From the IMG/VR virus record IMGVR_UViG_2526164662_000021, positions 32,574 to 96,573 of that record: 64,000 nt of DNA. One strand, 5' to 3'. The notes beneath the pieces are model-generated. The model was not told the origin of the DNA and did not search any database. It saw nothing but the letters and a program-made list of their open reading frames with translations. The stretch comes from a virus (taxonomy: Duplodnaviria; Heunggongvirae; Uroviricota; Caudoviricetes). How positions within the stretch are numbered: the first letter of the stretch is position 1; each line of letters begins with the position of its first letter. Positions 1 to 64,000 of the stretch are shown one piece after another. The translations under genes and the position numbers were made by a program.

Positions 1-10962: not shown

Positions 10963-11134
10963 GTATTTTTAAGTCACGAATGCTATCTTTTCGCATCATA
11001 TTGACCTTTTAATCGTTCAGGCTTATAGTTCCGCCGTCGTAGCAAATTCTGCGACCGGGTTTAGCAGCCTGAATGATTGTGCGGACAGCCGCAGATATCC
11101 GATATTGCGGTATTTTTGTGTCCGTAAAACCGCG

Positions 11135-11215
11135 TTACGCCCAAATTATGGTGGGGCGTGATGGGGAGGCTTCGGCCTGCTGGTTTCACAATCGCCAGTC
11201 TGCTAACCCCGTCAC
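11135..11215 (+). ncRNA. c4: c4-like antisense RNA (approximate bounds)
   Basis: Segment CACAATCG...CTGCTAACC is complementary to two repeated target pairs GTTTAGCAGC/TGATTGTG at 11059-11081 and 11228-11266, the second covering the icd ribosome-binding region. Confidence 0.45.
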
Positions 11216-11276
11216 GTCCTGCCACCTGTTTAGCAGCGGGTAGCAGGTTGTTAAACCTGATTGTGAGGCCGTAACT

Positions 11277-11498
11277 ATGGTTAATGCCAATCCTTGCGCA
11301 CGCCCAGAATTCATCTGGCGTTTCTATTCCTGTAAAAAACACCACTATCACTTCGTTATCGCAGCAACTGAAGACGAAGCACGCTCTCAATTGCCTGATG
11401 GCCCCTGCATTTTTACTGCCCGTTTTTCAACTAACTCGCGCAATTCACTTAGTTACTGGAGCCTCCCCTTCTCTGCCGACGTTCAGGGGGGTTTATGA
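11277..11498 (+). CDS. icd: Icd-like cell-division interference protein, 73 aa
   Basis: 73-aa ORF overlapping start of ant; follows the c4-like RNA region; a paralog occurs at 61072-61293. Confidence 0.65.
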   Translation: MVNANPCARPEFIWRFYSCKKHHYHFVIAATEDEARSQLPDGPCIFTARFSTNSRNSLSYWSLPFSADVQGGL

Positions 11499-12538
11499 AA
11501 AAACCTCTCGTCACCCGTAATGACATAGCCGAAGCGATCGCCCTGCATACTGCCTGTATACCGACACGGGAGATCCCCGGCGCAATTGCCAACTATTTCA
11601 TGATAACCAGGCGTTTTTATACCCGAACAGATAAGGCTGTGATCAACAGGCTACTGATAGCCGAGATCAGGGATTATTTGATTGAACAAGGACGTCTACG
11701 TTACGCAACGGTGGCAGCAGAAATGAGAAAGGAGGCACATAGAATGACCAGTAATAATTTGAATGTTAAAAAACCAGCACCTGTTGCTTCAGCAACGCCA
11801 GCACCAGCCGTGAATGTCATCCCCACCACCGGAGACACAATCGACAGCCTGACACTGTTAAAGATGGTCAATGAAGCGCGTAAGTTATGTGGGGAACCAG
11901 AGGTTCGGAACAACAAATTCATCGAAAAAATACTCGACGAATTAGAAGGTGAGGACGGTTACACAAAAAGTGCAACCGTGCCGCCAGGTGGCGGTACGCC
12001 TATGGTTGTCATAACCATGACCTACAAACAAGCCCTGCGAGTCGCCGCGCGCGAATCGAAAGCGGTCCGCCGTTCGCTGATCGACAAACTGGAAGAATTG
12101 CAGCAGGCAAACTCCCCTACCCCATCGATCCCCCAAACATTACCAGAAGCCCTACGCCTGGCTGCCGAGTTGGCAGAACAGAAATTGCAGCTGGAACAAC
12201 AGCTGGTGGCCGCAGCCCCTAAAGTCGATTTTGCCGACCGGGTATCAGTGGCTAATGGAATCCTGATCGGGAACTTTGCAAAGGTCGTTGGACTTAAGCA
12301 AAACGCCCTTTTCTCATGGTTGCGCCAGAACGGCATTCTCATGGCTTTTGGTGCGCGCAAAAACGTACCGCGCCAGCAGTACATTAACGCCGGGTATTTC
12401 ACGGTGAAAGAAGTGGTGCTGGATGATGAAAATGGCTACCAGATACGGCTGACGCCCCAATTAACGGGTAAAGGCCAGCAGTGGTTAACTCGCAAGCTAC
12501 TTGATGCTGGTTTGTTAAAACCAGTAGCAATAGGTTAA
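11495..12538 (+). CDS. ant1: antirepressor Ant1 (347 aa; internal in-frame start would give Ant2)
   Basis: 347-aa ORF; C-terminal domain shared with KilA and with the second Ant-like ORF (…APKVDFADRVSVA…GKGQQWL…). Confidence 0.7.
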   Translation: MKKPLVTRNDIAEAIALHTACIPTREIPGAIANYFMITRRFYTRTDKAVINRLLIAEIRDYLIEQGRLRYATVAAEMRKEAHRMTSNNLNVKKPAPVASATPAPAVNVIPTTGDTIDSLTLLKMVNEARKLCGEPEVRNNKFIEKILDELEGEDGYTKSATVPPGGGTPMVVITMTYKQALRVAARESKAVRRSLIDKLEELQQANSPTPSIPQTLPEALRLAAELAEQKLQLEQQLVAAAPKVDFADRVSVANGILIGNFAKVVGLKQNALFSWLRQNGILMAFGARKNVPRQQYINAGYFTVKEVVLDDENGYQIRLTPQLTGKGQQWLTRKLLDAGLLKPVAIG

Positions 12539-12548
12539 CAAAAGAAAA

Positions 12549-12575
12549 AACCTGCCAGCAAACTGGCAGGTTTCT
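12549..12575 (+). terminator. rho-independent terminator after ant
   Basis: Hairpin CCTGCCAG-CAAA-CTGGCAGG followed by TTTCT. Confidence 0.5.
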
Positions 12576-12615
12576 GAGCAGATCGACCAACCCGATCTGG
12601 ATCGAGTCAGAAAAA

Positions 12616-12632
12616 TTTGCTCTAATAAATTT
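12616..12632 (+). promoter_or_regulatory. C1 operator-like site upstream of kilA-repL
   Basis: tTTGCTCTAATAAATTT. Confidence 0.6.
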
Positions 12633-12701
12633 CGTTTTCTAAGTGCAAAGAATCACCATTCCGAGCTGGTGATTGAAGGTTGATGCAAATTTGGAGAAAA
12701 A

Positions 12702-13502
12702 ATGCAACAAACATTCAATGCGGATATGAATATATCAAACCTTCATCAAAATGTCGATCCTTCAACCACTCTGCCTGTTATTTGTGGTGTTGAAATTACG
12801 ACCGACCGCGCTGGCCGTTACAACCTTAATGCTCTACACAGAGCGAGCGGACTCGGTGCCCATAAAGCGCCAGCTCAATGGCTAAGAACGCTGTCAGCCA
12901 AACAGCTCATCGAAGAGCTTGAAAAAGAAACTATGCAGAATTGCATAGTTTCGTTCGAAGGCCGTGGCGGCGGCACTTTTGCCCATGAATTGCTCGCTGT
13001 GGAGTACGCAGGCTGGATTTCTCCCGCGTTTCGGCTGAAGGTAAACCAGACATTTATCGACTATCGAGCCGGAAGATTACAACCTGCTATTCCGCAGAGT
13101 CTCCCTGAAGCTCTCCGTTTGGCTGCCGACCTGGCAGAGCAAAAGCAACGGCTGGAGCAAAAAATGCTTATGGATGCACCTAAAGTCGAATTCGCCGAAC
13201 GCGTTGCTACCGCCAGCGGGGTTCTAATCGGCAACTATGCCAAAGTGCTCGGCCTGGGCCAAAACTATCTCTTCACCTGGTTGCGTGATAACGGAATTCT
13301 GATCGCAACCGGTGAACGCAGGAACGTCCCCAAACAAGAATACATATCCCGTGGGTATTTCACCCTTAAAGAAACCGTGATCGATACAAGCAATGGAAGC
13401 AGGATTTCTTTCACGACTCGTATAACCGGCAAAGGTCAGCAGTGGCTTATGAAGCGATTGCTTGATGCTGGTGTGCTGGTGCCTGTCGCGGCGACGCGCT
13501 AA
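12702..13502 (+). CDS. kilA: KilA (KilA-N domain plus Ant-like C-terminal domain), 266 aa
   Basis: 266-aa ORF; C-terminal 150 aa paralogous to Ant C-terminus; preceded by operator. Confidence 0.7.
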   Translation: MQQTFNADMNISNLHQNVDPSTTLPVICGVEITTDRAGRYNLNALHRASGLGAHKAPAQWLRTLSAKQLIEELEKETMQNCIVSFEGRGGGTFAHELLAVEYAGWISPAFRLKVNQTFIDYRAGRLQPAIPQSLPEALRLAADLAEQKQRLEQKMLMDAPKVEFAERVATASGVLIGNYAKVLGLGQNYLFTWLRDNGILIATGERRNVPKQEYISRGYFTLKETVIDTSNGSRISFTTRITGKGQQWLMKRLLDAGVLVPVAATR

Positions 13503-13531
13503 CAGACGTAGTAAGAACCACCAGCATTGTA

Positions 13532-14377
13532 ATGCTGGCTAAAGTCACTTTCCTGAGCTGTATAACGATGAGCGATTTTACTTTTTCTGGCTATGAATTG
13601 GCCTGCTTTGTAACACACTCCGGTCTATCCCGTAGCGCCGGGCATATCCTGTCGCAATGTGCAAATCTCGCGGCAACAACCAGTGAATACTTCATTCACA
13701 AGCCTCACCGCCTGCTCGCGGCAGAAACTGGTTATAGCCAATCAACCGTCGTTCGTGCATTCCGTGAAGCTGTAAACAAAGGAATCCTGTCTGTAGAGAT
13801 TGTTATCGGCGATCACCGTGAACGTCGCGCTAACCTGTACCGGTTTACACCATCCTTTTTGGCCTTCGCACAACAAGCCAAAAATGCGCTGATTGAAAGC
13901 AAATTAAAGATCTCTTCAGCGGCAACCAAGGTTAAAGCTGTTCTCGCTAAGACATTGGCTTTATTTAATTTTTTATCCACACCCCCATGTCAAAATGATA
14001 CCCCCTCCCCCTGTCAGGATGACGTGGCAATAAAGAATAAGAAGTCACAAGTTAAAAAAACAAAAAGATCAGTTTCCGGCGGTGCCGGAACGACCAGACT
14101 CAAAAAATTGACTTCATGGATCGCTGAGGCAAAAGCAAAGGCTGACAATCTGCGGTTATCCAAAAAACGCGCTCAAAAACATGAGTTCAAGCAGAAAGTA
14201 GAGGCGGCAGCGCGGAAATATGCTTACCTGAAGGACAAGCGTTCTCCTGATATTGGCGGGATATCAAACTTCGATAATCTGCCGCATTGCATGACGGTAA
14301 ACGAAGCTCTTAATGCGGTTTTAGCCAAAAATAAAGATAACGAACAATGGGGTATACCGGCAGGATTCAGAGGGTGA
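13532..14377 (+). CDS. repL: lytic replication initiator RepL-like, 281 aa
   Basis: 281-aa ORF immediately after kilA as in P1 kilA-repL operon. Confidence 0.65.
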   Translation: MLAKVTFLSCITMSDFTFSGYELACFVTHSGLSRSAGHILSQCANLAATTSEYFIHKPHRLLAAETGYSQSTVVRAFREAVNKGILSVEIVIGDHRERRANLYRFTPSFLAFAQQAKNALIESKLKISSAATKVKAVLAKTLALFNFLSTPPCQNDTPSPCQDDVAIKNKKSQVKKTKRSVSGGAGTTRLKKLTSWIAEAKAKADNLRLSKKRAQKHEFKQKVEAAARKYAYLKDKRSPDIGGISNFDNLPHCMTVNEALNAVLAKNKDNEQWGIPAGFRG

Positions 14378-14639
14378 TAGATTGCTCTAATCTGGAGTCA
14401 CCTGGCGTTTTCAGTTTGAGGTCGGAGATGCAATCTGATTTTTTACAGTTAGCGATCGCTTTTGCAGGGCATCTTTGAGACATATCCATATATAAAAACC
14501 CAAAGCCAGATCAAAACTTGTACTGATAAAAACACAGCTAACCATCACAACTTGTAACGTTTATAATGAGTAAAAGAGTGATACATTGCTACTTTTACAT
14601 ATTTTTGACTCAATTCATGGATAGTAATGGAGATGCATA

Positions 14640-15695
14640 ATGACTTATGCTGGCACACAAACAGCAGATAACGCCGGGGATACCATGAAATCGTATGCTA
14701 TTTGGAATAATAAAGGTGGCGTAGGAAAGACCTACTTATCTTTCGCTATGGCCTGTGAATACGCAAGGCAAAATCCAGAAAAGCGTATTATTTTTGCAGA
14801 TATGTGTCCGCAGGCTAACTTATCTGAAATATTGCTCGGCGGTAACGGTACTGGTGCTGCTAACCTCGCGAGCTTAATTCAACAACGAAAAACTGTCGGT
14901 GGGTACTTTGACAGAAGAACTCGCAGCCCCCACATGCTTACCGGTTCAGAAACAAGTTTCTTAATTCATGTCTCTGAAATTAACGGGCATGTCCCTGACA
15001 ATGTATTTTTGATTGCAGGCGACCCAAGCCTGGAAGTTCAGGCGCAAGTAATCAATCAGTTAAGCAGCGTAAACTTACCAGTTGACTCATGGAAAAGCAT
15101 CCACCTGTGGCTACGAGATTTGCTTGTTGCATGTGCACAACAACAAGGTATCGAAGAAACCATTTGCTTTATTGATTGCAACCCCAGTTTCTCTGCCTAT
15201 ACCGAACTATCACTGATAGCAGCAAATGCAATTATAATACCTTGCTCAAGTGATGGTTCTTCGGCTCGAGCAGTGGATAACCTAAGCCAGTTGGTTTATG
15301 GCGTTGGAGTACAAAACGATTATCGTTCTGTTAACTTTTACGATCGGTGTCAACAGTTTGGTCTAGCGGTTCCTGTCATTCATTCTCTAGTTTTTAATCG
15401 TTCGACAGAGTATGACAAACGAGCAAGTAAAGCGTTTTCGGCAATGTTCGACGAAATCAGGGATAGAGCTGAAAATCTGCGGACGAATAAACCAACAGCG
15501 TTCCAAGGCGGAAATTTAAAAACGTTTACTGTGCCAGATAACCATTCCGTAGCTATAGTATCTTCCCATCTAGGAAGACCTCTATTTGATATAAAACCCG
15601 GCAGATATCAGATCCATGACACTGAGCCACAAATCAATAATGAACCATTAGAAAGATATGGTGCAGCAATTGAACGTCTTGTTCAGAGTTTATAG
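14640..15695 (+). CDS. ParA/MinD-family P-loop ATPase, 351 aa (orphan; possibly P1 rlfA position)
   Basis: Deviant Walker A NNKGGVGKT near N-terminus, DCNPS Walker-B-like; lower GC than backbone; own promoter-like region and terminator. Confidence 0.65.
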   Translation: MTYAGTQTADNAGDTMKSYAIWNNKGGVGKTYLSFAMACEYARQNPEKRIIFADMCPQANLSEILLGGNGTGAANLASLIQQRKTVGGYFDRRTRSPHMLTGSETSFLIHVSEINGHVPDNVFLIAGDPSLEVQAQVINQLSSVNLPVDSWKSIHLWLRDLLVACAQQQGIEETICFIDCNPSFSAYTELSLIAANAIIIPCSSDGSSARAVDNLSQLVYGVGVQNDYRSVNFYDRCQQFGLAVPVIHSLVFNRSTEYDKRASKAFSAMFDEIRDRAENLRTNKPTAFQGGNLKTFTVPDNHSVAIVSSHLGRPLFDIKPGRYQIHDTEPQINNEPLERYGAAIERLVQSL

Positions 15696-15720
15696 TGGCT
15701 TATCTCAGTCATAATGGCTG

Positions 15721-15756
15721 AAAAAAGGCTGCAACAGAGGTTGCAGCCTTTTTTAT
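15721..15756. terminator. bidirectional rho-independent terminator
   Basis: AGGCTGCAAC-AGAGG-TTGCAGCCT flanked by A-run and T-run. Confidence 0.6.
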
Positions 15757-15765
15757 AAAATTACA

Positions 15766-16056
15766 TTAACAGATTGGTAGCGATAGTAAATTATTATTCC
15801 ATCGATTGTCTGCATACGTTCTAATAAACTGCCTTCCACCATTACCAGGATTAACGACCCCAACTTCTACACGATTACCTGCATTATCTGTTACATAGAA
15901 TGTATGGAGATTATTATCAATAGCATTAATCACCTGCTCAACAGTCCATTTCCCATTGCCAGTATTAAATTGAGGACTTCCCACATGAGTAATATGCTCA
16001 TGGATTGATTGCGAGCCGGAGAGGGTAATGCAAGTAATGCGTACATCAGCCATATA
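15766..16056 (-). CDS. small hypothetical protein, about 96 aa (start at internal Met MADVRIT...)
   Basis: ORF track 15766-16137; RBS-like AGGAAG before the internal ATG; AT-rich. Confidence 0.45.
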   Translation of the reverse strand, partial: YMADVRITCITLSGSQSIHEHITHVGSPQFNTGNGKWTVEQVINAIDNNLHTFYVTDNAGNRVEVGVVNPGNGGRQFIRTYADNRWNNNLLSLPIC

Positions 16057-16343
16057 TACTTCCTTTATTCTATAGATTATAGGAATTGTGCCGCCTAAAA
16101 AACAAACAGCACAATAACAATAAAGAAACATACACACAACAAAAACTAACGCTATTTATTGATAGATTTGCCTGATGAATACTAGCTCTCTTTGCTACCT
16201 AGCACTCAAACAAATAACAGAAGAAAGCCCCAGATAACATTACGCGTCCGGCAAGACGCTTAACATTAATCTGAGGCCACATCTATGCTTAGCATACGTA
16301 GATTAACCCTCTCCCCTTTTAAGGGGTAAGGAATTTTTTACTG

Positions 16344-16976
16344 CTATGCCGCCTTTCCAGTTATGGATTCAGCGACCAGAACAACCCCATGCTTACTTCG
16401 ATCTGGGTGTTCACTCCATATCTCGGATTCAGGAATACTTACCCCGTCATAGCAAACACGTTCGCCGTCAAACGGGTAATACTGAGCGGCATCGGTGTCG
16501 AGGATAAACACTTTTAGCTCGGAAGAGCGACGGGCGATGTGTTGCCAAAGAGCTTTTCCACCTTCGTATTGCTCATTATCACTGAGCAAAACAACACCAG
16601 CTTTTGAGGCTACGGTTTCGTAAACAAAAGTAGCTAAACCTACATCCCGGACAGTTCCATCAACCACAATACCTTCAATCTGGGCAACATCGCTATCCTC
16701 CCAAAACTTCCTTACCAGTACGCCTTCAAGCTGCGGACGACGTTGAAGTTCAAGAGTAGCGACAACCTTATGGCGCATATCACCATCGATAACAGAAGGC
16801 GCAGCCTCTATTACAGCTGCAAATGGGGTTTTGGAATCCCATATAACCTGGTAAAGCACACCCTGGATGGTAACTCCGTCCAGGATCGAAAATCGACGAG
16901 CGACAGTACCCGGGGAGTACGACATTGGAATCACAGCCATTTTAGAGTCCCCCTTTAACAGTACAGGCACAAACAT
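16344..16976 (-). CDS. hypothetical protein, 210 aa
   Basis: ORF track; own terminator-like hairpin downstream. Confidence 0.5.
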   Translation of the reverse strand: MFVPVLLKGDSKMAVIPMSYSPGTVARRFSILDGVTIQGVLYQVIWDSKTPFAAVIEAAPSVIDGDMRHKVVATLELQRRPQLEGVLVRKFWEDSDVAQIEGIVVDGTVRDVGLATFVYETVASKAGVVLLSDNEQYEGGKALWQHIARRSSELKVFILDTDAAQYYPFDGERVCYDGVSIPESEIWSEHPDRSKHGVVLVAESITGKAA

Positions 16977-17111
16977 CTACCTCAATAATTGTAGTTTATT
17001 AGAACATTAATAATCTAACATAAAACTCCAGACAATGTTATCGATGCATTTTTATATAAAATAGTTATAAAAAAAGCTCCCGTAGGAGCTTTAAAATACA
17101 AGGGATGACTC

Positions 17112-17621
17112 TTAATCCCAATCAATCCAGTTGTAGACGATACGAAGTGACGGGCGCACAGCGGCAGTCACATCTTCGGTACTAAAGTCGATTGCATCAC
17201 TGTAGATTTTGCAGTCCAACATTTCAATTGTTGTAGCAGCTTTTGTCACAGCGTTAACCCCGGAAGATTTGGATTCAGGGGTCGCAGCCATCGTGATATC
17301 AACATAGTCCTTCGCCGCAATGCGATCCTTAATGAACTGAAGAATATCACCTTCGATAGTCTCCACGCACTGGACCTGGATTTCCCCAGAGTTTCGAATT
17401 GGACCGTGCTGGTTGAACTTCACACCATTCGGACCATAGTCCTCCACATCCTCGCGGGTCATTTCAGGGATTTGCGACGTGCGAACCAGTACGCTGATAT
17501 CTTCATGGCCAGCAAAAGTGAGCTGGAATTCAGAAGATACCAGTCGTTCACCTTTGGCCGCGTTGGCAGTATAGCGGCCCTTAATAAATTTACGGTTTCC
17601 CTTAGTGTTATTGTGCCCCAT
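17112..17621 (-). CDS. late structural protein, 169 aa (last gene of head/tail late operon)
   Basis: ORF track; terminator hairpin at about 17070-17095 downstream. Confidence 0.55.
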   Translation of the reverse strand: MGHNNTKGNRKFIKGRYTANAAKGERLVSSEFQLTFAGHEDISVLVRTSQIPEMTREDVEDYGPNGVKFNQHGPIRNSGEIQVQCVETIEGDILQFIKDRIAAKDYVDITMAATPESKSSGVNAVTKAATTIEMLDCKIYSDAIDFSTEDVTAAVRPSLRIVYNWIDWD

Positions 17622-17632
17622 ATAAAATCCTT

Positions 17633-18214
17633 TTACTGGAACGCCCGAACAATATCGGAGCTGTTATATATCGAAGAACCGGTCAACTGGAGGTTGACGG
17701 TGTTTTTCAGGAAATATCCATTACTGTCCCTTGGCGCATCGAGATCAAAACTTAAGTCCTGGATGGCGACATCGGTGATGTTGATCCGGCGACCAATGTT
17801 TAGCGTCACGCGCTCCGGGATTCGACCACCAACATTGGCCGCTTTTAGTTCCGGGCTAATCATGGCTGTCAACGCGGCGATAGCGCCTGAAACTTCAATG
17901 AATGGATTGTTCAAAGCAATGAAAGTTACAGGCAGCGTGAACGTCGGCGGAGTCCCCCCTTCCCAAACCATTAAGCTATTCCAACGGGCAACCGATGTTG
18001 TTTCAGTACCTACTTGCACAAAACCACCCAGAGCACCAGAAACAGATCCCATGGACATACCGGTAAACGGCGCTTCCCAATTCTGGGCCATGTTCATTGC
18101 CGCTCCCTGGCTGATATATCCGGTAACCTGGTACTGAGAGTTCGTTAAAGTAACTTTCAGATATGGCGATACACCGTCAGCCTGGCTGTAAACCCCATAA
18201 GGTATAGGTGCCAT
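17633..18214 (-). CDS. late structural protein, 193 aa
   Basis: ORF track; packed in operon. Confidence 0.55.
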   Translation of the reverse strand: MAPIPYGVYSQADGVSPYLKVTLTNSQYQVTGYISQGAAMNMAQNWEAPFTGMSMGSVSGALGGFVQVGTETTSVARWNSLMVWEGGTPPTFTLPVTFIALNNPFIEVSGAIAALTAMISPELKAANVGGRIPERVTLNIGRRINITDVAIQDLSFDLDAPRDSNGYFLKNTVNLQLTGSSIYNSSDIVRAFQ

Positions 18215-18249
18215 TCAAGTTAAAGGCCGGAGTTCTCCGGCCTCCTCCT

Positions 18250-19065
18250 TTAGCCAAGGCGCTTACGGCGCAGTTTCATTGACTTTTTGCGGGCAAGTTT
18301 TGCCGCGCCGGTCTGGGCTTTTCGACGCGCTTTTTTCAGCGCCGATTTTTGAGCCGCAGTCAGACGTTTTTTACGCAGGCGTTTACGGATGAGTTTGATC
18401 TCACCGTTACGAACAACCTTCTTAAATGCTTCAGTCAGCATTTCATCAGAAGTGCCAGCAACAACAAACGCCGCTTCCAGTTCGTCACGGTCGTCGCTAT
18501 CTAAACCAGCGATAGAGGCACCAACATCAGCGGCTGCGTCGTCGTCTTCATCGTCAGCCAGTGCTTCGATCAGGTCATCATCTACACCGCATGCTGCGAG
18601 GAAGTCAGCAACATTTGCCCATGCTTCGTTATAGGCATCGTCCTGTTCTTCTGTAACTTCGGAGTCGTCGTCATCAGAGATACCAGCGATAGCCTGAACG
18701 AAACCATCAAGGGAGTCGAAAGTCAGATCACCGCTATCAGCCCAGGCGAAAACGGCGTCGGCCGCATCACTCAACGCATTCTGCATAGCACTTCGATTTG
18801 CAGCTTCCAGAATCATCTGGTGCGCCTGTTCGACGGTCCATTCTTTACCGTCTTTCCCTTCCAGGATTTGCTCAGGAGCCGGGGCAGATGGAACGTTATC
18901 GTTAGTCTGTGCCGCCGGTTCCGGATTATTATTAATAACCGGATCTGTTGGCGGTTCGGCGCTTGCTCGGGCAGACTCCATCAGCTGCACAGGATCAGAG
19001 TTCAAAGCGAAACGGGACAGTCCATTCCCCAAAAATGCCCCGGATTGAAAAAAGTTTTTGCTCAT
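18250..19065 (-). CDS. late protein with acidic core and highly basic C-terminal tail, 271 aa (P1 gene 21 position)
   Basis: C-terminus KKVVRNGEIKLIRKRLRKKRLTAAQKSALKKARRKAQ...; acidic stretch DDEDDDAAAD. Confidence 0.55.
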   Translation of the reverse strand: MSKNFFQSGAFLGNGLSRFALNSDPVQLMESARASAEPPTDPVINNNPEPAAQTNDNVPSAPAPEQILEGKDGKEWTVEQAHQMILEAANRSAMQNALSDAADAVFAWADSGDLTFDSLDGFVQAIAGISDDDDSEVTEEQDDAYNEAWANVADFLAACGVDDDLIEALADDEDDDAAADVGASIAGLDSDDRDELEAAFVVAGTSDEMLTEAFKKVVRNGEIKLIRKRLRKKRLTAAQKSALKKARRKAQTGAAKLARKKSMKLRRKRLG

Positions 19066-19074
19066 TGTATTCCC

Positions 19075-20664
19075 TTACTTAATAAGCAGCGGTACGCCCT
19101 GGATACGACGGGCTACGCCAGTCGGGCAGCAGGCCCAGACTACTTCCCATTTATCGAATTCCGCCTGCGTAACTTTCAGCACATACGGTTCTGTACCGTC
19201 AGCATCAGGATCACGAGGAGCCACCAGAGCGCCGGAGGCGACAAAGCGATCCAAAAGTTTGGTCATCCCTTTAGTCAGACCAGCGGCAGTAATACCGTCA
19301 GGGCTATGCTTCATCTGGCGGGCTAACTGGACAAAGAAACGGCTGATTGCATTCATCAGGGATGGGACGTGCTGGAAGTGCAGATAGTTATCCTGCGTGC
19401 AGCAAGTTAAAGCATCGTCGATGATCATCTGGCCAGAGGTGCCAACAGATACTTTATTGAGGCGGCCCTTAACCATTGCTTCTTCGTCCGGGGTATCTTC
19501 CGGATACAGCGGTTGAATTGACGCACGAGCAATGACGGCACGTTCTTCACCAGCCGGTGAGTAATGCCAACCGCCGACATCAGAGTTTTTCTTGACGCCA
19601 CGAGCTTTCGCCGCATACGCCGCGCCAGACAGACCGAAGACCACACGGGATTGGGTCCATTTGTCTTTGCAGGAGAACGGGAAGTGATAGACAGCACAGC
19701 TTACATAATCGGTACCAAGTAAACCGGTATCTTCAACAGCAGAGAGCGCTTCCGTATACGTCAATGTCGGTTTGACATCAAAGAAGCCATCAATCAGGCG
19801 ATCTGCACAGATTTTACCTAATGCGGTGATAGCCGCATTGTCATAGCAGCCCAGGCCGAGAACAGCGGTGTACATGTACGGCGCATTGTTCAGCACTTTC
19901 ACCGCACGCAGGTAAGCAGCAGTGGAAATGTTCGACTGATCGCCGTTGGTACCGCCAGTGAACGCCAGCGATTTTTTATTTGTTACTTTCGCCGTCGAAA
20001 TCAGCTCTTCATTAACAACCGCGCGCAGATATTTAGAACGGGCTTCCAGAGCCGTAGGCAGATAACACAAGCGGCCCATGTCATCTTTCGCTTCTTCCGC
20101 CAAAGACACAGTGTGTGTCTCCAGGGTCGTTACCACGCCGAGCGAAGTCGTCTGGGTCAGTTTTAAGAGGAAGCGTTCATTACCCGCGCTGTCCGCTGTT
20201 GCCGTTTCGATGGTTAACTCACGGGTAGGTGAAATACACGGATCACCATCATCAACGTAGATAGCAAAGGCTTCGCCACTATCAAGTTCAATTTCAGAAC
20301 CGTATGGCAACGCACTGTAAGCCGGTTCGCCTGATTCATCGAACATAATAATCGGGAACTTCGCATCATCCGGAACAGCACGAACAACATAACCTGACGT
20401 TTGCTGAATAGCTTCGTATACGTGGCGAATTGGTTCGAACTGTGAGCCGGAAGACGGCTTCAGCGGTTCGCCGAGAACATCTTCGTAATTGGACTCAGTA
20501 ACCGCAAGAACAGTAAACGGCTTGCCACGCGCAAATACGCCAATACCAGCCCACAAGCTGCTATTTAATGCAACACCGGTAGATAACGTCGCATCGGCAT
20601 TGATCGGGCTAACAGCGACGCCGGATGCATTACCTAATGACTGTTGAATTGAATATTGAGACAT
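19075..20664 (-). CDS. contractile tail sheath protein candidate (gene 22 position), 529 aa
   Basis: 529-aa ORF directly downstream of the 575-aa head gene; size and position fit a myovirus sheath. Confidence 0.6.
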   Translation of the reverse strand: MSQYSIQQSLGNASGVAVSPINADATLSTGVALNSSLWAGIGVFARGKPFTVLAVTESNYEDVLGEPLKPSSGSQFEPIRHVYEAIQQTSGYVVRAVPDDAKFPIIMFDESGEPAYSALPYGSEIELDSGEAFAIYVDDGDPCISPTRELTIETATADSAGNERFLLKLTQTTSLGVVTTLETHTVSLAEEAKDDMGRLCYLPTALEARSKYLRAVVNEELISTAKVTNKKSLAFTGGTNGDQSNISTAAYLRAVKVLNNAPYMYTAVLGLGCYDNAAITALGKICADRLIDGFFDVKPTLTYTEALSAVEDTGLLGTDYVSCAVYHFPFSCKDKWTQSRVVFGLSGAAYAAKARGVKKNSDVGGWHYSPAGEERAVIARASIQPLYPEDTPDEEAMVKGRLNKVSVGTSGQMIIDDALTCCTQDNYLHFQHVPSLMNAISRFFVQLARQMKHSPDGITAAGLTKGMTKLLDRFVASGALVAPRDPDADGTEPYVLKVTQAEFDKWEVVWACCPTGVARRIQGVPLLIK

Positions 20665-20724
20665 AACTTTCCCTGTTATGCGCCCCGCACGGGGGCGCTA
20701 TGTTAAACGGAGAACTTCCCCTGA

Positions 20725-22452
20725 TTACTCAGAGTCACCGGCATCAATCGTGTCGCCGCTTATAAAGTTAAGCCCGCCTTTTTTGGCCATTGTCAGCGTT
20801 ACACGAGTGAAGTAATCAGCGCCGTTGCGTGGGTGCATATCGTTGATAGCCGAACCCCACAGCGTGGTACGGTTGACCAGCGCCGGAGTGGTCGGATGCT
20901 GGAACGGGATGGCCGGGACAGCATCACCAGTCACGAAGCCTGCTTTACCCGGATTTTCATCACGGACGTAGCACAGCACATCCATCGAGCTGAACTGAAT
21001 GTTCTCTGTCGTTAAGTTCTTACAAATACCAGCAGGTACTTCGTACACTTTCACGTTACCGAACAGGGTACCGATGTAGTGAACATACGGAGTCTGGATA
21101 TAGTCTTCGGCTGGCTGGAAGAAATCCTTCGGCAACTGTTTGAAGAAAGATGCTGCATCAGCGCCAGCAAACATCCCCATCGCACCAGAAGATTTAACGC
21201 GCTCAATAATGTCGCGATATACAGTCTGGAATTTGCCACGAATGATGGTTGCCCATACATCAAAGGACTGGTTAACCGGCAGAGCGATGTCAAAGGTGTC
21301 GGTCGCAAGAGTACGCCAGATCATGATGCGGAGACGCAACATATCCTGTTCATGGGACAGGTATTCTTTCAGGGTGCGGAACTGTAGGGAACCCAGGTCC
21401 AGACCAAATTCACGCTGTGCTTCATACGCCGCCTGTACCGTGTGCTCAGCCGCGATAACGAACTGGCTTGGGAACAGGGTGTATTTCTTCATTTCGTGGT
21501 TGATCAGCGGGATCAGCTCAGGAGCGGCTTCAATATTGATTTCCGTCTCAATTGCGATCTCAGTGCCTTTATCCGGCGCTTTGGAGAACGACAGGGCAAT
21601 CTGACCAATGTTGTAGTTCAGAGAGCAAGTAACAGTGATTTGCTCACCAGCAGCATTAGTAAACGAGTGAAGTAGGCTGCCGGAACCGTTATCAACAACA
21701 GACTTAATACGGTTAACGTAGATGTTAGTGCGACCTTTTCGGATTGGTACATTCTGGCCTTCGAAGTCTTCCATCTTGAAGGTTGCGGTTTTGCTGGTGC
21801 CATCGGAGCTTGCCACCAGCACATAGCGGCGGCGTAACTGGCTGTACACACCGACGGATTGCATGTCCAGAACATCACCAGCAGCATAAGAACCAAAAGA
21901 GGAACCTGCCACGTTAAAGACTTCATAGATGTCGGACTGGTCACGCGTAACCGGAATGAAGGTACACGCATCAGCGGTAGCTGCCCCCAACTGAACAGGC
22001 AGGATCATCGCGAGGAATAAAGGCAGACGCATAACACCGTCAGAAACGCTCATCATCTCTGCTGCGACGGATTCCAGCATCGCTTTATTAGTGGCATCCA
22101 TGCTATTGCGGGTGGACTCAATCAGGCAGTTTTCCAGCGTCTGGTGGCAGGAGGCCAGAATTTCCGGACGCGGCATAGATTTATGTGCTGCGGCGTAGTC
22201 AGCCAGTGAACTTGCCCACGCTGTAGCGATTTGAGCGGTGGCATTATCAGAGATACCCGCAAAAACCGGGTCTTTACGTGCAGCTTCAAGGATAGATGCG
22301 GCACGCGCGGCATCATCTTTAATGAATTGGTTATCAGTACCGAACTGCGCAGTGCTTGCCCAGCCAAGCACAGCTTTAGAGCGTTTTGCGATATCTGCAA
22401 TACGATTCTGGTATTCGCGTAAGTTACTCAATTTACTCTTCCTTAAACACAA
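20725..22452 (-). CDS. major head protein candidate (gene 23 position), 575 aa
   Basis: First gene of late operon next to parS; late-promoter-like element upstream. Confidence 0.55.
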   Translation of the reverse strand: MCLRKSKLSNLREYQNRIADIAKRSKAVLGWASTAQFGTDNQFIKDDAARAASILEAARKDPVFAGISDNATAQIATAWASSLADYAAAHKSMPRPEILASCHQTLENCLIESTRNSMDATNKAMLESVAAEMMSVSDGVMRLPLFLAMILPVQLGAATADACTFIPVTRDQSDIYEVFNVAGSSFGSYAAGDVLDMQSVGVYSQLRRRYVLVASSDGTSKTATFKMEDFEGQNVPIRKGRTNIYVNRIKSVVDNGSGSLLHSFTNAAGEQITVTCSLNYNIGQIALSFSKAPDKGTEIAIETEINIEAAPELIPLINHEMKKYTLFPSQFVIAAEHTVQAAYEAQREFGLDLGSLQFRTLKEYLSHEQDMLRLRIMIWRTLATDTFDIALPVNQSFDVWATIIRGKFQTVYRDIIERVKSSGAMGMFAGADAASFFKQLPKDFFQPAEDYIQTPYVHYIGTLFGNVKVYEVPAGICKNLTTENIQFSSMDVLCYVRDENPGKAGFVTGDAVPAIPFQHPTTPALVNRTTLWGSAINDMHPRNGADYFTRVTLTMAKKGGLNFISGDTIDAGDSE

Positions 22453-22471
22453 GGCACTTGTGTGAATCCCT

Positions 22472-22495
22472 TTTCGGAAGAGATTTTATTGAAAG
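22472..22495 (-). promoter_or_regulatory. late-promoter-like element (CAACAAGTGACTTTCAATAAAAT)
   Basis: Shared motif CAA(A/G)T(G/T)ACT N9-11 TAnAAT about 20 nt upstream of start codons of four late operons. Confidence 0.4.
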
Positions 22496-22568
22496 TCACT
22501 TGTTGACTTTCTCGTGACAAGCAATTTTTTTATTTTTTTCGGGAGTAGGGGAGGAAGGTAAAATCCAA

Positions 22569-22653
22569 GGTGAAATCGTGGCGATTTCACCTTGAAATTT
22601 TAGAGGGATTTACTTTAAAAACAGTAGTTTAATAGTGAAATTTGAATGGCGAA
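22569..22653. promoter_or_regulatory. parS: parS partition centromere
   Basis: ParB box A heptamers (ATTTCAC/GTGAAAT) and box B hexamers (TCGCCA/TGGCGA) arranged around an AT-rich IHF-like spacer: GTGAAATCGTGGCGATTTCAC ... TAGTGAAATTTGAATGGCGA. Confidence 0.75.
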
Positions 22654-22656
22654 AGT

Positions 22657-23658
22657 TTAAGGCTTCGGCTTTTTATCGAGGCTCTTTCTAAGGATATGCC
22701 CAATCATCCTGTCGAGTTCTTCCTGTAGCTCTTTTGAAAGTCGATTAAACTCATAAGAAAATGCACGGCCTTTCACGCGCTTCCTTGCAAAGCGATCCTT
22801 GTCCTCAAATTTCCATAATTCAGTAACTACGGACTTATCTTTAGAACCTTTATCCGTGAGTAGTGAGGCTTCCTTTGTTATCAAGCGCAGGATTTTATTT
22901 TTAACTTCATCTTCGGCCATTTCTTCAATGGATAAGATGTCGTTTATTTCCGGGGATATATTTTGAATAAGCTGATCAAACTCTAAATTCTTGTTCCCCA
23001 TTTCGTCGCCAACAGCACAAAGCGTTTTGTAGTCCGAAAAGGTTAATTCCGACTGCACAGGGAAAAGGGCGACTAATTCTTCCGGAGCACTCGCTGCCTG
23101 GAGAGCACGCGTGACCTTCGCCTGAGACAGCCCTTCTTTGGCTGCAATATCCTTCTGACTCATCCCATCATTTTTCATTCGCATCAAACGCAGACCTATT
23201 TCTCGAATGCTGTGCTGCAATGCTGTCTGAACGTCTTTCGCTAAATTTTGCGCTTCCTGAACGCTGATCTCCTGGTCCGTGACTAAAACCCGCAACCCTA
23301 CGTTCTCTAAGATGGCAGAAGCTCGACGCCGGGAACCATCCAAAATTTCAATTTTCCCTGTTGCCCGTCTAACACCTATTGCAGGGTAAAATTGCTGATG
23401 CTTAATAGTGCTTCGGATACTTTTTAATGATTTTGGCGTAAGAGATGCCTGGTCACGCCCGTTGTTATGCTGATCAACAAAGGTATCGCTTTCTACCTGG
23501 TTCGGAGGTATTACCTCTTCAATAAATGTGGCCTGGCGACCAGTTGATAACTTGAATACCTGCTCGACTCGATCGCCAGAGGCTGAAGAACTATCAAATC
23601 CGCTTAATATTGAAGGATTAAGGGTTCGCCCAATTGTTGGTCTGTTTTTCTTTGACAT
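22657..23658 (-). CDS. parB: partition protein ParB, 333 aa
   Basis: 333-aa ORF immediately downstream of parA and upstream of parS. Confidence 0.85.
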   Translation of the reverse strand: MSKKNRPTIGRTLNPSILSGFDSSSASGDRVEQVFKLSTGRQATFIEEVIPPNQVESDTFVDQHNNGRDQASLTPKSLKSIRSTIKHQQFYPAIGVRRATGKIEILDGSRRRASAILENVGLRVLVTDQEISVQEAQNLAKDVQTALQHSIREIGLRLMRMKNDGMSQKDIAAKEGLSQAKVTRALQAASAPEELVALFPVQSELTFSDYKTLCAVGDEMGNKNLEFDQLIQNISPEINDILSIEEMAEDEVKNKILRLITKEASLLTDKGSKDKSVVTELWKFEDKDRFARKRVKGRAFSYEFNRLSKELQEELDRMIGHILRKSLDKKPKP

Positions 23659-23674
23659 GGGGGTTTCTTACTCC

Positions 23675-24871
23675 TCAGTTAGATCTGATAAATTCAATAC
23701 GGTCAAAAACTGCTTTAGCAAAATCTTCCGCGGCAATTCGCGCGTTCTTCAATGCATCAGCACTACCAACATACGTTGCCGGGTTAGCTGAAATAACAGT
23801 GTCAAAAGACTCGCCGCAACGTTCAAAACCGTCAAGGCGAGGGAGGACGACATCGAGCATATCCCCACCGAACACTTCTTTAGCCAGGCTATGGCAATAC
23901 TTATGATCTGCCTTGTTACTCAACTTGGACATAAAACCAATGTTAGTCGCAAGCTGGCACTCGCAGCCTTCATCCGAAATGAGTTTCACCAACTCAGGAA
24001 GGCGGGCAACGTATTTAAGCGATGAGTGGAAATCGACAGTTGCTGGCGGCAGAGGTGTAAACAGTATATTGGCCGAGGCCAAAGCATTTTTCAGGAAGGC
24101 GTCAAGGTGAGGACCACTATCAACGAGGATAAAATCATAATCGCTCTTCAGCTTATCAATCACATTTTCTTTCAGGACAGCATGGATGTTCTGACCCGGT
24201 AGATGCTCATTGCACAGCTCTCTCCAATCGGATGCAATAAAGGCATCGTCAATCGACGCAGGCATAACGTCAACCCCAGGTACAACAGAAGGAACAATAA
24301 ACTCCTCTAACAGCTCTTCACGGCTTACATTCTGCAACATAGCCTGTGCAGATGTTGCGTTTACGATACCAATAGAGTGTTTATGGCTTAAAAACATCGT
24401 TGCTGAAGATTGCGGATCAAGGTCAATAACCAGAATCCTTAAATCTTCCATCAGAAGATGAGGGTGAGCACGCATTGCATGCGCCAGAGAAACCGTCGAT
24501 ACAGTTTTTGACACACCGCCTTTAAGATTGGAGATGAAAATCACATACGCTTCGCTGTAGCGATCCCGGTATTTTGGCACTCCGCGATGTTCATATATGT
24601 CAATGATGTTCTGAATTGACATCGCATATTTCATTGAAGAGCCAGCAGGGCGCTTATCGAAAACATAACCCTTTTCTTCCATTTCACTTACAGCATAGTC
24701 AACGTTCGCTCGAGTCAGTAGAGGCAATTTTGCCAGTGCCGCTTTCGCATAGACCTGGTAAAACTCGTTCGCGTGTAGCTCATCCTTTTGCAACTGTACT
24801 TGTTCAGTCAGAACATTGAGCATTCTGTTTGCTCTTTGAGCAACCTTGTGAAGCTGGCTGGAATCACTCAT
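23675..24871 (-). CDS. parA: partition ATPase ParA (type Ia, with N-terminal regulatory extension), 398 aa
   Basis: Deviant Walker A NLKGGVSKT; 398 aa. Confidence 0.85.
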   Translation of the reverse strand: MSDSSQLHKVAQRANRMLNVLTEQVQLQKDELHANEFYQVYAKAALAKLPLLTRANVDYAVSEMEEKGYVFDKRPAGSSMKYAMSIQNIIDIYEHRGVPKYRDRYSEAYVIFISNLKGGVSKTVSTVSLAHAMRAHPHLLMEDLRILVIDLDPQSSATMFLSHKHSIGIVNATSAQAMLQNVSREELLEEFIVPSVVPGVDVMPASIDDAFIASDWRELCNEHLPGQNIHAVLKENVIDKLKSDYDFILVDSGPHLDAFLKNALASANILFTPLPPATVDFHSSLKYVARLPELVKLISDEGCECQLATNIGFMSKLSNKADHKYCHSLAKEVFGGDMLDVVLPRLDGFERCGESFDTVISANPATYVGSADALKNARIAAEDFAKAVFDRIEFIRSN

Positions 24872-25009
24872 CGAAAGTCATCCTTTATGCTGTATTTTTG
24901 AATTTAATTAAAAATGCTGCATAAAATAATAATGTATGCGCAGATGCTTGTACATAGCATTCTCTGCATGTTTGATTCATTTTTCACGATTGAGAGTTGC
25001 AAGGCGGGC

Positions 25010-25034
25010 ACAAAAAAGCCCCGTTCAGGGGCAT
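25010..25034 (-). terminator. rho-independent terminator after the T5orf172-like gene
   Basis: GCCCC-GTTCA-GGGGC with T-run on minus strand. Confidence 0.55.
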
Positions 25035-25039
25035 CAGTG

Positions 25040-25849
25040 TTATTTGTTAAGAGCTGCGAATAATCGTTCGAAATCGATAGTATATATAGCACGCGTAAGC
25101 GCCGGAAGTTCAGCCTCAAAGTACCCGTGTCGATCGTAAAAGAAGGGACCAAAGAGCGAGGAATGTTGGATTCTACTTCGCCCCAGCCCGGACACACAGT
25201 TAAGTCCATTACCGGATAAAAGGCTAAAAAACTTCTCTGGATTATCGTGGTAAAGCTGGGAATCAATGGTGGCAGTTAACTCTTCCATAGGGAAGCACAC
25301 CCGCCCAGTCTCCCAGGAATATTTAGTCCGAAGCGTAAACATCGCTTTCAGCAATTCACATTGAGCGCGGATCGCGTCAGGTTCATAGCCAGATATGGAG
25401 ACATAAGCCACATCCCTCATTCCTGCGTCATCTTTGAAAGTCACGATAGAAGTAACATCCAGTTCTTTTTCGAAAGAGCGAGCAGCATCTACTGGACGCT
25501 GAAGTAAATCATTCGACTTAATCCGCTCAAGAATCCCTCCCCACATATCATTTAGGTATTCGATATGAGCCAAAACCTTATCAAGACACTCTCGTGTAAA
25601 CCATTCAGTATGCCCGCCACCGGCGCTTTTCTCCCACGGCGCATTCCAGGGGAAAAAGGTTGCGTGTAAAGCCCGCTCAAGATTAACCATTGCCAAACGC
25701 GTACCACGATAGACCCGTGAAAGCGCAAAATCGGGACTCACTTGTAGCCCTTTAAACCGTGCCAATGGACCACATGAAATGCCGATTTTAAAAGTATCTC
25801 CGTTCTCCGGCACCAGAACGTAGAGGTAGTGTTGTTTCTCTTCTTGCAT
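25040..25849 (-). CDS. GIY-YIG/T5orf172-like domain protein, 269 aa (insertion between incA and parA)
   Basis: N-terminal HYLYVLVPENGDTFKIGIS...GGHTEWF resembles the T5orf172/GIY-YIG-like fold; has its own terminator. Confidence 0.55.
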   Translation of the reverse strand: MQEEKQHYLYVLVPENGDTFKIGISCGPLARFKGLQVSPDFALSRVYRGTRLAMVNLERALHATFFPWNAPWEKSAGGGHTEWFTRECLDKVLAHIEYLNDMWGGILERIKSNDLLQRPVDAARSFEKELDVTSIVTFKDDAGMRDVAYVSISGYEPDAIRAQCELLKAMFTLRTKYSWETGRVCFPMEELTATIDSQLYHDNPEKFFSLLSGNGLNCVSGLGRSRIQHSSLFGPFFYDRHGYFEAELPALTRAIYTIDFERLFAALNK

Positions 25850-25874
25850 ATCAATACCACTGCTTGATGAGAAC

Positions 25875-26135
25875 CGCGCAAATGTTGACTATGCGCGAAA
25901 GTTAATGTGAATAGTTGACTATGCGCGATGTGACTACAGTCAAAAGTTGACTGTAGTCGATTTAACTCCACCAAAAATCGACTATGTAAGATATTGTCGG
26001 GAGAAACGTTGACTATACGCGATGAAATGACCCTAAAAGCCATCTCAATAGCGACTTGCAGAATATTGACGCCAGCAAAAATCCACCAGCGTCAACGAAT
26101 GTCGCCTATAGTCAACTTCTCGCTATCGCATATAG
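25875..26135. repeat. incA: incA-like iteron array (about 9 iterons, both orientations)
   Basis: Repeated GTTGACTATGCGCGA and reverse complements downstream of repA. Confidence 0.75.
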
Positions 26136-26141
26136 TCAATA

Positions 26142-27083
26142 TTATGGATTGCGCTTATGGATCTGGAAGCCGATTTTCCTGCCGTTTTTTATCTCTGAAA
26201 ATTTAAGATATTCAATAGCTTCCAAATCTTTCATAGCTTTTCTGATAACGCTATTTTGCACGCTAACGGATGATTTGAGATTAAGCCTTGCTCTAAGGCG
26301 CTCAATGCTGACAGGTGCCGGGTTGGCGGGTAGAGCCTCAAAGAATGTATACAGCACCTTGGCCGTCTCTTTGCGCCCGAGCTTATCCAGCATCTTCAGC
26401 TTCAGGATTCGCTTATAGTCAACATAGTAAAGTTCAGATAGCTGTTTCTGCGGCTGGATCTCGATAACATCAAGCTCGGTATTCAGGCTGCTATATGCCA
26501 ACAAGTTGACGTTAATGTTATTGAGATGACCTTTTGCCGCCGGGAAGCGGAATTTGACAACTGTCTGCTGAATGCGTGTCAGAGAGTCATCAATACTTTT
26601 ACGGAACGCCTTTGAAAGGCGCTTACGTGGATAGCCGCATCGATCGGCAAACTCGGAGAATGGCAGGGTGATTATGCCGTCATCATCAGGTGCGTAGTCA
26701 AACAACGCGGAGGTTATGCCCACCCACACCTTAAAATCAGTATCCATATCCAGGCGTGGACCATGTATTTCAATTCCCTCATAGCCTTCCTGCTCAACAA
26801 TTTTGAGGCTTGATAGTTCTTCGGTTGCGTTCGTTGTGTTTGTAGTAACTGACGATCCGCGACGTAGTGCCACATTGGTAGATTTTAAGGTTGGCACAAA
26901 CACACCTAAGCGCAACAAAGCGATTGGTTGTATAGTGCTATTGTTATTGGGTTTCAGGCTGTGGATTTCTCCTGTATTTCCTGCAACTTCTTCAACGCTA
27001 AGGAAGCCTTTATTTTCTTCCGGCATCGTGGTTTCTCCATATGTGGCGCGGCCTGGCGTCATCTGGATTGCAGTTATCAACAA
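26142..27083 (-). CDS. repA: plasmid replication initiator RepA (start may be the internal Met at 27020)
   Basis: ORF flanked by iteron arrays on both sides. Confidence 0.8.
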   Translation of the reverse strand: MLITAIQMTPGRATYGETTMPEENKGFLSVEEVAGNTGEIHSLKPNNNSTIQPIALLRLGVFVPTLKSTNVALRRGSSVTTNTTNATEELSSLKIVEQEGYEGIEIHGPRLDMDTDFKVWVGITSALFDYAPDDDGIITLPFSEFADRCGYPRKRLSKAFRKSIDDSLTRIQQTVVKFRFPAAKGHLNNINVNLLAYSSLNTELDVIEIQPQKQLSELYYVDYKRILKLKMLDKLGRKETAKVLYTFFEALPANPAPVSIERLRARLNLKSSVSVQNSVIRKAMKDLEAIEYLKFSEIKNGRKIGFQIHKRNP

Positions 27084-27099
27084 CTGTGAATAGTCAGGC

Positions 27100-27325
27100 T
27101 CTAAAATCGCGTACAGTCAATGTTTCTGTCGCGTATAGTCAACAATAAATCGCGTGCAGTCAACAATAAATCGTGCACAGTCAACATAAAATCGCGTATA
27201 GTCAATGTTGATCCCATTTCAGGCCAGAAATGGCGCGGCTTACAGCGATCCGGGATCTTCTTTGGATCTTCCTAGGTTCTCTTTAGGATCTGTTTATTGG
27301 ATCTATGCTGTGGATAAGTTGAATA
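27100..27325. repeat. plasmid origin: 5 direct iterons (incC-like) plus GATC-rich AT region and DnaA box
   Basis: Five direct repeats AATCGCGTAYAGTCAA at about 21-bp spacing (27104-27212); at least 5 GATC in 27213-27300; TGTGGATAA at 27310-27318. Confidence 0.75.
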
Positions 27326-27360
27326 AACCGGCCAATAAAGCCGGTTGGAAGGAAGCCGTA

Positions 27361-27753
27361 TTATTCTACGCTCTCGATAAGAAGACCATGTTCATAACAT
27401 TTAAGCTCATCGCCTTCGTACAGGAATTGGTATCCAACACCACCATCTTCATGGACATTAGGGAATAACTCATAACTCACTGAAGAGCAAATCACACCAA
27501 TGCAGCGATCAACTCCTTCTCGTTCTTCAGTGCAGAAAAAATCCTCTTCGGTAAGAACATGAGTACATTGCTCATCAGCATAGGTCGGAAATACATGCTC
27601 AATGCAATCCGGGTGTTTTAAACCAAGCTGATCGGCAAGCTCGAAAGCACGACGGTATTGTTCAGATCCTGGCTTGCCAACAGTGATTTGCTCAATTTTG
27701 TAGATTGAAGTCGCTTTGTTGATAGTTTGCTTTACTGTTACTTTATCAGACAT
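27361..27753 (-). CDS. hypothetical Cys-rich protein, 130 aa
   Basis: ORF track. Confidence 0.5.
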   Translation of the reverse strand: MSDKVTVKQTINKATSIYKIEQITVGKPGSEQYRRAFELADQLGLKHPDCIEHVFPTYADEQCTHVLTEEDFFCTEEREGVDRCIGVICSSVSYELFPNVHEDGGVGYQFLYEGDELKCYEHGLLIESVE

Positions 27754-27764
27754 AAAAATCCCTT

Positions 27765-28097
27765 TTAGTTACCGCTGATAGCGCGGTTGTAATCATTAAC
27801 GTTGCGATTCTTCCTGTTAATCCCCATCAGCATCGTTTCTGTATCAAGGATATAGGCTGGCAGATCATCAAAATATTCACTGCTAAACTCTGGCATCCTG
27901 CACATAAATGCACTTTTGGGGGCAGGGTGATTAACCTTTGTCGGCGTCGGCGTTAAATTCGCTGATCGACTCCCGGAGCAACCGCTGAGTGTCAACAGGA
28001 ATGCGCTGGCGAACACTACCCGACGCAACCAGTTGTTTCTGAACTTCAGCTTTTCGTTCCATTTGTCTGTCTGCATACTTCGCTTGTTCTGATTCAT
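27765..28097 (-). CDS. outer-membrane lipoprotein, o-spanin-like (overlaps 3' end of upstream gene)
   Basis: Lipobox LTLSGC after signal peptide; starts inside the 27931-28353 gene in another frame. Confidence 0.5.
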   Translation of the reverse strand: MNQNKRSMQTDKWNEKLKFRNNWLRRVVFASAFLLTLSGCSGSRSANLTPTPTKVNHPAPKSAFMCRMPEFSSEYFDDLPAYILDTETMLMGINRKNRNVNDYNRAISGN

Positions 28098-28353
28098 TTT
28101 TCACTTCCTGGCTGTGAAAATGTTGATCCGCTTTATTCATCGTCTCAATGGTCTGGTTAAGATCAATGATTGACTTATCGCGCTCCTTAACAGCCTGATC
28201 AAGGCTGCCAATTTTTTCCAAGGCTTGCTTTAACTGATAACGTTCCCATGCAAACCCAGCACCAACAAGTGCGCAAATCAGGACAAGAACACCAGTAACA
28301 GCAAGTTTCTCCTTCAAAGACAAAGCTGTTTTTAACGTTGAAAAAAACGACAT
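27931..28353 (-). CDS. membrane-anchored coiled-coil protein, i-spanin-like, 140 aa
   Basis: N-terminal TM segment VTGVLVLICALVGAGFAW then charged coiled-coil-like region. Confidence 0.5.
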   Translation of the reverse strand: MSFFSTLKTALSLKEKLAVTGVLVLICALVGAGFAWERYQLKQALEKIGSLDQAVKERDKSIIDLNQTIETMNKADQHFHSQEVKNESEQAKYADRQMERKAEVQKQLVASGSVRQRIPVDTQRLLRESISEFNADADKG

Positions 28354-28392
28354 TTCTTCCTCCTGAAGAAAAATTATCTGTGAAGTCCTTTG

Positions 28393-29238
28393 TTAAAGTG
28401 TCGCCTTGTTTAATTCATCAAGAACAGAATCAGGAACCAAAGCTGCGACTGCGCTGGCGGTGCTGGCCTTATTTGCTGATGCTTCCGCCAGCGCGGTTCC
28501 GATAGCATGGTTATAAGCAGTTATGGCTACGCTGGCGCTTTCCTTCGCTCGTTCATACTGCTGTTGCAATGCTGCTACCGGTACTGTTGTCTGGTCGAAA
28601 AAAGCACCAAATTGTTCAGTAGCTTCCTTCAGTGCTTCAACTTGTTGTTCTGTCAGTGCTGGTGGGGGAGTGACTGCGCCGCCACCTGAATCAGAGCCTG
28701 ACGAGCTTCCTGAGCCTGTGTTAAGGGTCTGGTTAACGTCCCCCATAGCAGCGACTAAACTCGACGCATTAAGCGCATTTACAGCGTCCTCAAGCGATTT
28801 CGTTGTAGTCGCGTCACCAATGGCAATAGAGATCGGCAGTTCTGAAACTTCTCGCTCATTAGCACGACAGTAAACATCCCAACCAATATCGAGTTGAAGG
28901 AGCATTGACAGATCAGCATAACCAGCCAACAGGTCCGCGTGCTGAGTTGCCAGCCCTCCAATATTCGTTAAACCGGTTGCGGTTGTTCTGATCGTTGAAA
29001 CATAGCTGGTAATAGTGTCGGGATAGACAATTGTATCCAGAATTAATCCGGTCAATTCTTCTGCAAGCAGTTTTGCTGTGTTAGCACTGTTTCGTGCCGA
29101 TGTTATGGCACCAGGTGTTTTCATCCCACCGGCGGCGGCCAATTTTTTATATGCGGATAACTGGTAGACTTTTTCCAGCATGATATCTCCTAACTTACCT
29201 GAACCAGGCCGTCTCCGGACGCTACGGTAGATCCGCAT
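28393..29238 (-). CDS. hypothetical protein, Ser/Gly/Thr-rich linker (likely start MLEKVYQ at 29181)
   Basis: ORF track. Confidence 0.5.
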   Translation of the reverse strand: MRIYRSVRRRPGSGKLGDIMLEKVYQLSAYKKLAAAGGMKTPGAITSARNSANTAKLLAEELTGLILDTIVYPDTITSYVSTIRTTATGLTNIGGLATQHADLLAGYADLSMLLQLDIGWDVYCRANEREVSELPISIAIGDATTTKSLEDAVNALNASSLVAAMGDVNQTLNTGSGSSSGSDSGGGAVTPPPALTEQQVEALKEATEQFGAFFDQTTVPVAALQQQYERAKESASVAITAYNHAIGTALAEASANKASTASAVAALVPDSVLDELNKATL

Positions 29239-29474
29239 GAAACAGGGTCACCAACGCATACGATCCCTTTACCATTGACGGTAAACCATGCCCTGGTTGA
29301 TATAGCTTGCCCACCGTGCGTACTGTTTCCATCGGTATGCTGTGCATATTGCTTACCATCAACTAACACTTCGACTCCGTTGACTTTAAGTAGTGGTTCA
29401 CTCTCTACAGGAGGCCTGGATGGGAATCCTCCGTGCCCCGAACAAATGCTGTCTTTTGTTGCAATACTTGCCAC
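29190..29474 (-). CDS. small Gly-rich protein, possibly PAAR-like, 94 aa
   Basis: Pattern VNG...VCVGDPVSCGSTVASG resembles PAAR-repeat spacing; weak. Confidence 0.4.
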   Translation of the reverse strand: MASIATKDSICSGHGGFPSRPPVESEPLLKVNGVEVLVDGKQYAQHTDGNSTHGGQAISTRAWFTVNGKGIVCVGDPVSCGSTVASGDGLVQVS

Positions 29475-29555
29475 GTCATCACCAATTATTTGCTCTGATT
29501 TTCGTTATTTTAACTCAGGTTGTTTGTGGTCTACATGGAGTTCAACTATTGCAAA

Positions 29556-29572
29556 ATTGCTCTAATAAATAT
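29556..29572 (+). promoter_or_regulatory. C1 operator-like site upstream of hrdC-dmt operon
   Basis: ATTGCTCTAATAAATat. Confidence 0.6.
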
Positions 29573-29928
29573 TGTTTTTTATGTCGTATTTTCGGTACCA
29601 TTCAGCCATCGCCCTTCAATGGGCATTTGTTTGGAGTCGTCAGATGCAGATGGAGCTAATAAGCCGCAAAGAGTTCGATAGCCGTGTAACCAGCGGTGAA
29701 CTCGACAACTTGCAGGCTATCAAGGTGAAAGAAGGCTTTTGCCTCATTGGGAATCAGAGCGGAACAAATCGCGTTTTTATGCTTCGCCGTACGGATTTGA
29801 AGCCATTTGTCTGGAAGAACGAAATTGGTCCCAGCTCATACGCTCAAACGAGGGGGTGCCACAACCTGGCCTTTTTCTACAAAGACGAGCTTTCTGTGGT
29901 TGATATTCAAGGGTTACAACATGTTTAA
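29572..29928 (+). CDS. hypothetical protein upstream of hrdC (start uncertain)
   Basis: ORF track; several possible in-frame starts. Confidence 0.35.
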
Positions 29929-30826
29929 GCACTGGAAAAACATTACTATTTATAAACTTTCTCGTGAGGCGGATCTGACCGACTTAGAAGATAAAAAGAA
30001 AATGATCCTTTTCACGCCATGCGGTAGTCAGGATATGGCCAAGTTCGGTTTTGTATCTCCATTTGGTGATAATTCCGAAGTTATCGCTATGCATGGAAAT
30101 GGTTTTATCCTTGTTGAAGCAAAGCGCGAAACAAAAATTCTTCCCCCGCCGGTTATCCAGCGAGCTATTCAAGAAAAAATTGAAAAACTTGAGCAAGAAC
30201 AAGCGCGTAAACTGAAGAAAACAGAGAAGGACTCCCTGAAAGACGAAGTTCTGCATTCTCTTCTGCCACGGGCTTTTTCAAAGTTTTCTGTTATCCAGGC
30301 GATCTACGACGGTTCAACTAAACGTATCTATATCAATGCCAGCGCGCGGCAGGCAGAGGATATGCTCGCGCTTATGCGTAAGTCTCTGGGTTCTCTTCCT
30401 GTTGTTCCCCTGAGTGTTGAAAATCCCATTGAATTAACGCTGACCGACTGGGTACGTGATGGTAGTGCTCCACAGGGATTTCAAATGGGGGATGCGGCAG
30501 AACTTAAGGCAGTGCTTGAGGATGGCGGTATTGCCCGAGTGAAAAAGCAGGATTTGGGAAGCGATGAAATTTCCACACACCTGGAAGCTGGCAAGCTCGT
30601 CACTAAGTTGGCACTCGACTGGCAGAACCGCATTAAATTTACACTGGACCATAACTTCAGCCTTACCAGCGTCAAATTTGCGGATGAATTGCTTGATCAG
30701 AACTCTGATATTGATAGTGAAGATGTAGCGCAGCGACTGGACGCAGATTTCTTCCTGTTGACCAGTGAAATTTCGTGCCTGGTTGATGCTCTGGTAAATG
30801 CCCTTGGTGGAGAGGCTAAGCAGTGA
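29921..30826 (+). CDS. hrdC: recombination-associated protein RdgC homolog
   Basis: Translation from ATG 29921 ([16 protein letters not shown]...[17 protein letters not shown]...LPRAFSKF...GGEAKQ) matches the RdgC family along its full length. Confidence 0.85.
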
Positions 30827-33087
30827 AAGAGCTGTGCTATGGATCTGTTTGCAGTGGAATTGAAGCCGCGAGTATTGCCTGGGAACCGTTGGGTATGCGT
30901 CCGGCGTGGTTTGCTGAAATCGAGCCTTTTCCATCTGCCGTTCTTGCGCACCGCTGGCCCCATGTCGCCAACCTTGGCGACATGACAAAACTTGCCAAAA
31001 AAGTCCTGGCTGGGGAAATCGAATCCCCTGATGTGCTCGTCGGGGGAACACCTTGTCAGGCATTCAGTATCGCTGGATTACGTGGTGGGCTTGATGATGA
31101 GCGTGGCGCGCTAACTTTAAAGTATGTGGAGCTTGCAAATGCAATTGACGACAAACGGGCTGAGTCATTTCTCAAACCGACAGTTATCGTCTGGGAAAAT
31201 GTCCCAGGAGTCCTGTCATCGGCAGATAACGCCTTCGGATGTTTCCTTGCCGGATTGGCTGGAGAAGATGCGCCATTTGAACCAGGTGATCGACCTGAAT
31301 CAGGAAAAAGTAACGCGTTCTGGCGGTGGGATGGCAAAACCGGTTGCCATGCTCCAAAGTGGCCGCAGTGTGGTTGTATTTATGGACCGCAGCGAAAGGT
31401 GGCCTGGAGAATCCTTGATGCCCAATACTTCGGAGTGGCACAACGACGCCGACGCGTGTTTGTTGTCGCAAGTGCTCGAACAGACCTCGATCCCGCAACG
31501 GTACTTTTTGAGTTCGAAGGCGTGCGCCGGAATATTGCGCCGAGCCGAAAAAAGAAGGAAATCGCTTCCGCCATTATTGCAAATGGCGCTGCAATCAGTG
31601 GCGAAAGCCTAAATCCATGCCTACACGCTGACATGCCACCCGGTATGAAATCGACGAAAGCCGTAAACGCTTTCAGGATGGCAGCATTTGGGGAATATAT
31701 TGACGATGAAACCGCATCGACAGTAAAGGCAAGAGATTTTAAAGATGCCACTGACCTTGCCGTTTTTAGCAGCACAGGAGCAGGTTTTTGGTCAGAAGGG
31801 CATGGTACATTGCGGGCACGTGAGCAAGAAAGCCATGAGCATCTTGTTACATTGGCTTTTCCTGAGCGTATGAGCGGTACACAACATGCTGCAACTAAGA
31901 ATACTTCACCATCTCTGATGGCTAAAAATCCAACAGCTGTTTGCTATGAAGTAAGAAACGCAGAAGTAGCTGTCCGCCGTCTTACCCCTGTCGAATGTGA
32001 AAGGCTGCAAGGTTTTCCTGATGGGCATACGTTGATCCCGACGGAAAAGCGTAAAAAAGTTAATTCAGATGAACTGGCATATCTTCGCAATCACTATCCA
32101 GATTTAAGCGAAGAAGAGGCCGCGATGCTTGCAGCTGACGGACCGCGTTACAAAGCGATCGGCAATAGTATGGCAATACCAGTAATGCGCTGGATTGGCG
32201 ATCGGATTACTAAGGCCGTATGTCGGCAGAAAGAAGGAAGTGAAACAAAAGAGCGAAAAGTTAAACCAGCGGCAGAATTCGAACGGTCCATATTCAAATG
32301 GGCTGGTGGAAAATTTGGTGTTCTGGAACAAATCTTTCGCTATTTGCCAGAAGGGAAGCGCCTGATCGAACCTTTTGTCGGTGGCGGAGCTGTCTTCACG
32401 AATGCCGGATACCAGGAAAATCTGCTAAATGATGTGAATGCTGACCTGATTAACTTTTACAAGACTCTGCAACGCGAGGCGCATTCACTTATCACACTGG
32501 CGCATCGGTTTTTCCAGGACTACAACACACAGGAAGGATACCTGGCAGTACGGAATGCGTTTAACAAACAAGTCTATGATGATTTACATCGCGCAGCGGC
32601 GTTTTTGTTCCTGAACCGACATTGTTTTAACGGATTGACGCGTTACAACCAGGCCGGTGAGTTCAATGTCGGTTATGGGAAGTATAAAACTCCGTATTTC
32701 CCATTACAGGAGATGGAAGCCTTCCTCGGTGCGGAAGGGCGTTCTGAGTTTGTATGTGGTGATTTTGCTGCGGTGATTGAAGCTGCCGGAGAAGGAGATG
32801 TCATCTTCTGTGATCCGCCGTATGAACCGCTTCCAAATACAGAGGGATTCACGAACTATTCCGGTCATGACTTTAAGTTTGAAGAGCAAAAACGCCTGGT
32901 GTCTCTGTTGACGGATGCTCATCGCCGAGGTGCAAAGGTTCTCATTACTAACAGTGGCGCGCCAAACATCAGAGAGCTTTATCATGACAATGGCTTCAGA
33001 GTGGAACCTCTTTTTGCCAGACGTTCTGTGTCTTGTAAGGGGGACACTCGAGGTGTTGCTCATGACGTCTTAGGCATATTGCTCTAA
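30823..33087 (+). CDS. dmt: bifunctional DNA methyltransferase (N-terminal C5-cytosine-like, C-terminal Dam-like N6-adenine), 754 aa
   Basis: N-half motifs [11 protein letters not shown] and ENVPG; C-half FVGGGAVF and CDPPY. Confidence 0.85.
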
Positions 33088-33094
33088 TAAATTT
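33078..33094 (+). promoter_or_regulatory. C1 operator (perfect consensus) with overlapping inverted partial copy at 33089-33105
   Basis: ATTGCTCTAATAAATTT; adjacent ATTTATTAGTGTAAT. Confidence 0.65.
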
Positions 33095-33474
33095 ATTAGT
33101 GTAATATCGTCTCAATGAATCGTGATTTATAGAGCGATTTAGCTGTTAGCCGCGACAGGCGCGGCGGTAAGCATGGCTGGGCCTAGTCCTCCCAGACAAA
33201 CCACCGAGTTGCCAGGTTGACCATGCGCCTAAGTGGCAACGCCGAAGTGCGTTACGAGCTTCCAGTTTGCCCATCTTCGGGTGGGCGTTTTTTTCAGGGT
33301 TTTCGTCATGGTTAGCGACTTTGCGGCGGTTTAGAAACTGACCATTAAAGTAAATGCAAACGATGATCTGATGATGGTAGCGGCCTAAGAAGCCAGACGC
33401 CACGGGGTATGAGTCGTCCCCCGTCAAAAAATCGACCGCAGAGTGTCCCCGTCTGTGTATTAGGGAACGGGGAG

Positions 33475-33700
33475 GCACAACAGGTAAGGGCGCTGGTGTG
33501 ATTAACCAGATGAACGAGAAGGGGCCATCTGTTGGTCAGCGTCCTTTCCTGTTGCGTCTTCTTTTCAGCGTAACAGCGGTGCTTAACAGCACTTTGGGTA
33601 CAGTTCCACGAATTTACGGGTATATCCCGTCATGCTGAAAGCGCTAATCACGCTGGAAGCCAGGGTTATGCATCCCCTGTTACCGAATTGCAGCCAGGGC
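33475..33700 (+). ncRNA. candidate structured RNA in ORF-free region upstream of tRNA-Asn
   Basis: No convincing ORF over about 660 bp; multiple local stems (CTGGT/ACCAG, CAGATG/CATCTG, CAGCGT/ACGCTG, GTGCT/AGCAC); starts with the CAACAGGTAAG motif shared by the hairpin family. Confidence 0.3.
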
Positions 33701-33759
33701 GCGGTGCGCCGAAAAGCATACGGAGGTGGAAGCCCTCGCCGGAGACGTACCCGGCAAGT

Positions 33760-33835
33760 GATGGTGTAGCTCAGCGGTTAGAGCGGTTGACTGTTAATCA
33801 ACGGGTCGATGGTTCAAATCCATCCACCATCGCCA
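33760..33835 (+). tRNA. tRNA-Asn (anticodon GTT)
   Basis: Hand-folded cloverleaf: acceptor GATGGTG/CACCATC, D-arm GCTC/GAGC, anticodon loop CTGTTAA, T-loop TTCAAAT, CCA end. Confidence 0.85.
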
Positions 33836-33837
33836 AT

Positions 33838-33913
33838 GCCGGTTTAGCTCAGTTGGTAGAGCGCCTGCCTTGTAAGCAGGATGTCAGCGGTTCGAGTCCG
33901 TTAACCGGCACCA
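33838..33913 (+). tRNA. tRNA-Thr (anticodon TGT)
   Basis: Acceptor GCCGGTT/AACCGGC, anticodon loop CTTGTAA, T-arm GGTTCGAGTCC, CCA end. Confidence 0.85.
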
Positions 33914-33916
33914 ACA

Positions 33917-34010
33917 CAACAGGTAAGGGTATTTTGCGACGTCGGAGATCGCCGTGCTTGGCAGAGGGTTCGAATCCCTACGAAGTACCCTTACCGTTGT
34001 GATGAAGTGC
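33917..34010 (+). repeat. hairpin-family element copy (tRNA-like T-arm GGTTCGAATCC inside a 10-bp stem)
   Basis: GGTAAGGGTA ... TACCCTTACC stem; ends with CCGTTGTGATGAAGTGC. Confidence 0.4.
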
Positions 34011-34138
34011 AGCTCTTAGAAGCAACCAGAAGATAAGCATCTGGCTTCACAACATAAACCGCAGGAACGACCAATAAACGGTAGTCCGTATGGAGAACAC
34101 CCCGTTGAGGAAGAGGCCTGGCCGGAACCGTAACCGGC

Positions 34139-34245
34139 ACTACAACGTTGAGAACACTGGCGTAACGGGGTCATATCCCAATCTACGAATAAATGTTGCG
34201 TTGCAGCGTGACAACCAGTGTTCTCAACGTTGTGGTGAATGCACA
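34139..34245 (+). repeat. hairpin-family element copy
   Basis: Perfect 16-bp stem ACGTTGAGAACACTGG / CCAGTGTTCTCAACGT enclosing CGTAACGGGGTCATATCCCAATCTAC; ends CGTTGTGGTGAATGC. Confidence 0.45.
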
Positions 34246-34350
34246 GGCTGATGTGCCGCAACTACAGTAGTGCGCGCTTTGCGGGGCTTGCTACAACCCT
34301 GTGTCGGAGTTCAGCACCGACCATCACAATTTATTTAGAAACTGTCACCC

Positions 34351-34764
34351 ATGAGTGCGAGAACGGTAATTATGCAGAAAGAGCAGTTTGTTATTTCTTT
34401 AGTGGTTAGCACCAGTTATCAGGTCGATAAAGTTTCGAAAGAAGATGCATCTGAAATTGATGTTGTAGATGTGTTCGGTAACGAACTCAAAATACCACTT
34501 CGTGAATTTAATGAAATAGCAGCTCCGTTGGGCAAAATTGACGGCTTGGAGGAATACCACAAGCGAATGATTATCGAACGTGCTCAGCTATGCCAGCGCA
34601 TAAATAAGCTTGTTCGATTCATTGGAACAGATAAATTCCTCACTATAGACCAGTGCAAGCAGTTGGATTTGGAAATTCAGCTCGGAAGCATGATTGATTA
34701 TCGAAAAGCTCTTGATGCTCGCTTGGTCCAATTAACCAAAAACTATCCGTCAGCAAGCAGCTAA
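34351..34764 (+). CDS. hypothetical protein, 137 aa, bracketed by two hairpin-family copies
   Basis: ORF track. Confidence 0.45.
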   Translation: MSARTVIMQKEQFVISLVVSTSYQVDKVSKEDASEIDVVDVFGNELKIPLREFNEIAAPLGKIDGLEEYHKRMIIERAQLCQRINKLVRFIGTDKFLTIDQCKQLDLEIQLGSMIDYRKALDARLVQLTKNYPSASS

Positions 34765-34813
34765 TTATAAATTTGGGGCGGATGGTTAGTCCGCCGTTAA
34801 CTCCATGAAACGG

Positions 34814-34905
34814 AGTACGCAACAGGTAAGAGCATTCTCCTGTAACGGGTTCATATCCCAATCTACAGGTCCACCAAGAATGCTCTTTCCGTTGCGGTGA
34901 ATGCG
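34814..34905 (+). repeat. hairpin-family element copy
   Basis: Stem GTAAGAGCATTCT / AGAATGCTCTT enclosing CTGTAACGGGTTCATATCCCAATCTAC; ends CCGTTGCGGTGAATGC; stem differs from the 34139 copy while loop is conserved. Confidence 0.45.
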
Positions 34906-35046
34906 GCTAAGCGCACGCGGGGAAATGGTTATATCAGTCCATTCATTTCTCCTTGTTTCCCCGTCCACGGTGGATAACCAGCCAAAGGACACCGGGAGGC
35001 ACCCAGCACCGCAGCTTTTTTATTCGTTAAATAATGGAGTGAGAGG

Positions 35047-35283
35047 ATGCAGAACAATCCGAACAAATGTCGAACGCTATGGGTGCGGTTATATATTTAT
35101 GCCGTCCTCTGTTTGATTGTGTCACTGGTTCTGTATGTTTGGCTTTTGCCAAATATGATCTCATCTAACAGCACAATACTTGTATTGTTGGGAGTCCTTC
35201 TTGCGCTCATTTACCCGGCTTTCGCAGTAGTCTTTTTTCGTGAAAAAACCAGGAAATTAATTAATGAAAAAAACGTTGATTAG
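35047..35283 (+). CDS. small two-TM membrane protein, 78 aa
   Basis: Two hydrophobic segments. Confidence 0.45.
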   Translation: MQNNPNKCRTLWVRLYIYAVLCLIVSLVLYVWLLPNMISSNSTILVLLGVLLALIYPAFAVVFFREKTRKLINEKNVD

Positions 35284-36091
35284 TGCAGCGATTATTTTGG
35301 GTTCTTTATGCCTGACCGGATGCGATCGGGTAGAGCCAGGTAACGTAGGGATCAAAGTAAATAAGCTGGGGGATGATAAAGGTATCGGTGAAGTAGTTGG
35401 CGTTGGTCGCTACTGGACAGGCTTGAATACTGAAGTTTATATCTTCCCGACCTTTAAGCAAATGAAGACATACGATGAGCCGTTCAGCTTCCAGATGAGC
35501 GACGGAACAACCATTGGTTACCACATCGGCGTAGCCTACAAGGTTGATCCAGCAAAAGTCACAACGGTATTTCAGACCTATCGCAAAGGTGTAGATGATA
35601 TTACTGATACCGATCTACGCCAGAAGGTTGCAGATGCTCTGAACCGGTTAGCCAGCAAAATGACCACCGACAAATTTATCGACGGTGGCAAATCTGAATT
35701 GCTTGATGCAGCCCTTAAAGACATTCAGGAAGAAATGACGCCAATCGGCATTCAGGTGATGAGCCTCTCTTATGTAGGTAAGCCAGAATACCCGCCAACA
35801 GTTATTGACAGTATTAACGCCAAAGTCACGGCAAACCAAAAAACCCTGCAACGCGAGCAAGAGGTCAAACAACGTGAAGCAGAGGCCAACATGCTGCGCG
35901 CGGAAGCTGCCGGACAGGCTGATGCTATTCGCACAAAAGCCCAGGCCGAAGCTGATGCCATTCGTTTACGTGGTGAAGCTCTGCGCCAGAACCCCGGTGT
36001 TATGGAGTTGGAAGCGATCAACAAATGGAACGGTACATTACCGCAGTATATGACCAGTAATGCCGCTGTTCCGTTTGTTCCGGTGAAATAA
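35264..36091 (+). CDS. lipoprotein with SPFH/band-7-like domain (Plp-like), 275 aa
   Basis: Lipobox LCLTGC after signal peptide. Confidence 0.65.
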   Translation: MKKTLISAAIILGSLCLTGCDRVEPGNVGIKVNKLGDDKGIGEVVGVGRYWTGLNTEVYIFPTFKQMKTYDEPFSFQMSDGTTIGYHIGVAYKVDPAKVTTVFQTYRKGVDDITDTDLRQKVADALNRLASKMTTDKFIDGGKSELLDAALKDIQEEMTPIGIQVMSLSYVGKPEYPPTVIDSINAKVTANQKTLQREQEVKQREAEANMLRAEAAGQADAIRTKAQAEADAIRLRGEALRQNPGVMELEAINKWNGTLPQYMTSNAAVPFVPVK

Positions 36092-36118
36092 AAGCGTAAG
36101 CAAAATTGGCAGTAATCC

Positions 36119-36194
36119 GGCCCTTTAGCTCAGTGGTTAGAGCTGGCGACTCATAATCGCACGGTCACCGGTTCAAGTCCGGTAGGGGCCACCA
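36119..36194 (+). tRNA. tRNA with anticodon CAT (Ile2 or Met)
   Basis: Acceptor GGCCCTT/AGGGGCC, D-arm GCTC/GAGC, anticodon loop CTCATAA, T-arm ACCGGTTCAAGTCCGGT, CCA end. Confidence 0.8.
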
Positions 36195-36474
36195 TATTTG
36201 GTTGTAACACGGCGTCTGGCACATGCGTCGTTAGCGGTCTGGTGACGTTAAAAGGGGGGAACCTTGCCCCTAGCTCAGGCAACGAACCAGGTAGCCGGAA
36301 TGTGCAAGCCACCGTTTGTTGTTTCTCGGGTAAAGGGATTCACCATCCTGGCGATTCGGTGTGACAGCCGGGAAGAGTCCGGCGCATTAATCCTGATTTT
36401 CTGGTGATGACTCATATCGTTAGGAGTGATTTGAGTATGCCGATTATATCTGACATTCAGCACGCCTGGGTGGA

Positions 36475-37845
36475 GTGCTAATGTCTGCATCCCCTCTTGA
36501 ATCCATGCCAAATTCCCTTAGTGCAGAACAAGCTGTACTTGGTGGCTTAATGCTTGATAACTGCCGCTGGGATGAAGTTGCAGATCGTATAGTTGCTGAT
36601 GATTTTTATACCAGTGCTCATCGTGAAATTTTCAGTGAGATGGAGAGGTTATTAAGTCATGGCAAACCGATTGATTTGATAACACTTGCTGAAGCACTTG
36701 AACAGAACGGTAAATTAGAACGCGCCGGTGGTTTTGCGTACCTTGCGGAGATGTCAAAGAACACGCCCAGCGCGGCAAATATTTGTGCTTATGCGGATAT
36801 CGTTCGTGAACGCGCGGTTGTTCGTGAAATGATTTCCGTCGCAAATGAAATAGCCGAAGCTGGATATGCGCAGGATGGCAGGGGCAGCAATGAATTGCTG
36901 GATATGGCCGAGCGCCGCGTTTTTGAAATAGCTGAAAAACGACAAAAGAGCGGTAGTGGTCCAAAAGATATCGCCAGCATTCTCGATGCAACGGTATCTC
37001 GCATAGAAGAGTTGTTTCAGCGACCACATGATGGTGTAACGGGGCTTGATACGGGATTTACCGATCTCAATAAGAAGACGGCAGGGCTTCAGCCGTCCGA
37101 TCTCATCATTGTCGCCGCCCGCCCATCTATGGGGAAGACCACGTTTGCGATGAATCTCGTCGAAAATGCCGCAGTCCGTAACTATAAGCCCGTATTGGTT
37201 TTTAGCCTTGAGATGCCGAGCCACCAGCTGATGATGCGCTCACTGGCTTCTCTTGCACGCGTTGATCAGACTCGTATTCGAACAGGGCAACTTAACGACG
37301 AGGATTGGGCGCGGGTTTCTGGCGCAATGGGTATTCTGTTGGACAAGCAGAATATTTTTATTGATGACTCAAGCGCCCTGACGCCGACAGAGCTACGTTC
37401 CCGCGCTCGTCGTGTTTATAAAGAAAATGGTGGTTTGAGCATGATTATGATCGACTACCTGCAACTTATGAGCGTCCCCGAGCTGCAAGATAACCGAACG
37501 CTGGAAATTGCCGAGATTTCTCGCTCACTGAAGGCGTTGGCGAAGGAATTACAAGTACCGGTGGTGGCATTGTCACAACTTAATCGATCGCTTGAACAGC
37601 GTGCGGACAAACGACCGGTAAATTCAGATTTACGTGAATCAGGAGCAATTGAGCAGGACGCAGACCTGATCATGTTTCTGTATCGCGACGAAGTTTATCA
37701 CCCGGATAGCGAAATGAAGGGCATTGCCGAGGTAATTATCGGAAAGCAACGAAATGGCCCAATTGGCACGGTGAGATTGGCTTTTAACGGCCAATACTCA
37801 CGGTTTGATAACTATGCTGGTGCTGACTGGCAAGAGGATTATTAA
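36475..37845 (+). CDS. ban: replicative DNA helicase, DnaB family (Ban-like), 456 aa
   Basis: Walker A ARPSMGKTTFAMN; DnaB-like N- and C-terminal regions. Confidence 0.9.
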   Translation: MLMSASPLESMPNSLSAEQAVLGGLMLDNCRWDEVADRIVADDFYTSAHREIFSEMERLLSHGKPIDLITLAEALEQNGKLERAGGFAYLAEMSKNTPSAANICAYADIVRERAVVREMISVANEIAEAGYAQDGRGSNELLDMAERRVFEIAEKRQKSGSGPKDIASILDATVSRIEELFQRPHDGVTGLDTGFTDLNKKTAGLQPSDLIIVAARPSMGKTTFAMNLVENAAVRNYKPVLVFSLEMPSHQLMMRSLASLARVDQTRIRTGQLNDEDWARVSGAMGILLDKQNIFIDDSSALTPTELRSRARRVYKENGGLSMIMIDYLQLMSVPELQDNRTLEIAEISRSLKALAKELQVPVVALSQLNRSLEQRADKRPVNSDLRESGAIEQDADLIMFLYRDEVYHPDSEMKGIAEVIIGKQRNGPIGTVRLAFNGQYSRFDNYAGADWQEDY

Positions 37846-38843
37846 TGCAATGGAATGAGGAAAAGCCGATGAACATCCTGATCATTGGGCGAAAATTTGA
37901 AGCTATCAGTGATGTGAAAACATATACGGAAATGTGGGCTTACAACCTGGCCTGCGCCTTTAGTGAGGCAGGGGTAACATTGCAATACCATCGTCCATAT
38001 TCCCCCGGCGTCGAAAGCCCGGAGGATTATGTTGAAGCTGTGTTGACCGCTGCGACCTCGTGTTCTGCGAAAGCCATTTTAGCGCCAGGATTGCGGTATT
38101 TTACTACGGTGCCCAGGGAAATAGGCGTGCAACTGCGTCGTCGATTCACTGGATGGGTAGCCCAGGTATACGACGGTTCTATGCTGGATTCGGCACCAGT
38201 CGATATTACTTTTACTGTCCGCGATGATACCTGGCGGTACCTGGATAATCCAGGCAGGTTAGAGCGTCATAATCGTTTTAACAAACATGTTGGATGGGCA
38301 GCGAATCAGGATCTGTTCCATCTGGAAACCAAAACAGACGATGTTCTGCGTATTTTTGTAGACCACGCTGCATTTGATGTTAGTGGTTTTGATCACTCCT
38401 TAAGTATCCTTATGAACCTTCAGCGTCTGACCGTTCCGTATGAGGCCAGAACGTTGACTGATGACGGATTGGTTACCATTGATCCGGGGAATATTTCGGT
38501 AACTCCATACAGACGGACGCCGGTGCCAGCAACCGAATTTGCAGCTGAATTGCGTAAGAGTGACGTGTTTATCGTTACGCATCCCGAAAGCCTTGGATTA
38601 ACTGTACTTGAGGCGGCAATGTGCGGGGCGTTGGTATTAACGCCTCCCGATTGCCTTCCGCCAGATCGCCTGGCTTTGGTGAACCATATGGTTATCAAGT
38701 CGCGGATTGATTGGGATGAGGTTATTGCTCGCGTTGATCGCGTGAAAAATGCTGAAAAGGTCCAGTGTCACACCTGGTCGGCAATTGCGGAAAAGATGCT
38801 TGAGACGTTTGTCACGCAGAAACCGTCGCGCGGTAACGGATAA
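37845..38843 (+). CDS. hypothetical protein downstream of ban, 332 aa
   Basis: ORF track; start overlaps ban stop. Confidence 0.55.
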   Translation: MQWNEEKPMNILIIGRKFEAISDVKTYTEMWAYNLACAFSEAGVTLQYHRPYSPGVESPEDYVEAVLTAATSCSAKAILAPGLRYFTTVPREIGVQLRRRFTGWVAQVYDGSMLDSAPVDITFTVRDDTWRYLDNPGRLERHNRFNKHVGWAANQDLFHLETKTDDVLRIFVDHAAFDVSGFDHSLSILMNLQRLTVPYEARTLTDDGLVTIDPGNISVTPYRRTPVPATEFAAELRKSDVFIVTHPESLGLTVLEAAMCGALVLTPPDCLPPDRLALVNHMVIKSRIDWDEVIARVDRVKNAEKVQCHTWSAIAEKMLETFVTQKPSRGNG

Positions 38844-38865
38844 AAAATTGAACCCGTCATAACAG

Positions 38866-38888
38866 AAAAGCCCGAACGCCGGGCTTTT
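38866..38888. terminator. bidirectional terminator between convergent operons
   Basis: AAAAGCCCG-AACGC-CGGGCTTTT. Confidence 0.6.
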
Positions 38889-38889
38889 C

Positions 38890-42036
<3,147 letters not shown>

Positions 42037-43254
42037 TTATCCTTTCCGTTTACGGGCTTCGTTAATTTGTGTCTCAAGAATGCTTCGCGCCTGCGCGGTG
42101 GCAGCGGCTTTGTCCATTCCCTGACTCATGAAAAACTTTATGAGGTTGTTCGCCTGCGTTTGCAGGGCTTTTTTAAGAGCGTCGGCTTCAGCGCGAGCCT
42201 GGGCTTCCCTCACCCGCGATGCTTTTAGTTCGGCACTCTTCCTGTTTGCCGTGGTGCGAGCTTTTTTTAACAACCGGCGAACGTTGTCCGTGGCGCTATC
42301 TTTGGCGCGTAGTTTTTTGCCTAATGCATCCTGAGATTTCAGATATAACTCATACTCACGCGCCGCTTTAGCCTGATCCGTCGTTGTTGTCCGGTTGCGC
42401 GCGAGCGATTTAGCCAGTTCGCCTTTGAAATAGGTTGTTGTCTTCCGCTTGTCATCGCCGAAGGCCACCTGTTCAGCTGCTTTTTCCAGGGCAATAATGA
42501 TGGCCTTGTGCCATGTGGGAGACTGAAAACGCGTCATAGCGTGCAAAACATGTTTGCAAGCCACACCAGTCAGATCAGGGTTGCGGATTTTAGGGAAGGC
42601 ATACTCTTTTGGCGGCGTGACAGCATAGTTACCAGCCGTGGCCATATAACGATACCAGTATTGATGGCGTCCACAATCACAGTCGAAAGATACCCGGCCC
42701 TTGCAGAGATCGGCAGCGATTCGGGCTTTTTTCGTACCGTCTTCAGCAATTTCCTCAACGGCTTTATCCCATTCCTCAAATCGAATTCTGACACGGTGAT
42801 GCTGGTGGACCGACTCATCCGAGGCATTAACAGATATCAATGCAAGGTTGTGTTTTAGCCCGAGGAATGTCGCGGCTTTGATCCCTGTGCCATCAGAAAC
42901 TTTGTTGTTAGCGCGTTTTATATCAATGCTGGTGGACTGCGCCACCAGCTGAGCATAGGTAATGCCGGGTACCGTGCTCTTGAATTTGGTTTTATGAGCC
43001 TGCCTTGAGGTGTTGAAACTGCGTATATCTTCGGGCGTAAAGTAGGTGCCATCTTTCTTTTTCCCAAGGCTGAGGAATGCCTCAAGTTCGCGGTTACGCA
43101 TCCCCATAATCCTTGGGGTGAGTGTACGTCGCGCGTTTCGCCGATTCTGACGCTGCTGTTTACGGATAAGATCGAAGACCTTGTTAAAGTCTTTTGCACT
43201 TAATCCATCAGTCTGATAGCGACCAAGATTGTCGCGAGCATATTCAGTTGGCAT
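42037..43254 (-). CDS. SWIM-type zinc-finger protein with basic coiled-coil C-terminus, 405 aa
   Basis: CDCGRHQYWYRYMATAGNYAV...GVACKHVLH fits CxCxnCxH. Confidence 0.55.
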   Translation of the reverse strand: MPTEYARDNLGRYQTDGLSAKDFNKVFDLIRKQQRQNRRNARRTLTPRIMGMRNRELEAFLSLGKKKDGTYFTPEDIRSFNTSRQAHKTKFKSTVPGITYAQLVAQSTSIDIKRANNKVSDGTGIKAATFLGLKHNLALISVNASDESVHQHHRVRIRFEEWDKAVEEIAEDGTKKARIAADLCKGRVSFDCDCGRHQYWYRYMATAGNYAVTPPKEYAFPKIRNPDLTGVACKHVLHAMTRFQSPTWHKAIIIALEKAAEQVAFGDDKRKTTTYFKGELAKSLARNRTTTTDQAKAAREYELYLKSQDALGKKLRAKDSATDNVRRLLKKARTTANRKSAELKASRVREAQARAEADALKKALQTQANNLIKFFMSQGMDKAAATAQARSILETQINEARKRKG

Positions 43255-43263
43255 TCAATTCCC

Positions 43264-53607: not shown

Positions 53608-54072
53608 ATGTTTCTTCATATCAATCCCGATTGGGCATCAGCTATTGCGGCATTTGGGTCAGCAATAGCTGCTTTTATTAGTTTGCGCACAAGTAAAAAG
53701 CTTGGATTATTCGATAAGGAAAAATTTTATAGTGAAGCATTGATAAACTTTGCTGATAGGGCAAATAAAATAGCAACAGGAAAAGCTGGATCAGACTGGG
53801 ATGTTAATGACGCAAGTAATATAATTCTTTCACTAAATGCCGCAAAAGAAACTATTGAAAGTGCGCCAAAACCTATTCGAGAGCAACTAAAACAATATTA
53901 CAAACATAATCTTTGCCATGAGATCATAACCGAATTAGAGGCTCACTCTCCCCCAGATTCAGTAATTGTAAGAGAACCATCAGAGTATGAAGGCAAGATC
54001 ATGGGATTGTGGGATGAGATTAAAATATTTCTGGGTTATACAGTGGTATCAGAAGCAGACCTTGAAGATTAA
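53608..54072 (+). CDS. membrane-anchored protein, 154 aa, AT-rich
   Basis: N-terminal TM WASAIAAFGSAIAAFISL. Confidence 0.5.
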   Translation: MFLHINPDWASAIAAFGSAIAAFISLRTSKKLGLFDKEKFYSEALINFADRANKIATGKAGSDWDVNDASNIILSLNAAKETIESAPKPIREQLKQYYKHNLCHEIITELEAHSPPDSVIVREPSEYEGKIMGLWDEIKIFLGYTVVSEADLED

Positions 54073-54216
54073 AGTTTGGTGTGACCACATCATTTCATCA
54101 ATGATGCCCGAAGTGGGGAGTTTGACGATTGTCCGGTGATTTAAGCTGCAAAGTGCTGGTGCTTTATGCTTGTGAAGTTTATAATTGTGTACACATAACG
54201 AGTACACGAGGTGTTT

Positions 54217-54438
54217 ATGCAATCCATTAACTTCCGTACCGCACGCGGCAACCTTAGCGAAGTGCTCAATAATGTCGAAGCAGGGGAAGAGGTTGAAATC
54301 ACCCGCAGAGGCCGTGAATCAGCCGTAATTGTCAGCAAGGCCACTTTCGAAGCCTATAAAAAAGCGGCGCTGGATGCCGAATTTGCATCCCTGTTTGACA
54401 CTCTGGACTCCACTAACAAGGAACTGGTTAACCGATAA
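54217..54438 (+). CDS. phd: antitoxin Phd, 73 aa
   Basis: [20 protein letters not shown]...; YefM/Phd family; 1-nt overlap with doc. Confidence 0.9.
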
Positions 54439-54818
54439 TGAGGCATATATCACCGGAAGAACTTATTGCGCTTCATGATGCGAATATAAGCCGCTACGGC
54501 GGCCTGCCGGGCATGTCAGATCCGGGCAGGGCAGAAGCCATTATCGGGAGAGTTCAGGCCAGAGTTGCCTACGAAGAGATCACCGACCTTTTCGAAGTCT
54601 CCGCCACCTACCTAGTGGCTACAGCGAGAGGGCATATATTCAATGATGCCAATAAGCGTACCGCGCTAAACAGCGCGCTGCTATTTCTACGCCGTAACGG
54701 GGTGCAGGTATTTGATTCACCTGAACTGGCAGACCTTACTGTAGGGGCTGCGACTGGCGAGATATCTGTATCTTCTGTCGCCGACACGTTACGTAGATTG
54801 TATGGTTCTGCGGAGTAG
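54438..54818 (+). CDS. doc: toxin Doc (Fic-fold kinase), 126 aa
   Basis: Fic-like motif [10 protein letters not shown]. Confidence 0.9.
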
Positions 54819-55002
54819 ATTAATGGCACGCAAATACAACAAATTGTCCCGTGAAGCGTTAAAGATGCTTCTTGATGGCGTGAGTCGCCGCGAGGTAAAG
54901 CAATACCTGGTTGGTAAGCAAATTGGAGCCAGGACTGCTATTGCTGTGTTATGCCGTCAGGAAATGGTTGTGCTTAAACAGAGAATGCCGGGCAGCAGAT
55001 AA
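54802..55002 (+). CDS. small protein downstream of doc (pdcA position)
   Basis: ORF track. Confidence 0.4.
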
Positions 55003-55029
55003 AGCCCAATCAGTGATGAAAGGTGTGAT

Positions 55030-56073
55030 GTGAAAGCCGTAATTACTCCCTTTGTACAAAAAGAGCTTGGCGTCGCCACATTCAAAGTGGATCAGGAAGT
55101 CAGAAAGCTGGTGGAGGCTGGCCGTAAATTTATTATGGAGCCGGTGCCGCGTGAGTTAATCGAGCACATGGACGACGGCCTCGTTGTTTCCGAGCAAACT
55201 ATGGCAACAAATGAGGCGTTGCAGCCGTTTTTTAACAGCGATGAACTGTTTCGCCGTATTGGTGGAATTGACGCGCTGGTGGCGTGGTTGCGCAGGAAAG
55301 AGGGGAAATGCCAGGCCGCAGATCGTAGCTGGTGTGACAACCATATTGTCCACGCAGAACGAGACAATAGCGCGGTGTTGTTGTGCTGGCATCACGATAA
55401 CCATTACCGGATGCGTAGTTTTAATGAGCTGAAAGAAACGCTGCATAATAATCGCGTTAACTGGATACTGGATGTCGCCCGTCAGGAAATGGGGCTTTCA
55501 GATGGCCATGATTTAAGTATTCAGGAACTGTGCTGGTGGGCTTTCATGCGCGACATGATGCACCTGATGCCGGAAGAAGTCTGCCGTATATCAATAAATA
55601 AGATTAAGGCTGCAACGCAGGATAGCGGACCTATGAAAGAGGCGGATATTCGCCCGTATGACGATCGCGCTACAGCATATGTTCAGATGATGGAAGAACG
55701 CGCCGCGCCGATGCGTGCAAAAGTATGCCCTGTGGATGTTGACTCCGACCCTGGCATGGCGCATTTCAAAATACCAAAACTGCAATCGCTAAAATTACCT
55801 GAGTACATGGACTTTGTTGCTTCCCGTCCATGCTGTGGGTGTGGAGCTGCGGGAGCTGGCGCTCACATTACGCCTTATATCGTTCGTCATAGTCGATTAT
55901 GCGCGCATGACATTTACGCAATTCCTCTGTGCCAGTCATGCCAGCGTGATATTGAGCGTGACCGCGATAATTGGGAGAAGACGCACGGTAGGCTGGCGAT
56001 GCATCAACGATTGTTCTTTGATTACGCGCTTGGAGTCGGCGCTATCACAAGTCACTCGTCGAGTGTTAGATAA
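55030..56073 (+). CDS. Cys-rich protein (pdcB position), 347 aa
   Basis: C-terminal CCGCGAAGAG...[16 protein letters not shown]. Confidence 0.55.
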
Positions 56074-56074
56074 A

Positions 56075-56091
56075 ATTGCTCTAATGTATTG
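56075..56091 (+). promoter_or_regulatory. C1 operator-like site upstream of lpa (3 mismatches)
   Basis: ATTGCTCTAATgtATTg. Confidence 0.4.
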
Positions 56092-56161
56092 CTATTTCTT
56101 TAATCGAGGGTATTATATTCCACGTTGATTAGTTGACATGGGCTAATCAGTAGGTGACAGG

Positions 56162-56614
56162 ATGTTACTTAACTGGCAGGGACGCCACTTCATGGAAATA
56201 AATCACTCACGAATAACATCGTACGAGATTGCGGATTACATGATCCGCACTAAATCTCTTCTATCAGCGAAAGAACTCGCAGCAATTCTTGAAAAGGAAT
56301 ACCCGCATCTGGATGTCGATAAGCGCGATGTTTATCTGCGCTTAAAGGCTATTGCTGTGTCTAAGTATTCGTCTGTTTTGATTGATGACAGTACACGCCC
56401 ACGTAGATTTCAGATCCACTCTCTGAATCCTGAATTCTTTCGCCGTAGCCGCGCTCCGCGCCGGTTTGATGAAAAACTCCAGAACGAACTCTATATGACG
56501 CAGGACGAAAAGGAACGCCGGGAGCACCAGCCTTGGGTAATGGCGCGTCAACTTTTCAATAAGGTGGCCCGTCAGCACCGTCATTACGGTAATGCCACAT
56601 CCGCACGTATGTGA
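56162..56614 (+). CDS. lpa: late promoter activator Lpa-like (start may be Met at 56192)
   Basis: Position between pdcB and pacA; C1 operator upstream. Confidence 0.6.
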   Translation: MLLNWQGRHFMEINHSRITSYEIADYMIRTKSLLSAKELAAILEKEYPHLDVDKRDVYLRLKAIAVSKYSSVLIDDSTRPRRFQIHSLNPEFFRRSRAPRRFDEKLQNELYMTQDEKERREHQPWVMARQLFNKVARQHRHYGNATSARM

Positions 56615-57940
56615 CTGCTCCCCGCCCGGTTGGGCGAGGCTTCCCACATCTCAGGCCGCAACCGTCTGTACGACGGATTTACGCTGGCCTCCATGGGCAG
56701 AGACGACGAGTCCCGCCGCCTTTAGTTCCAGTATCCCTTTTTGCCGGATGTTGAGTGCCGCATTGATATCGCGGTCATGCTCTGCTTCACATTCAGGGCA
56801 TCGCCAGATGCGTTTATGAAGCGGCATTTCCGGCATTTTGTAACCACAACAATGGCACGTTTTCGAACTGGCAAACCACTGGTCGAGTTTTACCAGGTGA
56901 ACGCCTTTTTCCGCTGCCTTGTACTCCAGCTTTGTGATGAAGCTATGCCAGCCTGCATCACCTATTGCTCTTGCCAGATTGTGGTTTTTCATCATGTTGG
57001 CTGTTTTCAGCGTCTCGACAATTACCGCTTGGTTTTCGTCAACAATTGTACGAGAAAGTTTATGTTGAAAATCAGCACGGGCATTCGCTACCCGTTCGTG
57101 TATGGCCGCAAGACGGATTCTGGCCTTTTTACGATTCGCGCTTCCCTTTTGCTTGCGGGATAGCGCTTTTTGTTTGCGTCGCAGATTACGGCTGGCATTG
57201 ATGAGATGGCGGGGATTCGCAATTTTTGCCCGGTCAGACCTGATGGCATAGTGCTCAAGTCCCATATCCACACCAGTAATCTTTTCTTCCTCCAGATACG
57301 CAGGTTTCGCTGGTGTGGGAATACCGTCTTCACAAAGGATGGATGCGTAGTATTTCCCGGTGGCACTGCGAGTGATTGTTATGCTCGTCACTTTTCCCGT
57401 CATTACACGGTGTATACGCGCTTCTATCGGTGCCAGCTTAGGAATTTTGATGGCATTCTCCAGTACTTTAATCCCGACACAATGGTAGCTCGATTGTTTC
57501 CCATGTTTACGTTTAAACGTCGGGAACCGGGCTTTCAGCTTCGGATTAAAAAAGTTGGAAAACGCCACATCAAGATTAATCACCGCCTGTTGCAATGCCA
57601 TTGAATCAAATTCTTTAAGCCAGGCATACTTACGGGACTTCTTCGCCACAGACAACAACGGTTTTAAATCTTTACGCGGACTTAAATTCACTCCGTGTCG
57701 CTGGTAAGCGTGTTTTTTGATGTGAAGAGCTTTGTTGTACGCAAAACGCACGGCGCCGAACTGGGCGTTGAGATACTCAGCCTGTTTAGTGGTTGGATAG
57801 ATGCGTACTTTTGTCGCTCTTAACATAGTCACCGCTCATTGATACAGGTTTTTATGCTAACACCGTAATGATTTTTTTTTAAAGCCCTGTGGGCTTTCCC
57901 GCCTTTCCTCCCCGCCCGCATTGGGCGAGGGTTCTCGGCG
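56600..57940 (-). mobile_element. IS200/IS605-family insertion sequence carrying tnpB only (IS1341-like)
   Basis: Both ends carry subterminal hairpins CCCCGCCCG-GTT-GGGCGAGG (56620-56640) and CCCCGCCCG-CATT-GGGCGAGG (57910-57932). Confidence 0.7.
56651..57832 (-). CDS. tnpB: TnpB (RuvC-like nuclease with C-terminal zinc finger), 393 aa
   Basis: N-terminus RIYPTTKQAEYLNAQFGAVRFAYN; C-terminus CHCCGYKMP...CPECEAEHDRDINAALNI. Confidence 0.9.
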   Translation of the reverse strand: MTMLRATKVRIYPTTKQAEYLNAQFGAVRFAYNKALHIKKHAYQRHGVNLSPRKDLKPLLSVAKKSRKYAWLKEFDSMALQQAVINLDVAFSNFFNPKLKARFPTFKRKHGKQSSYHCVGIKVLENAIKIPKLAPIEARIHRVMTGKVTSITITRSATGKYYASILCEDGIPTPAKPAYLEEEKITGVDMGLEHYAIRSDRAKIANPRHLINASRNLRRKQKALSRKQKGSANRKKARIRLAAIHERVANARADFQHKLSRTIVDENQAVIVETLKTANMMKNHNLARAIGDAGWHSFITKLEYKAAEKGVHLVKLDQWFASSKTCHCCGYKMPEMPLHKRIWRCPECEAEHDRDINAALNIRQKGILELKAAGLVVSAHGGQRKSVVQTVAA

Positions 57941-57975
57941 GTTGTTTGCTGATTGCTTGCCCGTTCCGGGCCTTT

Positions 57976-57998
57976 TGACATGTGACTTTCGTTACCCT
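57976..57998 (+). promoter_or_regulatory. possible late-promoter-like element upstream of pacA (weak)
   Basis: GACATGTGACTTTCGTTACCCTC shares CA..TGACT core but poor -10. Confidence 0.25.
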
Positions 57999-58033
57999 CG
58001 CGTCAAAAAGAGTTTTTACGAAAGGAAGCATAA

Positions 58034-59227
58034 GTGACCTGGGACGATCACAAGAAGAATTTTGCTCGCCTGGCGCGAGATGGTGGTTACACCATCGCAC
58101 AGTATGCCGCCGAGTTTAATCTTAACCCTAATACCGCACGTCGTTATCTCCGTGCCTTCAAAGAAGACACCAGGACTGCGGACAGCCGCAAGCCAAATAA
58201 GCCAGTCAGGAAGCCACTAAAAAGCATGATCATTGATCACTCTAATGATCAACATGCAGGTGATCATATTGCGGCTGAAATAGCGGAAAAACAAAGAGTT
58301 AATGCCGTTGTCAGTGCCGCAGTCGAGAATGCGAAGCGCCAAAATAAGCGCATAAATGATCGTTCAGATGATCATGACGTGATCACCCGCGCCCACCGGA
58401 CCTTACGTGATCGCCTGGAACGCGACACCCTGGATGATGATGGTGAACGCTTTGAATTCGAAGCTGGCGATTACCTGATAGATAACGTTGAAGCGCGGAA
58501 GGCCGCGCGCGCTATGTTGCGTCGGTCCGGGGCCGATGTTCTGGAAACCACTCTTCTTGAAAAGTCTCTTTCTCATCTCCTTATGCTGGAGAACGCCAGG
58601 GATACGTGTATTCGCCTGGTGCAGGAAATGCGCGATCAGCAAAAAGACGATGATGAAGGTACTCCGCCTGAATACCGTATCGCGAGCATGCTAAACAGCT
58701 GTTCCGCGCAGATAAGCAGCCTGATCAACACCATTTACAGCATCCGGAATAACTATCGAAAAGAAAGCCGGGAGGCGGAAAAGCACGCTTTGTCTATGGG
58801 GCAAGCTGGCATTGTTAAGCTGGCATACGAACGAAAGCGTGAAAATAACTGGTCAGTGCTGGAAGCGGCTGAATTCATCGAGGCGCATGGAGGAAAAGTG
58901 CCGCCCCTGATGCTGGAGCAAATCAAAGCCGATCTGCGTGCTCCTAAGACCAATACCGATGACGAGGAAAACCAAACAGCATCTGGCGCTCCATCACTTG
59001 AAGATCTGGATAAAATCGCGCGAGAACGGGCCGCCAGCCGCCGCGCTGATGCCGCATTGTGGATTGAGCATCGTAGAGAAGAAATTGCCGATATCGTCGA
59101 TACAGGCGGTTATGGTGATGTCGATGCGGAAGGCATATCAAACGAAGCATGGCTTGAACAGGATCTGGACGAAGACGAGGAGGAAGACGAAGAAGTTACC
59201 CGCAAACTGTACGGGGATGATGATTAA
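58034..59227 (+). CDS. pacA: terminase small subunit PacA, 397 aa (GTG start)
   Basis: 397-aa ORF containing the pac site; immediately upstream of pacB. Confidence 0.85.
58226..58387. other. pac: pac packaging site: two clusters of TGATCA(C/G) hexamers (4 + 3) carrying 7 GATC Dam sites
   Basis: ATGATCATTGATCACTCTAATGATCAACATGCAGGTGATCAT at 58226-58267 and ATGATCGTTCAGATGATCATGACGTGATCAC at 58356-58387. Confidence 0.8.
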
Positions 59228-60711
59228 TGGCCAGAAGTTGCGTAACGGACCCACGTTGGCGCGAGCTGGTGGCGCTATATCGTTATGACTGGATTGCGGC
59301 CGCTGATGTGTTGTTTGGGAAGACACCAACCTGGCAGCAGGATGAGATCATTGAGTCCACGCAGCAGGACGGCAGTTGGACAAGTGTGACCTCCGGCCAT
59401 GGTACTGGTAAGTCGGATATGACGAGTATTATTGCAATACTCTTCATCATGTTTTTCCCCGGCGCTCGCGTCATTCTGGTCGCTAACAAAAGACAGCAAG
59501 TCCTTGATGGTATTTTCAAATACATAAAGAGCAATTGGGCTACTGCTGTTAGCAGATTCCCGTGGTTGTCGAAGTATTTCATTCTTACAGAAACGTCTTT
59601 TTTTGAGGTGACTGGCAAGGGTGTTTGGACAATATTGATAAAGTCCTGTCGCCCCGGAAATGAGGAGGCGTTGGCTGGTGAACACGCCGATCATCTCTTG
59701 TATATCATCGACGAAGCGTCGGGTGTGAGTGATAAAGCATTCAGTGTGATAACAGGTGCGCTGACCGGTAAGGATAACCGTATTCTGCTTCTTTCCCAGC
59801 CTACGCGACCTTCAGGCTATTTCTACGATTCACACCACAGACTAGCTATTCGCCCGGGAAATCCTGATGGATTGTTTACTGCGATAATACTGAATAGTGA
59901 AGAATCTCCGCTTGTAGATGCAAAATTTATACGAGCAAAACTTGCGGAGTATGGCGGTCGTGATAACCCCATGTACATGATCAAAGTACGTGGTGAATTT
60001 CCCAAATCGCAAGATGGCTTTCTTCTTGGTCGTGATGAGGTTGAGCGGGCGACGCGGCGAAAGGTCAAGATTGCCAAAGGATGGGGCTGGGTTGCATGTG
60101 TTGACGTTGCTGGTGGCACAGGACGAGATAAGTCCGTTATTAATATCATGATGGTGTCCGGCCAGCGAAATAAACGCCGTGTAATCAACTATCGTATGCT
60201 GGAATACACAGACGTTACAGAAACGCAGTTAGCCGCCAAGATTTTCGCAGAATGTAACCCAGAACGGTTCCCGAACATAACCATAGCTATTGATGGCGAT
60301 GGCTTGGGGAAATCGACGGCTGATCTGATGTACGAACGCTATGGTATTACCGTCCAGCGTATCCGCTGGGGTAAAAAGATGCACAGCCGTGAAGATAAAA
60401 GCCTTTATTTCGATATGCGCGCTTTCGCGAATATTCAGGCGGCAGAAGCTGTAAAATCAGGGCGTATGCGGCTTGATAAGGGGGCTGCGACTATAGAGGA
60501 AGCATCAAAGATACCGGTCGGGATAAATTCCGCAGGTCAATGGAAGGTGATGTCAAAGGAAGATATGAAGAAAAAACTCAACCTGCACTCACCGGACCAT
60601 TGGGATACATATTGTTTCGCTATGTTGGCGAACTATGTTCCCCAAGATGAAGTGCTTAGCGTCGAAGACGAAGCGCAGGTTGATGAAGCTCTGGCATGGC
60701 TTAATGAGTAA
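59227..60711 (+). CDS. pacB: terminase large subunit PacB, 494 aa
   Basis: Walker A GHGTGKS, Walker [12 protein letters not shown]. Confidence 0.85.
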
Positions 60712-60716
60712 AAAAC

Positions 60717-60733
60717 TTGCTCTAATAAATTGT
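60717..60733 (+). promoter_or_regulatory. C1 operator-like site upstream of second immunity-like module
   Basis: cTTGCTCTAATAAATTg. Confidence 0.55.
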
Positions 60734-60974
60734 GTTTTTTGACTGCCGATGTTACATTGAACCTGACCTCTTGCGCCTTGAGGCATTTTCGGTTTATGCT
60801 TATCAGGCACCTCATTAAAACGGGTGCCGGGATTGGAACCCCGGATAATGTCAAAGGCGACACAGACGCCAAAAGCGTCTTTTTTTGTGTCATGCCATCG
60901 CACGGCCATACGTAGCGTTTAGCTCAGAGATCAATGGTAGTGCTGGCTGGGCTGCCGAAAGGCAGGCCGGTTCC

Positions 60975-61050
60975 CTTTGACGCCGGTAGTTCCAACCCAG
61001 TCAGTGCTACCGCCATTGAGATTGGAACCTCACGCGGTAGCTCCTTAACT
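60975..61050 (+). ncRNA. second c4-like antisense RNA candidate (approximate)
   Basis: GTTCCAACCC and CAGTGCTACCGCC (60987-61012) are complementary to ATTGGAACC and GCGGTAGC in the leader and RBS region of the downstream icd-like gene. Confidence 0.3.
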
Positions 61051-61071
61051 TAGTCAAAGGAGGCTGCCATT

Positions 61072-61293
61072 ATGGCTACTATCCCTACCCCAACTCATCC
61101 TGAATTTATCTGGCGCTTTTACTCCTGCCAGAAACGTCACTATCACTTCGTTATTGCACCGACAGAAGATGAGGCTCGCTCTCAGCTTCCTGATGCACCC
61201 TGTATTTTCTCCGCCCGTTTTTCTACTGATTCGCGCAATTCTCTCAGTTACTGGTGCCTCCCTGTTAACGCTTCTGCTCAGGAGGGACTATGA
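61072..61293 (+). CDS. Icd-like protein, second copy, 73 aa
   Basis: Paralog of 11277-11498 (shared PEFIWRFYSC.K.HYHFVIA.TEDEARSQLPD). Confidence 0.65.
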   Translation: MATIPTPTHPEFIWRFYSCQKRHYHFVIAPTEDEARSQLPDAPCIFSARFSTDSRNSLSYWCLPVNASAQEGL

Positions 61294-62402
61294 GAACGTC
61301 ATTAGTCACCCGTGAAGAGATGATTGAGGCAATTGAACAGCACACTGCCTGTATCAGTACCAGGGATATACCAGGCGTTATGGCCAACTACTTCATGATC
61401 ACCAAACAACTTTACCGGAGAAAGGACAAGAACGCTGTTCACCGCATTCTGTTGTCTGATATCCGCGAATACCTGCTCGAACAGGGTCATCTGAATTACG
61501 CAACCGTCGCAGCCGAAGCACGCAAGGAGGCACACAGAATGAAAGCAACTAACGTTAAATCAGAAAAAATTCATGCACCTTCAGTTCAGGAATCGGAGCT
61601 GGTGGTTGTTCAGAATCAGTCTGATGAAATTCCCGTTCTGGAATGGCTGGGAGTGCGTGTAGTGACAACTGAGACTCTTGCTAAAGGGTATGGGACCGAT
61701 GAAGCGAATATTCGTAAAAATTTGTCTCGCAACCCCGATCGCTTTGAAGAAGGTAAGCATTACTATCTCTTAACTGGTTCAAAATTAAAGGAATTTAAAA
61801 TGCTAGTGACTATTAGTCACTTGGTTAGCAAATATACAAGTCAGGTAATTCTCTGGGCCGAGCGCGGAGCGGCACGCATGTCTAAGATCGTGGACACAAA
61901 TGAAGCGTGGGCATTCTTTGAAAAACTGGAAGACAGCTACTTCCGACAAAAAGAACAGCAACCGATCGCAATCCCCCAGACGCTTCCAGAAGCTCTGCGC
62001 CTGGCTGCCGAACTGGCTGAACAAAAGCAGCTTCTGGAACAGAAAGCCCACCAGCTAAATCAGCAGCTGGTGGCCGCCGCTCCTAAAGTCGATTTTGCCG
62101 ACCGGGTATCAGTAGCTAAAGGGATCCTGATTGGGAATTTTGCAAAGGTTGTTGGACTTAAGCAAAACGCGCTGTTTGCCTGGTTACGGGAGAACGGCAT
62201 CCTGATAGCGTCCGGTGGACGTAAAAATGTGCCGTTCCAGCAGTACATCAATGCGGGGTATTTCACGGTGAAAGAAGTGGTGCTGGATGATGAAGATGGC
62301 TACCAGATACGGTTGACGCCTCAATTAACGGGTAAAGGCCAGCAGTGGTTGACGCGTAAACTGCTCGATGCTGGCTTGTTAAAACCGGTGGCGGCTGAAT
62401 AA
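61290..62402 (+). CDS. Ant-like antirepressor, second copy with different central domain, 370 aa
   Basis: N- and C-terminal regions paralogous to Ant1; central region distinct. Confidence 0.7.
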   Translation: MRTSLVTREEMIEAIEQHTACISTRDIPGVMANYFMITKQLYRRKDKNAVHRILLSDIREYLLEQGHLNYATVAAEARKEAHRMKATNVKSEKIHAPSVQESELVVVQNQSDEIPVLEWLGVRVVTTETLAKGYGTDEANIRKNLSRNPDRFEEGKHYYLLTGSKLKEFKMLVTISHLVSKYTSQVILWAERGAARMSKIVDTNEAWAFFEKLEDSYFRQKEQQPIAIPQTLPEALRLAAELAEQKQLLEQKAHQLNQQLVAAAPKVDFADRVSVAKGILIGNFAKVVGLKQNALFAWLRENGILIASGGRKNVPFQQYINAGYFTVKEVVLDDEDGYQIRLTPQLTGKGQQWLTRKLLDAGLLKPVAAE

Positions 62403-62410
62403 TGGAAGAA

Positions 62411-62432
62411 TGCCCGGTTGATGCCGGGCATA
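62411..62432. terminator. bidirectional terminator between ant-like gene and c1
   Basis: ATGCCCGG-TTGATG-CCGGGCAT. Confidence 0.55.
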
Positions 62433-62434
62433 AT

Positions 62435-63286
62435 TTATTGCGCGCTTTCGGGGTTGTCGTTTACTGGCTGCCCCTTCTTGGTTTTACGGCTGCGTGTAAC
62501 TGATGCGGCTGACTTAACCTTTTTCTCTTCGCGAGTGATGGCAATTTGTTTTTTTACATTTTCAATATCTGCCAGGCGATATATTTTTGCTTGCGGCCAG
62601 CGGTCGCAGATGATCGGTTCTATAGAGTCATAAAGGCTAAATTTTGCTTTCTCGAATTCACCGTTGATGATAATTCCATCACGGAGAGTTTCATCGCAGA
62701 TAAACACACCACATAGCGGCACATGGTAACTAACTGATTTACCATCATTGTAGTTAGGGCTACTAGAAATGTAATGGACGCGCAGCATTGTTTCGCTAAA
62801 GCCGTGTACGCGCATACGGAATTTTTCATCCTCCGGGTACTGCTTCATTAGCTCTTTTGTTGCTTCCAGGTTCTCTATGTATTTCGCACTGTGCTCATTG
62901 ATCCCCGCGCTTTTCTGGATGCGAATGTCCTTATCAATCAGATGAATAATGCGGCCAGCGGTCATGTTGACGCTGTTCACAGCTTCTGTCTGATAAGTCG
63001 TAACCTTACGCACACCGCGAAGGATGTTAGGCACTGGATATAAAATAGTCTTTGGGATATTGAGGTCTGGGTACTGTTCCAGTTCCCGCGCCATTAAAGT
63101 CCATTTATCAATTTCAGCCTGAATGCTGTCCGTTTCTTTGAACGGCAGAACGACAACCGGGCGAACAGGACGACCGTCGCTGGCGGCATCAACGTGTTGG
63201 GCGCGTGCAACAGCTTTTTTTAGAAAGAGATCCCTGAAGCTGACGAACTCCTGGTACAGTTGTTCGCCGTAGACATAATTTATCAT
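62435..63286 (-). CDS. c1: primary immunity repressor C1-like, 283 aa
   Basis: 283-aa ORF downstream of coi; operator copies flank it. Confidence 0.75.
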   Translation of the reverse strand: MINYVYGEQLYQEFVSFRDLFLKKAVARAQHVDAASDGRPVRPVVVLPFKETDSIQAEIDKWTLMARELEQYPDLNIPKTILYPVPNILRGVRKVTTYQTEAVNSVNMTAGRIIHLIDKDIRIQKSAGINEHSAKYIENLEATKELMKQYPEDEKFRMRVHGFSETMLRVHYISSSPNYNDGKSVSYHVPLCGVFICDETLRDGIIINGEFEKAKFSLYDSIEPIICDRWPQAKIYRLADIENVKKQIAITREEKKVKSAASVTRSRKTKKGQPVNDNPESAQ

Positions 63287-63380
63287 TGATCCTCCTCCAG
63301 AATTGACATGGCCAACAACTCACAGCGGATTACACTGGGAGTTGTTGGCAACCATTATAGAAGGATCCAACGAAAATAAT

Positions 63381-63397
63381 AGATTTATTAGTGCATT
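63381..63397 (-). promoter_or_regulatory. C1 operator-like site between coi and c1
   Basis: Reverse complement AATGCACTAATAAATCT. Confidence 0.5.
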
Positions 63398-63606
63398 TAT
63401 TGTGAGTCTGGCTGGTTAGTGGCCATGAGATATTCGATTGTGTCAGTGAGATCATCCAGGTCGTCTTGGGTGATGCGGTACTCCTGATTGGATATCTTTG
63501 AGTAGTGTTCAGCAATGGCGCGGGCAGCGTCGGTTTCGGCGGGGTCTACAGATAAAGCGTTAGAGCAATGTCTAACGTCGTCGATGGTTGGTGGAATGAA
63601 AGCCAT
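63397..63606 (-). CDS. coi: C1 inactivator Coi-like, 69 aa
   Basis: 69-aa ORF immediately upstream of c1 on same strand. Confidence 0.65.
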   Translation of the reverse strand: MAFIPPTIDDVRHCSNALSVDPAETDAARAIAEHYSKISNQEYRITQDDLDDLTDTIEYLMATNQPDSQ

Positions 63607-63845
63607 AATTATGCCTCACTGTATTGACAACACAGAGCCTGAAGCTCTGACCTACTGTTTCACCCATGATCCATGCTGGGGTAATCTAACAACATTGCGC
63701 TGTGTGTAAGATGAGCAATGCATAGCTGTAATGCCGTTGTATAAGGTTTCCCTGTTTGCTCATTTCCTTCTGAGCCGCTCTACAACGCTGAAGACACATT
63801 AAATAGTGAATCCAAAGTCGTATTACGAAACGGCGGCAAAACTAT

Positions 63846-63863
63846 AATTTATTAGAGCAATTG
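63846..63863 (-). promoter_or_regulatory. C1 operator upstream of coi-c1 (reverse orientation)
   Basis: Reverse complement AATTGCTCTAATAAATT. Confidence 0.6.
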
Positions 63864-63927
63864 TCAAACAACTATGAAAAACAATCCAGTTTTTGGCTGG
63901 TGGAGTGGGATTTTTCTCTCAAAATTT

Positions 63928-63944
63928 ATTGCTCTAATAATTCT
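63928..63944 (+). promoter_or_regulatory. C1 operator upstream of coi-c1
   Basis: ATTGCTCTAATAAtTct. Confidence 0.6.
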
Positions 63945-64000
63945 TGATTTTTATGCGCAGCTGGACGTAAACTCCTCTTCGGACCTAATAACTTCGTATA

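Follow-up and report, generated by a model that had tools for sequence, protein, structure and literature searches.

ATPases of the ParA/MinD type are understood as two-component positioning machines, in which an ATPase works together with an activating partner. ParA, Soj, MinD and McdA (SIMIBI) have in common a KGGxxGK[ST] motif with its signature lysine, the aspartates of Walker A′ and Walker B, sequences resembling DxxPQ.N and DC.PS, and a predicted fold. The ATPase analyzed here, which is encoded by a P1-like phage-plasmid, shares all of these features. However, it is only 15 to 20% identical to the solved members of the family, has ∼80 extra residues in the form of family-specific conserved insertions (residues ∼60–120 and the C-terminal ∼70), occurs in integrated prophages and insertion sequences, and is accompanied neither by a ParB, MinE or McdB-type partner gene nor by a centromere. 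A true homologue, 71% identical over its full length, is the orphan parA of Pseudomonas phage phi297 (gp27, YP_005098054), which was noted to lack parB (Krylov et al. 2012, PMC3564109). The phi297 gene differs in that it follows a gene for a CI-like repressor in an integrating D3-like phage and is not paired with a DUF3892 gene. Beyond the phi297 remark, our literature search found nothing on this clade.

Three further systems resemble the locus in position or organization. P1 rlfA-rlfB (rapA-rapB in P7) occupy the same slot, between repL and pmgF/bplB, and likewise are a unit of two accessory genes with the flavor of a defense candidate; however, the proteins are unrelated, and rlfA and rlfB are co-directional and overlapping while the two genes described here are convergent. 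Lambda rexAB and other cI-linked morons, which serve superinfection exclusion or abortive infection and are co-expressed with the repressor, lie directly downstream of cI and on the same strand, as do most viral loci of the ATPase, with which they also share an own terminator, a patchy distribution and an atypical composition. The ATPase has no sequence or fold relation to RexA/RexB, is a single gene and, in the locus described here, follows repL rather than a repressor gene. Finally, some IS1595 and IS1 elements carry passenger genes within their terminal inverted repeats, and several homologues of the ATPase are found in this arrangement, whereas the borders of the locus described here show neither a transposase gene nor terminal repeats or a target duplication.

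Results

The window (the whole 64-kb stretch of DNA that was analyzed) contains, in the slot between repL and the late genes, a 1741-bp accessory cassette at 14478–16218 (GC 0.397) with two convergent, separately terminated accessory genes, one for the ATPase on the plus strand and one for a DUF3892 protein on the minus strand. The initial annotation had described a compositionally distinct island here, and its low GC content was borne out (0.401 for 14400–16340 compared to 0.471 for the whole window, which is among the lowest 2.6% of windows of the same size). The breakpoints were determined by blastn and by alignments against two loci (L087 and L088). Homology to the P1-like phages vB_EcoM-673R5 and MH422554 brackets the cassette, which replaces ∼250 bp of these phages, while homology to P1 stops at 14391 and starts again at 17070. 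Outside the cassette, the backbone is formed on the left by repL, encoding the lytic replication initiator (13532–14377, plus strand; 98% nucleotide identity to P1 repL), and on the right by the gene for an extended PmgF homologue of 210 aa (16344–16976, minus strand; 43% identity to P1 PmgF over 65 aa; phrog_7522 at 3.6e-147). At the cassette borders, neither inverted repeats nor a target duplication or a transposase gene were seen.

The content of this slot varies widely between relatives. P1 and P7 have rlfA-rlfB; other relatives have hok/sok (with an intact hok-like gene in MH422554), a gene for an Ail/Lom outer-membrane protein (SJ46) or an IS605-family transposase gene. Of the complete E. 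coli genomes, 517 have a P1-type repL; 39 of these (∼7.5%) have the cassette, in every case on a plasmid, and ∼92% do not. It is also present in 40 PLSDB plasmids. None of the INPHARED phages has the island at the nucleotide level, and two of them encode a homologue of the ATPase with 71% protein identity. Thus, the cassette has the hallmarks of morons, i.e., presence or absence between collinear relatives, atypical composition and an own terminator, and is best read as two stacked morons in a polymorphic hotspot. We hold this account of its identity and evolution with high confidence. That the slot is a polymorphic hotspot, that the small open reading frame encodes a DUF3892 protein and that linkage of the two genes is restricted to P1-like elements had not been noticed in the initial annotation.

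The ATPase gene spans 14640–15695 and encodes 351 aa, as annotated initially, or 336 aa if read from the second Met at 14685. Which start codon is used is ambiguous because homologues mostly are ∼336 aa long and begin at this Met, and because nucleotide homology to enterobacterial relatives begins at ∼14672–14682. The KGGVGKT sequence, which begins at nucleotide 14712 and is the sole KGGxGK[ST] motif in the window, is part of a deviant Walker A motif, NNKGGVGKT (signature Lys25, Lys30), and is followed by Walker A′ Asp54 and Walker B Asp179. In an alignment of 21 diverse homologues with 55 to 85% identity, K25, G26–G29, K30, D54 and D179 are invariant, as are the family-specific motifs DMCPQANLSE, GDPSLE, DCNPSFSAYTE, PCSSDGSSARA, NRST.Y..ASKAF and PD.HSVAIV.SH.G.PL. 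Profile searches, which the initial annotation had proposed, classified the protein as ParA/MinD-type based on matches to Pfam AAA_31 (5.9e-15; 56 bits versus a cutoff of 27) and CbiA. Similarly, the top Foldseek matches of its AF2 model (pLDDT 85) were ParA, Soj and McdA (E ∼1e-11, probability 1.00, TM to target ∼0.7, 15 to 20% identity). A MinD-type C-terminal amphipathic tail is not obvious, and helix 334–350 lies within the confidently modelled region. Altogether, the ATPase is a deviant-Walker-A member of the ParA/MinD superfamily in which, judged from its motifs, the catalytic site is intact. We considered and dropped a Fe-S or metal site made up of the invariant cysteines; C56, C180 and C202 lie within ordinary ParA motifs (those similar to DxDPQ and DCPPS, and the strand that follows).

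The clade is compact. Its members, which are found in E. coli plasmids and as far afield as Acidobacteriota, Patescibacteria and archaea, are single-domain proteins of ∼336 aa with 50 to 60% identity. In 10 longer relatives that came from the profile search, no Pfam domain was detected in addition to the ATPase, and the start calls of five other long forms seem to be over-extended. Domain fusions in the long relatives scanned were, therefore, rejected as a clue to function.

The DUF3892 protein (95 aa; 15766–16053, minus strand), which had been annotated as a convergent open reading frame of roughly 96 aa, matches Pfam PF13031 at 2.4e-15 (57.2 bits versus a gathering score of 22.3), with residues 6–94 covering profile positions 1–71 of 71, and phrog_8224 at 2e-38. 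Cys8, His23 (in ITHVG) and Cys95 are invariant in the alignment. The AF2 model has a pLDDT of 84.5, and the DUF3892 fold has been claimed to be dsRBD/HPF-like (10.1101/2025.01.14.632903). The gene is preceded by AAGGAAG, and an imperfect palindrome (TTCCTTTATTCTATAGATTATAGGAA, 16060–16085) overlaps the ribosome-binding site; the palindrome could be an operator or a translational hairpin.

The two genes share a bidirectional intrinsic terminator at 15721–15754, which the initial annotation had correctly described as strong. It consists of a 15-bp perfect inverted repeat (arms 15721–15735 and 15740–15754) with A6/T6 flanks, has a dG of −28.5 kcal/mol (z = −6.7), and none of 200 shuffles folds as well. 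The suggestion that the ATPase gene also has its own AT-rich promoter-like region held in part. The 262-bp spacer upstream of the gene has a GC content of 0.36 and contains a perfect TATAAT at 14562–14567; however, a consensus scan of the spacer found no full −35/−10 site, and promoter-like sites in the region are no commoner than in shuffles.

Members of the ATPase clade usually reside in the immunity region of lambdoid and D3-like prophages, directly downstream of cI and on the cI strand. A gene for a CI-type repressor is the nearest upstream open reading frame on the same strand in 57 of 80 IMG/VR loci, which do not represent 57 independent events because these loci are related lambdoid prophages. 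The repressors are of the HTH_3 plus Peptidase_S24 type in 47 cases and of the Phage_CI_repr type in 10, and the cI-linked loci include a subgroup of the ATPase with only 34 to 37% identity. Individual contigs illustrate the arrangement: two Serratia prophages have cro | cI and then the parA-like gene, Klebsiella phage ST11-VIM1phi8.2 has O, cII, cro | cI, a 49-aa open reading frame and then the parA-like gene, and in phi297 the gene follows that of the CI-like repressor. In one further prophage contig (L091), the gene lies in a lambdoid early region with no recognizable repressor gene adjoining. Among the enterobacterial copies, nucleotide homology does not extend beyond the coding sequence, and every copy has a hairpin terminator of its own.

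The ATPase gene also moves as a passenger inside insertion sequences of the IS1595 and IS1 types, which are described as related families. First, one genome contains three copies (L070–L072), 99.96 to 100% identical, of a 2272-bp unit in which 23-bp terminal inverted repeats enclose the parA-like gene and an IS1595 transposase gene; the one copy examined is flanked by an apparent 8-bp direct repeat (ATCGGAAA). Second, in L064, the parA-like gene lies together with an IS1-like transposase gene between 16-bp perfect inverted repeats. More broadly, IS1595/IS1 transposase genes adjoin the ATPase gene in ∼15 of 78 distinct genomic loci (∼17 of 80 if the three copies from the same genome are counted separately), in both gene orders. 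At the 11 other transposase-adjacent loci tested, which are too diverged for their ends to be defined, no terminal inverted repeats were found around both genes. By the test that identified these four copies as IS-borne, the copy in the window is not, with no transposase gene or terminal repeats at its borders.

Discussion

Here, we describe a clade of ParA/MinD-type ATPases that is at odds with the two-component picture in that its members have an intact catalytic site and no partner gene, and that travels in three mobile vehicles, i.e., the prophage immunity region, insertion sequences and a hotspot of P1-like phage-plasmids. Because the gene normally lies directly behind a prophage repressor gene and also occurs inside insertion sequences, the ATPase is probably a lysogen-expressed conflict gene rather than a plasmid partition gene. 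The initial annotation had listed cargo positioning, plasmid incompatibility and interference as roles of orphan ATPases of this kind. The first two do not fit relatives that are found mostly behind cI in prophages or in insertion sequences; interference is possible and is the role we favor.

We suggest that the ATPase is produced by the resident prophage or plasmid. By analogy to other ParA-family proteins, it may form an ATP-sandwich dimer, and this dimer may bind DNA or a universally conserved component of the cell. The ATPase would then act against incoming or competing genetic elements, either by superinfection exclusion or by a defense-type lysogenic conversion, and the DUF3892 gene would be another conflict-type gene, independent of the first, that was added to this hotspot. 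In favor of a conflict role of DUF3892, its gene is found as an accessory gene at the ends of phage-satellite-like elements and, in an ICE, upstream of a gene for an FRG protein matching PDC-S15, and DUF3892 is cited as predicted to be linked to defense (bioRxiv 10.1101/2022.04.27.489752, citing Burroughs & Aravind 2020). We predict an exclusion or defense-type function of the cassette tentatively, at somewhat less than an even chance. For the explanation as a whole, from the two-moron identity to this mechanism, we consider the balance to be even. If the ATPase is an exclusion or defense factor, it would represent a mechanistically new single-gene system and would explain a gene that recurs behind cI in many prophages of Enterobacterales and Pseudomonas; if there is no conflict role, the finding is that of an ordinary accessory cassette.

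Several observations speak against an exclusion or defense function. First, neither protein belongs to a known defense family: a search of PADLOC-DB v2.0.0 (5027 models, E ≤ 0.1) matched no family for the ATPase, DUF3892 or the 210-aa PmgF homologue. Second, conservation of the clade (55 to 60% identity between phyla) is higher than is usual for immunity genes, and an effector domain is not recognizable. Third, while some immediate neighbors of the ATPase gene are RM, GmrSD, PD-Lambda-1, PD-T4-2, NsnA or ShosA genes, many of the genomic neighbors are housekeeping genes. Fourth, the cI-linked loci are not independent, and a convincing promoter was not found. Fifth, in the P1 context the ATPase gene follows a remnant of a C1 operator rather than a repressor gene, so the gene is perhaps repressed in the lysogen and expressed on induction, which would better fit a role in the lytic phase. 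A bolder version of the exclusion hypothesis is that the cI-linked, partner-less ATPases form a new single-gene immunity or exclusion class of mobile elements. In that case, an ATP-dependent switch bound to DNA or the nucleoid would keep the DNA of incoming phages or plasmids from becoming established, replicating or being positioned, the unusual conservation would reflect a universal target, and IS1595/IS1, lambdoid prophages and P1-like plasmids would have spread the gene across bacteria and archaea. We regard this version as unlikely.

An alternative to two independent morons is a genuine two-gene system, in which the ATPase and DUF3892 act jointly, e.g., as a sensor and an ATPase switch or as a toxin-antitoxin-like pair. 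The two genes are always co-inherited, i.e., in the same 39 E. coli genomes (the parA-like gene being complete in 38 and split in one), in the 40 PLSDB plasmids and in nine IMG/VR loci; they are tightly packed around their common terminator and entered the slot as one block of 1741 bp. Elsewhere, DUF3892 pairs with different larger proteins, such as the FRG protein matching PDC-S15. However, the pairing with the ATPase is found in one lineage of 95.8 to 100% nucleotide identity and, therefore, amounts to a single acquisition. A tblastn search placed DUF3892 beside the ATPase gene in none of 80 genomic loci, and the pair is likewise absent from 71 other viral loci and from four close enterobacterial relatives; among viral loci, it occurs only in the nine P1-like ones. 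DUF3892 as a general partner of the ATPase is thus rejected, and the linkage is confined to P1-like elements. Moreover, the genes are convergent rather than co-transcribed, and each occurs alone elsewhere. We, therefore, consider a two-gene system distinctly unlikely, more so than the single-gene class outlined above.

Could the ATPase instead be a second partition or positioning ATPase, which distributes the plasmid or a cargo on the nucleoid, or an incompatibility factor against related plasmids? It has a true ParA fold and an intact ATPase site and is plasmid-borne in all 39 E. coli carriers, and the same speculation was made for phi297 (Krylov et al., PMC3564109). By contrast, the plasmid already has a full parAB operon (parB, 22657–23658; parA, 23675–24871; both on the minus strand), ∼8 kb from the ATPase gene, in agreement with the initial annotation, and the two ATPases share 30% identity over 69 residues only. 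That annotation also saw neither an adjacent ParB partner nor a centromere, and we arrived at the same result. The neighboring genes are repL and the DUF3892 gene, and scans of 14000–17000 found no tandem repeats, iteron-like arrays or direct repeat arrays; a centromere or iterons beside the gene are, thus, rejected. Similarly, neighbor clustering over ±4 kb in 80 genomic loci and over ±5 kb in 80 viral loci gave no conserved gene beside that of the ATPase, repressor and transposase genes excepted, and a conserved partner gene was rejected on this basis. The ATPase scores 39.8 bits with the NCBIfam ParA_partition model compared to a cutoff of 180, and RepA and SopA-type models match it at the P-loop only. 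In addition, 92% of the E. coli P1-type elements do not have the ATPase gene, and its relatives reside mostly behind cI in integrated lambdoid prophages or within insertion sequences, for which partition of a plasmid is of no relevance. The cassette is, therefore, not the partition system of the plasmid, and we assign the broader positioning or incompatibility role a low probability.

A lytic-phase or anti-defense function is similarly improbable. Here, the ATPase would be controlled by C1 and induced together with kilA-repL, and would aid lytic replication or counter host defenses. In its favor, the gene lies directly downstream of repL and a remnant of the C1 operator Orlf/Op55 (14381–14397), which we identified by sequence comparison and from the P1 annotation of Orlf directly after repL, and the P1 genes in this slot were named "replication-linked functions". 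The operator core ATTGCTCTAAT is kept (14381–14391); the six 3′ bases differ from P1, homology to P1 and P7 ending at 14391. Against this function, only 11 of 17 operator bases are retained, and the remnant lies ∼180 bp from the sole good −10 element. Moreover, the copies in lambdoid phages are on the cI transcript side and not in early lytic operons.

We give equally little credence to the ATPase as an accessory factor for mobile-element DNA in the manner of MuB, TnsC or IstB, i.e., as a DNA-bound ATP switch for target choice or immunity of IS1595/IS1 transposases, which prophages and P1-like elements would have captured or domesticated. The gene does lie inside the terminal repeats of both IS1595-type and IS1-type elements, one of them in three near-identical copies, and the adjacency to transposase genes recurs in both orders. 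However, such a transposase gene is missing from ∼80% of the genomic loci and from essentially all viral ones, terminal repeats were found for the L070 unit and L064 and at none of the other loci tested, and passenger genes of these insertion sequences usually are cargo. IS1 and IS1595 are not known to require helpers for transposition.

Finally, the cassette is virtually certain not to be simply P1 rlfA/rlfB, about which the initial annotation was unsure: although both lie after repL, P1 rlfA encodes a 234-aa DUF3800 (PF12686) protein matching the PADLOC defense candidate PDC-M04A at 1e-95 and rlfB a 154-aa protein matching PDC-M04B at 1e-51, the ATPase matches neither DUF3800/PF12686 nor PDC-M04A and has no sequence relation to either protein, and homology to P1 is interrupted across the cassette. 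Nor is the ATPase gene a conserved feature of all P1-like genomes, given that few carry the cassette. For P1 biology, this comparison shows that accessory genes are exchanged at the "replication-linked" rlfAB position, and its alternative contents (PDC-M04, hok/sok, Ail/Lom, an IS605-family transposase gene or the ATPase cassette) are of use for typing and engineering P1-like plasmids.

An older layer of the slot is visible just outside the cassette. Rfam matches in the region were all sub-threshold, comprising terminator look-alikes and a sok remnant (20.2 bits versus a gathering score of 59). A functional hok/sok type I toxin-antitoxin system was rejected, with no Hok-like open reading frame found at the remnant. 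What is left is 90 bp of a hok/mok/sok leader (16219–16308, plus strand) that matches the mok leaders of Rac and the P1-like MH422554 with 94 to 97% identity; an intact hok-like open reading frame is still present in the latter.

Results

The interval between repL and pmgF/bplB is an exchangeable slot, occupied here by a cassette of two accessory genes; the cassette is neither rlfA nor a partition locus. The window belongs to a P1-like phage-plasmid, and its gene order ant1, kilA, repL (13532-14377) has ∼98% nucleotide identity to P1. In P1 (NC_005856), the C1 operator Orlf comes next after repL, and then rlfA (234 aa, DUF3800), rlfB (154 aa), pmgF and bplB. Homology of the window to P1 ends at 14391 inside Orlf, the core of which (ATTGCTCTAAT) is kept, and restarts at 17070 in bplB. 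The ATPase can, therefore, not be P1 rlfA, an identity that the initial annotation had considered. Because homology to the P1-like phages vB_EcoM-673R5 and MH422554 breaks at 14477 and again begins at 16219, the cassette proper is 14478-16218 (1,741 bp), standing in for ∼250 bp of these phages; its edges (14478, 16218) showed neither a transposase nor terminal repeats or a target duplication. Other cargo of the slot comprises rlfA-rlfB in P1, P7 and JL22, an intact hok/mok-like gene in MH422554 and phi456, an Ail/Lom outer-membrane protein in SJ46, and an IS605-family orfB in RCS47. P1 rlfA and rlfB (NC_005856 51740-52908; 3741-4909 of the comparison locus L001) match the PADLOC phage defence candidates PDC-M04A (1e-95) and PDC-M04B (1e-51); the pair has long been annotated as "possibly associated with lytic replication." Beside the cassette, the window retains a 90-bp hok/mok/sok leader remnant (16219-16308; 94-97% identical to Rac and MH422554) at which no hok ORF is present, and MH422554 still has its Hok-like toxin gene intact in the slot. 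At the pmgF position, 16344-16976 encodes a 210-aa product in which only the N-terminal ∼65 residues resemble P1 PmgF (98 aa, 43% identity); thus, the protein of this lineage has an extra C-terminal half.

The AT-rich island recognized initially is confirmed: its GC content is 0.401 (14400-16340) versus 0.471 in the window, placing it in the lowest 2.6% of equal-sized windows. Its 351-aa ParA-like ATPase (14640-15695, +) contains NNKGGVGKT, and no second KGGxGK[ST] motif exists in the 64-kb window. The convergent ORF, estimated at ∼96 aa, encodes 95 aa (15766-16053, −), and the hairpin between the genes (15721-15754; 15-bp perfect inverted repeat with A6 and T6 flanks, dG −28.5 kcal/mol, z −6.7) is a textbook bidirectional terminator, as had been proposed. 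The own promoter-like region is the least supported of the initial suggestions: the 262-bp AT-rich spacer upstream of the ATPase gene has a perfect TATAAT (14562-14567), but a consensus scan detected no complete promoter in this spacer, and promoter-like sites in the region were not in excess over shuffles. Adjoining the TATAAT, the two-copy direct repeat ATCA(A/C)AACTTGTA (14510-14522 and 14544-14556, 34 bp apart) may be due to chance or a regulatory site. An imperfect palindrome, TTCCTTTATTCTATAGATTATAGGAA (16060-16085), overlaps the ribosome-binding site of the small gene and may serve as an operator or as a hairpin for translational control.

At megablast level, the island had no match in INPHARED phage records; it is present in 40 PLSDB plasmids (98-99.9% identity) and in 39 complete Escherichia coli genomes, compared with 517 that have P1-type repL. 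Eleven of 530 P1-type repL matches in complete E. coli genomes lie on chromosomes and thus suggest P1-like elements that are integrated or remnants. Both genes occur in the identical set of 39 genomes, plasmid-borne every time, as a true two-gene system would; elsewhere, DUF3892 was never found next to the ATPase gene in 80 genomic loci, and we consider such a system unlikely. In 1 of the 39 genomes, the ATPase gene is split. On the P1-like E. coli plasmid NZ_CP122664.1, this gene gives two matches, the larger spanning 71% of the gene, and is annotated as hypothetical; it thus appears disrupted there, with DUF3892 intact.

The small protein belongs to DUF3892 (57 bits; cutoff 22.3), with Cys8, His23 and Cys95 invariant in the alignment; comparison of its model (pLDDT 84.5) with the PDB gave no significant neighbor. 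Homologues with 67-73% identity are solo genes at the edges of satellite-like elements with AlpA, capsid, SSB and D5 primase. On the Proteus vulgaris and Pectobacterium versatile chromosomes (L100 and L102), a solo DUF3892 gene lies downstream of rpoD at the border of prophage- or satellite-like elements integrated beside dnaG-rpoD. In a Salmonella ICE (L097-L099, 5001-6357), a homologue precedes, on the same strand, a gene for an FRG-domain protein matching the PADLOC candidate PDC-S15, possibly as a two-gene unit. In the literature, DUF3892 is described as having a predicted link to defence and as a candidate domain for sensing RNA or ribosomes (10.1101/2022.04.27.489752; 10.1101/2025.01.14.632903).

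The ATPase matches AAA_31 (5.9e-15) and CbiA in Pfam and PHROG 164, "ParA-like" (6.5e-43), and has no match in PADLOC. The RefSeq names of the two products are generic ("ParA family protein" and "DUF3892 domain-containing protein"). The 4,523 homologues of the ATPase are mostly ∼336 aa long, with the second Met (14685) as their start; those from Desulfovibrio, Halomonas, Acidiferrobacter, Patescibacteria and others have 55-60% identity to the E. coli protein. In a species-representative collection, relatives occur in 345 stretches, some of them from Hodarchaeota, Methanoperedenaceae and Micrarchaeota. Among 1.84 billion representatives, a profile search returned only 164 clusters at E < 1e-30, indicating a compact family. 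Signature Lys25, Lys30, Asp54 and Asp179 are invariant together with long family-specific motifs, and longer relatives have no extra Pfam domain. The AF2 model (pLDDT 85) matches ParA, Soj and McdA (TM ∼0.7 to target); however, identity to these is only 15-20%, and the ATPase has extra conserved insertions. The fold would suit partition or positioning; the ATPase scores only 39.8 bits with NCBIfam ParA_partition, for which the cutoff is 180, tandem or iteron-like repeats are absent around the cassette, in line with the proposed absence of a centromere, and the genuine partition operon lies well away (parA 23675-24871, −; parB 22657-23658, −), its ParA sharing only the P-loop region with the ATPase (30% identity over 69 residues). 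We believe that a function in partition or positioning is improbable.

Across the 80 genomic loci, no neighbor gene is conserved. Transposases of the IS1595 family (10 loci, or 8 if three copies in one genome count once) and IS1-like transposases (∼7 loci) are the commonest neighbors. The Vicinamibacterales MAG OZ250139.1 has three 99.96-100% identical copies (L070 7883-10154, L071, L072) of a 2,272-bp IS1595-family element with an apparent 8-bp direct repeat (ATCGGAAA) around the one copy examined; its 23-bp terminal inverted repeats enclose transposase and ATPase homologue, making the latter an IS passenger. In the Gammaproteobacteria MAG OZ250153.1 (L064 7236-9391), 16-bp perfect inverted repeats (GGTAGTGGCTCAGTTT) flank an IS1-like transposase together with a ParA-like homologue, a second IS family with such a passenger. 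These elements would fit a transposition helper, a role that we regard as improbable. The remaining immediate neighbors are housekeeping genes mixed with some RM, GmrSD, PD-Lambda-1, PD-T4-2, NsnA and ShosA genes, a mix that is at most suggestive.

The commonest position of this partner-less, horizontally mobile ParA clade is behind cI, as for rexAB in lambda. First, in Serratia (85% identity) and the prophage contig L092, the gene immediately follows a CI repressor on its strand; in the prophage contig L091, no recognizable repressor adjoins it. Second, IMG/VR has 110 contigs with relatives, and among the 80 loci retrieved for context, a CI-type repressor is the nearest same-strand upstream ORF in 57 (HTH_3 plus Peptidase_S24 in 47, Phage_CI_repr type in 10), in the layout O, cII, cro | cI, ParA-like gene; 9 of the 80 are of the P1-like type. 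Third, a subgroup at only 34-37% identity keeps the cI-then-ParA-like layout, as do the cultured, annotated phages Pseudomonas phi297 (71% identity) and Klebsiella ST11-VIM1phi8.2. Krylov et al. noticed the phi297 parA without parB and speculated about unstable lysogeny (PMC3564109). Enterobacterial copies share nucleotide homology in the coding sequence only, and every one of them has a separate terminator, which is a moron architecture. The kept Orlf core would allow a C1-controlled lytic or anti-defence factor; with relatives placed like rexAB, we think this improbable as well.

Discussion

The clade departs from every characterized ParA/MinD role: its members stand alone, are linked to cI, travel in ISs, extend to archaea and show very high conservation. 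Because genes in the rex-like position and cargo of the P1 slot typically have lysogenic-conversion or conflict functions, we tentatively favor a putative exclusion or defence-type role, in which the ATPase would act as a dimeric, ATP-dependent switch on DNA or a universal cell component, with exclusion or defence as the outcome. On this reading, DUF3892 would be a second moron in its own right. Against this role, the ATPase is extremely conserved, has no effector domain and lacks any PADLOC match. The cassette offers a clear, cheap target for experiment.

A second, stronger low-GC island (GC ∼0.31) lies at 9592-10714, upstream of the c4/icd/ant region. Its two ORFs (−; 270 and 111 aa) encode products with hydrophobic, signal-peptide-like N-termini, and its place on the P1 map is presumably that of the sim superimmunity genes.

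Follow-up and report, generated by a model that had tools for sequence, protein, structure and literature searches.

A T5orf172/GIY-YIG-family gene at the end of the exchangeable replicon cassette of P1-like phage-plasmids

Introduction

T5orf172 homing endonucleases of phages vary in their presence, occur as frameshifted copies, and lie near essential genes and exchange boundaries (PMC10448857). T5orf172 nucleases that carry replication-initiator domains cut iteron origins. They have evolved repeatedly and select for swapping of replicon modules (PMC8263062, PMC10448857). One such protein is Odn of the vibriophage ICP1 (gp88; Barth et al. 2021, PMC8263062). Its predicted catalytic glutamate was mutated (E180A) to provide an inactive control. 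Odn-like proteins of the coliphages Inny, Muut, and Mt1B1_P17 were included in our comparison.

In Enterobacteriaceae, the ESBL and mcr resistance genes are commonly carried by P1-like phage-plasmids. These elements are typed by their replicon as IncY or p0111. The P1 par system and phage immunity are common to IncY and p0111 elements.

Here we describe a gene in the replicon of one such element. The window is the whole stretch of DNA that was analyzed, 64,000 nucleotides of the IMG/VR record IMGVR_UViG_2526164662_000021 (positions 32,574 to 96,573 of that record). A first-pass annotation of the window had noted a 269-aa open reading frame (ORF) with a T5orf172/GIY-YIG-like N terminus and its own terminator. 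It had described the gene as inserted into the P1 arrangement, and had raised homing-endonuclease-like or defense/anti-defense cargo as what such genes often are.

Replicon cassette of the window

The window is a p0111-type P1-like phage-plasmid. Its gene order is 23, parB, parA, the 269-aa ORF, iterons, repA, iterons with oriR, upfA, mlp, and ppfA. The ORF lies where the first-pass annotation had placed it, between incA-type iterons and the parA promoter (Ppar).

Alignment with P1 revealed an exchanged cassette at positions 24974 to 27222. It contains 2249 bp and stands in place of 1491 bp of P1. It carries the incC iterons, repA, the incA iterons, and the GIY-YIG gene. The par-side boundary is between 24973 and 24974. 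By blastn, identity to P1 is 99.2% leftwards from 24973 and undetectable rightwards. This boundary is 66 bp past the stop codon of the GIY-YIG gene and 19 bp upstream of the -35 element of Ppar. The origin-side boundary is between 27222 and 27223. Identity to P1 (95.5 to 96%) resumes from 27223 rightwards, inside oriR and just past the point where the P1 incC iterons end. The DnaA box (27309 to 27317) and the GATC cluster of oriR are common to the window and P1.

Ppar, the par operon promoter, is at 24926 to 24954 on the minus strand. It was located by mapping the P1 annotation through the 99% alignment and by a promoter scan. The -35 element is at 24949 to 24954 and the -10 element is at 24926 to 24931 (TGTACA, 17 bp, TATTAT). 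It is identical to the annotated promoter of P1.

The p0111-type incA iteron array is at 25885 to 26139. It contains four copies on the plus strand (25885 to 26022) and two on the minus strand (26102 to 26139). The incC-type iterons of the origin are at 27107 to 27205 on the minus strand, in five copies with 21-bp spacing. The pattern TTGACTRTRNDCGA has 12 matches in the 64-kb window, all within 25885 to 27205, where 0.72 would be expected by chance. The p0111-type repA gene (26142 to 27026, minus strand) encodes 294 aa. Its product is 41 to 43% identical to P1 RepA and 99 to 100% identical to the RepA of 394 PLSDB plasmids.

The same junction in P1 contains 190 bp between incA copy 1 and Ppar and no gene, so the first-pass annotation was right that canonical P1 lacks the gene at this place. 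The P1 spacer gave only chance-level matches to any allele of the gene by tblastn and small-word blastn, and it is unrelated. No remnant that would tell loss of the gene from replacement was thus found in P1. The description of an insertion into P1 stands only in that P1 lacks the gene; the difference is the replacement of a whole p0111-type cassette.

On the coding strand, a consensus scan between the repA stop codon and the ATG of the gene retrieved no sigma-70-like promoter and no terminator, which is weak negative evidence. No match to the "-22" box of the P1 late promoter LP23 (AAGTGACTT) was seen by eye before the ATG. Because the scan was empty, we assume that transcription in the plasmid state reaches the gene, probably by read-through from repA.

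The 269-aa protein and its terminator

The coding sequence is at 25040 to 25849 on the minus strand, with the stop codon at 25040 to 25042. It was delimited from the ORF list, Pfam, PHROG, and dN/dS. It begins with ATG, 34 bp beyond the last iteron, and it contains the HYLYVLVPENGDTFKIGIS and GGHTEWF motifs that the first-pass annotation had quoted. RefSeq labels it "GIY-YIG nuclease family protein." PHROG 2876, which is labeled "unknown function," covers the protein end to end (E = 8e-191). None of the NCBIfam families match it.

The N-terminal part matches Pfam PF10544 (T5orf172) at aa 8 to 85. With E = 4.6e-6 and 27.5 bits, the match exceeds the gathering score of 20, so GIY-YIG similarity is detectable by profile search. 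The related MUG113 model scores 15.3, below its threshold of 22.3. Y10, K21, G23, R31, E58, and E82 are invariant across 66 homologues, and H62, W83, and F84 are found in at least 90% of them. By homology, the conserved residues of the T5orf172 motifs may be assigned catalytic roles (the Tyr of the first strand, K-I-G, the Arg of helix 1, and the Glu of TEWF). E82 appears to be the counterpart of Odn E180. The protein is likely an active nuclease, because the family-invariant residues are kept.

AlphaFold2 (AF2) gave a useless model from the single sequence (pLDDT 35). With the 66-sequence alignment, it gave a usable model with a mean pLDDT of 82.7 and a pTM of 0.60. This model contains two folded domains and a disordered linker. 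The N-terminal nuclease domain (aa 1 to 115; 25505 to 25849, minus strand) is modeled confidently and has the GIY-YIG alpha/beta fold. It belongs to the T5orf172 class of the GIY-YIG superfamily. A Foldseek search of viral models retrieved T5orf172 proteins and putative homing endonucleases, including ICP1 ORF88 (E = 1.5e-3). On profile, fold, and motif residues, the 269-aa ORF is a member of the T5orf172/GIY-YIG family. Relatives of the N domain were found in accessory regions of mobile elements, one of them beside Mrr-type and WYL genes.

The linker (about aa 116 to 135; 25445 to 25504, minus strand) is predicted from pLDDT to be disordered, and aa 122 to 134 have a pLDDT below 50. The equivalent stretch is basic in three of the four alleles described below.

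The C-terminal domain (about aa 136 to 269; 25043 to 25444, minus strand) is an acidic sequence orphan with a predicted alpha/beta, winged-helix-like fold. The first-pass annotation had recognized no motif in the C-terminal part. For the roughly 150 aa concerned, our searches of Pfam, PDB, and large sequence databases agree, and they gave no known DNA-binding motif and no Rep family. In PDB, no sequence relatives of the C domain were retrieved (best E, 0.25). An exhaustive phmmer search of 1.84e9 representatives with the full-length protein gave additional matches to the N-terminal domain only. Full-length and C-domain profiles searched against 5.8e9 clusters retrieved no relatives of the C domain outside the family.

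In the AF2 model, the C domain has a pLDDT of 73 to 92 over aa 160 to 269; about five informative sequences underlie this part of the model. Structure prediction of this part, which the first-pass annotation had proposed, thus gave a folded domain. It has a weak, possible resemblance at the fold level to the WH1 domain of Rep proteins. We credit these fold matches to the C domain tentatively, as the search output gives no aligned residues.

Three results temper this resemblance. The C domain as a sequence mimic of RepA was ruled out by hhalign against five RepA proteins (probability, 0.2). Every one of the four alleles has an acidic C domain (pI 4.6 to 5.6, net charge -3 to -10), whereas RepA has a pI of 9.3 to 9.5. 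The C domains of the window and of the allele on contig L003 are 32% identical although the iterons are the same. These results make Rep-like DNA binding by the C domain less favored. Homing endonucleases do not typically have an acidic DNA-binding module either, and the acidity suggests that the C domain binds or senses a protein.

The intrinsic terminator of the gene is at 25010 to 25032 on the minus strand, as the first-pass annotation had claimed. It is on the same strand as the gene and starts 8 bases 3' of the stop codon. The stem-loop, GCCCC-TGAAC-GGGGC (25032 to 25018), is followed by TTTTTTGT, and the T-run extends to about 25010. It was retrieved by a terminator scan and is backed by the RNA fold centroid.

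Alleles in other P1-like lineages

The full-length family contains only four alleles among 5.8e9 protein clusters. The first is that of the window. The others are P0004 on contig L003, P0010 on L004/L005 (labeled Salmonella enterica), and P0011 on L006 (faecal metagenome). These three are known from single draft or metagenome contigs. PLSDB, the GTDB species representatives, and IMG/VR contained no further alleles, only the window type.

All four alleles sit between the incA iterons and Ppar, co-oriented with repA, in P1-like backbones. The ATG is 19 to 26 bp beyond the last iteron in L003, L004/L005, and L006. The L006 allele has an equivalent terminator 3' of the gene, and the L003 and L004 alleles have a weak one or none. 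Homology among the four proteins extends from end to end (hhalign, 262 columns, probability 99.6). Protein identity is 43% between the window and L003, 40% between L004 and L006, and 27 to 31% between these pairs. Between the nearest alleles, the N domains are 57 to 60% identical and the C domains are 28 to 32% identical.

The alleles accompany three RepA and iteron types. The window and L003 share one type (RepA, 83 to 84% identical). L004 has a P1-type RepA (83% identical to that of P1). L006 has a third type, with a RepA 43 to 49% identical to the others and GGCTACTGNATGCTAC iterons. The backbones of L003 and L004 are 94 to 98.6% identical at the nucleotide level. They differ only in the cassette, and the boundaries are as in the window against P1. 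A P1-type RepA is found in both P1 and L004, and the nuclease gene is found in L004 only.

The gene is present in most P1 relatives and missing only from the P1 (IncY) lineage. Because divergent full-length alleles hold the slot in three other P1-like lineages, including L004 with its P1-type RepA, an occupied slot seems to be an old trait of the P1 family that the P1/IncY lineage lacks; this is the parsimonious reading of the sequences, in preference to a late insertion in a single lineage. The word "inserted" in the first-pass annotation therefore probably has the wrong polarity.

Tight co-evolution of the nuclease with RepA specificity was considered and rejected. The nucleases of L004 and L006 are 40% identical, with N domains 57% identical and a 76% nucleotide identity over 231 bp, and their RepA proteins are only 43% identical. 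The nucleases of the window and L003 are 43% identical while their RepA proteins are 83% identical.

Prevalence and prior annotation

The gene was retrieved from 401 PLSDB plasmids of Escherichia, Salmonella, Shigella, and Klebsiella, all with at least 90% protein identity. A 100% identical copy was found on one plasmid, NZ_JBWDPX010000002.1. Of 5426 complete E. coli genomes, 412 (about 7.6%) carry the gene, at 421 places, 414 of them on plasmids. RCS47, SJ46, phi456, JL22, and other sequenced P1-like phages contain the gene in the same place, with about 97 to 98% nucleotide identity. The window-type RepA is present in 398 PLSDB records, against 401 for the gene; thus, the gene is linked essentially completely to this RepA type. 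The P1-type junction with the 190-bp spacer and no gene is present in 144 PLSDB plasmids (IncY).

A 2022 paper reported that an unknown gene, gp57, accompanies repA' in JL22. From the JL22 annotation, we infer that gp57 is the 269-aa ORF. The gene is not new, as it is annotated in hundreds of records, yet it is unstudied. Three aspects appear to be new. These are the keeping of the slot across P1-family lineages and three RepA specificities, the orphan C domain with a possible Rep-WH1-like fold, and a decay pattern like that of homing endonucleases.

Selection and decay

Between the window and RCS47, dN/dS is 0.12 for the gene, 0.02 for repA, and 0 for parA and parB. Between the window and L003, dN is 0.52 for the gene, 0.13 for repA, and 0.07 for parA, about four times the repA value. 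The divergence of the gene is concentrated in the C domain. Judged by these ratios, the gene is under purifying selection and is less constrained than its neighbors.

Eight of the 45 sampled copies are inactivated and 37 are intact. The lesions are a stop at codon 112 (five copies), one at codon 68 (one copy), one at codon 228 (SJ46), and, in one copy, a split by an IS200/IS605 element. Two clusters contain more than 400 distinct truncated variants, many of them on contigs of 40 to 185 kb. Among the polymorphic variants, the ratio of nonsynonymous to synonymous is 34 to 28. Neither replication nor partition requires the gene, as the gene-less P1 lineage and the recurrent inactivation show.

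Discussion

The best explanation is that the gene encodes a two-domain nuclease of the T5orf172 homing-endonuclease type. It would be the terminal gene of an exchangeable replicon cassette of the P1 family, and the protein would cut related elements. We hold this reading tentatively and give it somewhat less than an even chance. In the plasmid state, the gene would be transcribed by read-through from the repA promoter across incA. Its terminator would insulate Ppar and keep this transcription out of the ParA-regulated par promoter. The catalytic N domain would be joined by the flexible linker to a fast-evolving C-terminal specificity domain. The protein would cut a specific DNA target in related elements that have a different cassette or none. 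Cutting would either drive gene conversion of the cassette (homing) or damage rivals. Since replication and partition proceed without it, the gene may cycle through spread, decay, and loss, and canonical P1 would be the "lost" state.

Several findings count for the homing-type reading. Presence of the gene is polymorphic, in that P1 and L004 share a P1-type RepA and L004 has the gene. The empty P1-type junction of 144 PLSDB plasmids stands against 401 plasmids with the gene. The gene is at the edge of the exchange tract, 66 bp from the cassette boundary, in two independent lineage pairs. The invariant motif residues, the two-domain layout with its linker, the slot kept by four alleles, the fast evolution under purifying selection, and the recurrent decay count for it too. 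In our view, known defense systems match the genomic signatures less well than the homing-endonuclease type does.

Other findings count against it. Deeply diverged alleles of the gene keep to a single slot, and the gene is linked to its RepA type at about 1:1, which is steadier than the sporadic pattern of classical homing endonucleases. As the alleles have no nucleotide similarity to one another, the cassette boundaries may simply mark the return of homology. No sweep is visible, and gene-less IncY elements are still common.

A second reading is an effector of defense or exclusion. The variable C domain would sense a protein of an invader and release the nuclease, with abortive infection or exclusion as the outcome. 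A conserved catalytic domain with a fast-diverging, acidic orphan C domain is what would be expected if an arms race acted on a protein-sensing module. Expression in the lysogenic (plasmid) state is probable for a gene so close to repA. The surroundings of the N-domain relatives fit as well, and frequent loss and inactivation are typical of accessory defense genes. However, PADLOC-DB v2 gave zero families at E <= 1, and the protein contains no NTPase or other recognizable sensor domain. The full-length family is also limited to one slot in one phage-plasmid family, and defense genes usually move among islands. We regard this role as unlikely.

A third reading gives the protein a role like that of Odn. 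The WH1-like C domain would steer the nuclease to the iterons or, by WH1-WH1 pairing, to the RepA of a rival or satellite, and the origin of that replicon would be destroyed. The weak fold match and the genomic context are its basis. Its C domain, though, has no sequence homology to the origin-binding domain of an initiator in the hhalign comparison with the five RepA proteins. The acidity of the C domain beside the basic RepA and the low identity of the window and L003 C domains with the same iterons temper the form in which the C domain binds DNA. We judge it improbable.

A variant of this may be called replicon warfare. The C domain would recognize the RepA or the iteron complex of a rival P1-family replicon type, the nuclease would cut that replicon, and repair from the attacker would swap the rival's whole incC-repA-incA cassette. 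If this were true, a homing-type nuclease would drive IncY-to-p0111 swaps and change the incompatibility group. This chain of events has a rather slim chance.

A domesticated, noncleaving accessory factor is a further reading. Candidate roles are those of a CapR-like regulator, of an insulator that separates repA from par, and of a factor that adjusts copy number via RepA or incA. The slot right after incA is kept, and the gene is co-oriented with repA and exchanged together with RepA and the iterons. The possible Rep-WH1-like fold of the C domain would also suit such a factor. A T5orf172 homing endonuclease that was domesticated into a repressor provides a precedent (PMC8096241). Against this, the family-invariant residues, including the presumed catalytic positions, are kept in all alleles. 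The gene is also not required for maintenance, since P1 and the 144 IncY plasmids are maintained without it and about 15 to 20% of copies carry null mutations. We find this reading quite doubtful.

That the gene is a decaying selfish remnant with no present function would agree with the recurring nonsense and IS-disrupted copies and the high ratio of nonsynonymous to synonymous polymorphic variants, but it is highly improbable given the dN/dS between diverged intact copies, the intact state of the window copy and of most sampled copies, and the four full-length alleles that keep the invariant motif residues despite 27 to 43% identity.

If the nuclease acts on related elements, as in the homing-type reading, it would help to explain why the exchange involves the replicon cassette as a block with fixed ends and is not limited to repA. 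It would also help to explain why several incompatibility types coexist on one phage backbone and how such elements compete inside cells. The theme of T5orf172 proteins in mobile-element conflict would then extend from lytic phages and satellites to plasmid replicons. If the gene is an ordinary selfish homing endonuclease, its value is smaller. The gain would then be an improved annotation and a means of tracing the history of the cassette.

Comparison with known systems

SLX1- and URI-type GIY-YIG nucleases are only 11 to 17% identical to the 269-aa protein, which contains no RING/PHD domain and has no SLX4 partner. The likeness is one of fold class only.

In canonical P1 (NC_005856), the origin, repA, control iterons, and par operon are ordered and oriented as in the window. 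The two elements have essentially identical ParA and ParB proteins and have in common Ppar and the DnaA-box/GATC part of oriR. P1 differs in its RepA and in its iterons, which are 19 bp against the window consensus TTGACTATNCGCGA. It has the 190-bp noncoding spacer where the window has an 810-bp nuclease gene and its terminator.

Odn and the 269-aa protein both contain a T5orf172 domain. An initiator-like second domain is also present here as a predicted fold, and both settings have swapping replicon modules. The domain order of Odn is the reverse of that in the 269-aa protein. Odn has a RepA_N-type second domain, which clearly resembles the RepA of its target in sequence. Here, unlike in Odn, the likeness is to the WH1 domain of an iteron-type Rep. 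It is weak and at the fold level only, without sequence similarity to the cognate or a rival RepA. The 269-aa gene is inside the replicon cassette, whereas Odn is in a phage anti-satellite locus.

Phage GIY-YIG/T5orf172 homing endonucleases (T4 Seg, I-TevI-type, and ICP1; Barth et al. 2023, PMC10448857) have the same layout of an N-terminal catalytic domain, a linker, and a C-terminal module. They are likewise intergenic beside essential genes, vary between presence and absence, include frameshifted and nonsense copies, and sit at the edge of recombination tracts. Unlike theirs, the C module here is not a zinc finger (CapR/DUF723/DUF4397), NUMOD, or HTH module; it is an acidic orphan. Also unlike them, the 269-aa gene stays in a single slot despite deep divergence of its alleles and goes with the replicon type, and its element is a phage-plasmid replicon and not a gene cluster of a lytic phage.

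Origin and repA

The replicon cassette of the window differs from that of P1, and part of the origin is shared with P1. The oriR DnaA box (TTATCCACA, window 27309-27317) is kept with P1. Together, this box and the GATC cluster are approximately 96% conserved with P1 (window 27223-27330), and the neighboring iterons have been replaced. Because the host-factor sites are common to both elements and the specificity sites are swapped, the window origin is a hybrid.

The repA ORF called mechanically spans window 26142-27083 on the minus strand. It encodes 313 aa from a TTG at 27083. Annotated repA orthologues begin at the ATG at 27026, which gives a protein of 294 aa, and this start aligns with other RepA proteins. 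The repA coding sequence also contains one perfect copy of the iteron consensus TTGACTATAAGCGA (window 26409-26422, minus strand), apart from the incA and incC arrays.

Replicon exchange among P1-like lineages

The contigs L003 and L004 represent two other P1-like lineages. Their common P1-like backbone is 94 to 98.6% identical at the nucleotide level, and their replicon cassettes differ. The L003 cassette (6830-9020) encodes a window-type RepA and the divergent nuclease allele P0004. The L004 cassette (6655-8945) encodes a P1-type RepA and the nuclease allele P0010. The boundaries are of the same kind as those between the window and P1, and the L003/L004 difference is a natural cassette swap.

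A third type of RepA and iteron was observed in L006 (3800-8307), a P1-like contig from a fecal metagenome. Its iterons are approximately GGCTACTGNATGCTAC. The L006 partition proteins are also strongly divergent, with 57% (ParA) and 43% (ParB) identity to those of P1.

Interrupted and truncated nuclease genes

An IS200/IS605-type element splits the nuclease gene in one IMG/VR contig (L051, 3300-5000), at approximately aa 100. The element type was assigned by eye from translated sequences rather than by HMM. The element contains a 389-aa TnpB-like ORF and a 141-aa TnpA-like ORF. An Edwardsiella ictaluri plasmid carries an annotated, truncated window-type protein of 184 aa (P0098). This host is not among the genera recorded for the gene in PLSDB (Escherichia, Salmonella, Shigella, and Klebsiella).

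N-domain relatives and possible two-domain relatives of the nuclease

Outside P1-like elements, the closest relatives with only the N-terminal T5orf172/GIY-YIG domain in common were at three loci (L007, L008, and L009), each within a mobile-element accessory region. One adjoins a gene for a cI-like repressor on a prophage-like contig. Another is chromosomal and lies near Mrr_cat, WYL, and Hypoth_Ymh genes. The third is on a plasmid-like contig, where its neighbors are a relaxase gene and umuDC-like genes.

Three BFVD models of viral proteins of 270 to 281 aa (A0A1S5UZT8, A0A146JDE8, and A0A1C9LWB4) matched the 269-aa window nuclease structurally. The alignments covered 247 to 279 columns, approximately the full query length, with probabilities of 0.96 to 0.98 and a large rmsd. 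The large rmsd suggests that the domains are oriented differently in these models and the query. The three proteins may be two-domain relatives from other phages.

Follow-up and report, generated by a model that had tools for sequence, protein, structure and literature searches.

A probable Sequestin gene inserted between structured RNA units of a P1-like phage-plasmid

A small gene flanked by two long hairpins with a common loop motif raises the question of whether the hairpins carry the gene, serve it, or were simply there before it arrived. The gene lies in the window, a term used here for the whole 64,000-nt stretch of viral DNA analysed, which is a P1-like phage-plasmid. The ORF (34351-34764, + strand; ATG at 34351, TAA at 34762-34764, 137 aa) has hairpin B (34138-34237, +) as its left bracket and hairpin C (34818-34896, +) as its right. 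This arrangement, described in an earlier note on the same DNA, is real: the loop motif GTAACGGGKTCATATCCCAATCTAC at 34162-34186 in B and 34842-34866 in C is identical at 24 of 25 bases, a match seen in 0 of 100 shuffles. Of the roles which that note considered, processing sites are supported, indirectly, by covariation, by co-orientation with tRNAs and by a family member in the dicBF operon of K-12, while recombination sites and a MITE-like unit are not. On balance, the joint explanation that probably holds is that of a Sequestin moron placed between pre-existing RNA units, with the hairpins acting as RNase III processing or stability stems.

An array of hairpins, tRNAs and small RNA modules

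Hairpins B and C are two of four co-oriented family copies, the other two having been missed at first reading. The first copy, hp0 (33476-33556, +; CACAACAGGTAAGGGCGCTG...CAGCGTCCTTTCCTGTTGCG), is located upstream of tRNA-Asn and folds at -42.9 kcal/mol (z = -5.5). Hairpin A (33915-34001, +; -41.7 kcal/mol, z = -5.2) begins right after the CCA end of tRNA-Thr (33838-33913, +), which follows tRNA-Asn (33760-33835, +); its apex bears a canonical T-arm, GGGTTCGAATCCC, and its tail ATGAAGTGC extends to 34010. Hairpin B, with an RNA fold of -55 kcal/mol (z = -7.8), is built on two 23-nt arms (34138-34160 and 34215-34237) that are 96% complementary, and contains the sub-hairpin GTAACGGGGTCATATCCCAATCTAC in its apex. 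Ahead of hairpin B stands a 10-nt repeat of the 3' end of tRNA-Thr, TAACCGGCAC. Hairpin C (CGCAACAGGTAAGAGCATTC...GAATGCTCTTTCCGTTGCG; -37 kcal/mol, z = -4.9) is followed by the tail GTGAATGC at 34897-34904. All four true copies are confined to one strand of a single 1.4-kb locus, with none dispersed through the window, and two other window sites flagged by the scanner are devoid of the family motif.

Further structured modules are interleaved with these hairpins. The module after hairpin B (34238-34329, +) runs from GAAUGC through the hairpins GCACA-GGCUGA-UGUGC and UCGG-AGUUCAGCA-CCGA to a terminal CAUCACAA, for which UUGUGGUG of hairpin B is a possible pairing partner. The ORF insertion has its left junction at the 3' end of this module, and the same module stands ahead of the ORF in five loci (the window, L104, L108, L352 and L353). 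Two small hairpins, GGCGGA-TGGTTAG-TCCGCC and CTCC-ATGAAAC-GGAG, lie between the ORF and hairpin C (34777-34815, +), the former having a loop unlike the P1 version and travelling with the ORF. Next comes a module resembling the STnc100/PasD sRNA (34893-35025, +), in which the closing helix UGCGGUG/CACCGCA is followed by a T-run. Its score with the STnc100 model (RF02076) is 30.4 bits, below the gathering score of 47, and the E. albertii orthologue reaches 47.3 bits; the window module is a divergent relative of the family, not a scored member. Variable cargo, here ORF78 and an SPFH gene, begins just past this module, and what follows CACCGCARC depends on the element, being tciA, TerB or SPFH. 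STnc100 itself occupies moron borders, being placed 75 nt downstream of stx2 and also upstream of dicB.

These units may be viewed as a non-coding RNA and tRNA operon placed between dmt and ban. Its proposed order is a DicF-like region, a tmRNA-like tag module, hp0, tRNA-Asn, tRNA-Thr, hairpin A, hairpin B with its module, hairpin C with the STnc100-like sRNA, the variable cargo and tRNA-Ile2. Every unit of the array is on one strand, and co-transcription is proposed from this orientation, scanning of 33000-36600 for sigma-70 promoters having returned none. In P1, a stretch of about 1 kb bears the minus-strand annotations plp and upl but looks like a plus-strand structured-RNA array; as a coding alternative these genes were rejected, the plp frame being broken by four stop codons in the window. 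The tmRNA-like tag template found upstream, at the operon head, with a predicted tag ending in ANDDLMMVAA, is conserved in these phages and merits a separate study.

The ORF insertion and its junctions

Comparison with related elements separates the history of the ORF from that of its brackets. P1 (NC_005856), 813R1 and RCS47 lack the ORF yet have both hairpins, as do all but 2 of 656 matching plasmid records, and the two copies of the loop motif are 279 nt apart in every listed two-copy IMG/VR locus, against 680 nt in the window. The ORF arrived as a replacement, 458 nt standing in place of 57 nt. Its left junction, at ~34330, comes ~90 nt after the end of hairpin B, and its right junction, at ~34790, ~27 nt before hairpin C begins. 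The insertion showed neither a duplicated hairpin nor a target-site duplication, and no recombinase was seen in association with it. The left junction, ...CAYYACAA|TTYATTTAGAAACTGTCA, is common to the window and four other loci in which the flanking hairpins are different, and the Sequestin gene occupies this same junction on three different backbones. The flanking hairpins predate the ORF insertion and are not the mobile ends of the gene. Single-hairpin forms, which the earlier note had suggested seeking as empty sites, do exist, but they are hybrids in which parts of B and C meet at the shared loop motif, and they represent deletions; fusions of tRNA-Thr with hairpin C occur as well. The gene has probably spread among P1-like elements by homologous recombination, with the RNA modules serving as homology arms.

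This bears directly on the reading of the ORF and hairpins as a mobile cassette that moves as a block, either between attC-like sites or between MITE or IS200-IS605 ends. In favour of this reading, hairpins of attC-like length (80-100 nt) bracket the ORF, their AAC...GTT base recalls the attC core sites RYYYAAC and GTTRRRY, the locus differs among relatives, and the B/C hybrids testify to recombination inside the elements. Yet the near-universal ORF-less state with both hairpins retained, the position of the junctions outside the stems, the 3' base GTTGYGR in place of GTTRRRY, and the different flanking hairpins of the ORF in other loci led to rejection of an integron attC cassette. Confinement of the copies to one locus and one strand, together with junctions free of duplication, speaks likewise against a MITE or IS200-IS605 element, and the strand-specific G.U pairs of the hairpins favour a function in RNA. 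A mobile cassette is very improbable, failing as it does the test that the earlier note had itself set. Under the preferred explanation, the ORF would be an accessory gene (moron) with a two-domain product, inserted between two array units that were already in place.

A Sequestin-family protein with an additional N-terminal domain

The protein had been described as lacking any recognisable motif, which proved wrong, as it matches the Sequestin family PF21825 (formerly crAss001_48) with 56.3 bits against a gathering score of 24.8 (E = 3e-15). The match covers residues 67-125 and profile positions 1-59 of 61; phrog_15270 matches the protein over its full length, and homologues bear the precomputed Pfam label PF21825:Sequestin. 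RefSeq places the start at ATG 34372, giving a product of 130 aa (WP_001168441.1), and the Shine-Dalgarno region is weak at both candidate starts. AlphaFold2 models the C-terminal part as a helical hairpin (helices 61-84 and 94-124, pLDDT 80-88), to which the poorly modelled N-terminal 60 aa are extra. Four residues of the C-terminal domain, R72, E76, Q110 and R124, are conserved; in the 130-aa numbering they are R65/E69/Q103/R117, invariant across 6 homologues. Their spacing, 4/34/14, is that of the SequestinB pocket residues R7/E11/Q45/R59, an equivalence set by this spacing and not by residue-level alignment to tested proteins. The corresponding pocket residues of SequestinA are R8, E12, Q47 and R61, and experiments have demonstrated that members of the family, which form homo-oligomers, bind 3'cADPR and cancel type I Thoeris, 10 of 13 assayed Sequestins being active and 3 of 13 giving no Thoeris inhibition (bioRxiv 10.1101/2025.07.12.664507). 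Family membership and the conserved pocket residues make a phage Sequestin sponge for 3'cADPR the most likely identity of the ORF product, which would thereby blunt type I Thoeris defence by sequestering its signal. A probable anti-Thoeris sponge is in this way assigned to P1-like phage-plasmids, elements that matter as carriers of resistance genes in E. coli.

The first ~60 aa make up a conserved orphan domain on which purifying selection is strong, with pN/pS of ~0.05-0.13 in this domain and 0.36-0.50 over the ORF as a whole. When these 60 aa were searched against 1.84 billion representative proteins, nothing came back beyond the protein's own cluster and weak matches; the latter, in proteins 979-2569 aa long, were judged spurious. 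The protein is rare, falling into five 90%-identity clusters. Blastn of the insert against 50,697 phage records gave no match, tblastn gave distant Sequestin-domain matches only, a sequence search of PDB chains gave none, and Foldseek of the model against the PDB retrieved generic helical hairpins, none at E <= 0.001. In locus L108 a homologue adjoins a Tad2-like gene. Since fusion to other sponges is common among Sequestin domains, the N-terminal domain is a candidate new anti-defence module.

The hairpins as an RNA family and their possible processing

The hairpins follow the form CAYAAC(A)GGUAAGAGCAUUG-variable apex-CAGUGCUCUUUCCGUUGUG-GUGAAUGC. A basal stem of ~19 bp is conserved, irregularities included: position 7 has a bulged nucleotide, position 10 a mismatch and position 18 a U.G wobble. 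This stem supports a highly variable apex, often of 40-95 nt. The family occurs in more than 120 IMG/VR contigs, in the T1-like phages BUCT610 and Bas81 and in lambdoid dicB operons, so that its hosts include P1-like, T1-like and lambdoid phages. An arms-only alignment of 54 sequences has 91.9% of its cells paired; 12 of the 19 stem pairs change on both sides, with 74 compensatory cells, a level of covariation reached in 0 of 500 shuffles, slid controls giving 38-59%. U.G wobbles occupy two stem positions, and in hairpins A and B and the K-12 copy the + strand folds at lower energy; both features indicate that the hairpins act as RNA of the + strand. A tRNA is found within 1.5 kb of 20 of 120 family sites, on the same strand in all 20 cases, and several tRNAs abut a hairpin directly.

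Searches for a known counterpart returned little. No Rfam family covered the hairpins at gathering or permissive thresholds in the window and 14 related loci, the microRNA-precursor matches being spurious products of long stems. ARAGORN reported three true tRNAs and no hairpin, and the mascRNA model gave 14.9 bits (E = 5). YrlA, considered for its long stem and T-arm, was set aside, as its permuted tRNA-like model matches true tRNAs only. Scanning 596 Gb of genomes with a 16-mer yielded mostly chance matches (~280 expected); the hairpin was present in only 7 of the 120 loci listed, and those with titles shown were Enterobacterales. The motif strings of the family were not found in a literature search. 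A tRNA-pseudogene past is conceivable for the hairpins, and it leaves the conserved, covarying stem unexplained. The hairpins constitute a widespread RNA family absent from Rfam.

The same data weigh on the proposal that hairpin bases and modules are mainly DNA-level linkers, islands of homology for the exchange of cargo between unrelated phages, with RNA structure being secondary. Cargo does switch exactly at module ends, the ORF starting after CAUCACAA; stretches of ~25 nt are 100% identical among P1-like, T1-like and other phages; and the hybrid hairpins, the tRNA-Thr/hairpin-C fusions and the recurrence of the Sequestin gene at one junction on three backbones fit such a role. Homology arms need no folding, yet most stem pairs carry compensatory changes and the wobbles are conserved, and as the main function of the hairpins this role is rather improbable. 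The proposal is nevertheless not exclusive, because it is compatible with the preferred explanation as a by-product of it.

A processing role is suggested by the K-12 member of the family (L354, 474-558), which has the same layout of bulge, mismatch and wobble as the window copies. The stems of the latter, 19-23 bp or about two helical turns, have z values of -4.9 to -7.8. Published mapping shows that the 190-nt DicF precursor of the Qin prophage dicBF operon arises by an RNase III cut. Its RNase III-dependent 5' end falls in the 3' arm of the K-12 hairpin, at ~546-551, by two arithmetic routes: subtracting 190 nt from the coordinate of the DicF 3' end, and counting "positions 813/814" from the TTGACC-N17-TAATCT promoter, with the numbering assumed. 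For the 72-nt DicF, the 3' end that RNase III is reported to produce lies within the STnc100-like closing helix, in its 5' strand. On grounds of homology and size arithmetic, the family probably marks RNase III cutting sites. Since the K-12 member coincides with a mapped cut, the window hairpins most likely punctuate a tRNA-sRNA-mRNA transcript. Such stems would let RNase III divide a long transcript into tRNAs, small RNAs and mRNAs, and the ORF mRNA would be made by read-through, trimmed and insulated on both sides. The family is thereby tied to an RNase III site mapped 35 years ago, and phage punctuation of tRNA-sRNA-moron transcripts becomes a testable model.

A pure processing stem fails to account for apices that are variable yet sometimes conserved, as in the 25-nt motif of B and C and in the T-arms. 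One alternative is that the hairpins are functional small RNAs, in which the stem is a scaffold and the variable apex a payload, either a base-pairing seed or a tRNA/tmRNA mimic titrating host factors or tRNA-directed nucleases, and the bracketing of the ORF is incidental. Apices are hypervariable while stems covary; T-arm-like motifs occur in 8 of 73 apices against 0.2 expected from shuffles, with canonical T-arms in hairpin A and the E. albertii hairpin C; one apex type is common to the P1-like contig L353 and the T1-like BUCT610; the neighbours belong to the Hfq-associated sRNA family STnc100/PasD, and a tmRNA-like tag template heads the operon. Against this, the T-arm is limited to ~11% of apices, none of the apices is recognised by ARAGORN or by the Rfam tRNA and YrlA models, and the B/C hybrids, in which both hairpins are destroyed, persist in natural isolates. 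This function for the hairpins is possible but unlikely.

A broader reading, to which we likewise attach a low probability, combines processing with payload: an undescribed, widespread family of RNase III-processed scaffold RNAs in enterobacterial phages would have its apices, some of them similar to a tRNA or to the tRNA-like domain of tmRNA, freed as small RNAs, and would make up, with the tag template and the STnc100-type modules, a multi-part ncRNA operon acting on the host. If true, such an operon could manipulate the host's translation, its RNA quality control or its tRNA-directed immunity and provide a landing pad for anti-defence genes such as the two-domain Sequestin, whose orphan N-terminal domain could then be a second, new inhibitor module.

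Set beside known systems, the locus shares individual traits with several of them. Like attC cassettes, it has a promoterless ORF between imperfect 80-100 nt hairpins that conserve structure over sequence; unlike them, it has its junctions away from the hairpin core, and no association with an integron integrase was seen. The protein has in common with T4 Y16O and SequestinA/B the family HMM match, the predicted helical hairpin, the R/E/Q/R pocket and a phage-borne gene, whereas typical Sequestins are 60-80 aa long, either free-standing or joined to Tad2 or Acb4, without the extra conserved N-terminal ~60-aa domain. The STnc100 model aligns, over its positions 31-147, with the module just 3' of hairpin C, and the hairpins, unlike this adjoining module, lie outside that model. 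With tRNA punctuation (mitochondrial mRNAs, MALAT1-mascRNA) and YrlA the hairpins share a tRNA operon, occasional T-arms and a flanked ORF, but they differ from tRNA, YrlA and mascRNA in their long, conserved, non-tRNA-like stem, with no cloverleaf and no significant model match.

Sites R1-R5 of the T7 early region are RNase III processing hairpins of a polycistronic transcript. These and the dicBF site resemble the window hairpins in being irregular stems of about two turns, located between functional units and bracketing single genes, and hp0, A, B and C share one sequence and structure family with the K-12 dicBF hairpin. In contrast to the T7 sites, the family has a large variable apex, sometimes tRNA-like, and hairpins of the window type stand in arrays tied to tRNAs and STnc100-like modules, where RNase III cleavage is predicted.

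The ORF as an insertion between hairpin units

By sequence, the window belongs to a P1-like phage-plasmid (Punavirus), with 95–99% identity to P1-type records over 33700–36500 and a 99.9% match of the ORF and hairpin locus to plasmid NZ_CP122822.1 of E. coli ETEC1731. Unless stated otherwise, the features between dmt (30823–33087) and ban (DnaB-like helicase, at 36475) lie on the plus strand. The earlier note had described a 137-aa ORF (34351–34764; 130 aa from the RefSeq start at 34372) flanked by two hairpins, and B (34138–34237) and C (34818–34896) are both present as described. The 23-nt arms of hairpin B are 96% complementary, and its RNA fold reaches -55 kcal/mol (z = -7.8), compared with -37 kcal/mol (z = -4.9) for C, with no shuffle equally stable in either case. 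Their common loop motif, GTAACGGGKTCATATCCCAATCTAC, occurs in exactly two copies in 64 kb, identical at 24 of 25 bases, where none is expected by chance. B and C are half of a four-copy cluster that also includes hp0 (33476–33556) and A (33915–34001), the latter following tRNA-Asn and tRNA-Thr (33760–33913).

The further reading of this arrangement as a mobilisable cassette is contradicted by related elements. P1 (NC_005856), 813R1 and RCS47 keep both hairpins without the ORF, in flanks collinear with the window, and carry 57 nt in place of positions 34333–34790 (458 nt). Only 2 of 656 region-matching plasmid records contain the ORF (NZ_CP122822.1 and E. albertii pEA22_2), and all two-copy IMG/VR loci among the matches listed show the ORF-less loop motif spacing of 279 nt, against 680 nt in the window. 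The left junction (~34330) lies directly after the end, ...CAUCACAA, of the structured module that follows hairpin B (ending at 34329), ~90 nt beyond the hairpin itself; the right junction (~34790) is ~27 nt ahead of hairpin C, and two small hairpins (34777–34815) lie between the ORF and C. Comparison with ORF-less relatives revealed neither a hairpin gained with the ORF nor a target duplication at these junctions. Single-hairpin forms do exist in a few IMG/VR contigs, either as 5'-B/3'-C hybrids, in which the 25-nt loop motif common to both is the point of joining, or as direct fusions of tRNA-Thr to hairpin C; they are homologous-recombination deletions that destroy the hairpins.

The ORF has the same left junction in the window and four other loci: an E. 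albertii TerB-type backbone, L352 and L353 (both short contigs), and locus L108, whose tRNA set is different and which has a Tad2-like gene as neighbour. The hairpins flanking the ORF differ among these five loci, and the ORF thus always lies between array units without being tied to particular hairpins. Unit number varies as well, 813R1 and RCS47 having an extra 174-nt unit of module and hairpin A' (L001/L002, 808–980), which together with the hybrids and fusions shows frequent unequal recombination among units. The ORF is an insertion into a pre-existing non-coding RNA and tRNA operon punctuated by hairpins. Among the functions proposed earlier for the bounding sites, RNA processing gains indirect support, while recombination sites and MITE-like mobility remain unsupported.

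The protein, in which no motif had been recognised, matches Pfam PF21825, currently labelled 'Sequestin', over residues 67–125 (56.3 bits, gathering score 24.8), and phrog_15270 over its whole length. PF21825 proteins are phage sponges for 3'cADPR and cancel type I Thoeris; most are 60–80 aa long, fusions to Tad2 or Acb4 are frequent, and function requires the E, Q and second R of the pocket (bioRxiv 10.1101/2025.07.12.664507). R65, E69, Q103 and R117 (numbered on the 130-aa protein) do not vary among the six homologues, and their spacing of 4/34/14 is exactly that of SequestinB R7/E11/Q45/R59. AlphaFold2 predicts a C-terminal helical hairpin (pLDDT 80–88) and models the N-terminus poorly. Purifying selection acts on the ORF (pN/pS 0.36–0.50), most strongly in the N-terminal 60 aa (pN 0.007–0.025 versus pS 0.13–0.20), and among 1.84 billion representative proteins the N-terminal domain has no relatives beyond its own cluster. 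The protein is rare (five 90%-identity clusters), and neither sequence nor fold searches returned a related solved structure. We conclude that it is a new and rare variant, built of two domains, within a known family of anti-defence proteins, with predicted Sequestin activity. In L108 (GCA_020366905.1), a Tad2-like gene (PF11195) at positions 3797–4372 follows the Sequestin homologue, the two being separated by one hairpin and one STnc100-like module, so that in some relatives the locus acts as an anti-defence island.

A family of structured RNA hairpins

The four window hairpins and the extra 813R1 copy share one architecture: the 5' arm reads CAYAAC(A)GG.AAG..., the apex varies, the 3' arm reads ...CTT.CCGTTGYG, and the tail is GTGAATGC. 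Probing with the 3' motif revealed the family well beyond P1-like phages and in more than 120 IMG/VR contigs. T1-like Klebsiella phage BUCT610 has two copies accompanied by the same modules; the family also occurs in lambdoid dicB operons and, beside tRNA-Ser and tRNA-Arg, in E. coli phage Bas81. A genome-wide 16-mer scan, dominated by chance matches, yielded seven loci with a real hairpin among the 120 listed, from Enterobacterales where titled. The 73 distinct hairpins have apices of 25–95 nt.

When only the arms of 54 distinct sequences were aligned, with the 5' arm placed by sequence motif alone and not by pairing, 91.9% of cells in the 19-pair stem are paired, versus 83.6% in shuffles and 38–59% with a slid partner. 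Twelve pairs changed on both sides, with 74 compensatory cells, values reached by 0/500 shuffles. A bulged base at position 7 and a mismatch at position 10 are conserved, and U.G wobbles at two stem positions (33 and 11 sequences) become A.C mismatches on the opposite strand. The plus strand folds more stably than the other in hairpin A (-41.7 versus -35.7 kcal/mol), in B (-46.3 kcal/mol on the other strand) and in the E. coli K-12 copy (-35.6 versus -28.3 kcal/mol), the strands being about equal in C. Of 120 sites, 20 have a tRNA no more than 1.5 kb away, always on the hairpin's strand (20/20) and in several cases abutting it, and no Rfam 15 family covers the hairpins. Together these results establish the hairpins as a real family of elements structured at the RNA level in enterobacterial phages, to our knowledge uncatalogued.

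The P1 minus-strand genes plp and upl are annotated over the hairpin and module region (window 33883–34332). Since the plp frame has four stop codons in the window and covarying RNA structures of the plus strand occupy the region, probably neither is a real gene.

Neighbouring RNA modules and a tmRNA-like tag

The segment after hairpin C (34893–35025, with a T-run) is classed from its sequence as a divergent STnc100/PasD-type sRNA, scoring 30.4 bits in the window and 47.3 in the E. albertii orthologue (gathering score 47). Members of STnc100, a family of prophage sRNAs related to PasD (bioRxiv 10.64898/2026.05.13.724894), occur close to morons, including 75 nt downstream of stx2 (PMC12370729). 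Variable cargo starts right after the closing helix CACCGCARC: tciA in P1, TerB in E. albertii and, in the window, a 78-aa membrane ORF (phrog_1130) overlapping an SPFH/Band-7 lipoprotein gene (35047–36091). This pair stands in place of P1 tciABC, and the SPFH gene also occurs at ~86% identity in Stx2 phages, annotated there as a serine protease. Modules 3' of hairpins start with GUGAAUGC, followed by a small hairpin with loop GGCUGA and compensatory variants in its stem; the loop of the module end hairpin, AGAUCAGCA, is complementary to the small-hairpin loop (GCUGAU/AUCAGC). The spacer (36195–36470) between tRNA(CAT), at 36119, and ban shares the conserved stretch GGCAAC.AACCAGGTAGC.GGAATGTGCAAGCCCC...GATTCACCATCCTGGCGATTCGGTGTGACAGCCGGGAA with L108 3420–3520, downstream of the Sequestin homologue, and this may be another non-coding RNA module. 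Elsewhere in the window, two C4 antisense RNA loci (11023–11229 and 60807–61017), one with a1/b1 targets (c4-a1b1) and one with isrK, constitute the known P1 immunity arrangement.

Between dmt and hp0 lies a region annotated as DicF-like in the P1 record (33140–33290), which ends in an intrinsic terminator (33265–33287 plus T-run); a conserved sequence immediately 5' of DicF in lambdoid dicB operons resembles part of this region. A tmRNA-like tag template spans 33283–33389. Its tag frame (33357–33389), GCA AAC GAT GAT CTG ATG ATG GTA GCG GCC TAA, encodes ANDDLMMVAA*; the E. coli SsrA tag is ANDENYALAA. UAAAU stands ahead of the tag, a feature of the Rfam tmRNA_permuted consensus, whose match scores 24.1 bits (gathering score 47); ARAGORN found no tmRNA. 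The frame is conserved, always with 10 codons plus TAA, in two T1-like phages, BUCT610 (ANEEMYLAVA*) and Bas81 (ANDDVVLMAA*), and in other P1-like loci (ANDDLMMAAA*); loci with the template include L109 (~1095–1127), L110, L108 and L104. In T1-like phages a consensus TTGACA-N17-TAGATT promoter lies ~85 nt upstream. A 2014 census of phage tmRNAs has no enterobacterial phage among those listed (PMC4131195).

Proposed RNase III processing

The K-12 family member is flanked by ydfC and dicF in the Qin prophage (L354 474–558; NC_000913.3 1649173–1649257; also L111 1218–1305). It reads CAUAAC-G-CG-A-AAGCGCA-U-GG ... CCGUGCGCUUCCGGUUGUG and has the bulge, mismatch and wobble layout of the family. According to published work (J Bacteriol 2023, PMC10448788), the 5' end of a 190-nt DicF species depends on RNase III and lies 'between positions 813 and 814', and the species is absent from an rnc mutant. 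If 190 nt are counted back from 735, where DicF ends at its 3' side, the cut lies at ~L354 546; if 813 nt are counted from TTGACC-N17-TAATCT, a promoter-like sequence of the dicA-ydfA spacer, it lies at ~549–551. Both positions fall inside the hairpin's 3' arm (539–558). A second reported RNase III end is the 3' end of 72-nt DicF (PMC5069750). This maps to ~L354 754, in the 5' strand of a long closing helix (UUUGUGAUG/CAUCACAAA) belonging to an STnc100-like module 3' of DicF; the DicF-dicB spacer gives a sub-threshold STnc100 match (34.4 bits).

As these K-12 ends fall in a hairpin arm and a module helix, we propose by homology that the P1-like hairpins and module helices are most likely also stems for RNase III processing and stability. 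Such a role would not explain why the apices are hypervariable, why the L353 hairpin and BUCT610 hp1, from unrelated phages, have the same apex type, or why T-arm-like motifs, though not general, are enriched in apices (8 of 73, 0.2 expected). It is plausible that the apices are payload RNA, and also that the conserved modules are DNA-level homology arms for moron exchange; both would add to processing rather than exclude it.

The more novel outcomes are the tag-like module and the hairpin family, together with the connection of this family to the RNase III site of dicBF. A promoter scan of 33000–36600 found none, and under the RNase III proposal the stems would punctuate a long tRNA-sRNA-mRNA transcript. 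The window resembles the K-12 DicF module in having the same kind of closing helix, whose 3' strand, CAUCACAA, directly precedes the ORF, and the ORF mRNA would arise by read-through and be trimmed on both sides, as T7 early mRNAs are.

What the first reader, a model, noticed from the sequence alone, without database searches (positions are those of the whole stretch)
56600..57940. IS200/IS605-family TnpB element inserted between lpa and pacA, with candidate omega-RNA region
A 393-aa TnpB (RuvC-like plus zinc finger) with no tnpA is bounded by near-identical subterminal hairpins. TnpB proteins are RNA-guided nucleases whose guide RNA derives from the 3' end of tnpB and the adjacent element end, here about 56600-56800 on the minus strand, so any guide would match the 3' end of lpa. 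The insertion also separates pacA from its probable native promoter: only a weak late-promoter-like element remains at 57976.
Basis: partly seen in the sequence, partly recalled or inferred. Interest (0 to 1): 0.45.

Follow-up and report, generated by a model that had tools for sequence, protein, structure and literature searches.

The report
TnpB-only insertion sequence in P1-like phage
A small, already well-understood kind of jumping gene (an ISEc46-related element that carries only the RNA-guided nuclease TnpB) sits precisely in the last codon of the lpa gene of a P1-like phage-plasmid. It looks intact, its guide RNA would recognise P1 relatives that lack it, and it does not cut pacA off from its promoter.

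Summary
The window is a P1-like phage-plasmid. Relative to P1 and P7 it carries a 1,338-bp insertion at 56611-57948, between lpa and pacA. The insert is a non-autonomous IS200/IS605 element related to ISEc46 (79% nt, 83% aa), with tnpA cleanly missing.

TnpB (391 aa from ATG, 393 from GTG) looks intact:
- It keeps the RuvC triad (D189/E273/D355) and the CxxC..CxxC zinc finger.
- It is under purifying selection (dN/dS 0.08-0.17).

The ends and the guide RNA are well defined:
- Comparing 65 copies fixes the right end at ...GAGCAGTCAC (56611).
- It also reveals a five-helix RNA scaffold (56611-56721, minus strand) with strong covariation: 18 of 35 pairs carry compensatory changes.
- All 118 unoccupied P1 sites in IMG/VR carry the ATCAG motif, and 117 of them match the 16-nt guide perfectly.

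The P1-annotated late promoter LPpac lies downstream of the insertion and is intact at 57980-57998. The insertion instead splits the last lpa codon (Ile to Met), and the element's end supplies a new stop codon.

Overall this is an ordinary member of a known kind. One mildly interesting point is that the element is identical in plasmids whose flanks differ by 1-2%.

The parts
56611..57948 (-). Whole insertion sequence (1,338 bp). It is a tnpB-only, non-autonomous relative of ISEc46 in the IS200/IS605 family. The transposon top strand and tnpB sense strand are the window minus strand.
   Evidence: It is absent from P1 and P7. The right-end limit comes from 65 copies whose flanks diverge immediately after ...GAGCAGTCAC. 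The left-end limit comes from the P1 empty site ...AATCAG|ATACGTG....
56651..57826 (-). tnpB coding sequence (391 aa from ATG 57826; the alternative GTG at 57832 gives 393 aa).
   Evidence: Pfam and NCBIfam hits. E=8e-79 and 42% identity to ISDra2 TnpB structures 8H1J/8BF8. D189/E273/D355 and C326/C329/C345/C348 align to ISDra2 D191/E278/D361 and its zinc-finger cysteines. dN/dS is 0.08-0.17 against E. coli relatives.
56611..56721 (-). Omega-RNA scaffold: the part supported by covariation. Helices lie at 56721-56715/56707-56701, 56697-56693/56647-56643, 56689-56683/56659-56654, 56676-56672/56666-56662 and 56639-56632/56627-56620. The 5' limit is unknown and may reach about 56780.
   Evidence: RNAalifold on 65 copies gives 35 pairs, 18 with compensatory changes. 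97.8% of cells are paired, against 33-57% when the partners are slid. The covariation score is 0.405 against 0.04-0.12, and 0 of 500 shuffles reach the observed values. The single-sequence minimum-free-energy fold reproduces the helices.
56595..56610 (-). Predicted 16-nt guide (5'-AUACGUGCGGAUGUGG-3'), transcribed from the DNA flanking the right end. It is antisense to the last codons of lpa.
   Evidence: Its position is inferred by analogy with ISDra2 reRNA, in which the last ~16 nt come from flanking DNA (PMC8612924).
56611..56650 (-). Right end (RE): subterminal hairpin 56639-56620 and the invariant terminal motif GAGCAGTCAC, ending at 56611.
57833..57948 (-). Left end (LE): subterminal hairpin 57930-57910, the 5' foot GAGAAC (DNA guide for the target motif), and the stem-loop 57881-57897. 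That stem-loop is the leftover terminator of the deleted tnpA.
57949..57953 (-). Transposon-adjacent motif (TAM) 5'-ATCAG-3' on the minus strand (core TCAG), immediately 5' of the left end.
   Evidence: The four copies with this LE type have ATCAG, ATCAG, TTCAG and TTCAG. The rest of the family has TTAG. The P1 empty site places the boundary after the G.
56162..56614 (+). lpa (late promoter activator). Its last codon is changed from ATC (Ile) to ATG (Met). The G of that codon (56611) and the stop codon TGA (56612-56614) come from the element's right end.
   Evidence: Pfam BPP1_LPA E=3e-57; comparison with P1.
57980..57998 (+). LPpac, the native Lpa-dependent late promoter of pacA. It is intact and lies downstream of the insertion.
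   Evidence: P1 annotation and 19/19 identity.
58034..59227 (+). pacA (terminase small subunit, containing pac). It is uninterrupted.

Best explanation
This is a non-autonomous IS200/IS605 insertion sequence. It is an ISEc46-type element from which tnpA has been cleanly lost. It inserted by the single-strand 'peel-and-paste' route immediately 3' of the motif ATCAG in a P1-like phage-plasmid, without a target duplication, and it splits the last codon of lpa.

The element still encodes an intact RNA-guided nuclease, TnpB. Overlapping the tnpB 3' end and the right end, it also encodes a structured omega-RNA whose 3' guide is read from the adjacent lpa sequence.

Most likely mode of action (inferred from ISDra2 and Geobacillus work, not shown here): TnpB with its omega-RNA recognises ATCAG followed by ATACGTGCGGATGTGG. 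That is the joint recreated if the element is excised by an ISEc46-type TnpA supplied in trans. The same sequence is present in P1 relatives that lack the element. TnpB cuts it, and repair from an occupied copy restores or copies the element.

Consequences for the phage are probably small. Lpa keeps its length with a C-terminal Ile-to-Met change, and the pacA late promoter is untouched.
For: Shown:
- The insertion is absent from P1 and P7, and the flanks are 99% identical.
- TnpB domains and family cut-offs are met.
- The catalytic triad and zinc finger are intact relative to ISDra2, and dN/dS is 0.08-0.17.
- The LE and RE hairpins and termini are shared with ISEc46 and about 70 gammaproteobacterial copies.
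- tnpA is precisely missing relative to ISEc46 and is absent from the window.
- The RNA structure has covariation far above controls.
- All 118 IS-free P1 sites in IMG/VR contain ATCAG. 117 of them continue with a perfect match to the 16-nt guide and beyond, and 1 has a single mismatch at guide position 15.
- The same insertion is found in 7 natural P1-like plasmids of E. coli and E. albertii, so it is tolerated.

Inferred from the literature:
- Guide length and origin, the TAM requirement and the D191 dependence come from PMC8612924.
- The retention or homing role, and the prevalence of tnpB-only elements, come from PMC10055086.
Against: - No expression or activity data are available.
- No consensus sigma-70 promoter for tnpB was found in the left end.
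- No tnpA is present in the window, so excision depends on a chromosomal ISEc46-type TnpA that was not examined.
- The TAM of this sub-lineage (TCAG) differs from the family's usual TTAG. The TnpB protein does not co-vary with it: two TnpBs differing by 4 aa sit in elements of either TAM type. It is therefore unproven that this TnpB accepts TCAG.
Confidence: 0.8

Rival explanations
1. Inert passenger. The element is stranded without a transposase, and TnpB with its omega-RNA is either not expressed or cannot use the TCAG motif. In that case it does nothing in the phage beyond the neutral Ile-to-Met change in Lpa.
For: No tnpA in the window. No recognisable promoter for tnpB. The TAM type is uncoupled from the TnpB sequence. 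The insertion is rare: 0 of 117 IMG/VR P1-like contigs and 0 of 21 phage records.
Against: The ORF, catalytic residues and RNA helices are intact. There is purifying selection across copies and covariation. The element is identical in several plasmids, so it is young rather than decaying.
Confidence: 0.25
2. Inter-phage weapon or gene drive. In a cell that also receives an IS-free P1 relative, TnpB cuts the rival at the lpa/pacA junction. It either destroys the rival or converts it to the occupied allele by recombination.
For: All 118 IS-free sites sampled carry the TAM. 117 of them match the guide region perfectly, and 1 has a single mismatch at guide position 15. The element has 0 differences in 1,339 bp among three E. 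coli plasmids, while the flanks next to it differ by 3-32 substitutions (Fisher p from 9.1e-6 to 5.5e-9). Identity ends about 120-155 bp outside the element.
Against: The same pattern arises if a single recent insertion had its flanks replaced by ordinary recombination with the large IS-free P1 pool. P1 backbones are visibly mosaic here. There is no activity data, and the insertion remains rare.
Confidence: 0.15
3. One reading: the insertion uncouples pacA from its promoter and impairs packaging.
For: The insertion does block any read-through from Plpa. The retained tnpA terminator stem-loop (57881-57897) faces that direction.
Against: LPpac, the promoter annotated for pacA in P1, lies downstream of the insertion and is identical. 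Seven natural plasmids from three countries and two species keep the insertion.
Confidence: 0.07
4. Domesticated nuclease-dead TnpB (TldR-like) acting as an RNA-guided repressor.
For: None specific, beyond the location in a phage next to regulatory genes.
Against: The RuvC triad is intact and the protein is full length. The guide's own locus lacks an adjacent TAM, because the TAM is on the other side of the element. The element has complete transposon ends.
Confidence: 0.02

Closest known systems
ISEc46 (IS200/IS605 family, IS605 group; E. coli). The name is taken from RefSeq tnpA annotation and from the phage RCS47 record.
   Same: Same RE terminus and hairpin, LE hairpin, tnpB orientation and tnpA terminator. 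An ISEc46 'orfB' copy without tnpA is already annotated in the P1-like phage RCS47, next to repL.
   Different: tnpB is only 79% nt and 83% aa identical, so by the usual IS naming thresholds it is a distinct element. tnpA is absent. The LE foot and target motif are GAGAAC/TCAG instead of GTAAAC/TTAG. The insertion site is different.
ISDra2 TnpB with its reRNA/omega-RNA (Deinococcus radiodurans; PDB 8H1J, 8BF8, 8EXA)
   Same: 42% identical over 370 residues. Same catalytic triad and zinc finger. The RNA overlaps the tnpB 3' end and RE, and the guide comes from the flank.
   Different: The TAM there is TTGAT. ISDra2 carries its own tnpA. Activity is shown for ISDra2 and only inferred here.
Geobacillus stearothermophilus ISGst tnpB-only elements (transposon retention and homing model)
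   Same: Non-autonomous tnpB-only elements mobilised in trans. The donor joint equals TAM plus the flank matching the guide. An LE DNA guide pairs with the TAM.
   Different: Different host and sequence family. The retention experiment was not done for this element.
90.7%-identical copies in the leading region of ~85-117 kb E. coli plasmids, between ardA and psiA
   Same: Closest independent insertions. They are tnpB-only and have the same LE type and ATCAG motif.
   Different: Different replicon and guide, and 9% sequence divergence.

Membership tests
IS200/IS605 insertion sequences | Subterminal imperfect palindromes at both ends, in direct orientation, rather than terminal inverted repeats | tested here: met
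   Hairpins at 56639-56620 and 57930-57910. They are conserved with compensatory changes across about 65 copies.
IS200/IS605 insertion sequences | Insertion 3' of a short conserved motif, with no target-site duplication | tested here: met
   The P1 empty site ...AATCAG|ATACGTG... is reconstituted exactly by removing 56611-57948. Copies are flanked by T(C/T)AG on the LE side.
IS200/IS605 insertion sequences | Y1 HUH transposase TnpA encoded in the element | tested here: not met
   tnpA is absent from the element and from the window, so the element is a non-autonomous derivative. Full-length relatives carry tnpA.
ISEc46 itself (same IS name) | Near-identity to the reference element. The usual IS naming thresholds are about 95% aa or 90% nt (from my own knowledge of ISfinder practice). 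| tested here: not met
   79% nt and 82.8% aa to copies whose tnpA RefSeq labels ISEc46. ISfinder itself could not be queried.
TnpB RNA-guided endonucleases | Protein family membership above curated thresholds | tested here: met
   NCBIfam guided_TnpB, 347 bits against a cut-off of 100. Three Pfam domains are above gathering scores.
TnpB RNA-guided endonucleases | Intact RuvC D-E-D triad and CxxC..CxxC zinc finger | tested here: met
   D189/E273/D355 and C326/C329/C345/C348 align to ISDra2 D191/E278/D361 and its cysteines.
TnpB RNA-guided endonucleases | Structured omega-RNA encoded at the tnpB 3' end and RE | tested here: met
   Five helices; 18 of 35 pairs carry compensatory changes; controls are far lower. 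No Rfam family matches.
TnpB RNA-guided endonucleases | RNA is made and bound, and DNA cleavage depends on the TAM and the guide | not testable with these tools
   Needs RNA-seq or RIP and interference assays.
TldR (nuclease-dead TnpB-derived regulators) | Loss of RuvC catalytic residues or a C-terminal truncation, with no transposon ends | tested here: not met
   The triad is intact, the protein is full length, and LE and RE are complete.
IS607 family | Serine recombinase TnpA and an IS607-type TnpB | tested here: not met
   NCBIfam IS607_TnpB scores 183 bits against a cut-off of 350. There is no serine recombinase next to the element.

The most novel reading that the evidence does not exclude
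The element works as an RNA-guided gene drive or exclusion device among P1-like phage-plasmids. Its guide is fixed on the conserved lpa 3' end, and the ATCAG motif and target are present in essentially all IS-free relatives. TnpB would therefore cut any co-resident or superinfecting P1 that lacks the element, and would either eliminate it or convert it. That would explain why an identical element sits on backbones that differ 1-2% right next to it.
Probability: 0.15. Interest if true: 0.55.

Novelty: new member of a known kind. Interest (0 to 1): 0.22.

Why it matters
Mostly it does not. This is a routine IS200/IS605 insertion that RefSeq already labels as an RNA-guided endonuclease.

It is a clean natural example in which all parts of the TnpB retention model can be read from sequence:
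- exact ends;
- an empty site in 118 relatives;
- the TAM;
- the guide;
- an RNA scaffold supported by covariation.

P1 is experimentally tractable, so it would be a convenient system for testing whether TnpB elements spread between co-resident phage-plasmids by homing. It also corrects the idea that pacA has lost its promoter.

Tried and rejected
1. Rfam scan of 56000-58600 at permissive thresholds gave only a chance snoRNA hit (E=0.9). There is no curated omega-RNA family.

2. My first reading of the junctions suggested a 5-bp loss (ATCAG) relative to P1. I rejected this once copy comparison showed that the RE includes ...TCAC and that the TAM includes the G. The insertion is scarless. The only flank difference from P1 is one copy rather than two of a TGAT tandem repeat, which is also seen in 1 of 118 empty sites.

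3. I searched for TnpB residues that co-vary with the TAM type (TCAG vs TTAG) and found none. LE type and TnpB phylogeny are uncoupled.

4. The consensus promoter scan found Plpa but no promoter for tnpB. This is uninformative rather than negative.

5. The occupied junction was searched for in IMG/VR and gave 0 hits.

6. Literature searches for TnpB in phage-plasmids or for ISEc46 function found nothing specific to this insertion.

7. ISfinder could not be queried. I did not use the structure prediction or large protein searches, because the sequence match to solved TnpB structures was already decisive.

Full report
**Context.** The window around the finding is a P1-like phage-plasmid. It carries phd/doc (54211-54818), pdcB (55030-56073), lpa (56162-56614; Pfam BPP1_LPA E=3e-57), pacA (58034-59227) and pacB. 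A megablast of 56000-58600 against 50,697 phage records hit 21 P1-like records (P1, P7, RCS47, SJ46 and others) at 96-99% identity. None covered more than 49% of the query: all lack the central ~1.34 kb. The P1 reference annotation was fetched for the same region.

**Observation.** The insert contains one long ORF on the minus strand, 57832..56651.
- It has Pfam HTH_OrfB_IS605, OrfB_IS605 and Cas12f1-like TNB domains. It also passes NCBIfam guided_TnpB at 347 bits against a cut-off of 100.
- RefSeq annotates the same gene in identical plasmids from the ATG at 57826 (391 aa), as 'RNA-guided endonuclease InsQ/TnpB family protein'.
- Against solved structures it matches ISDra2 TnpB at E=8e-79, with 42% identity over 370 residues.
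- D189, E273 and D355 align with the ISDra2 catalytic D191, E278 and D361. The four zinc-finger cysteines are kept.
- Compared with E. coli relatives, dN/dS is 0.08-0.17.
- No Y1 transposase is encoded anywhere in the window, and the element and its hairpins are single-copy.

**Family and ends.** In complete E. coli genomes, 738 records carry a relative.
- Three P1-like plasmids carry the same insertion at 99.5% identity.
- Many ~85-117 kb plasmids have a 90.7%-identical copy between ardA and psiA.
- The common chromosomal form, at 79% identity, has a divergent tnpA that RefSeq labels 'ISEc46 family'.
- Alignment with ISEc46 shows that tnpA is cleanly missing here. The tnpB upstream region and the tnpA terminator stem-loop (57881-57897) are retained.
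- A scan of one genome per species returned 80 further loci in Photorhabdus, Serratia, Aeromonas, Vibrio, Idiomarina and others.
- In about 70 copies the sequence is conserved up to ...GAGCAGTCAC and diverges immediately afterwards. This fixes the right end at window 56611.
- On the other side, copies share the hairpin CCTCGCCC...GGGCGGGG and a leader preceded by TTAG. In four copies including this one, the leader is preceded by TCAG instead.

**Insertion site.** With the right end fixed, the P1 sequence ...GGCAAGCAATCAATCAG|ATACGTGCGG... (minus strand) places the left boundary after the G.
- The element is 56611-57948 and the TAM is ATCAG (57953-57949, minus strand).
- Removing the element recreates the P1 site exactly.
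- A pattern search of IMG/VR found 117 contigs with 118 unoccupied sites. Of these, 117 read CTGATTGATT and one reads CTGATT, as in this window. The only flank difference from P1 is thus the copy number of a TGAT repeat.
- The insertion lies between the second and third base of the last lpa codon (P1 90439/90440). ATC (Ile) becomes ATG (Met), and the stop codon at 56612-56614 is supplied by the element.

**Omega-RNA.** I aligned the last 170 nt of 65 non-identical copies.
- RNAalifold predicts 35 pairs in six helices, and 18 pairs carry compensatory double changes.
- For that structure, 97.8% of cells are standard pairs, against 33-57% when partners are slid by 1-3 columns.
- The covariation score is 0.405, against 0.04-0.12 for the slid controls. 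None of 500 shuffles reaches the observed values.
- Four covarying helices lie inside or span the end of the tnpB coding sequence, in window coordinates: 56721-56715/56707-56701, 56697-56693/56647-56643, 56689-56683/56659-56654 and 56676-56672/56666-56662. They cannot be explained by the DNA hairpin that the transposase uses.
- The fifth helix is the RE hairpin (56639-56632/56627-56620).
- The sixth, long-range helix never varies, so it is uninformative.
- The window sequence alone folds into the same helices.
- Rfam has no matching family.

By analogy with ISDra2, where the RNA is ~150 nt and its last ~16 nt come from flanking DNA (PMC8612924), the guide is 56610-56595 on the minus strand: AUACGUGCGGAUGUGG. 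All 118 empty sites have ATCAG. In 117 of them it is followed by a perfect match extending at least 25 nt. The remaining site has a single mismatch at guide position 15.

**Mechanism.** The shown facts fit the established model (PMC8612924; PMC10055086).
- A TnpA supplied in trans would excise the top strand and recreate the ATCAG-ATACG... joint.
- TnpB with its omega-RNA would cut that joint.
- Recombination with an occupied copy would restore the element.

Steps that remain inferred are transcription of tnpB and the RNA, acceptance of TCAG by this TnpB, and availability of a compatible TnpA.

One caveat concerns the TAM. The LE type (TCAG with foot GAGAAC, versus TTAG with foot GTAAAC) co-changes as expected for DNA-guided target choice by TnpA. 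It is not congruent with the TnpB sequence: two TnpBs that differ by only 4 residues sit in elements of opposite type, and no residue tracks the TAM.

**pacA promoter.** P1's annotated late promoter LPpac (90475-90493) lies between the insertion point and pacA. It is identical in the window at 57980-57998. The insertion can only remove read-through from Plpa. Seven natural plasmids carry the same junction: three from E. coli and four from E. albertii. The records inspected come from chicken and human isolates in Switzerland, South Korea and Poland and from wild birds. The 'separated from its promoter' reading is not supported.

**Population pattern.** I aligned 7.6 kb around the insertion in the window and four of these plasmids.
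- The element has 0 differences in 1,339 bp among the three E. coli plasmids.
- The adjacent 1,338 bp on the left differ by 11-32 positions, and the 852 bp on the right differ by 3-14 positions (Fisher p from 9.1e-6 to 5.5e-9).
- The nearest flank differences lie about 155 bp and 121 bp outside the ends.
- This means the occupied allele sits on recombinant backbones. It is compatible with homing. It is equally expected from a single recent insertion followed by ordinary flank replacement in a mosaic phage family.
- The occupied junction was not found in IMG/VR, with 0 hits against 117 contigs carrying an empty site.

**Comparison and verdict.** The closest named element is ISEc46, but at 79% nt and 83% aa this is a distinct relative. 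A tnpB-only ISEc46 copy is already annotated in the P1-like phage RCS47, next to repL, so there is direct precedent. The functional model is that of ISDra2 and the ISGst elements. I rate this a new member of a known kind, of low interest. The identification itself is about 0.9 certain, and the proposed activity about 0.6.

Noticed in passing
window 57949-57957; L094 (IMG/VR contig): The lpa-pacA spacer contains a TGAT tandem repeat. There are two copies in 117 of 118 IS-free P1-like sites, and one copy in this window and in one IS-free contig. The variation lies just outside the TAM and initially mimicked an imprecise insertion.
   Followed up: yes
window 57931-57936 and 57949-57953; loci L003-L008 and L126-L205: Two LE types exist in the family. 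TAM TTAG goes with hairpin foot GTAAAC and 3' side ATATAAG. TAM TCAG goes with foot GAGAAC and 3' side AGGAAAG. The T-to-C change in the motif is accompanied by an A-to-G change in the foot, as expected for DNA-guided target choice. The LE type is shuffled relative to the TnpB phylogeny, so the elements are mosaic.
   Followed up: partly
window 59325-60075 (5' part of pacB) and 60825-61075: These are sharp blocks of 24-38% divergence (59-95 differences per 250 bp) between this window (with the E. albertii plasmid pEA18_2) and the E. coli plasmids carrying the same insertion. They are embedded in sequence that is otherwise 97-99% identical, which indicates mosaic replacement inside the large terminase gene.
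   Followed up: no
L003 (NZ_AP027555.1) and about 90 similar E. coli plasmids: The closest independent copies of the element (90.7% identical) sit in a fixed position between ardA and psiA in the leading region of ~85-117 kb plasmids. Their guide would therefore target that conserved plasmid region.
   Followed up: no
L006 (NZ_CP074805.1) and L210 (phage RCS47, FO818745.1 56263-57432): A second, independent insertion site of this IS family occurs in P1-like phage-plasmids, next to repL/kilA. In RCS47 it is annotated as ISEc46 orfB.
   Followed up: partly
window 57900-57948 (minus strand) and LE of related loci: An outer stem brackets the LE hairpin (CCGCC ... GGCGG here; CGCC/GGCG, CCCC/GGGG and CCGC/GCGG in relatives). 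It appears to covary, which suggests a larger conserved LE fold than the single hairpin.
   Followed up: no
window 53608-54072: There is a 154-aa ORF upstream of phd. I did not check any family assignment, and it lies in a segment that aligns poorly with the related plasmids (gap in the alignments between about 53504 and 54075).
   Followed up: no

Follow-up and report, generated by a model that had tools for sequence, protein, structure and literature searches.

The genome studied here holds 1,723 bp between the stop codon of pacB (60711) and that of c1 (62435; c1 lies on the minus strand). In P1, the spacing between the two genes is 24 bp. All positions refer to the window, which is the entire stretch of DNA that was analyzed (64,000 nucleotides; positions 32,574 to 96,573 of the IMG/VR record IMGVR_UViG_2526164662_000021). 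An earlier note, made from the sequence alone, had stated that pacB is followed directly by c1 in P1, as this short spacing bears out, and had claimed a second c4-icd-ant copy at positions 60716 to 62432. Each element listed there is present within a few bases of the position given, an agreement that is far beyond chance.

The segment is a true second copy of the antirepressor operon that P1 controls by antisense RNA, and its RNA specificity differs from that of the canonical copy. It probably serves the P1-like phage-plasmid as a functional second ImmI-type operon.

Layout and distribution of the module

From pacB to c1, the module consists of a C1-operator-like site, an isrK-family leader with its terminator, a C4-family RNA, an icd paralog, an ant paralog, and a terminator hairpin. 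The individual features are as follows.

60716 to 60732, plus strand: C1-operator-like site CTTGCTCTAATAAATTG, 15 of 17 matches to the consensus ATTGCTCTAATAAATTT
60730 to 60758, plus strand: putative C1-controlled promoter (TTGTGT, 17-nt spacer, TACATT), read from the sequence
60771 to 60800, plus strand: putative constitutive promoter (TTGCGC, 18-nt spacer, TATGCT), homologous in position to PisrK of Gifsy-1
60807 to 60885, plus strand: isrK-family leader RNA (Rfam isrK, RF01394; 62.6 bits, cut-off 50)
60832 to 60839, plus strand: a1, in a hairpin loop of the leader
60850 to 60857, plus strand: b1, in the leader
60864 to 60880, plus strand: stem of the intrinsic leader terminator, followed by a T run (terminator scan)
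60930 to 61017, plus strand: C4-family antisense RNA (Rfam C4, RF01695; 77.1 bits, cut-off 45; full-length)
60974 to 60981, plus strand: b′, in a hairpin loop of the C4-family RNA
60989 to 60996, plus strand: a′, in a junction of the C4-family RNA
61021 to 61063, plus strand: downstream target region, from the complementarity of a2/b2 to a′/b′ as read from the sequence and from co-variation
61021 to 61028, plus strand: a2, complementary to a′
61053 to 61060, plus strand: b2, complementary to b′ and overlapping the Shine-Dalgarno sequence AAGGAGG of icd (61057 to 61063)
61072 to 61293, plus strand: icd paralog, 73 aa (NCBIfam phage_ICD_like, 49.8 bits; phrog_1426, full-length)
61290 to 62402, plus strand: Ant paralog, 370 aa (Pfam ORF6N, residues 117 to 200; ANT/KilAC, residues 258 to 359)
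62410 to 62431, no strand assigned: two-way terminator candidate, hairpin ATGCCCGG-TTGATG-CCGGGCAT (terminator-like match in the scan)

The module adjoins pacB and c1, not the sim genes, kilA, or repL. The canonical ImmI copy of the window (10.9 to 12.5 kb) occupies its usual place and is of the P7 type; Rfam calls its C4 RNA at 11144 to 11229 (69.6 bits) and c4-a1b1 at 11023 to 11075. At the other end of the module, the hairpin between the convergent ant paralog and c1 likely acts as a terminator in both directions.

The C1-operator-like site, which had been claimed at 60717, was found at 60716 to 60732. Across the window, 15 sites have three or fewer mismatches to the C1 operator consensus, compared to 0.32 expected by chance. 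The site is kept in all five aligned P1-like copies and is absent from phage D6, and an exact 24-mer containing it occurs in 51 IMG/VR contigs, each time adjoining pacB. The C1 protein of the window is identical to P1 C1 at 282 of 283 residues, with the sole difference from the wild type at the c1.100 position.

The −35 hexamer of the putative C1-controlled promoter overlaps the 3′ end of the operator, and the layout equals that of the annotated Op51/P51a of P1 to within 1 nt, with hexamers that are a weak match read by eye. D6 shares conserved hexamers with the putative constitutive promoter (TTGCGC-N18-TATATT), and those of Gifsy-1 (TTGACA-N18-TATATT) align as well. Transcription from this promoter is predicted to start at about 60807, the same place as position 1 of the isrK model. 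Since a consensus promoter scan of positions 60650 to 62500 called nothing in the control region, where both putative promoters are weak matches, the promoters of the module are placed purely by layout homology.

The module is no rarity, since about 4 in 10 natural P1-like plasmids carry it. It is present in 287 of about 700 complete E. coli genomes bearing P1-like sequence, compared to 308 complete genomes with the P1-type junction, and pacB/c1 sequence as such occurs in about 13% of complete E. coli genomes. In addition, the module was found in 301 PLSDB plasmids and in phages RCS47, JL22, and 673R5. The novelty that the earlier note had supposed at this position is thus gone: P1-like genomes carry the module routinely, and an “ant” inserted between pacB and c1 was already mentioned by Venturini et al. 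(2019, PMC6906374). That the module was acquired is no more than a possibility: the two junction states are about equally common, and there are no insertion scars, as target duplications, IS ends, and repeats were sought at the module borders and none was found. Similarity to P1 breaks off precisely at the stop codon of pacB and resumes at that of c1; because the divergent stretch runs from stop codon to stop codon and its borders bear no marks, gain and loss of the module look alike. Its make-up is mosaic, with a 5′ part that is ~83 to 92% identical to D6 and a 3′ part of 420 bp that is ~81 to 86% identical to P1/P7 ant1. Phage D6, along with Stx and phiP27 phage cassettes located ahead of Rha/Ant-type regulators, provides the closest matches to the leader and C4 part.

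Antisense RNA, pairing elements, and specificity classes

Rfam searches were scored at the gathering thresholds of the families (45 bits for C4 and 50 bits for isrK). With the c4-a1b1 covariance model, the leader of the module reaches 23.1 bits, below the cut-off of 46.7, and it matches the isrK model instead. The C4-family RNA folds with a minimum free energy of −46.5 kcal/mol (z-score of −5.0), and its single-stranded a′ and b′ elements are complementary to a1 and b1 upstream and to a2 and b2 downstream. What had been described as c4-like self-complementary elements upstream of the genes can now be specified, by Rfam, folding, and complementarity, as a C4-family RNA flanked by its targets. 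In a read-through leader, a1/b1 are predicted to pair in cis with a′/b′, mirroring the inactive “structure A” of Gifsy-1 isrK (PMC4825925).

A 39-codon frame at 60934 to 61053 matches Pfam Phage_ASH (PF10554; 32.2 bits, cut-off 26) and is named “ash family protein” by PGAP. Because it coincides with the C4 RNA gene, it is probably a translated RNA gene rather than a real protein. Two leader frames, one of 61 aa (“hypothetical”) and this one of 39 aa (“ash family”), were therefore set aside as probably not protein-coding, as both coincide with the RNA genes.

Cognate duplex energy at the downstream targets is ~−22 kcal/mol, with a cognate range of −22 to −27 kcal/mol; duplexes between elements of the module and those of the canonical copy reach −5 to −10 kcal/mol. 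The different antisense elements and the orthogonal specificity that had been suggested for this copy are both supported, in that the sequences differ and do not pair with the canonical P7-type copy. Because its a/b elements do not pair with those of the resident copy, the phage-plasmid appears to carry two independent RNA locks.

The 54 copies at the pacB–c1 site fall into five specificity classes. Throughout these copies, the three copies of a change together, as do the three copies of b, without a single discordant case. Polymorphism among 29 closely related copies is concentrated at the same elements, with 12 of the 26 variable sites of the 339-nt control region at a/b positions (odds ratio of 6.6, p = 4e-5). 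P1 and P7, which are heteroimmune by experiment, provide a calibration, as their a and b elements differ by 2-nt swaps like those between the module classes. The a/b sequences of the module bear no relation to their counterparts in P1 and P7, and the a/b type of D6 is that of the JL22 class of the module. Short-segment duplex energies, which are crude, indicate some cross-class pairing, e.g., of a GAGAC-type C4 RNA on a GGAAC-type target. Since one non-cognate pair reached a cognate-like energy, via a shifted register, mutual orthogonality of all five classes is not claimed.

These elements suggest a regulatory scheme. Two putative promoters would initiate transcription, a C1-repressible one at the operator and a weak constitutive one that is homologous to PisrK in Gifsy-1. 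Most transcripts would end at the leader terminator, yielding an isrK-like RNA of ~80 nt that carries a1 and b1, while read-through transcripts would carry the C4-family RNA, presumably excised from the precursor. In P1, excision of the C4 RNA is carried out by RNase P. The mature C4-family RNA would then pair through a′/b′ with a2/b2 of the mRNA and cover the ribosome-binding site of icd, and without icd translation, the translationally coupled ant paralog would not be made. Should repression fail, the Ant paralog, probably in both a longer and a shorter version, as is the case in P1, would inactivate C1, its presumed target. Such failure could follow from infection of a cell without matching C4 RNA, or from surplus leader RNA that titrates the C4 RNA in a putative sponge role, as for IsrK in Gifsy-1. 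Under this scheme, changing the target from GGAAC to GAGAC, or from GUCAAAGG to GCAAAAGG, should abolish cognate repression, and matching changes in a′/b′ should rescue it. With two locks, the phage-plasmid would be immune to Ant expression from two classes and would break the immunity of lysogens lacking either.

The icd and ant paralogs and the presumed target of Ant

The 73-aa Icd paralog that had been claimed is confirmed at 61072 to 61293 and is 81% identical to the canonical Icd; Pfam gave no match for Icd or for C1. In 47 of the 48 copies readable to the icd stop codon, icd encodes 73 aa, and across 27 variants its dN/dS of 0.08 indicates purifying selection. The stop codon of icd overlaps the start of the ant paralog as ATGA, again in 47 of these 48 copies, suggesting that the two genes are translationally coupled.

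A 370-aa Ant paralog with Ant1-like ends and a different center had been described, and the alignment with Ant1 agrees, being good at residues ~1 to 87 and ~226 to 370 and not between them. Identity to Ant1 is ~65% over the N-terminal 87 residues and ~93% over the C-terminal ~145. The center of the paralog is an ORF6N domain, whereas that of Ant1 has no Pfam match. The paralog fits phrog_63 (“anti-repressor Ant”) end to end with 441 bits, better than Ant1 itself. From the N- and C-terminal similarity to Ant1, we infer that C1 is its target. Searching the PDB by sequence with the Ant paralog yielded no solved relative, the one match, to ribosomal protein L9 (E = 0.002), being spurious. Annotators have named the protein “Roi, DNA binding protein.”

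An Ant2-type internal start is conserved at 61539. Together with AAGGAGG at 61524 to 61530, it forms an SD-N8-ATG motif of the same layout as the canonical ant2 start. The dN/dS values of the Ant paralog are 0.10 for the N-terminal part, 0.06 for the C-terminal part, and 0.32 for the center. The central ORF6N domain comes in at least six divergent alleles, 43 to 78% identical to each other, which are shuffled relative to the RNA class. Among the 41 copies readable to the stop codon, ant is intact in 31 and shortened or altered in 10, and in one 98%-identical copy of the module, it stops at 184 aa. With about a quarter of its copies shortened or broken, Ant may be dispensable.

Three other explanations bear on the function of the module. 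The RNA-controlled operon could be real and its Ant paralog nevertheless act on a target other than C1 through the variable ORF6N (KilA-N-like, DNA-binding) center, either on the repressor of another resident prophage, leading to cross-induction, or on DNA, as a Roi/Rha-type lytic-growth regulator. A different target is conceivable because this center is unlike that of Ant1 and highly variable; the shuffling of its alleles against the RNA class and the name given by annotators point in the same direction, as does the affinity of the leader and C4 part to D6 and to the Stx/phiP27 cassettes ahead of Rha/Ant-type regulators. However, both Ant1-like ends are under strong purifying selection, the operon lies under a C1 operator and adjoins c1, and the end-to-end fit to phrog_63 surpasses that of Ant1; a non-C1 target is unlikely. 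A rather improbable alternative is that the module is mainly an immunity cassette, in which constitutive C4 RNA silences the ant gene of incoming relatives of the same class while icd and ant are carried along or decay. Leader, C4, and icd are indeed intact in the 10 of 41 copies with a truncated or altered ant, and the RNA elements bear the strongest signature of selection. Yet three-quarters of the ant copies are intact, the dN/dS of the conserved parts is as low as 0.06 to 0.10, and the ATGA coupling persists, as does the internal start. A role in immunity of this kind is compatible with the main explanation and does not exclude it.

The last alternative, a leftover of recombination that joined a D6-like ImmI region to a P1 ant gene and now has no function, is scarcely credible. 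The mosaic of a D6-like 5′ part and 420 bp of P1/P7 ant1-like sequence at the 3′ end would fit such an origin, but the co-variation is perfect at three sites per element and in five classes, the coding regions are under purifying selection, and hundreds of plasmids carry the module at one fixed site. With this co-variation and these dN/dS values, the idea of a functionless leftover is already contradicted.

Beyond the preferred reading of a functional second ImmI-type operon, we tentatively raise a more far-reaching one, which is possible though doubtful: the module could be a fast-diversifying second immunity lock with an isrK-like sponge that sorts P1-like phage-plasmids into heteroimmunity groups. 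Through coordinated 2-nt changes at three interleaved sites, at least five RNA specificities would have arisen, and these would be combined with at least six ORF6N alleles; the isrK-like leader, as a sponge for the C4 RNA, would create a bistable switch. If this holds, the module would decide which P1-like plasmids, many of which carry resistance genes, displace, induce, or coexist with each other. P1-like phage-plasmids are common in E. coli and spread resistance genes. If ~4 in 10 carry a second operon with several distinct RNA specificities, superinfection immunity and cross-induction would extend beyond the textbook picture of P1 and P7, and the specificity classes would directly predict who is immune to whom.

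Comparison with known systems

The module shares its part order with the ImmI region of P1 and P7 (Op51/P51a-P51b, a1 b1, c4, a2 b2, icd, ant1/ant2), and the distance from operator to C4 is 214 nt in the module and 198 nt in the canonical copy. Also shared are a C4-family RNA flanked by its targets, the position of b2 over the icd ribosome-binding site, a 73-aa icd, the ATGA overlap of icd and ant, the nested Ant2-type start, the KilAC C terminus, and the C1 operator. The module differs in its isrK-type leader, its unrelated a/b elements, and the ORF6N center of its Ant protein. Moreover, ImmI is located between sim and kilA, whereas the module lies between pacB and c1 of a genome that also has the canonical copy.

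For the part comprising isrK, C4, and the 5′ end of icd, the nearest relative at the DNA level is D6 (orf83, icd; orf82, antirepressor), with 91.5% identity over 328 bp, and both isrK and C4 are called there by Rfam, as in the module. Unlike the module, D6 has no upstream C1 operator, encodes a Rha-type antirepressor without KilAC, and presents another genomic context. A D6-like plasmid with a second c4/icd region has been reported (PMC6799933). The C4 part of the module also aligns to the CI region of P4, with 73.7% identity over about 155 nt. In P4 CI immunity (seqA, seqB, seqC), a processed RNA pairs with repeats upstream and downstream of the RNA. This RNA terminates transcription of the replication operon, and icd and ant are missing from P4; conversely, the module has no P4 genes. 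IsrK has been called a structural homologue of P4 SeqA (PMC4825925).

In the isrK-“orf45” (STnc1160)-anrP region of Gifsy-1, a lambdoid prophage of Salmonella, an isrK leader with an intrinsic terminator, a C4-family RNA (69 bits, at the “orf45”/STnc1160 position), and an antirepressor follow each other in the same order as in the module. The a1/b1, a′/b′, and a2/b2 elements are likewise arranged as in the module, b2 lying on the ribosome-binding site of the gene that follows, and the promoter position is homologous. In experiments on Gifsy-1, termination at the leader was accompanied by read-through, and the transcripts extending past the terminator were processed to about 80 nt (Hershko-Shalev et al. 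2016, PMC4825925). The short IsrK activates translation of the antirepressor in trans (PMC4825925). In contrast to the module, which has icd between the RNA and ant, Gifsy-1 lacks icd, and b2 covers the anrP start itself. Gifsy-1 also has a different antirepressor protein, no C1 operator, and different a/b sequences, and its neighbors are antQ (upstream) and isrJ, compared to pacB upstream of the module. This comparison connects IsrK of Gifsy-1 with the C4/ImmI family, which the IsrK paper (PMC4825925) had not done, and it suggests a possible role for the long-unexplained a1/b1 repeats of P1.

The module between pacB and c1

In the window, which belongs to a P1-like phage-plasmid, pacA and pacB run rightward, whereas c1, like coi, is transcribed leftward. 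The pacB and c1 stop codons are separated by 1723 bp, compared with 24 bp in P1; the two sequences part at the pacB stop codon and rejoin at the c1 stop codon, and no repeats or IS ends were found at the module borders by sequence inspection and comparison with P1. The earlier note had placed a second c4-icd-ant module at this position. All of its listed parts were found there, which supports that interpretation. Rfam searches were run at gathering thresholds.

Features of the module, its flanks and the canonical ImmI copy (c4-icd-ant) of the window
58034-59227, rightward: pacA
59227-60711, rightward: pacB
60716-60732: C1-operator-like site CTTGCTCTAATAAATTG, 15/17 match to the C1 operator consensus
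60807-60885: leader, isrK-family RNA (Rfam 62.6 bits, cut-off 50)
60832-39: a1, upstream repeat, inside the leader hairpin loop
60850-57: b1, upstream repeat
60864-60880: stem of the leader intrinsic terminator, followed by a T run
60930-61017: full-length C4 antisense RNA (Rfam 77.1 bits, cut-off 45)
60974-81: b', CCUUUGAC, loop of the second C4 hairpin
60989-96: a', GUUCCAAC, junction segment of the C4 RNA
61021-28: a2, downstream repeat
61053-60: b2, downstream repeat
61072-61293: icd paralog, 73 aa (NCBIfam phage_ICD_like match)
61290-62402: Ant paralog, 370 aa, start overlapping the icd stop (ATGA)
61524-61541: internal Ant2-type start, AAGGAGG-N8-ATG, conserved
62410-62431: hairpin, a likely terminator, between the operon and convergent c1
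62435-63286, leftward: c1
11023-11075: canonical c4-a1b1 (Rfam)
11144-11229: canonical C4 RNA (Rfam 69.6 bits)
12616-12632: operator upstream of kilA, TTTGCTCTAATAAATTT

C1-operator-like sites with up to three mismatches occur 15 times in the window, against 0.32 expected. The module operator region (60711-60746) shares 83% identity over 36 nt with 12611-12646, upstream of kilA, a likeness that hints at the source of the module's C1-responsive front end. The C1 protein of the window is identical to P1 C1.100 at 282 of 283 residues and is therefore wild-type P1 C1, yet the canonical ImmI copy (10946-11270) has P7 specificity. Judged by sequence, the window backbone is a P1/P7 mosaic.

Antisense pairing and specificity classes

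Folded alone, the module C4 RNA takes the family structure (-46.5 kcal/mol, z = -5.0). Its a' and b' segments each have two complementary repeats, one upstream and one downstream, and b2 overlaps the icd Shine-Dalgarno sequence (61057-63). The canonical copy is P7-type (a = UUAGCAG, b = GAUUGUG). P1 and P7, which are heteroimmune by experiment, differ by 2-nt swaps in a and in b that are mirrored in a'/b'. Summed short-duplex energies are -22 to -27 kcal/mol for cognate pairs, about -15 kcal/mol for P1 versus P7 elements and -5 to -10 kcal/mol for the module versus the canonical copy, in both directions. Because this cross-pairing is so weak, the two copies are orthogonal by sequence, bearing out the suggestion that the module has an antisense specificity of its own.

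A 39-codon frame at 60934-61053 (+), annotated by PGAP as 'ash family protein', coincides with the C4 RNA gene and matches Pfam Phage_ASH (PF10554; 32.2 bits, cut-off 26); another compared locus, L007, has the same frame at 4218-4337. The Phage_ASH family, or at minimum the 'ash' frames of module copies, is apparently an RNA gene read as coding sequence and not a protein.

An exact IMG/VR search with an operator-containing 24-mer returned 51 contigs, all 51 with the pacB end directly upstream. The c1 end follows ~1.7 kb downstream in 28 of the 32 loci reaching far enough and ~3.0 kb downstream in one further locus. In contig L054 (IMGVR_UViG_646311924_000007, 6862 onward), where the c1 end lies ~3.0 kb past the operator, ant stops at 80 aa, and ~1.3 kb has probably been inserted into the module. 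The IMG/VR loci, the window, RCS47, JL22, 673R5 and one plasmid copy gave 54 control regions, which fall into five a/b classes.

Classes (a/b) among the 54 control regions
GGAAC / GUCAAAGG: window; 5 copies
GAGAC / GCAAAAGG: JL22; 11 copies
GGAAC / GCAAAAGG: 7 copies
GAGAC / GUCAAAGG: RCS47; 6 copies
GGCCU / GUCUAAGG: 673R5; 25 copies

Phage D6, outside this set, is of type GAGAC / GCAAAAGG. In 54/54 copies a1, a' and a2 agree in type, as do b1, b' and b2; in the GGCCU / GUCUAAGG class, two of the base pairs are G·U. The four closely related classes (GGCCU left out) comprise 29 copies, and across these the 339-nt control region has 26 polymorphic sites. Twelve of the sites are precisely the two variable nucleotides of each element, six elements in all (odds ratio 6.6, p = 4e-5). 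These differences are of the same kind as that between P1 and P7. Such co-variation is strong evidence, at the level of sequence, that the pairing is functional and its specificity diversifying. Each of the two a types is found with each of the two b types, even though the elements are interleaved (a1 b1 b' a' a2 b2). For simple recombination to produce these four combinations, three crossovers within intervals of 12-30 nt would be necessary; the combinations seem to have arisen by repeated coordinated mutation or gene conversion.

Contig L026 (IMGVR_UViG_2698536372_000019, reverse strand) has operator and leader twice, at ~7741 and ~9307 (spacing 1566 bp), and ahead of the second copy the end of pacB is repeated over 33 nt. 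The two copies share the GGCCU / GUCUAAGG class; they reflect either tandem duplication of the module or an artefact of assembly.

Conservation of icd and ant

Module Icd is 81% identical to its canonical counterpart. The Ant paralog has Pfam ORF6N (117-200) and ANT/KilAC (258-359) domains and is spanned entirely by phrog_63 'anti-repressor Ant'. As the earlier note had described, its ends are Ant1-like (~65% identity over the first ~87 residues, ~93% over the last ~145) and its centre is unrelated. The motif at the internal start also marks the canonical ant2 start. The icd frame is 73 aa long, with the ATGA overlap, in 47 of the 48 copies readable to its stop; ant is intact (364-372 aa) in 31 of 41 readable copies and truncated or altered in the remainder. 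The dN/dS ratio is 0.08 for icd and 0.10, 0.32 (dS 0.44) and 0.06 for the N-terminal, central and C-terminal parts of Ant. Across the window and loci L001-L058, the ORF6N core (residues ~125-205; 61662-61904 in the window) comes in no fewer than six alleles, 43-78% identical to one another, shuffled relative to RNA class and flanked by nearly invariant N- and C-terminal parts. On this allele comparison, the core is a hypervariable cassette.

Distribution and relation to known systems

The module occupies the pacB-c1 site in phages RCS47 (annotated 'ant'), JL22 ('Roi') and vB_EcoM-673R5. With carriage scored as at least 80% of the module covered, it is present in 301 of 703 PLSDB plasmid records with pacB/c1 sequence, while 314 have the P1-type direct junction. 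Among 5426 RefSeq complete E. coli genomes, 700 contain pacB/c1 sequence (module, 287; direct junction, 308). Carriage is thus routine in P1-like genomes, a finding that by the earlier note's own standard tells against novelty. Approximately 15% of pacB/c1 records in both collections have neither arrangement, and the window-type pacB/leader junction is covered to at least 80% in only 165 records, versus 301 for the whole module. Further variants or different cargo may exist at this site.

Venturini et al. (PMC6906374) mention an 'ant' insertion between pacB and c1, naming RCS47, and a D6-like plasmid is reported to have two c4/icd regions (PMC6799933); our literature search found no paper on the module's RNAs, second specificity or classes. 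The module is a common, previously uncharacterised operon of the C4/ImmI kind. New beyond annotation are its orthogonality to the resident copy, the presence of five co-varying specificity classes at a single site, the hypervariability of the ORF6N cassette and the tie to the IsrK system.

From isrK to the icd start, the closest relative is D6 ImmI (91.5% over 328 bp), in which Rfam also calls isrK and C4, but D6 is without the operator and its antirepressor is of the Rha type. Over its final 420 bp, module ant is 81-86% identical to P1/P7 ant1. On these alignments, the module is a mosaic. In phiP27 and many Stx-converting phages, too, the isrK-plus-C4 unit stands ahead of Ant/Rha-type genes, and the P4 CI region aligns with the C4 part.

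C4-related features of Gifsy-1 (NC_010392)
34131-34214, - strand: C4-family RNA (Rfam 69 bits)
34240-34329, - strand: leader, overlapping isrK and c4-a1b1 models (Rfam)

The Gifsy-1 C4-family RNA is flanked by isrK and by anrP, the antirepressor gene; it lies where the IsrK paper, which mentions neither C4 nor P1, places 'orf45' and the processed RNA STnc1160 (~80 nt) (PMC4825925). In alignment, a1/b1, a'/b' and a2/b2 are arranged as in the module and the promoter position is homologous, but the element sequences differ again. The IsrK system thus resembles an ImmI-type cassette that lacks icd. In Gifsy-1, the leader terminates with partial read-through, the read-through RNA is processed, pairing of the leader with downstream RNA forms an inactive structure and short IsrK activates antirepressor translation in trans (PMC4825925). 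The predicted fold of the module's read-through leader, with a1/b1 paired to a'/b' in cis, would mirror this inactive structure. In P1, C4 occludes the icd ribosome-binding site, so that ant is not expressed. By analogy with the Gifsy-1 findings and this established P1 mechanism, we infer how the module operon would work, including its promoters and RNA processing, a sponge role for its leader and C1 as the target of its Ant paralog.
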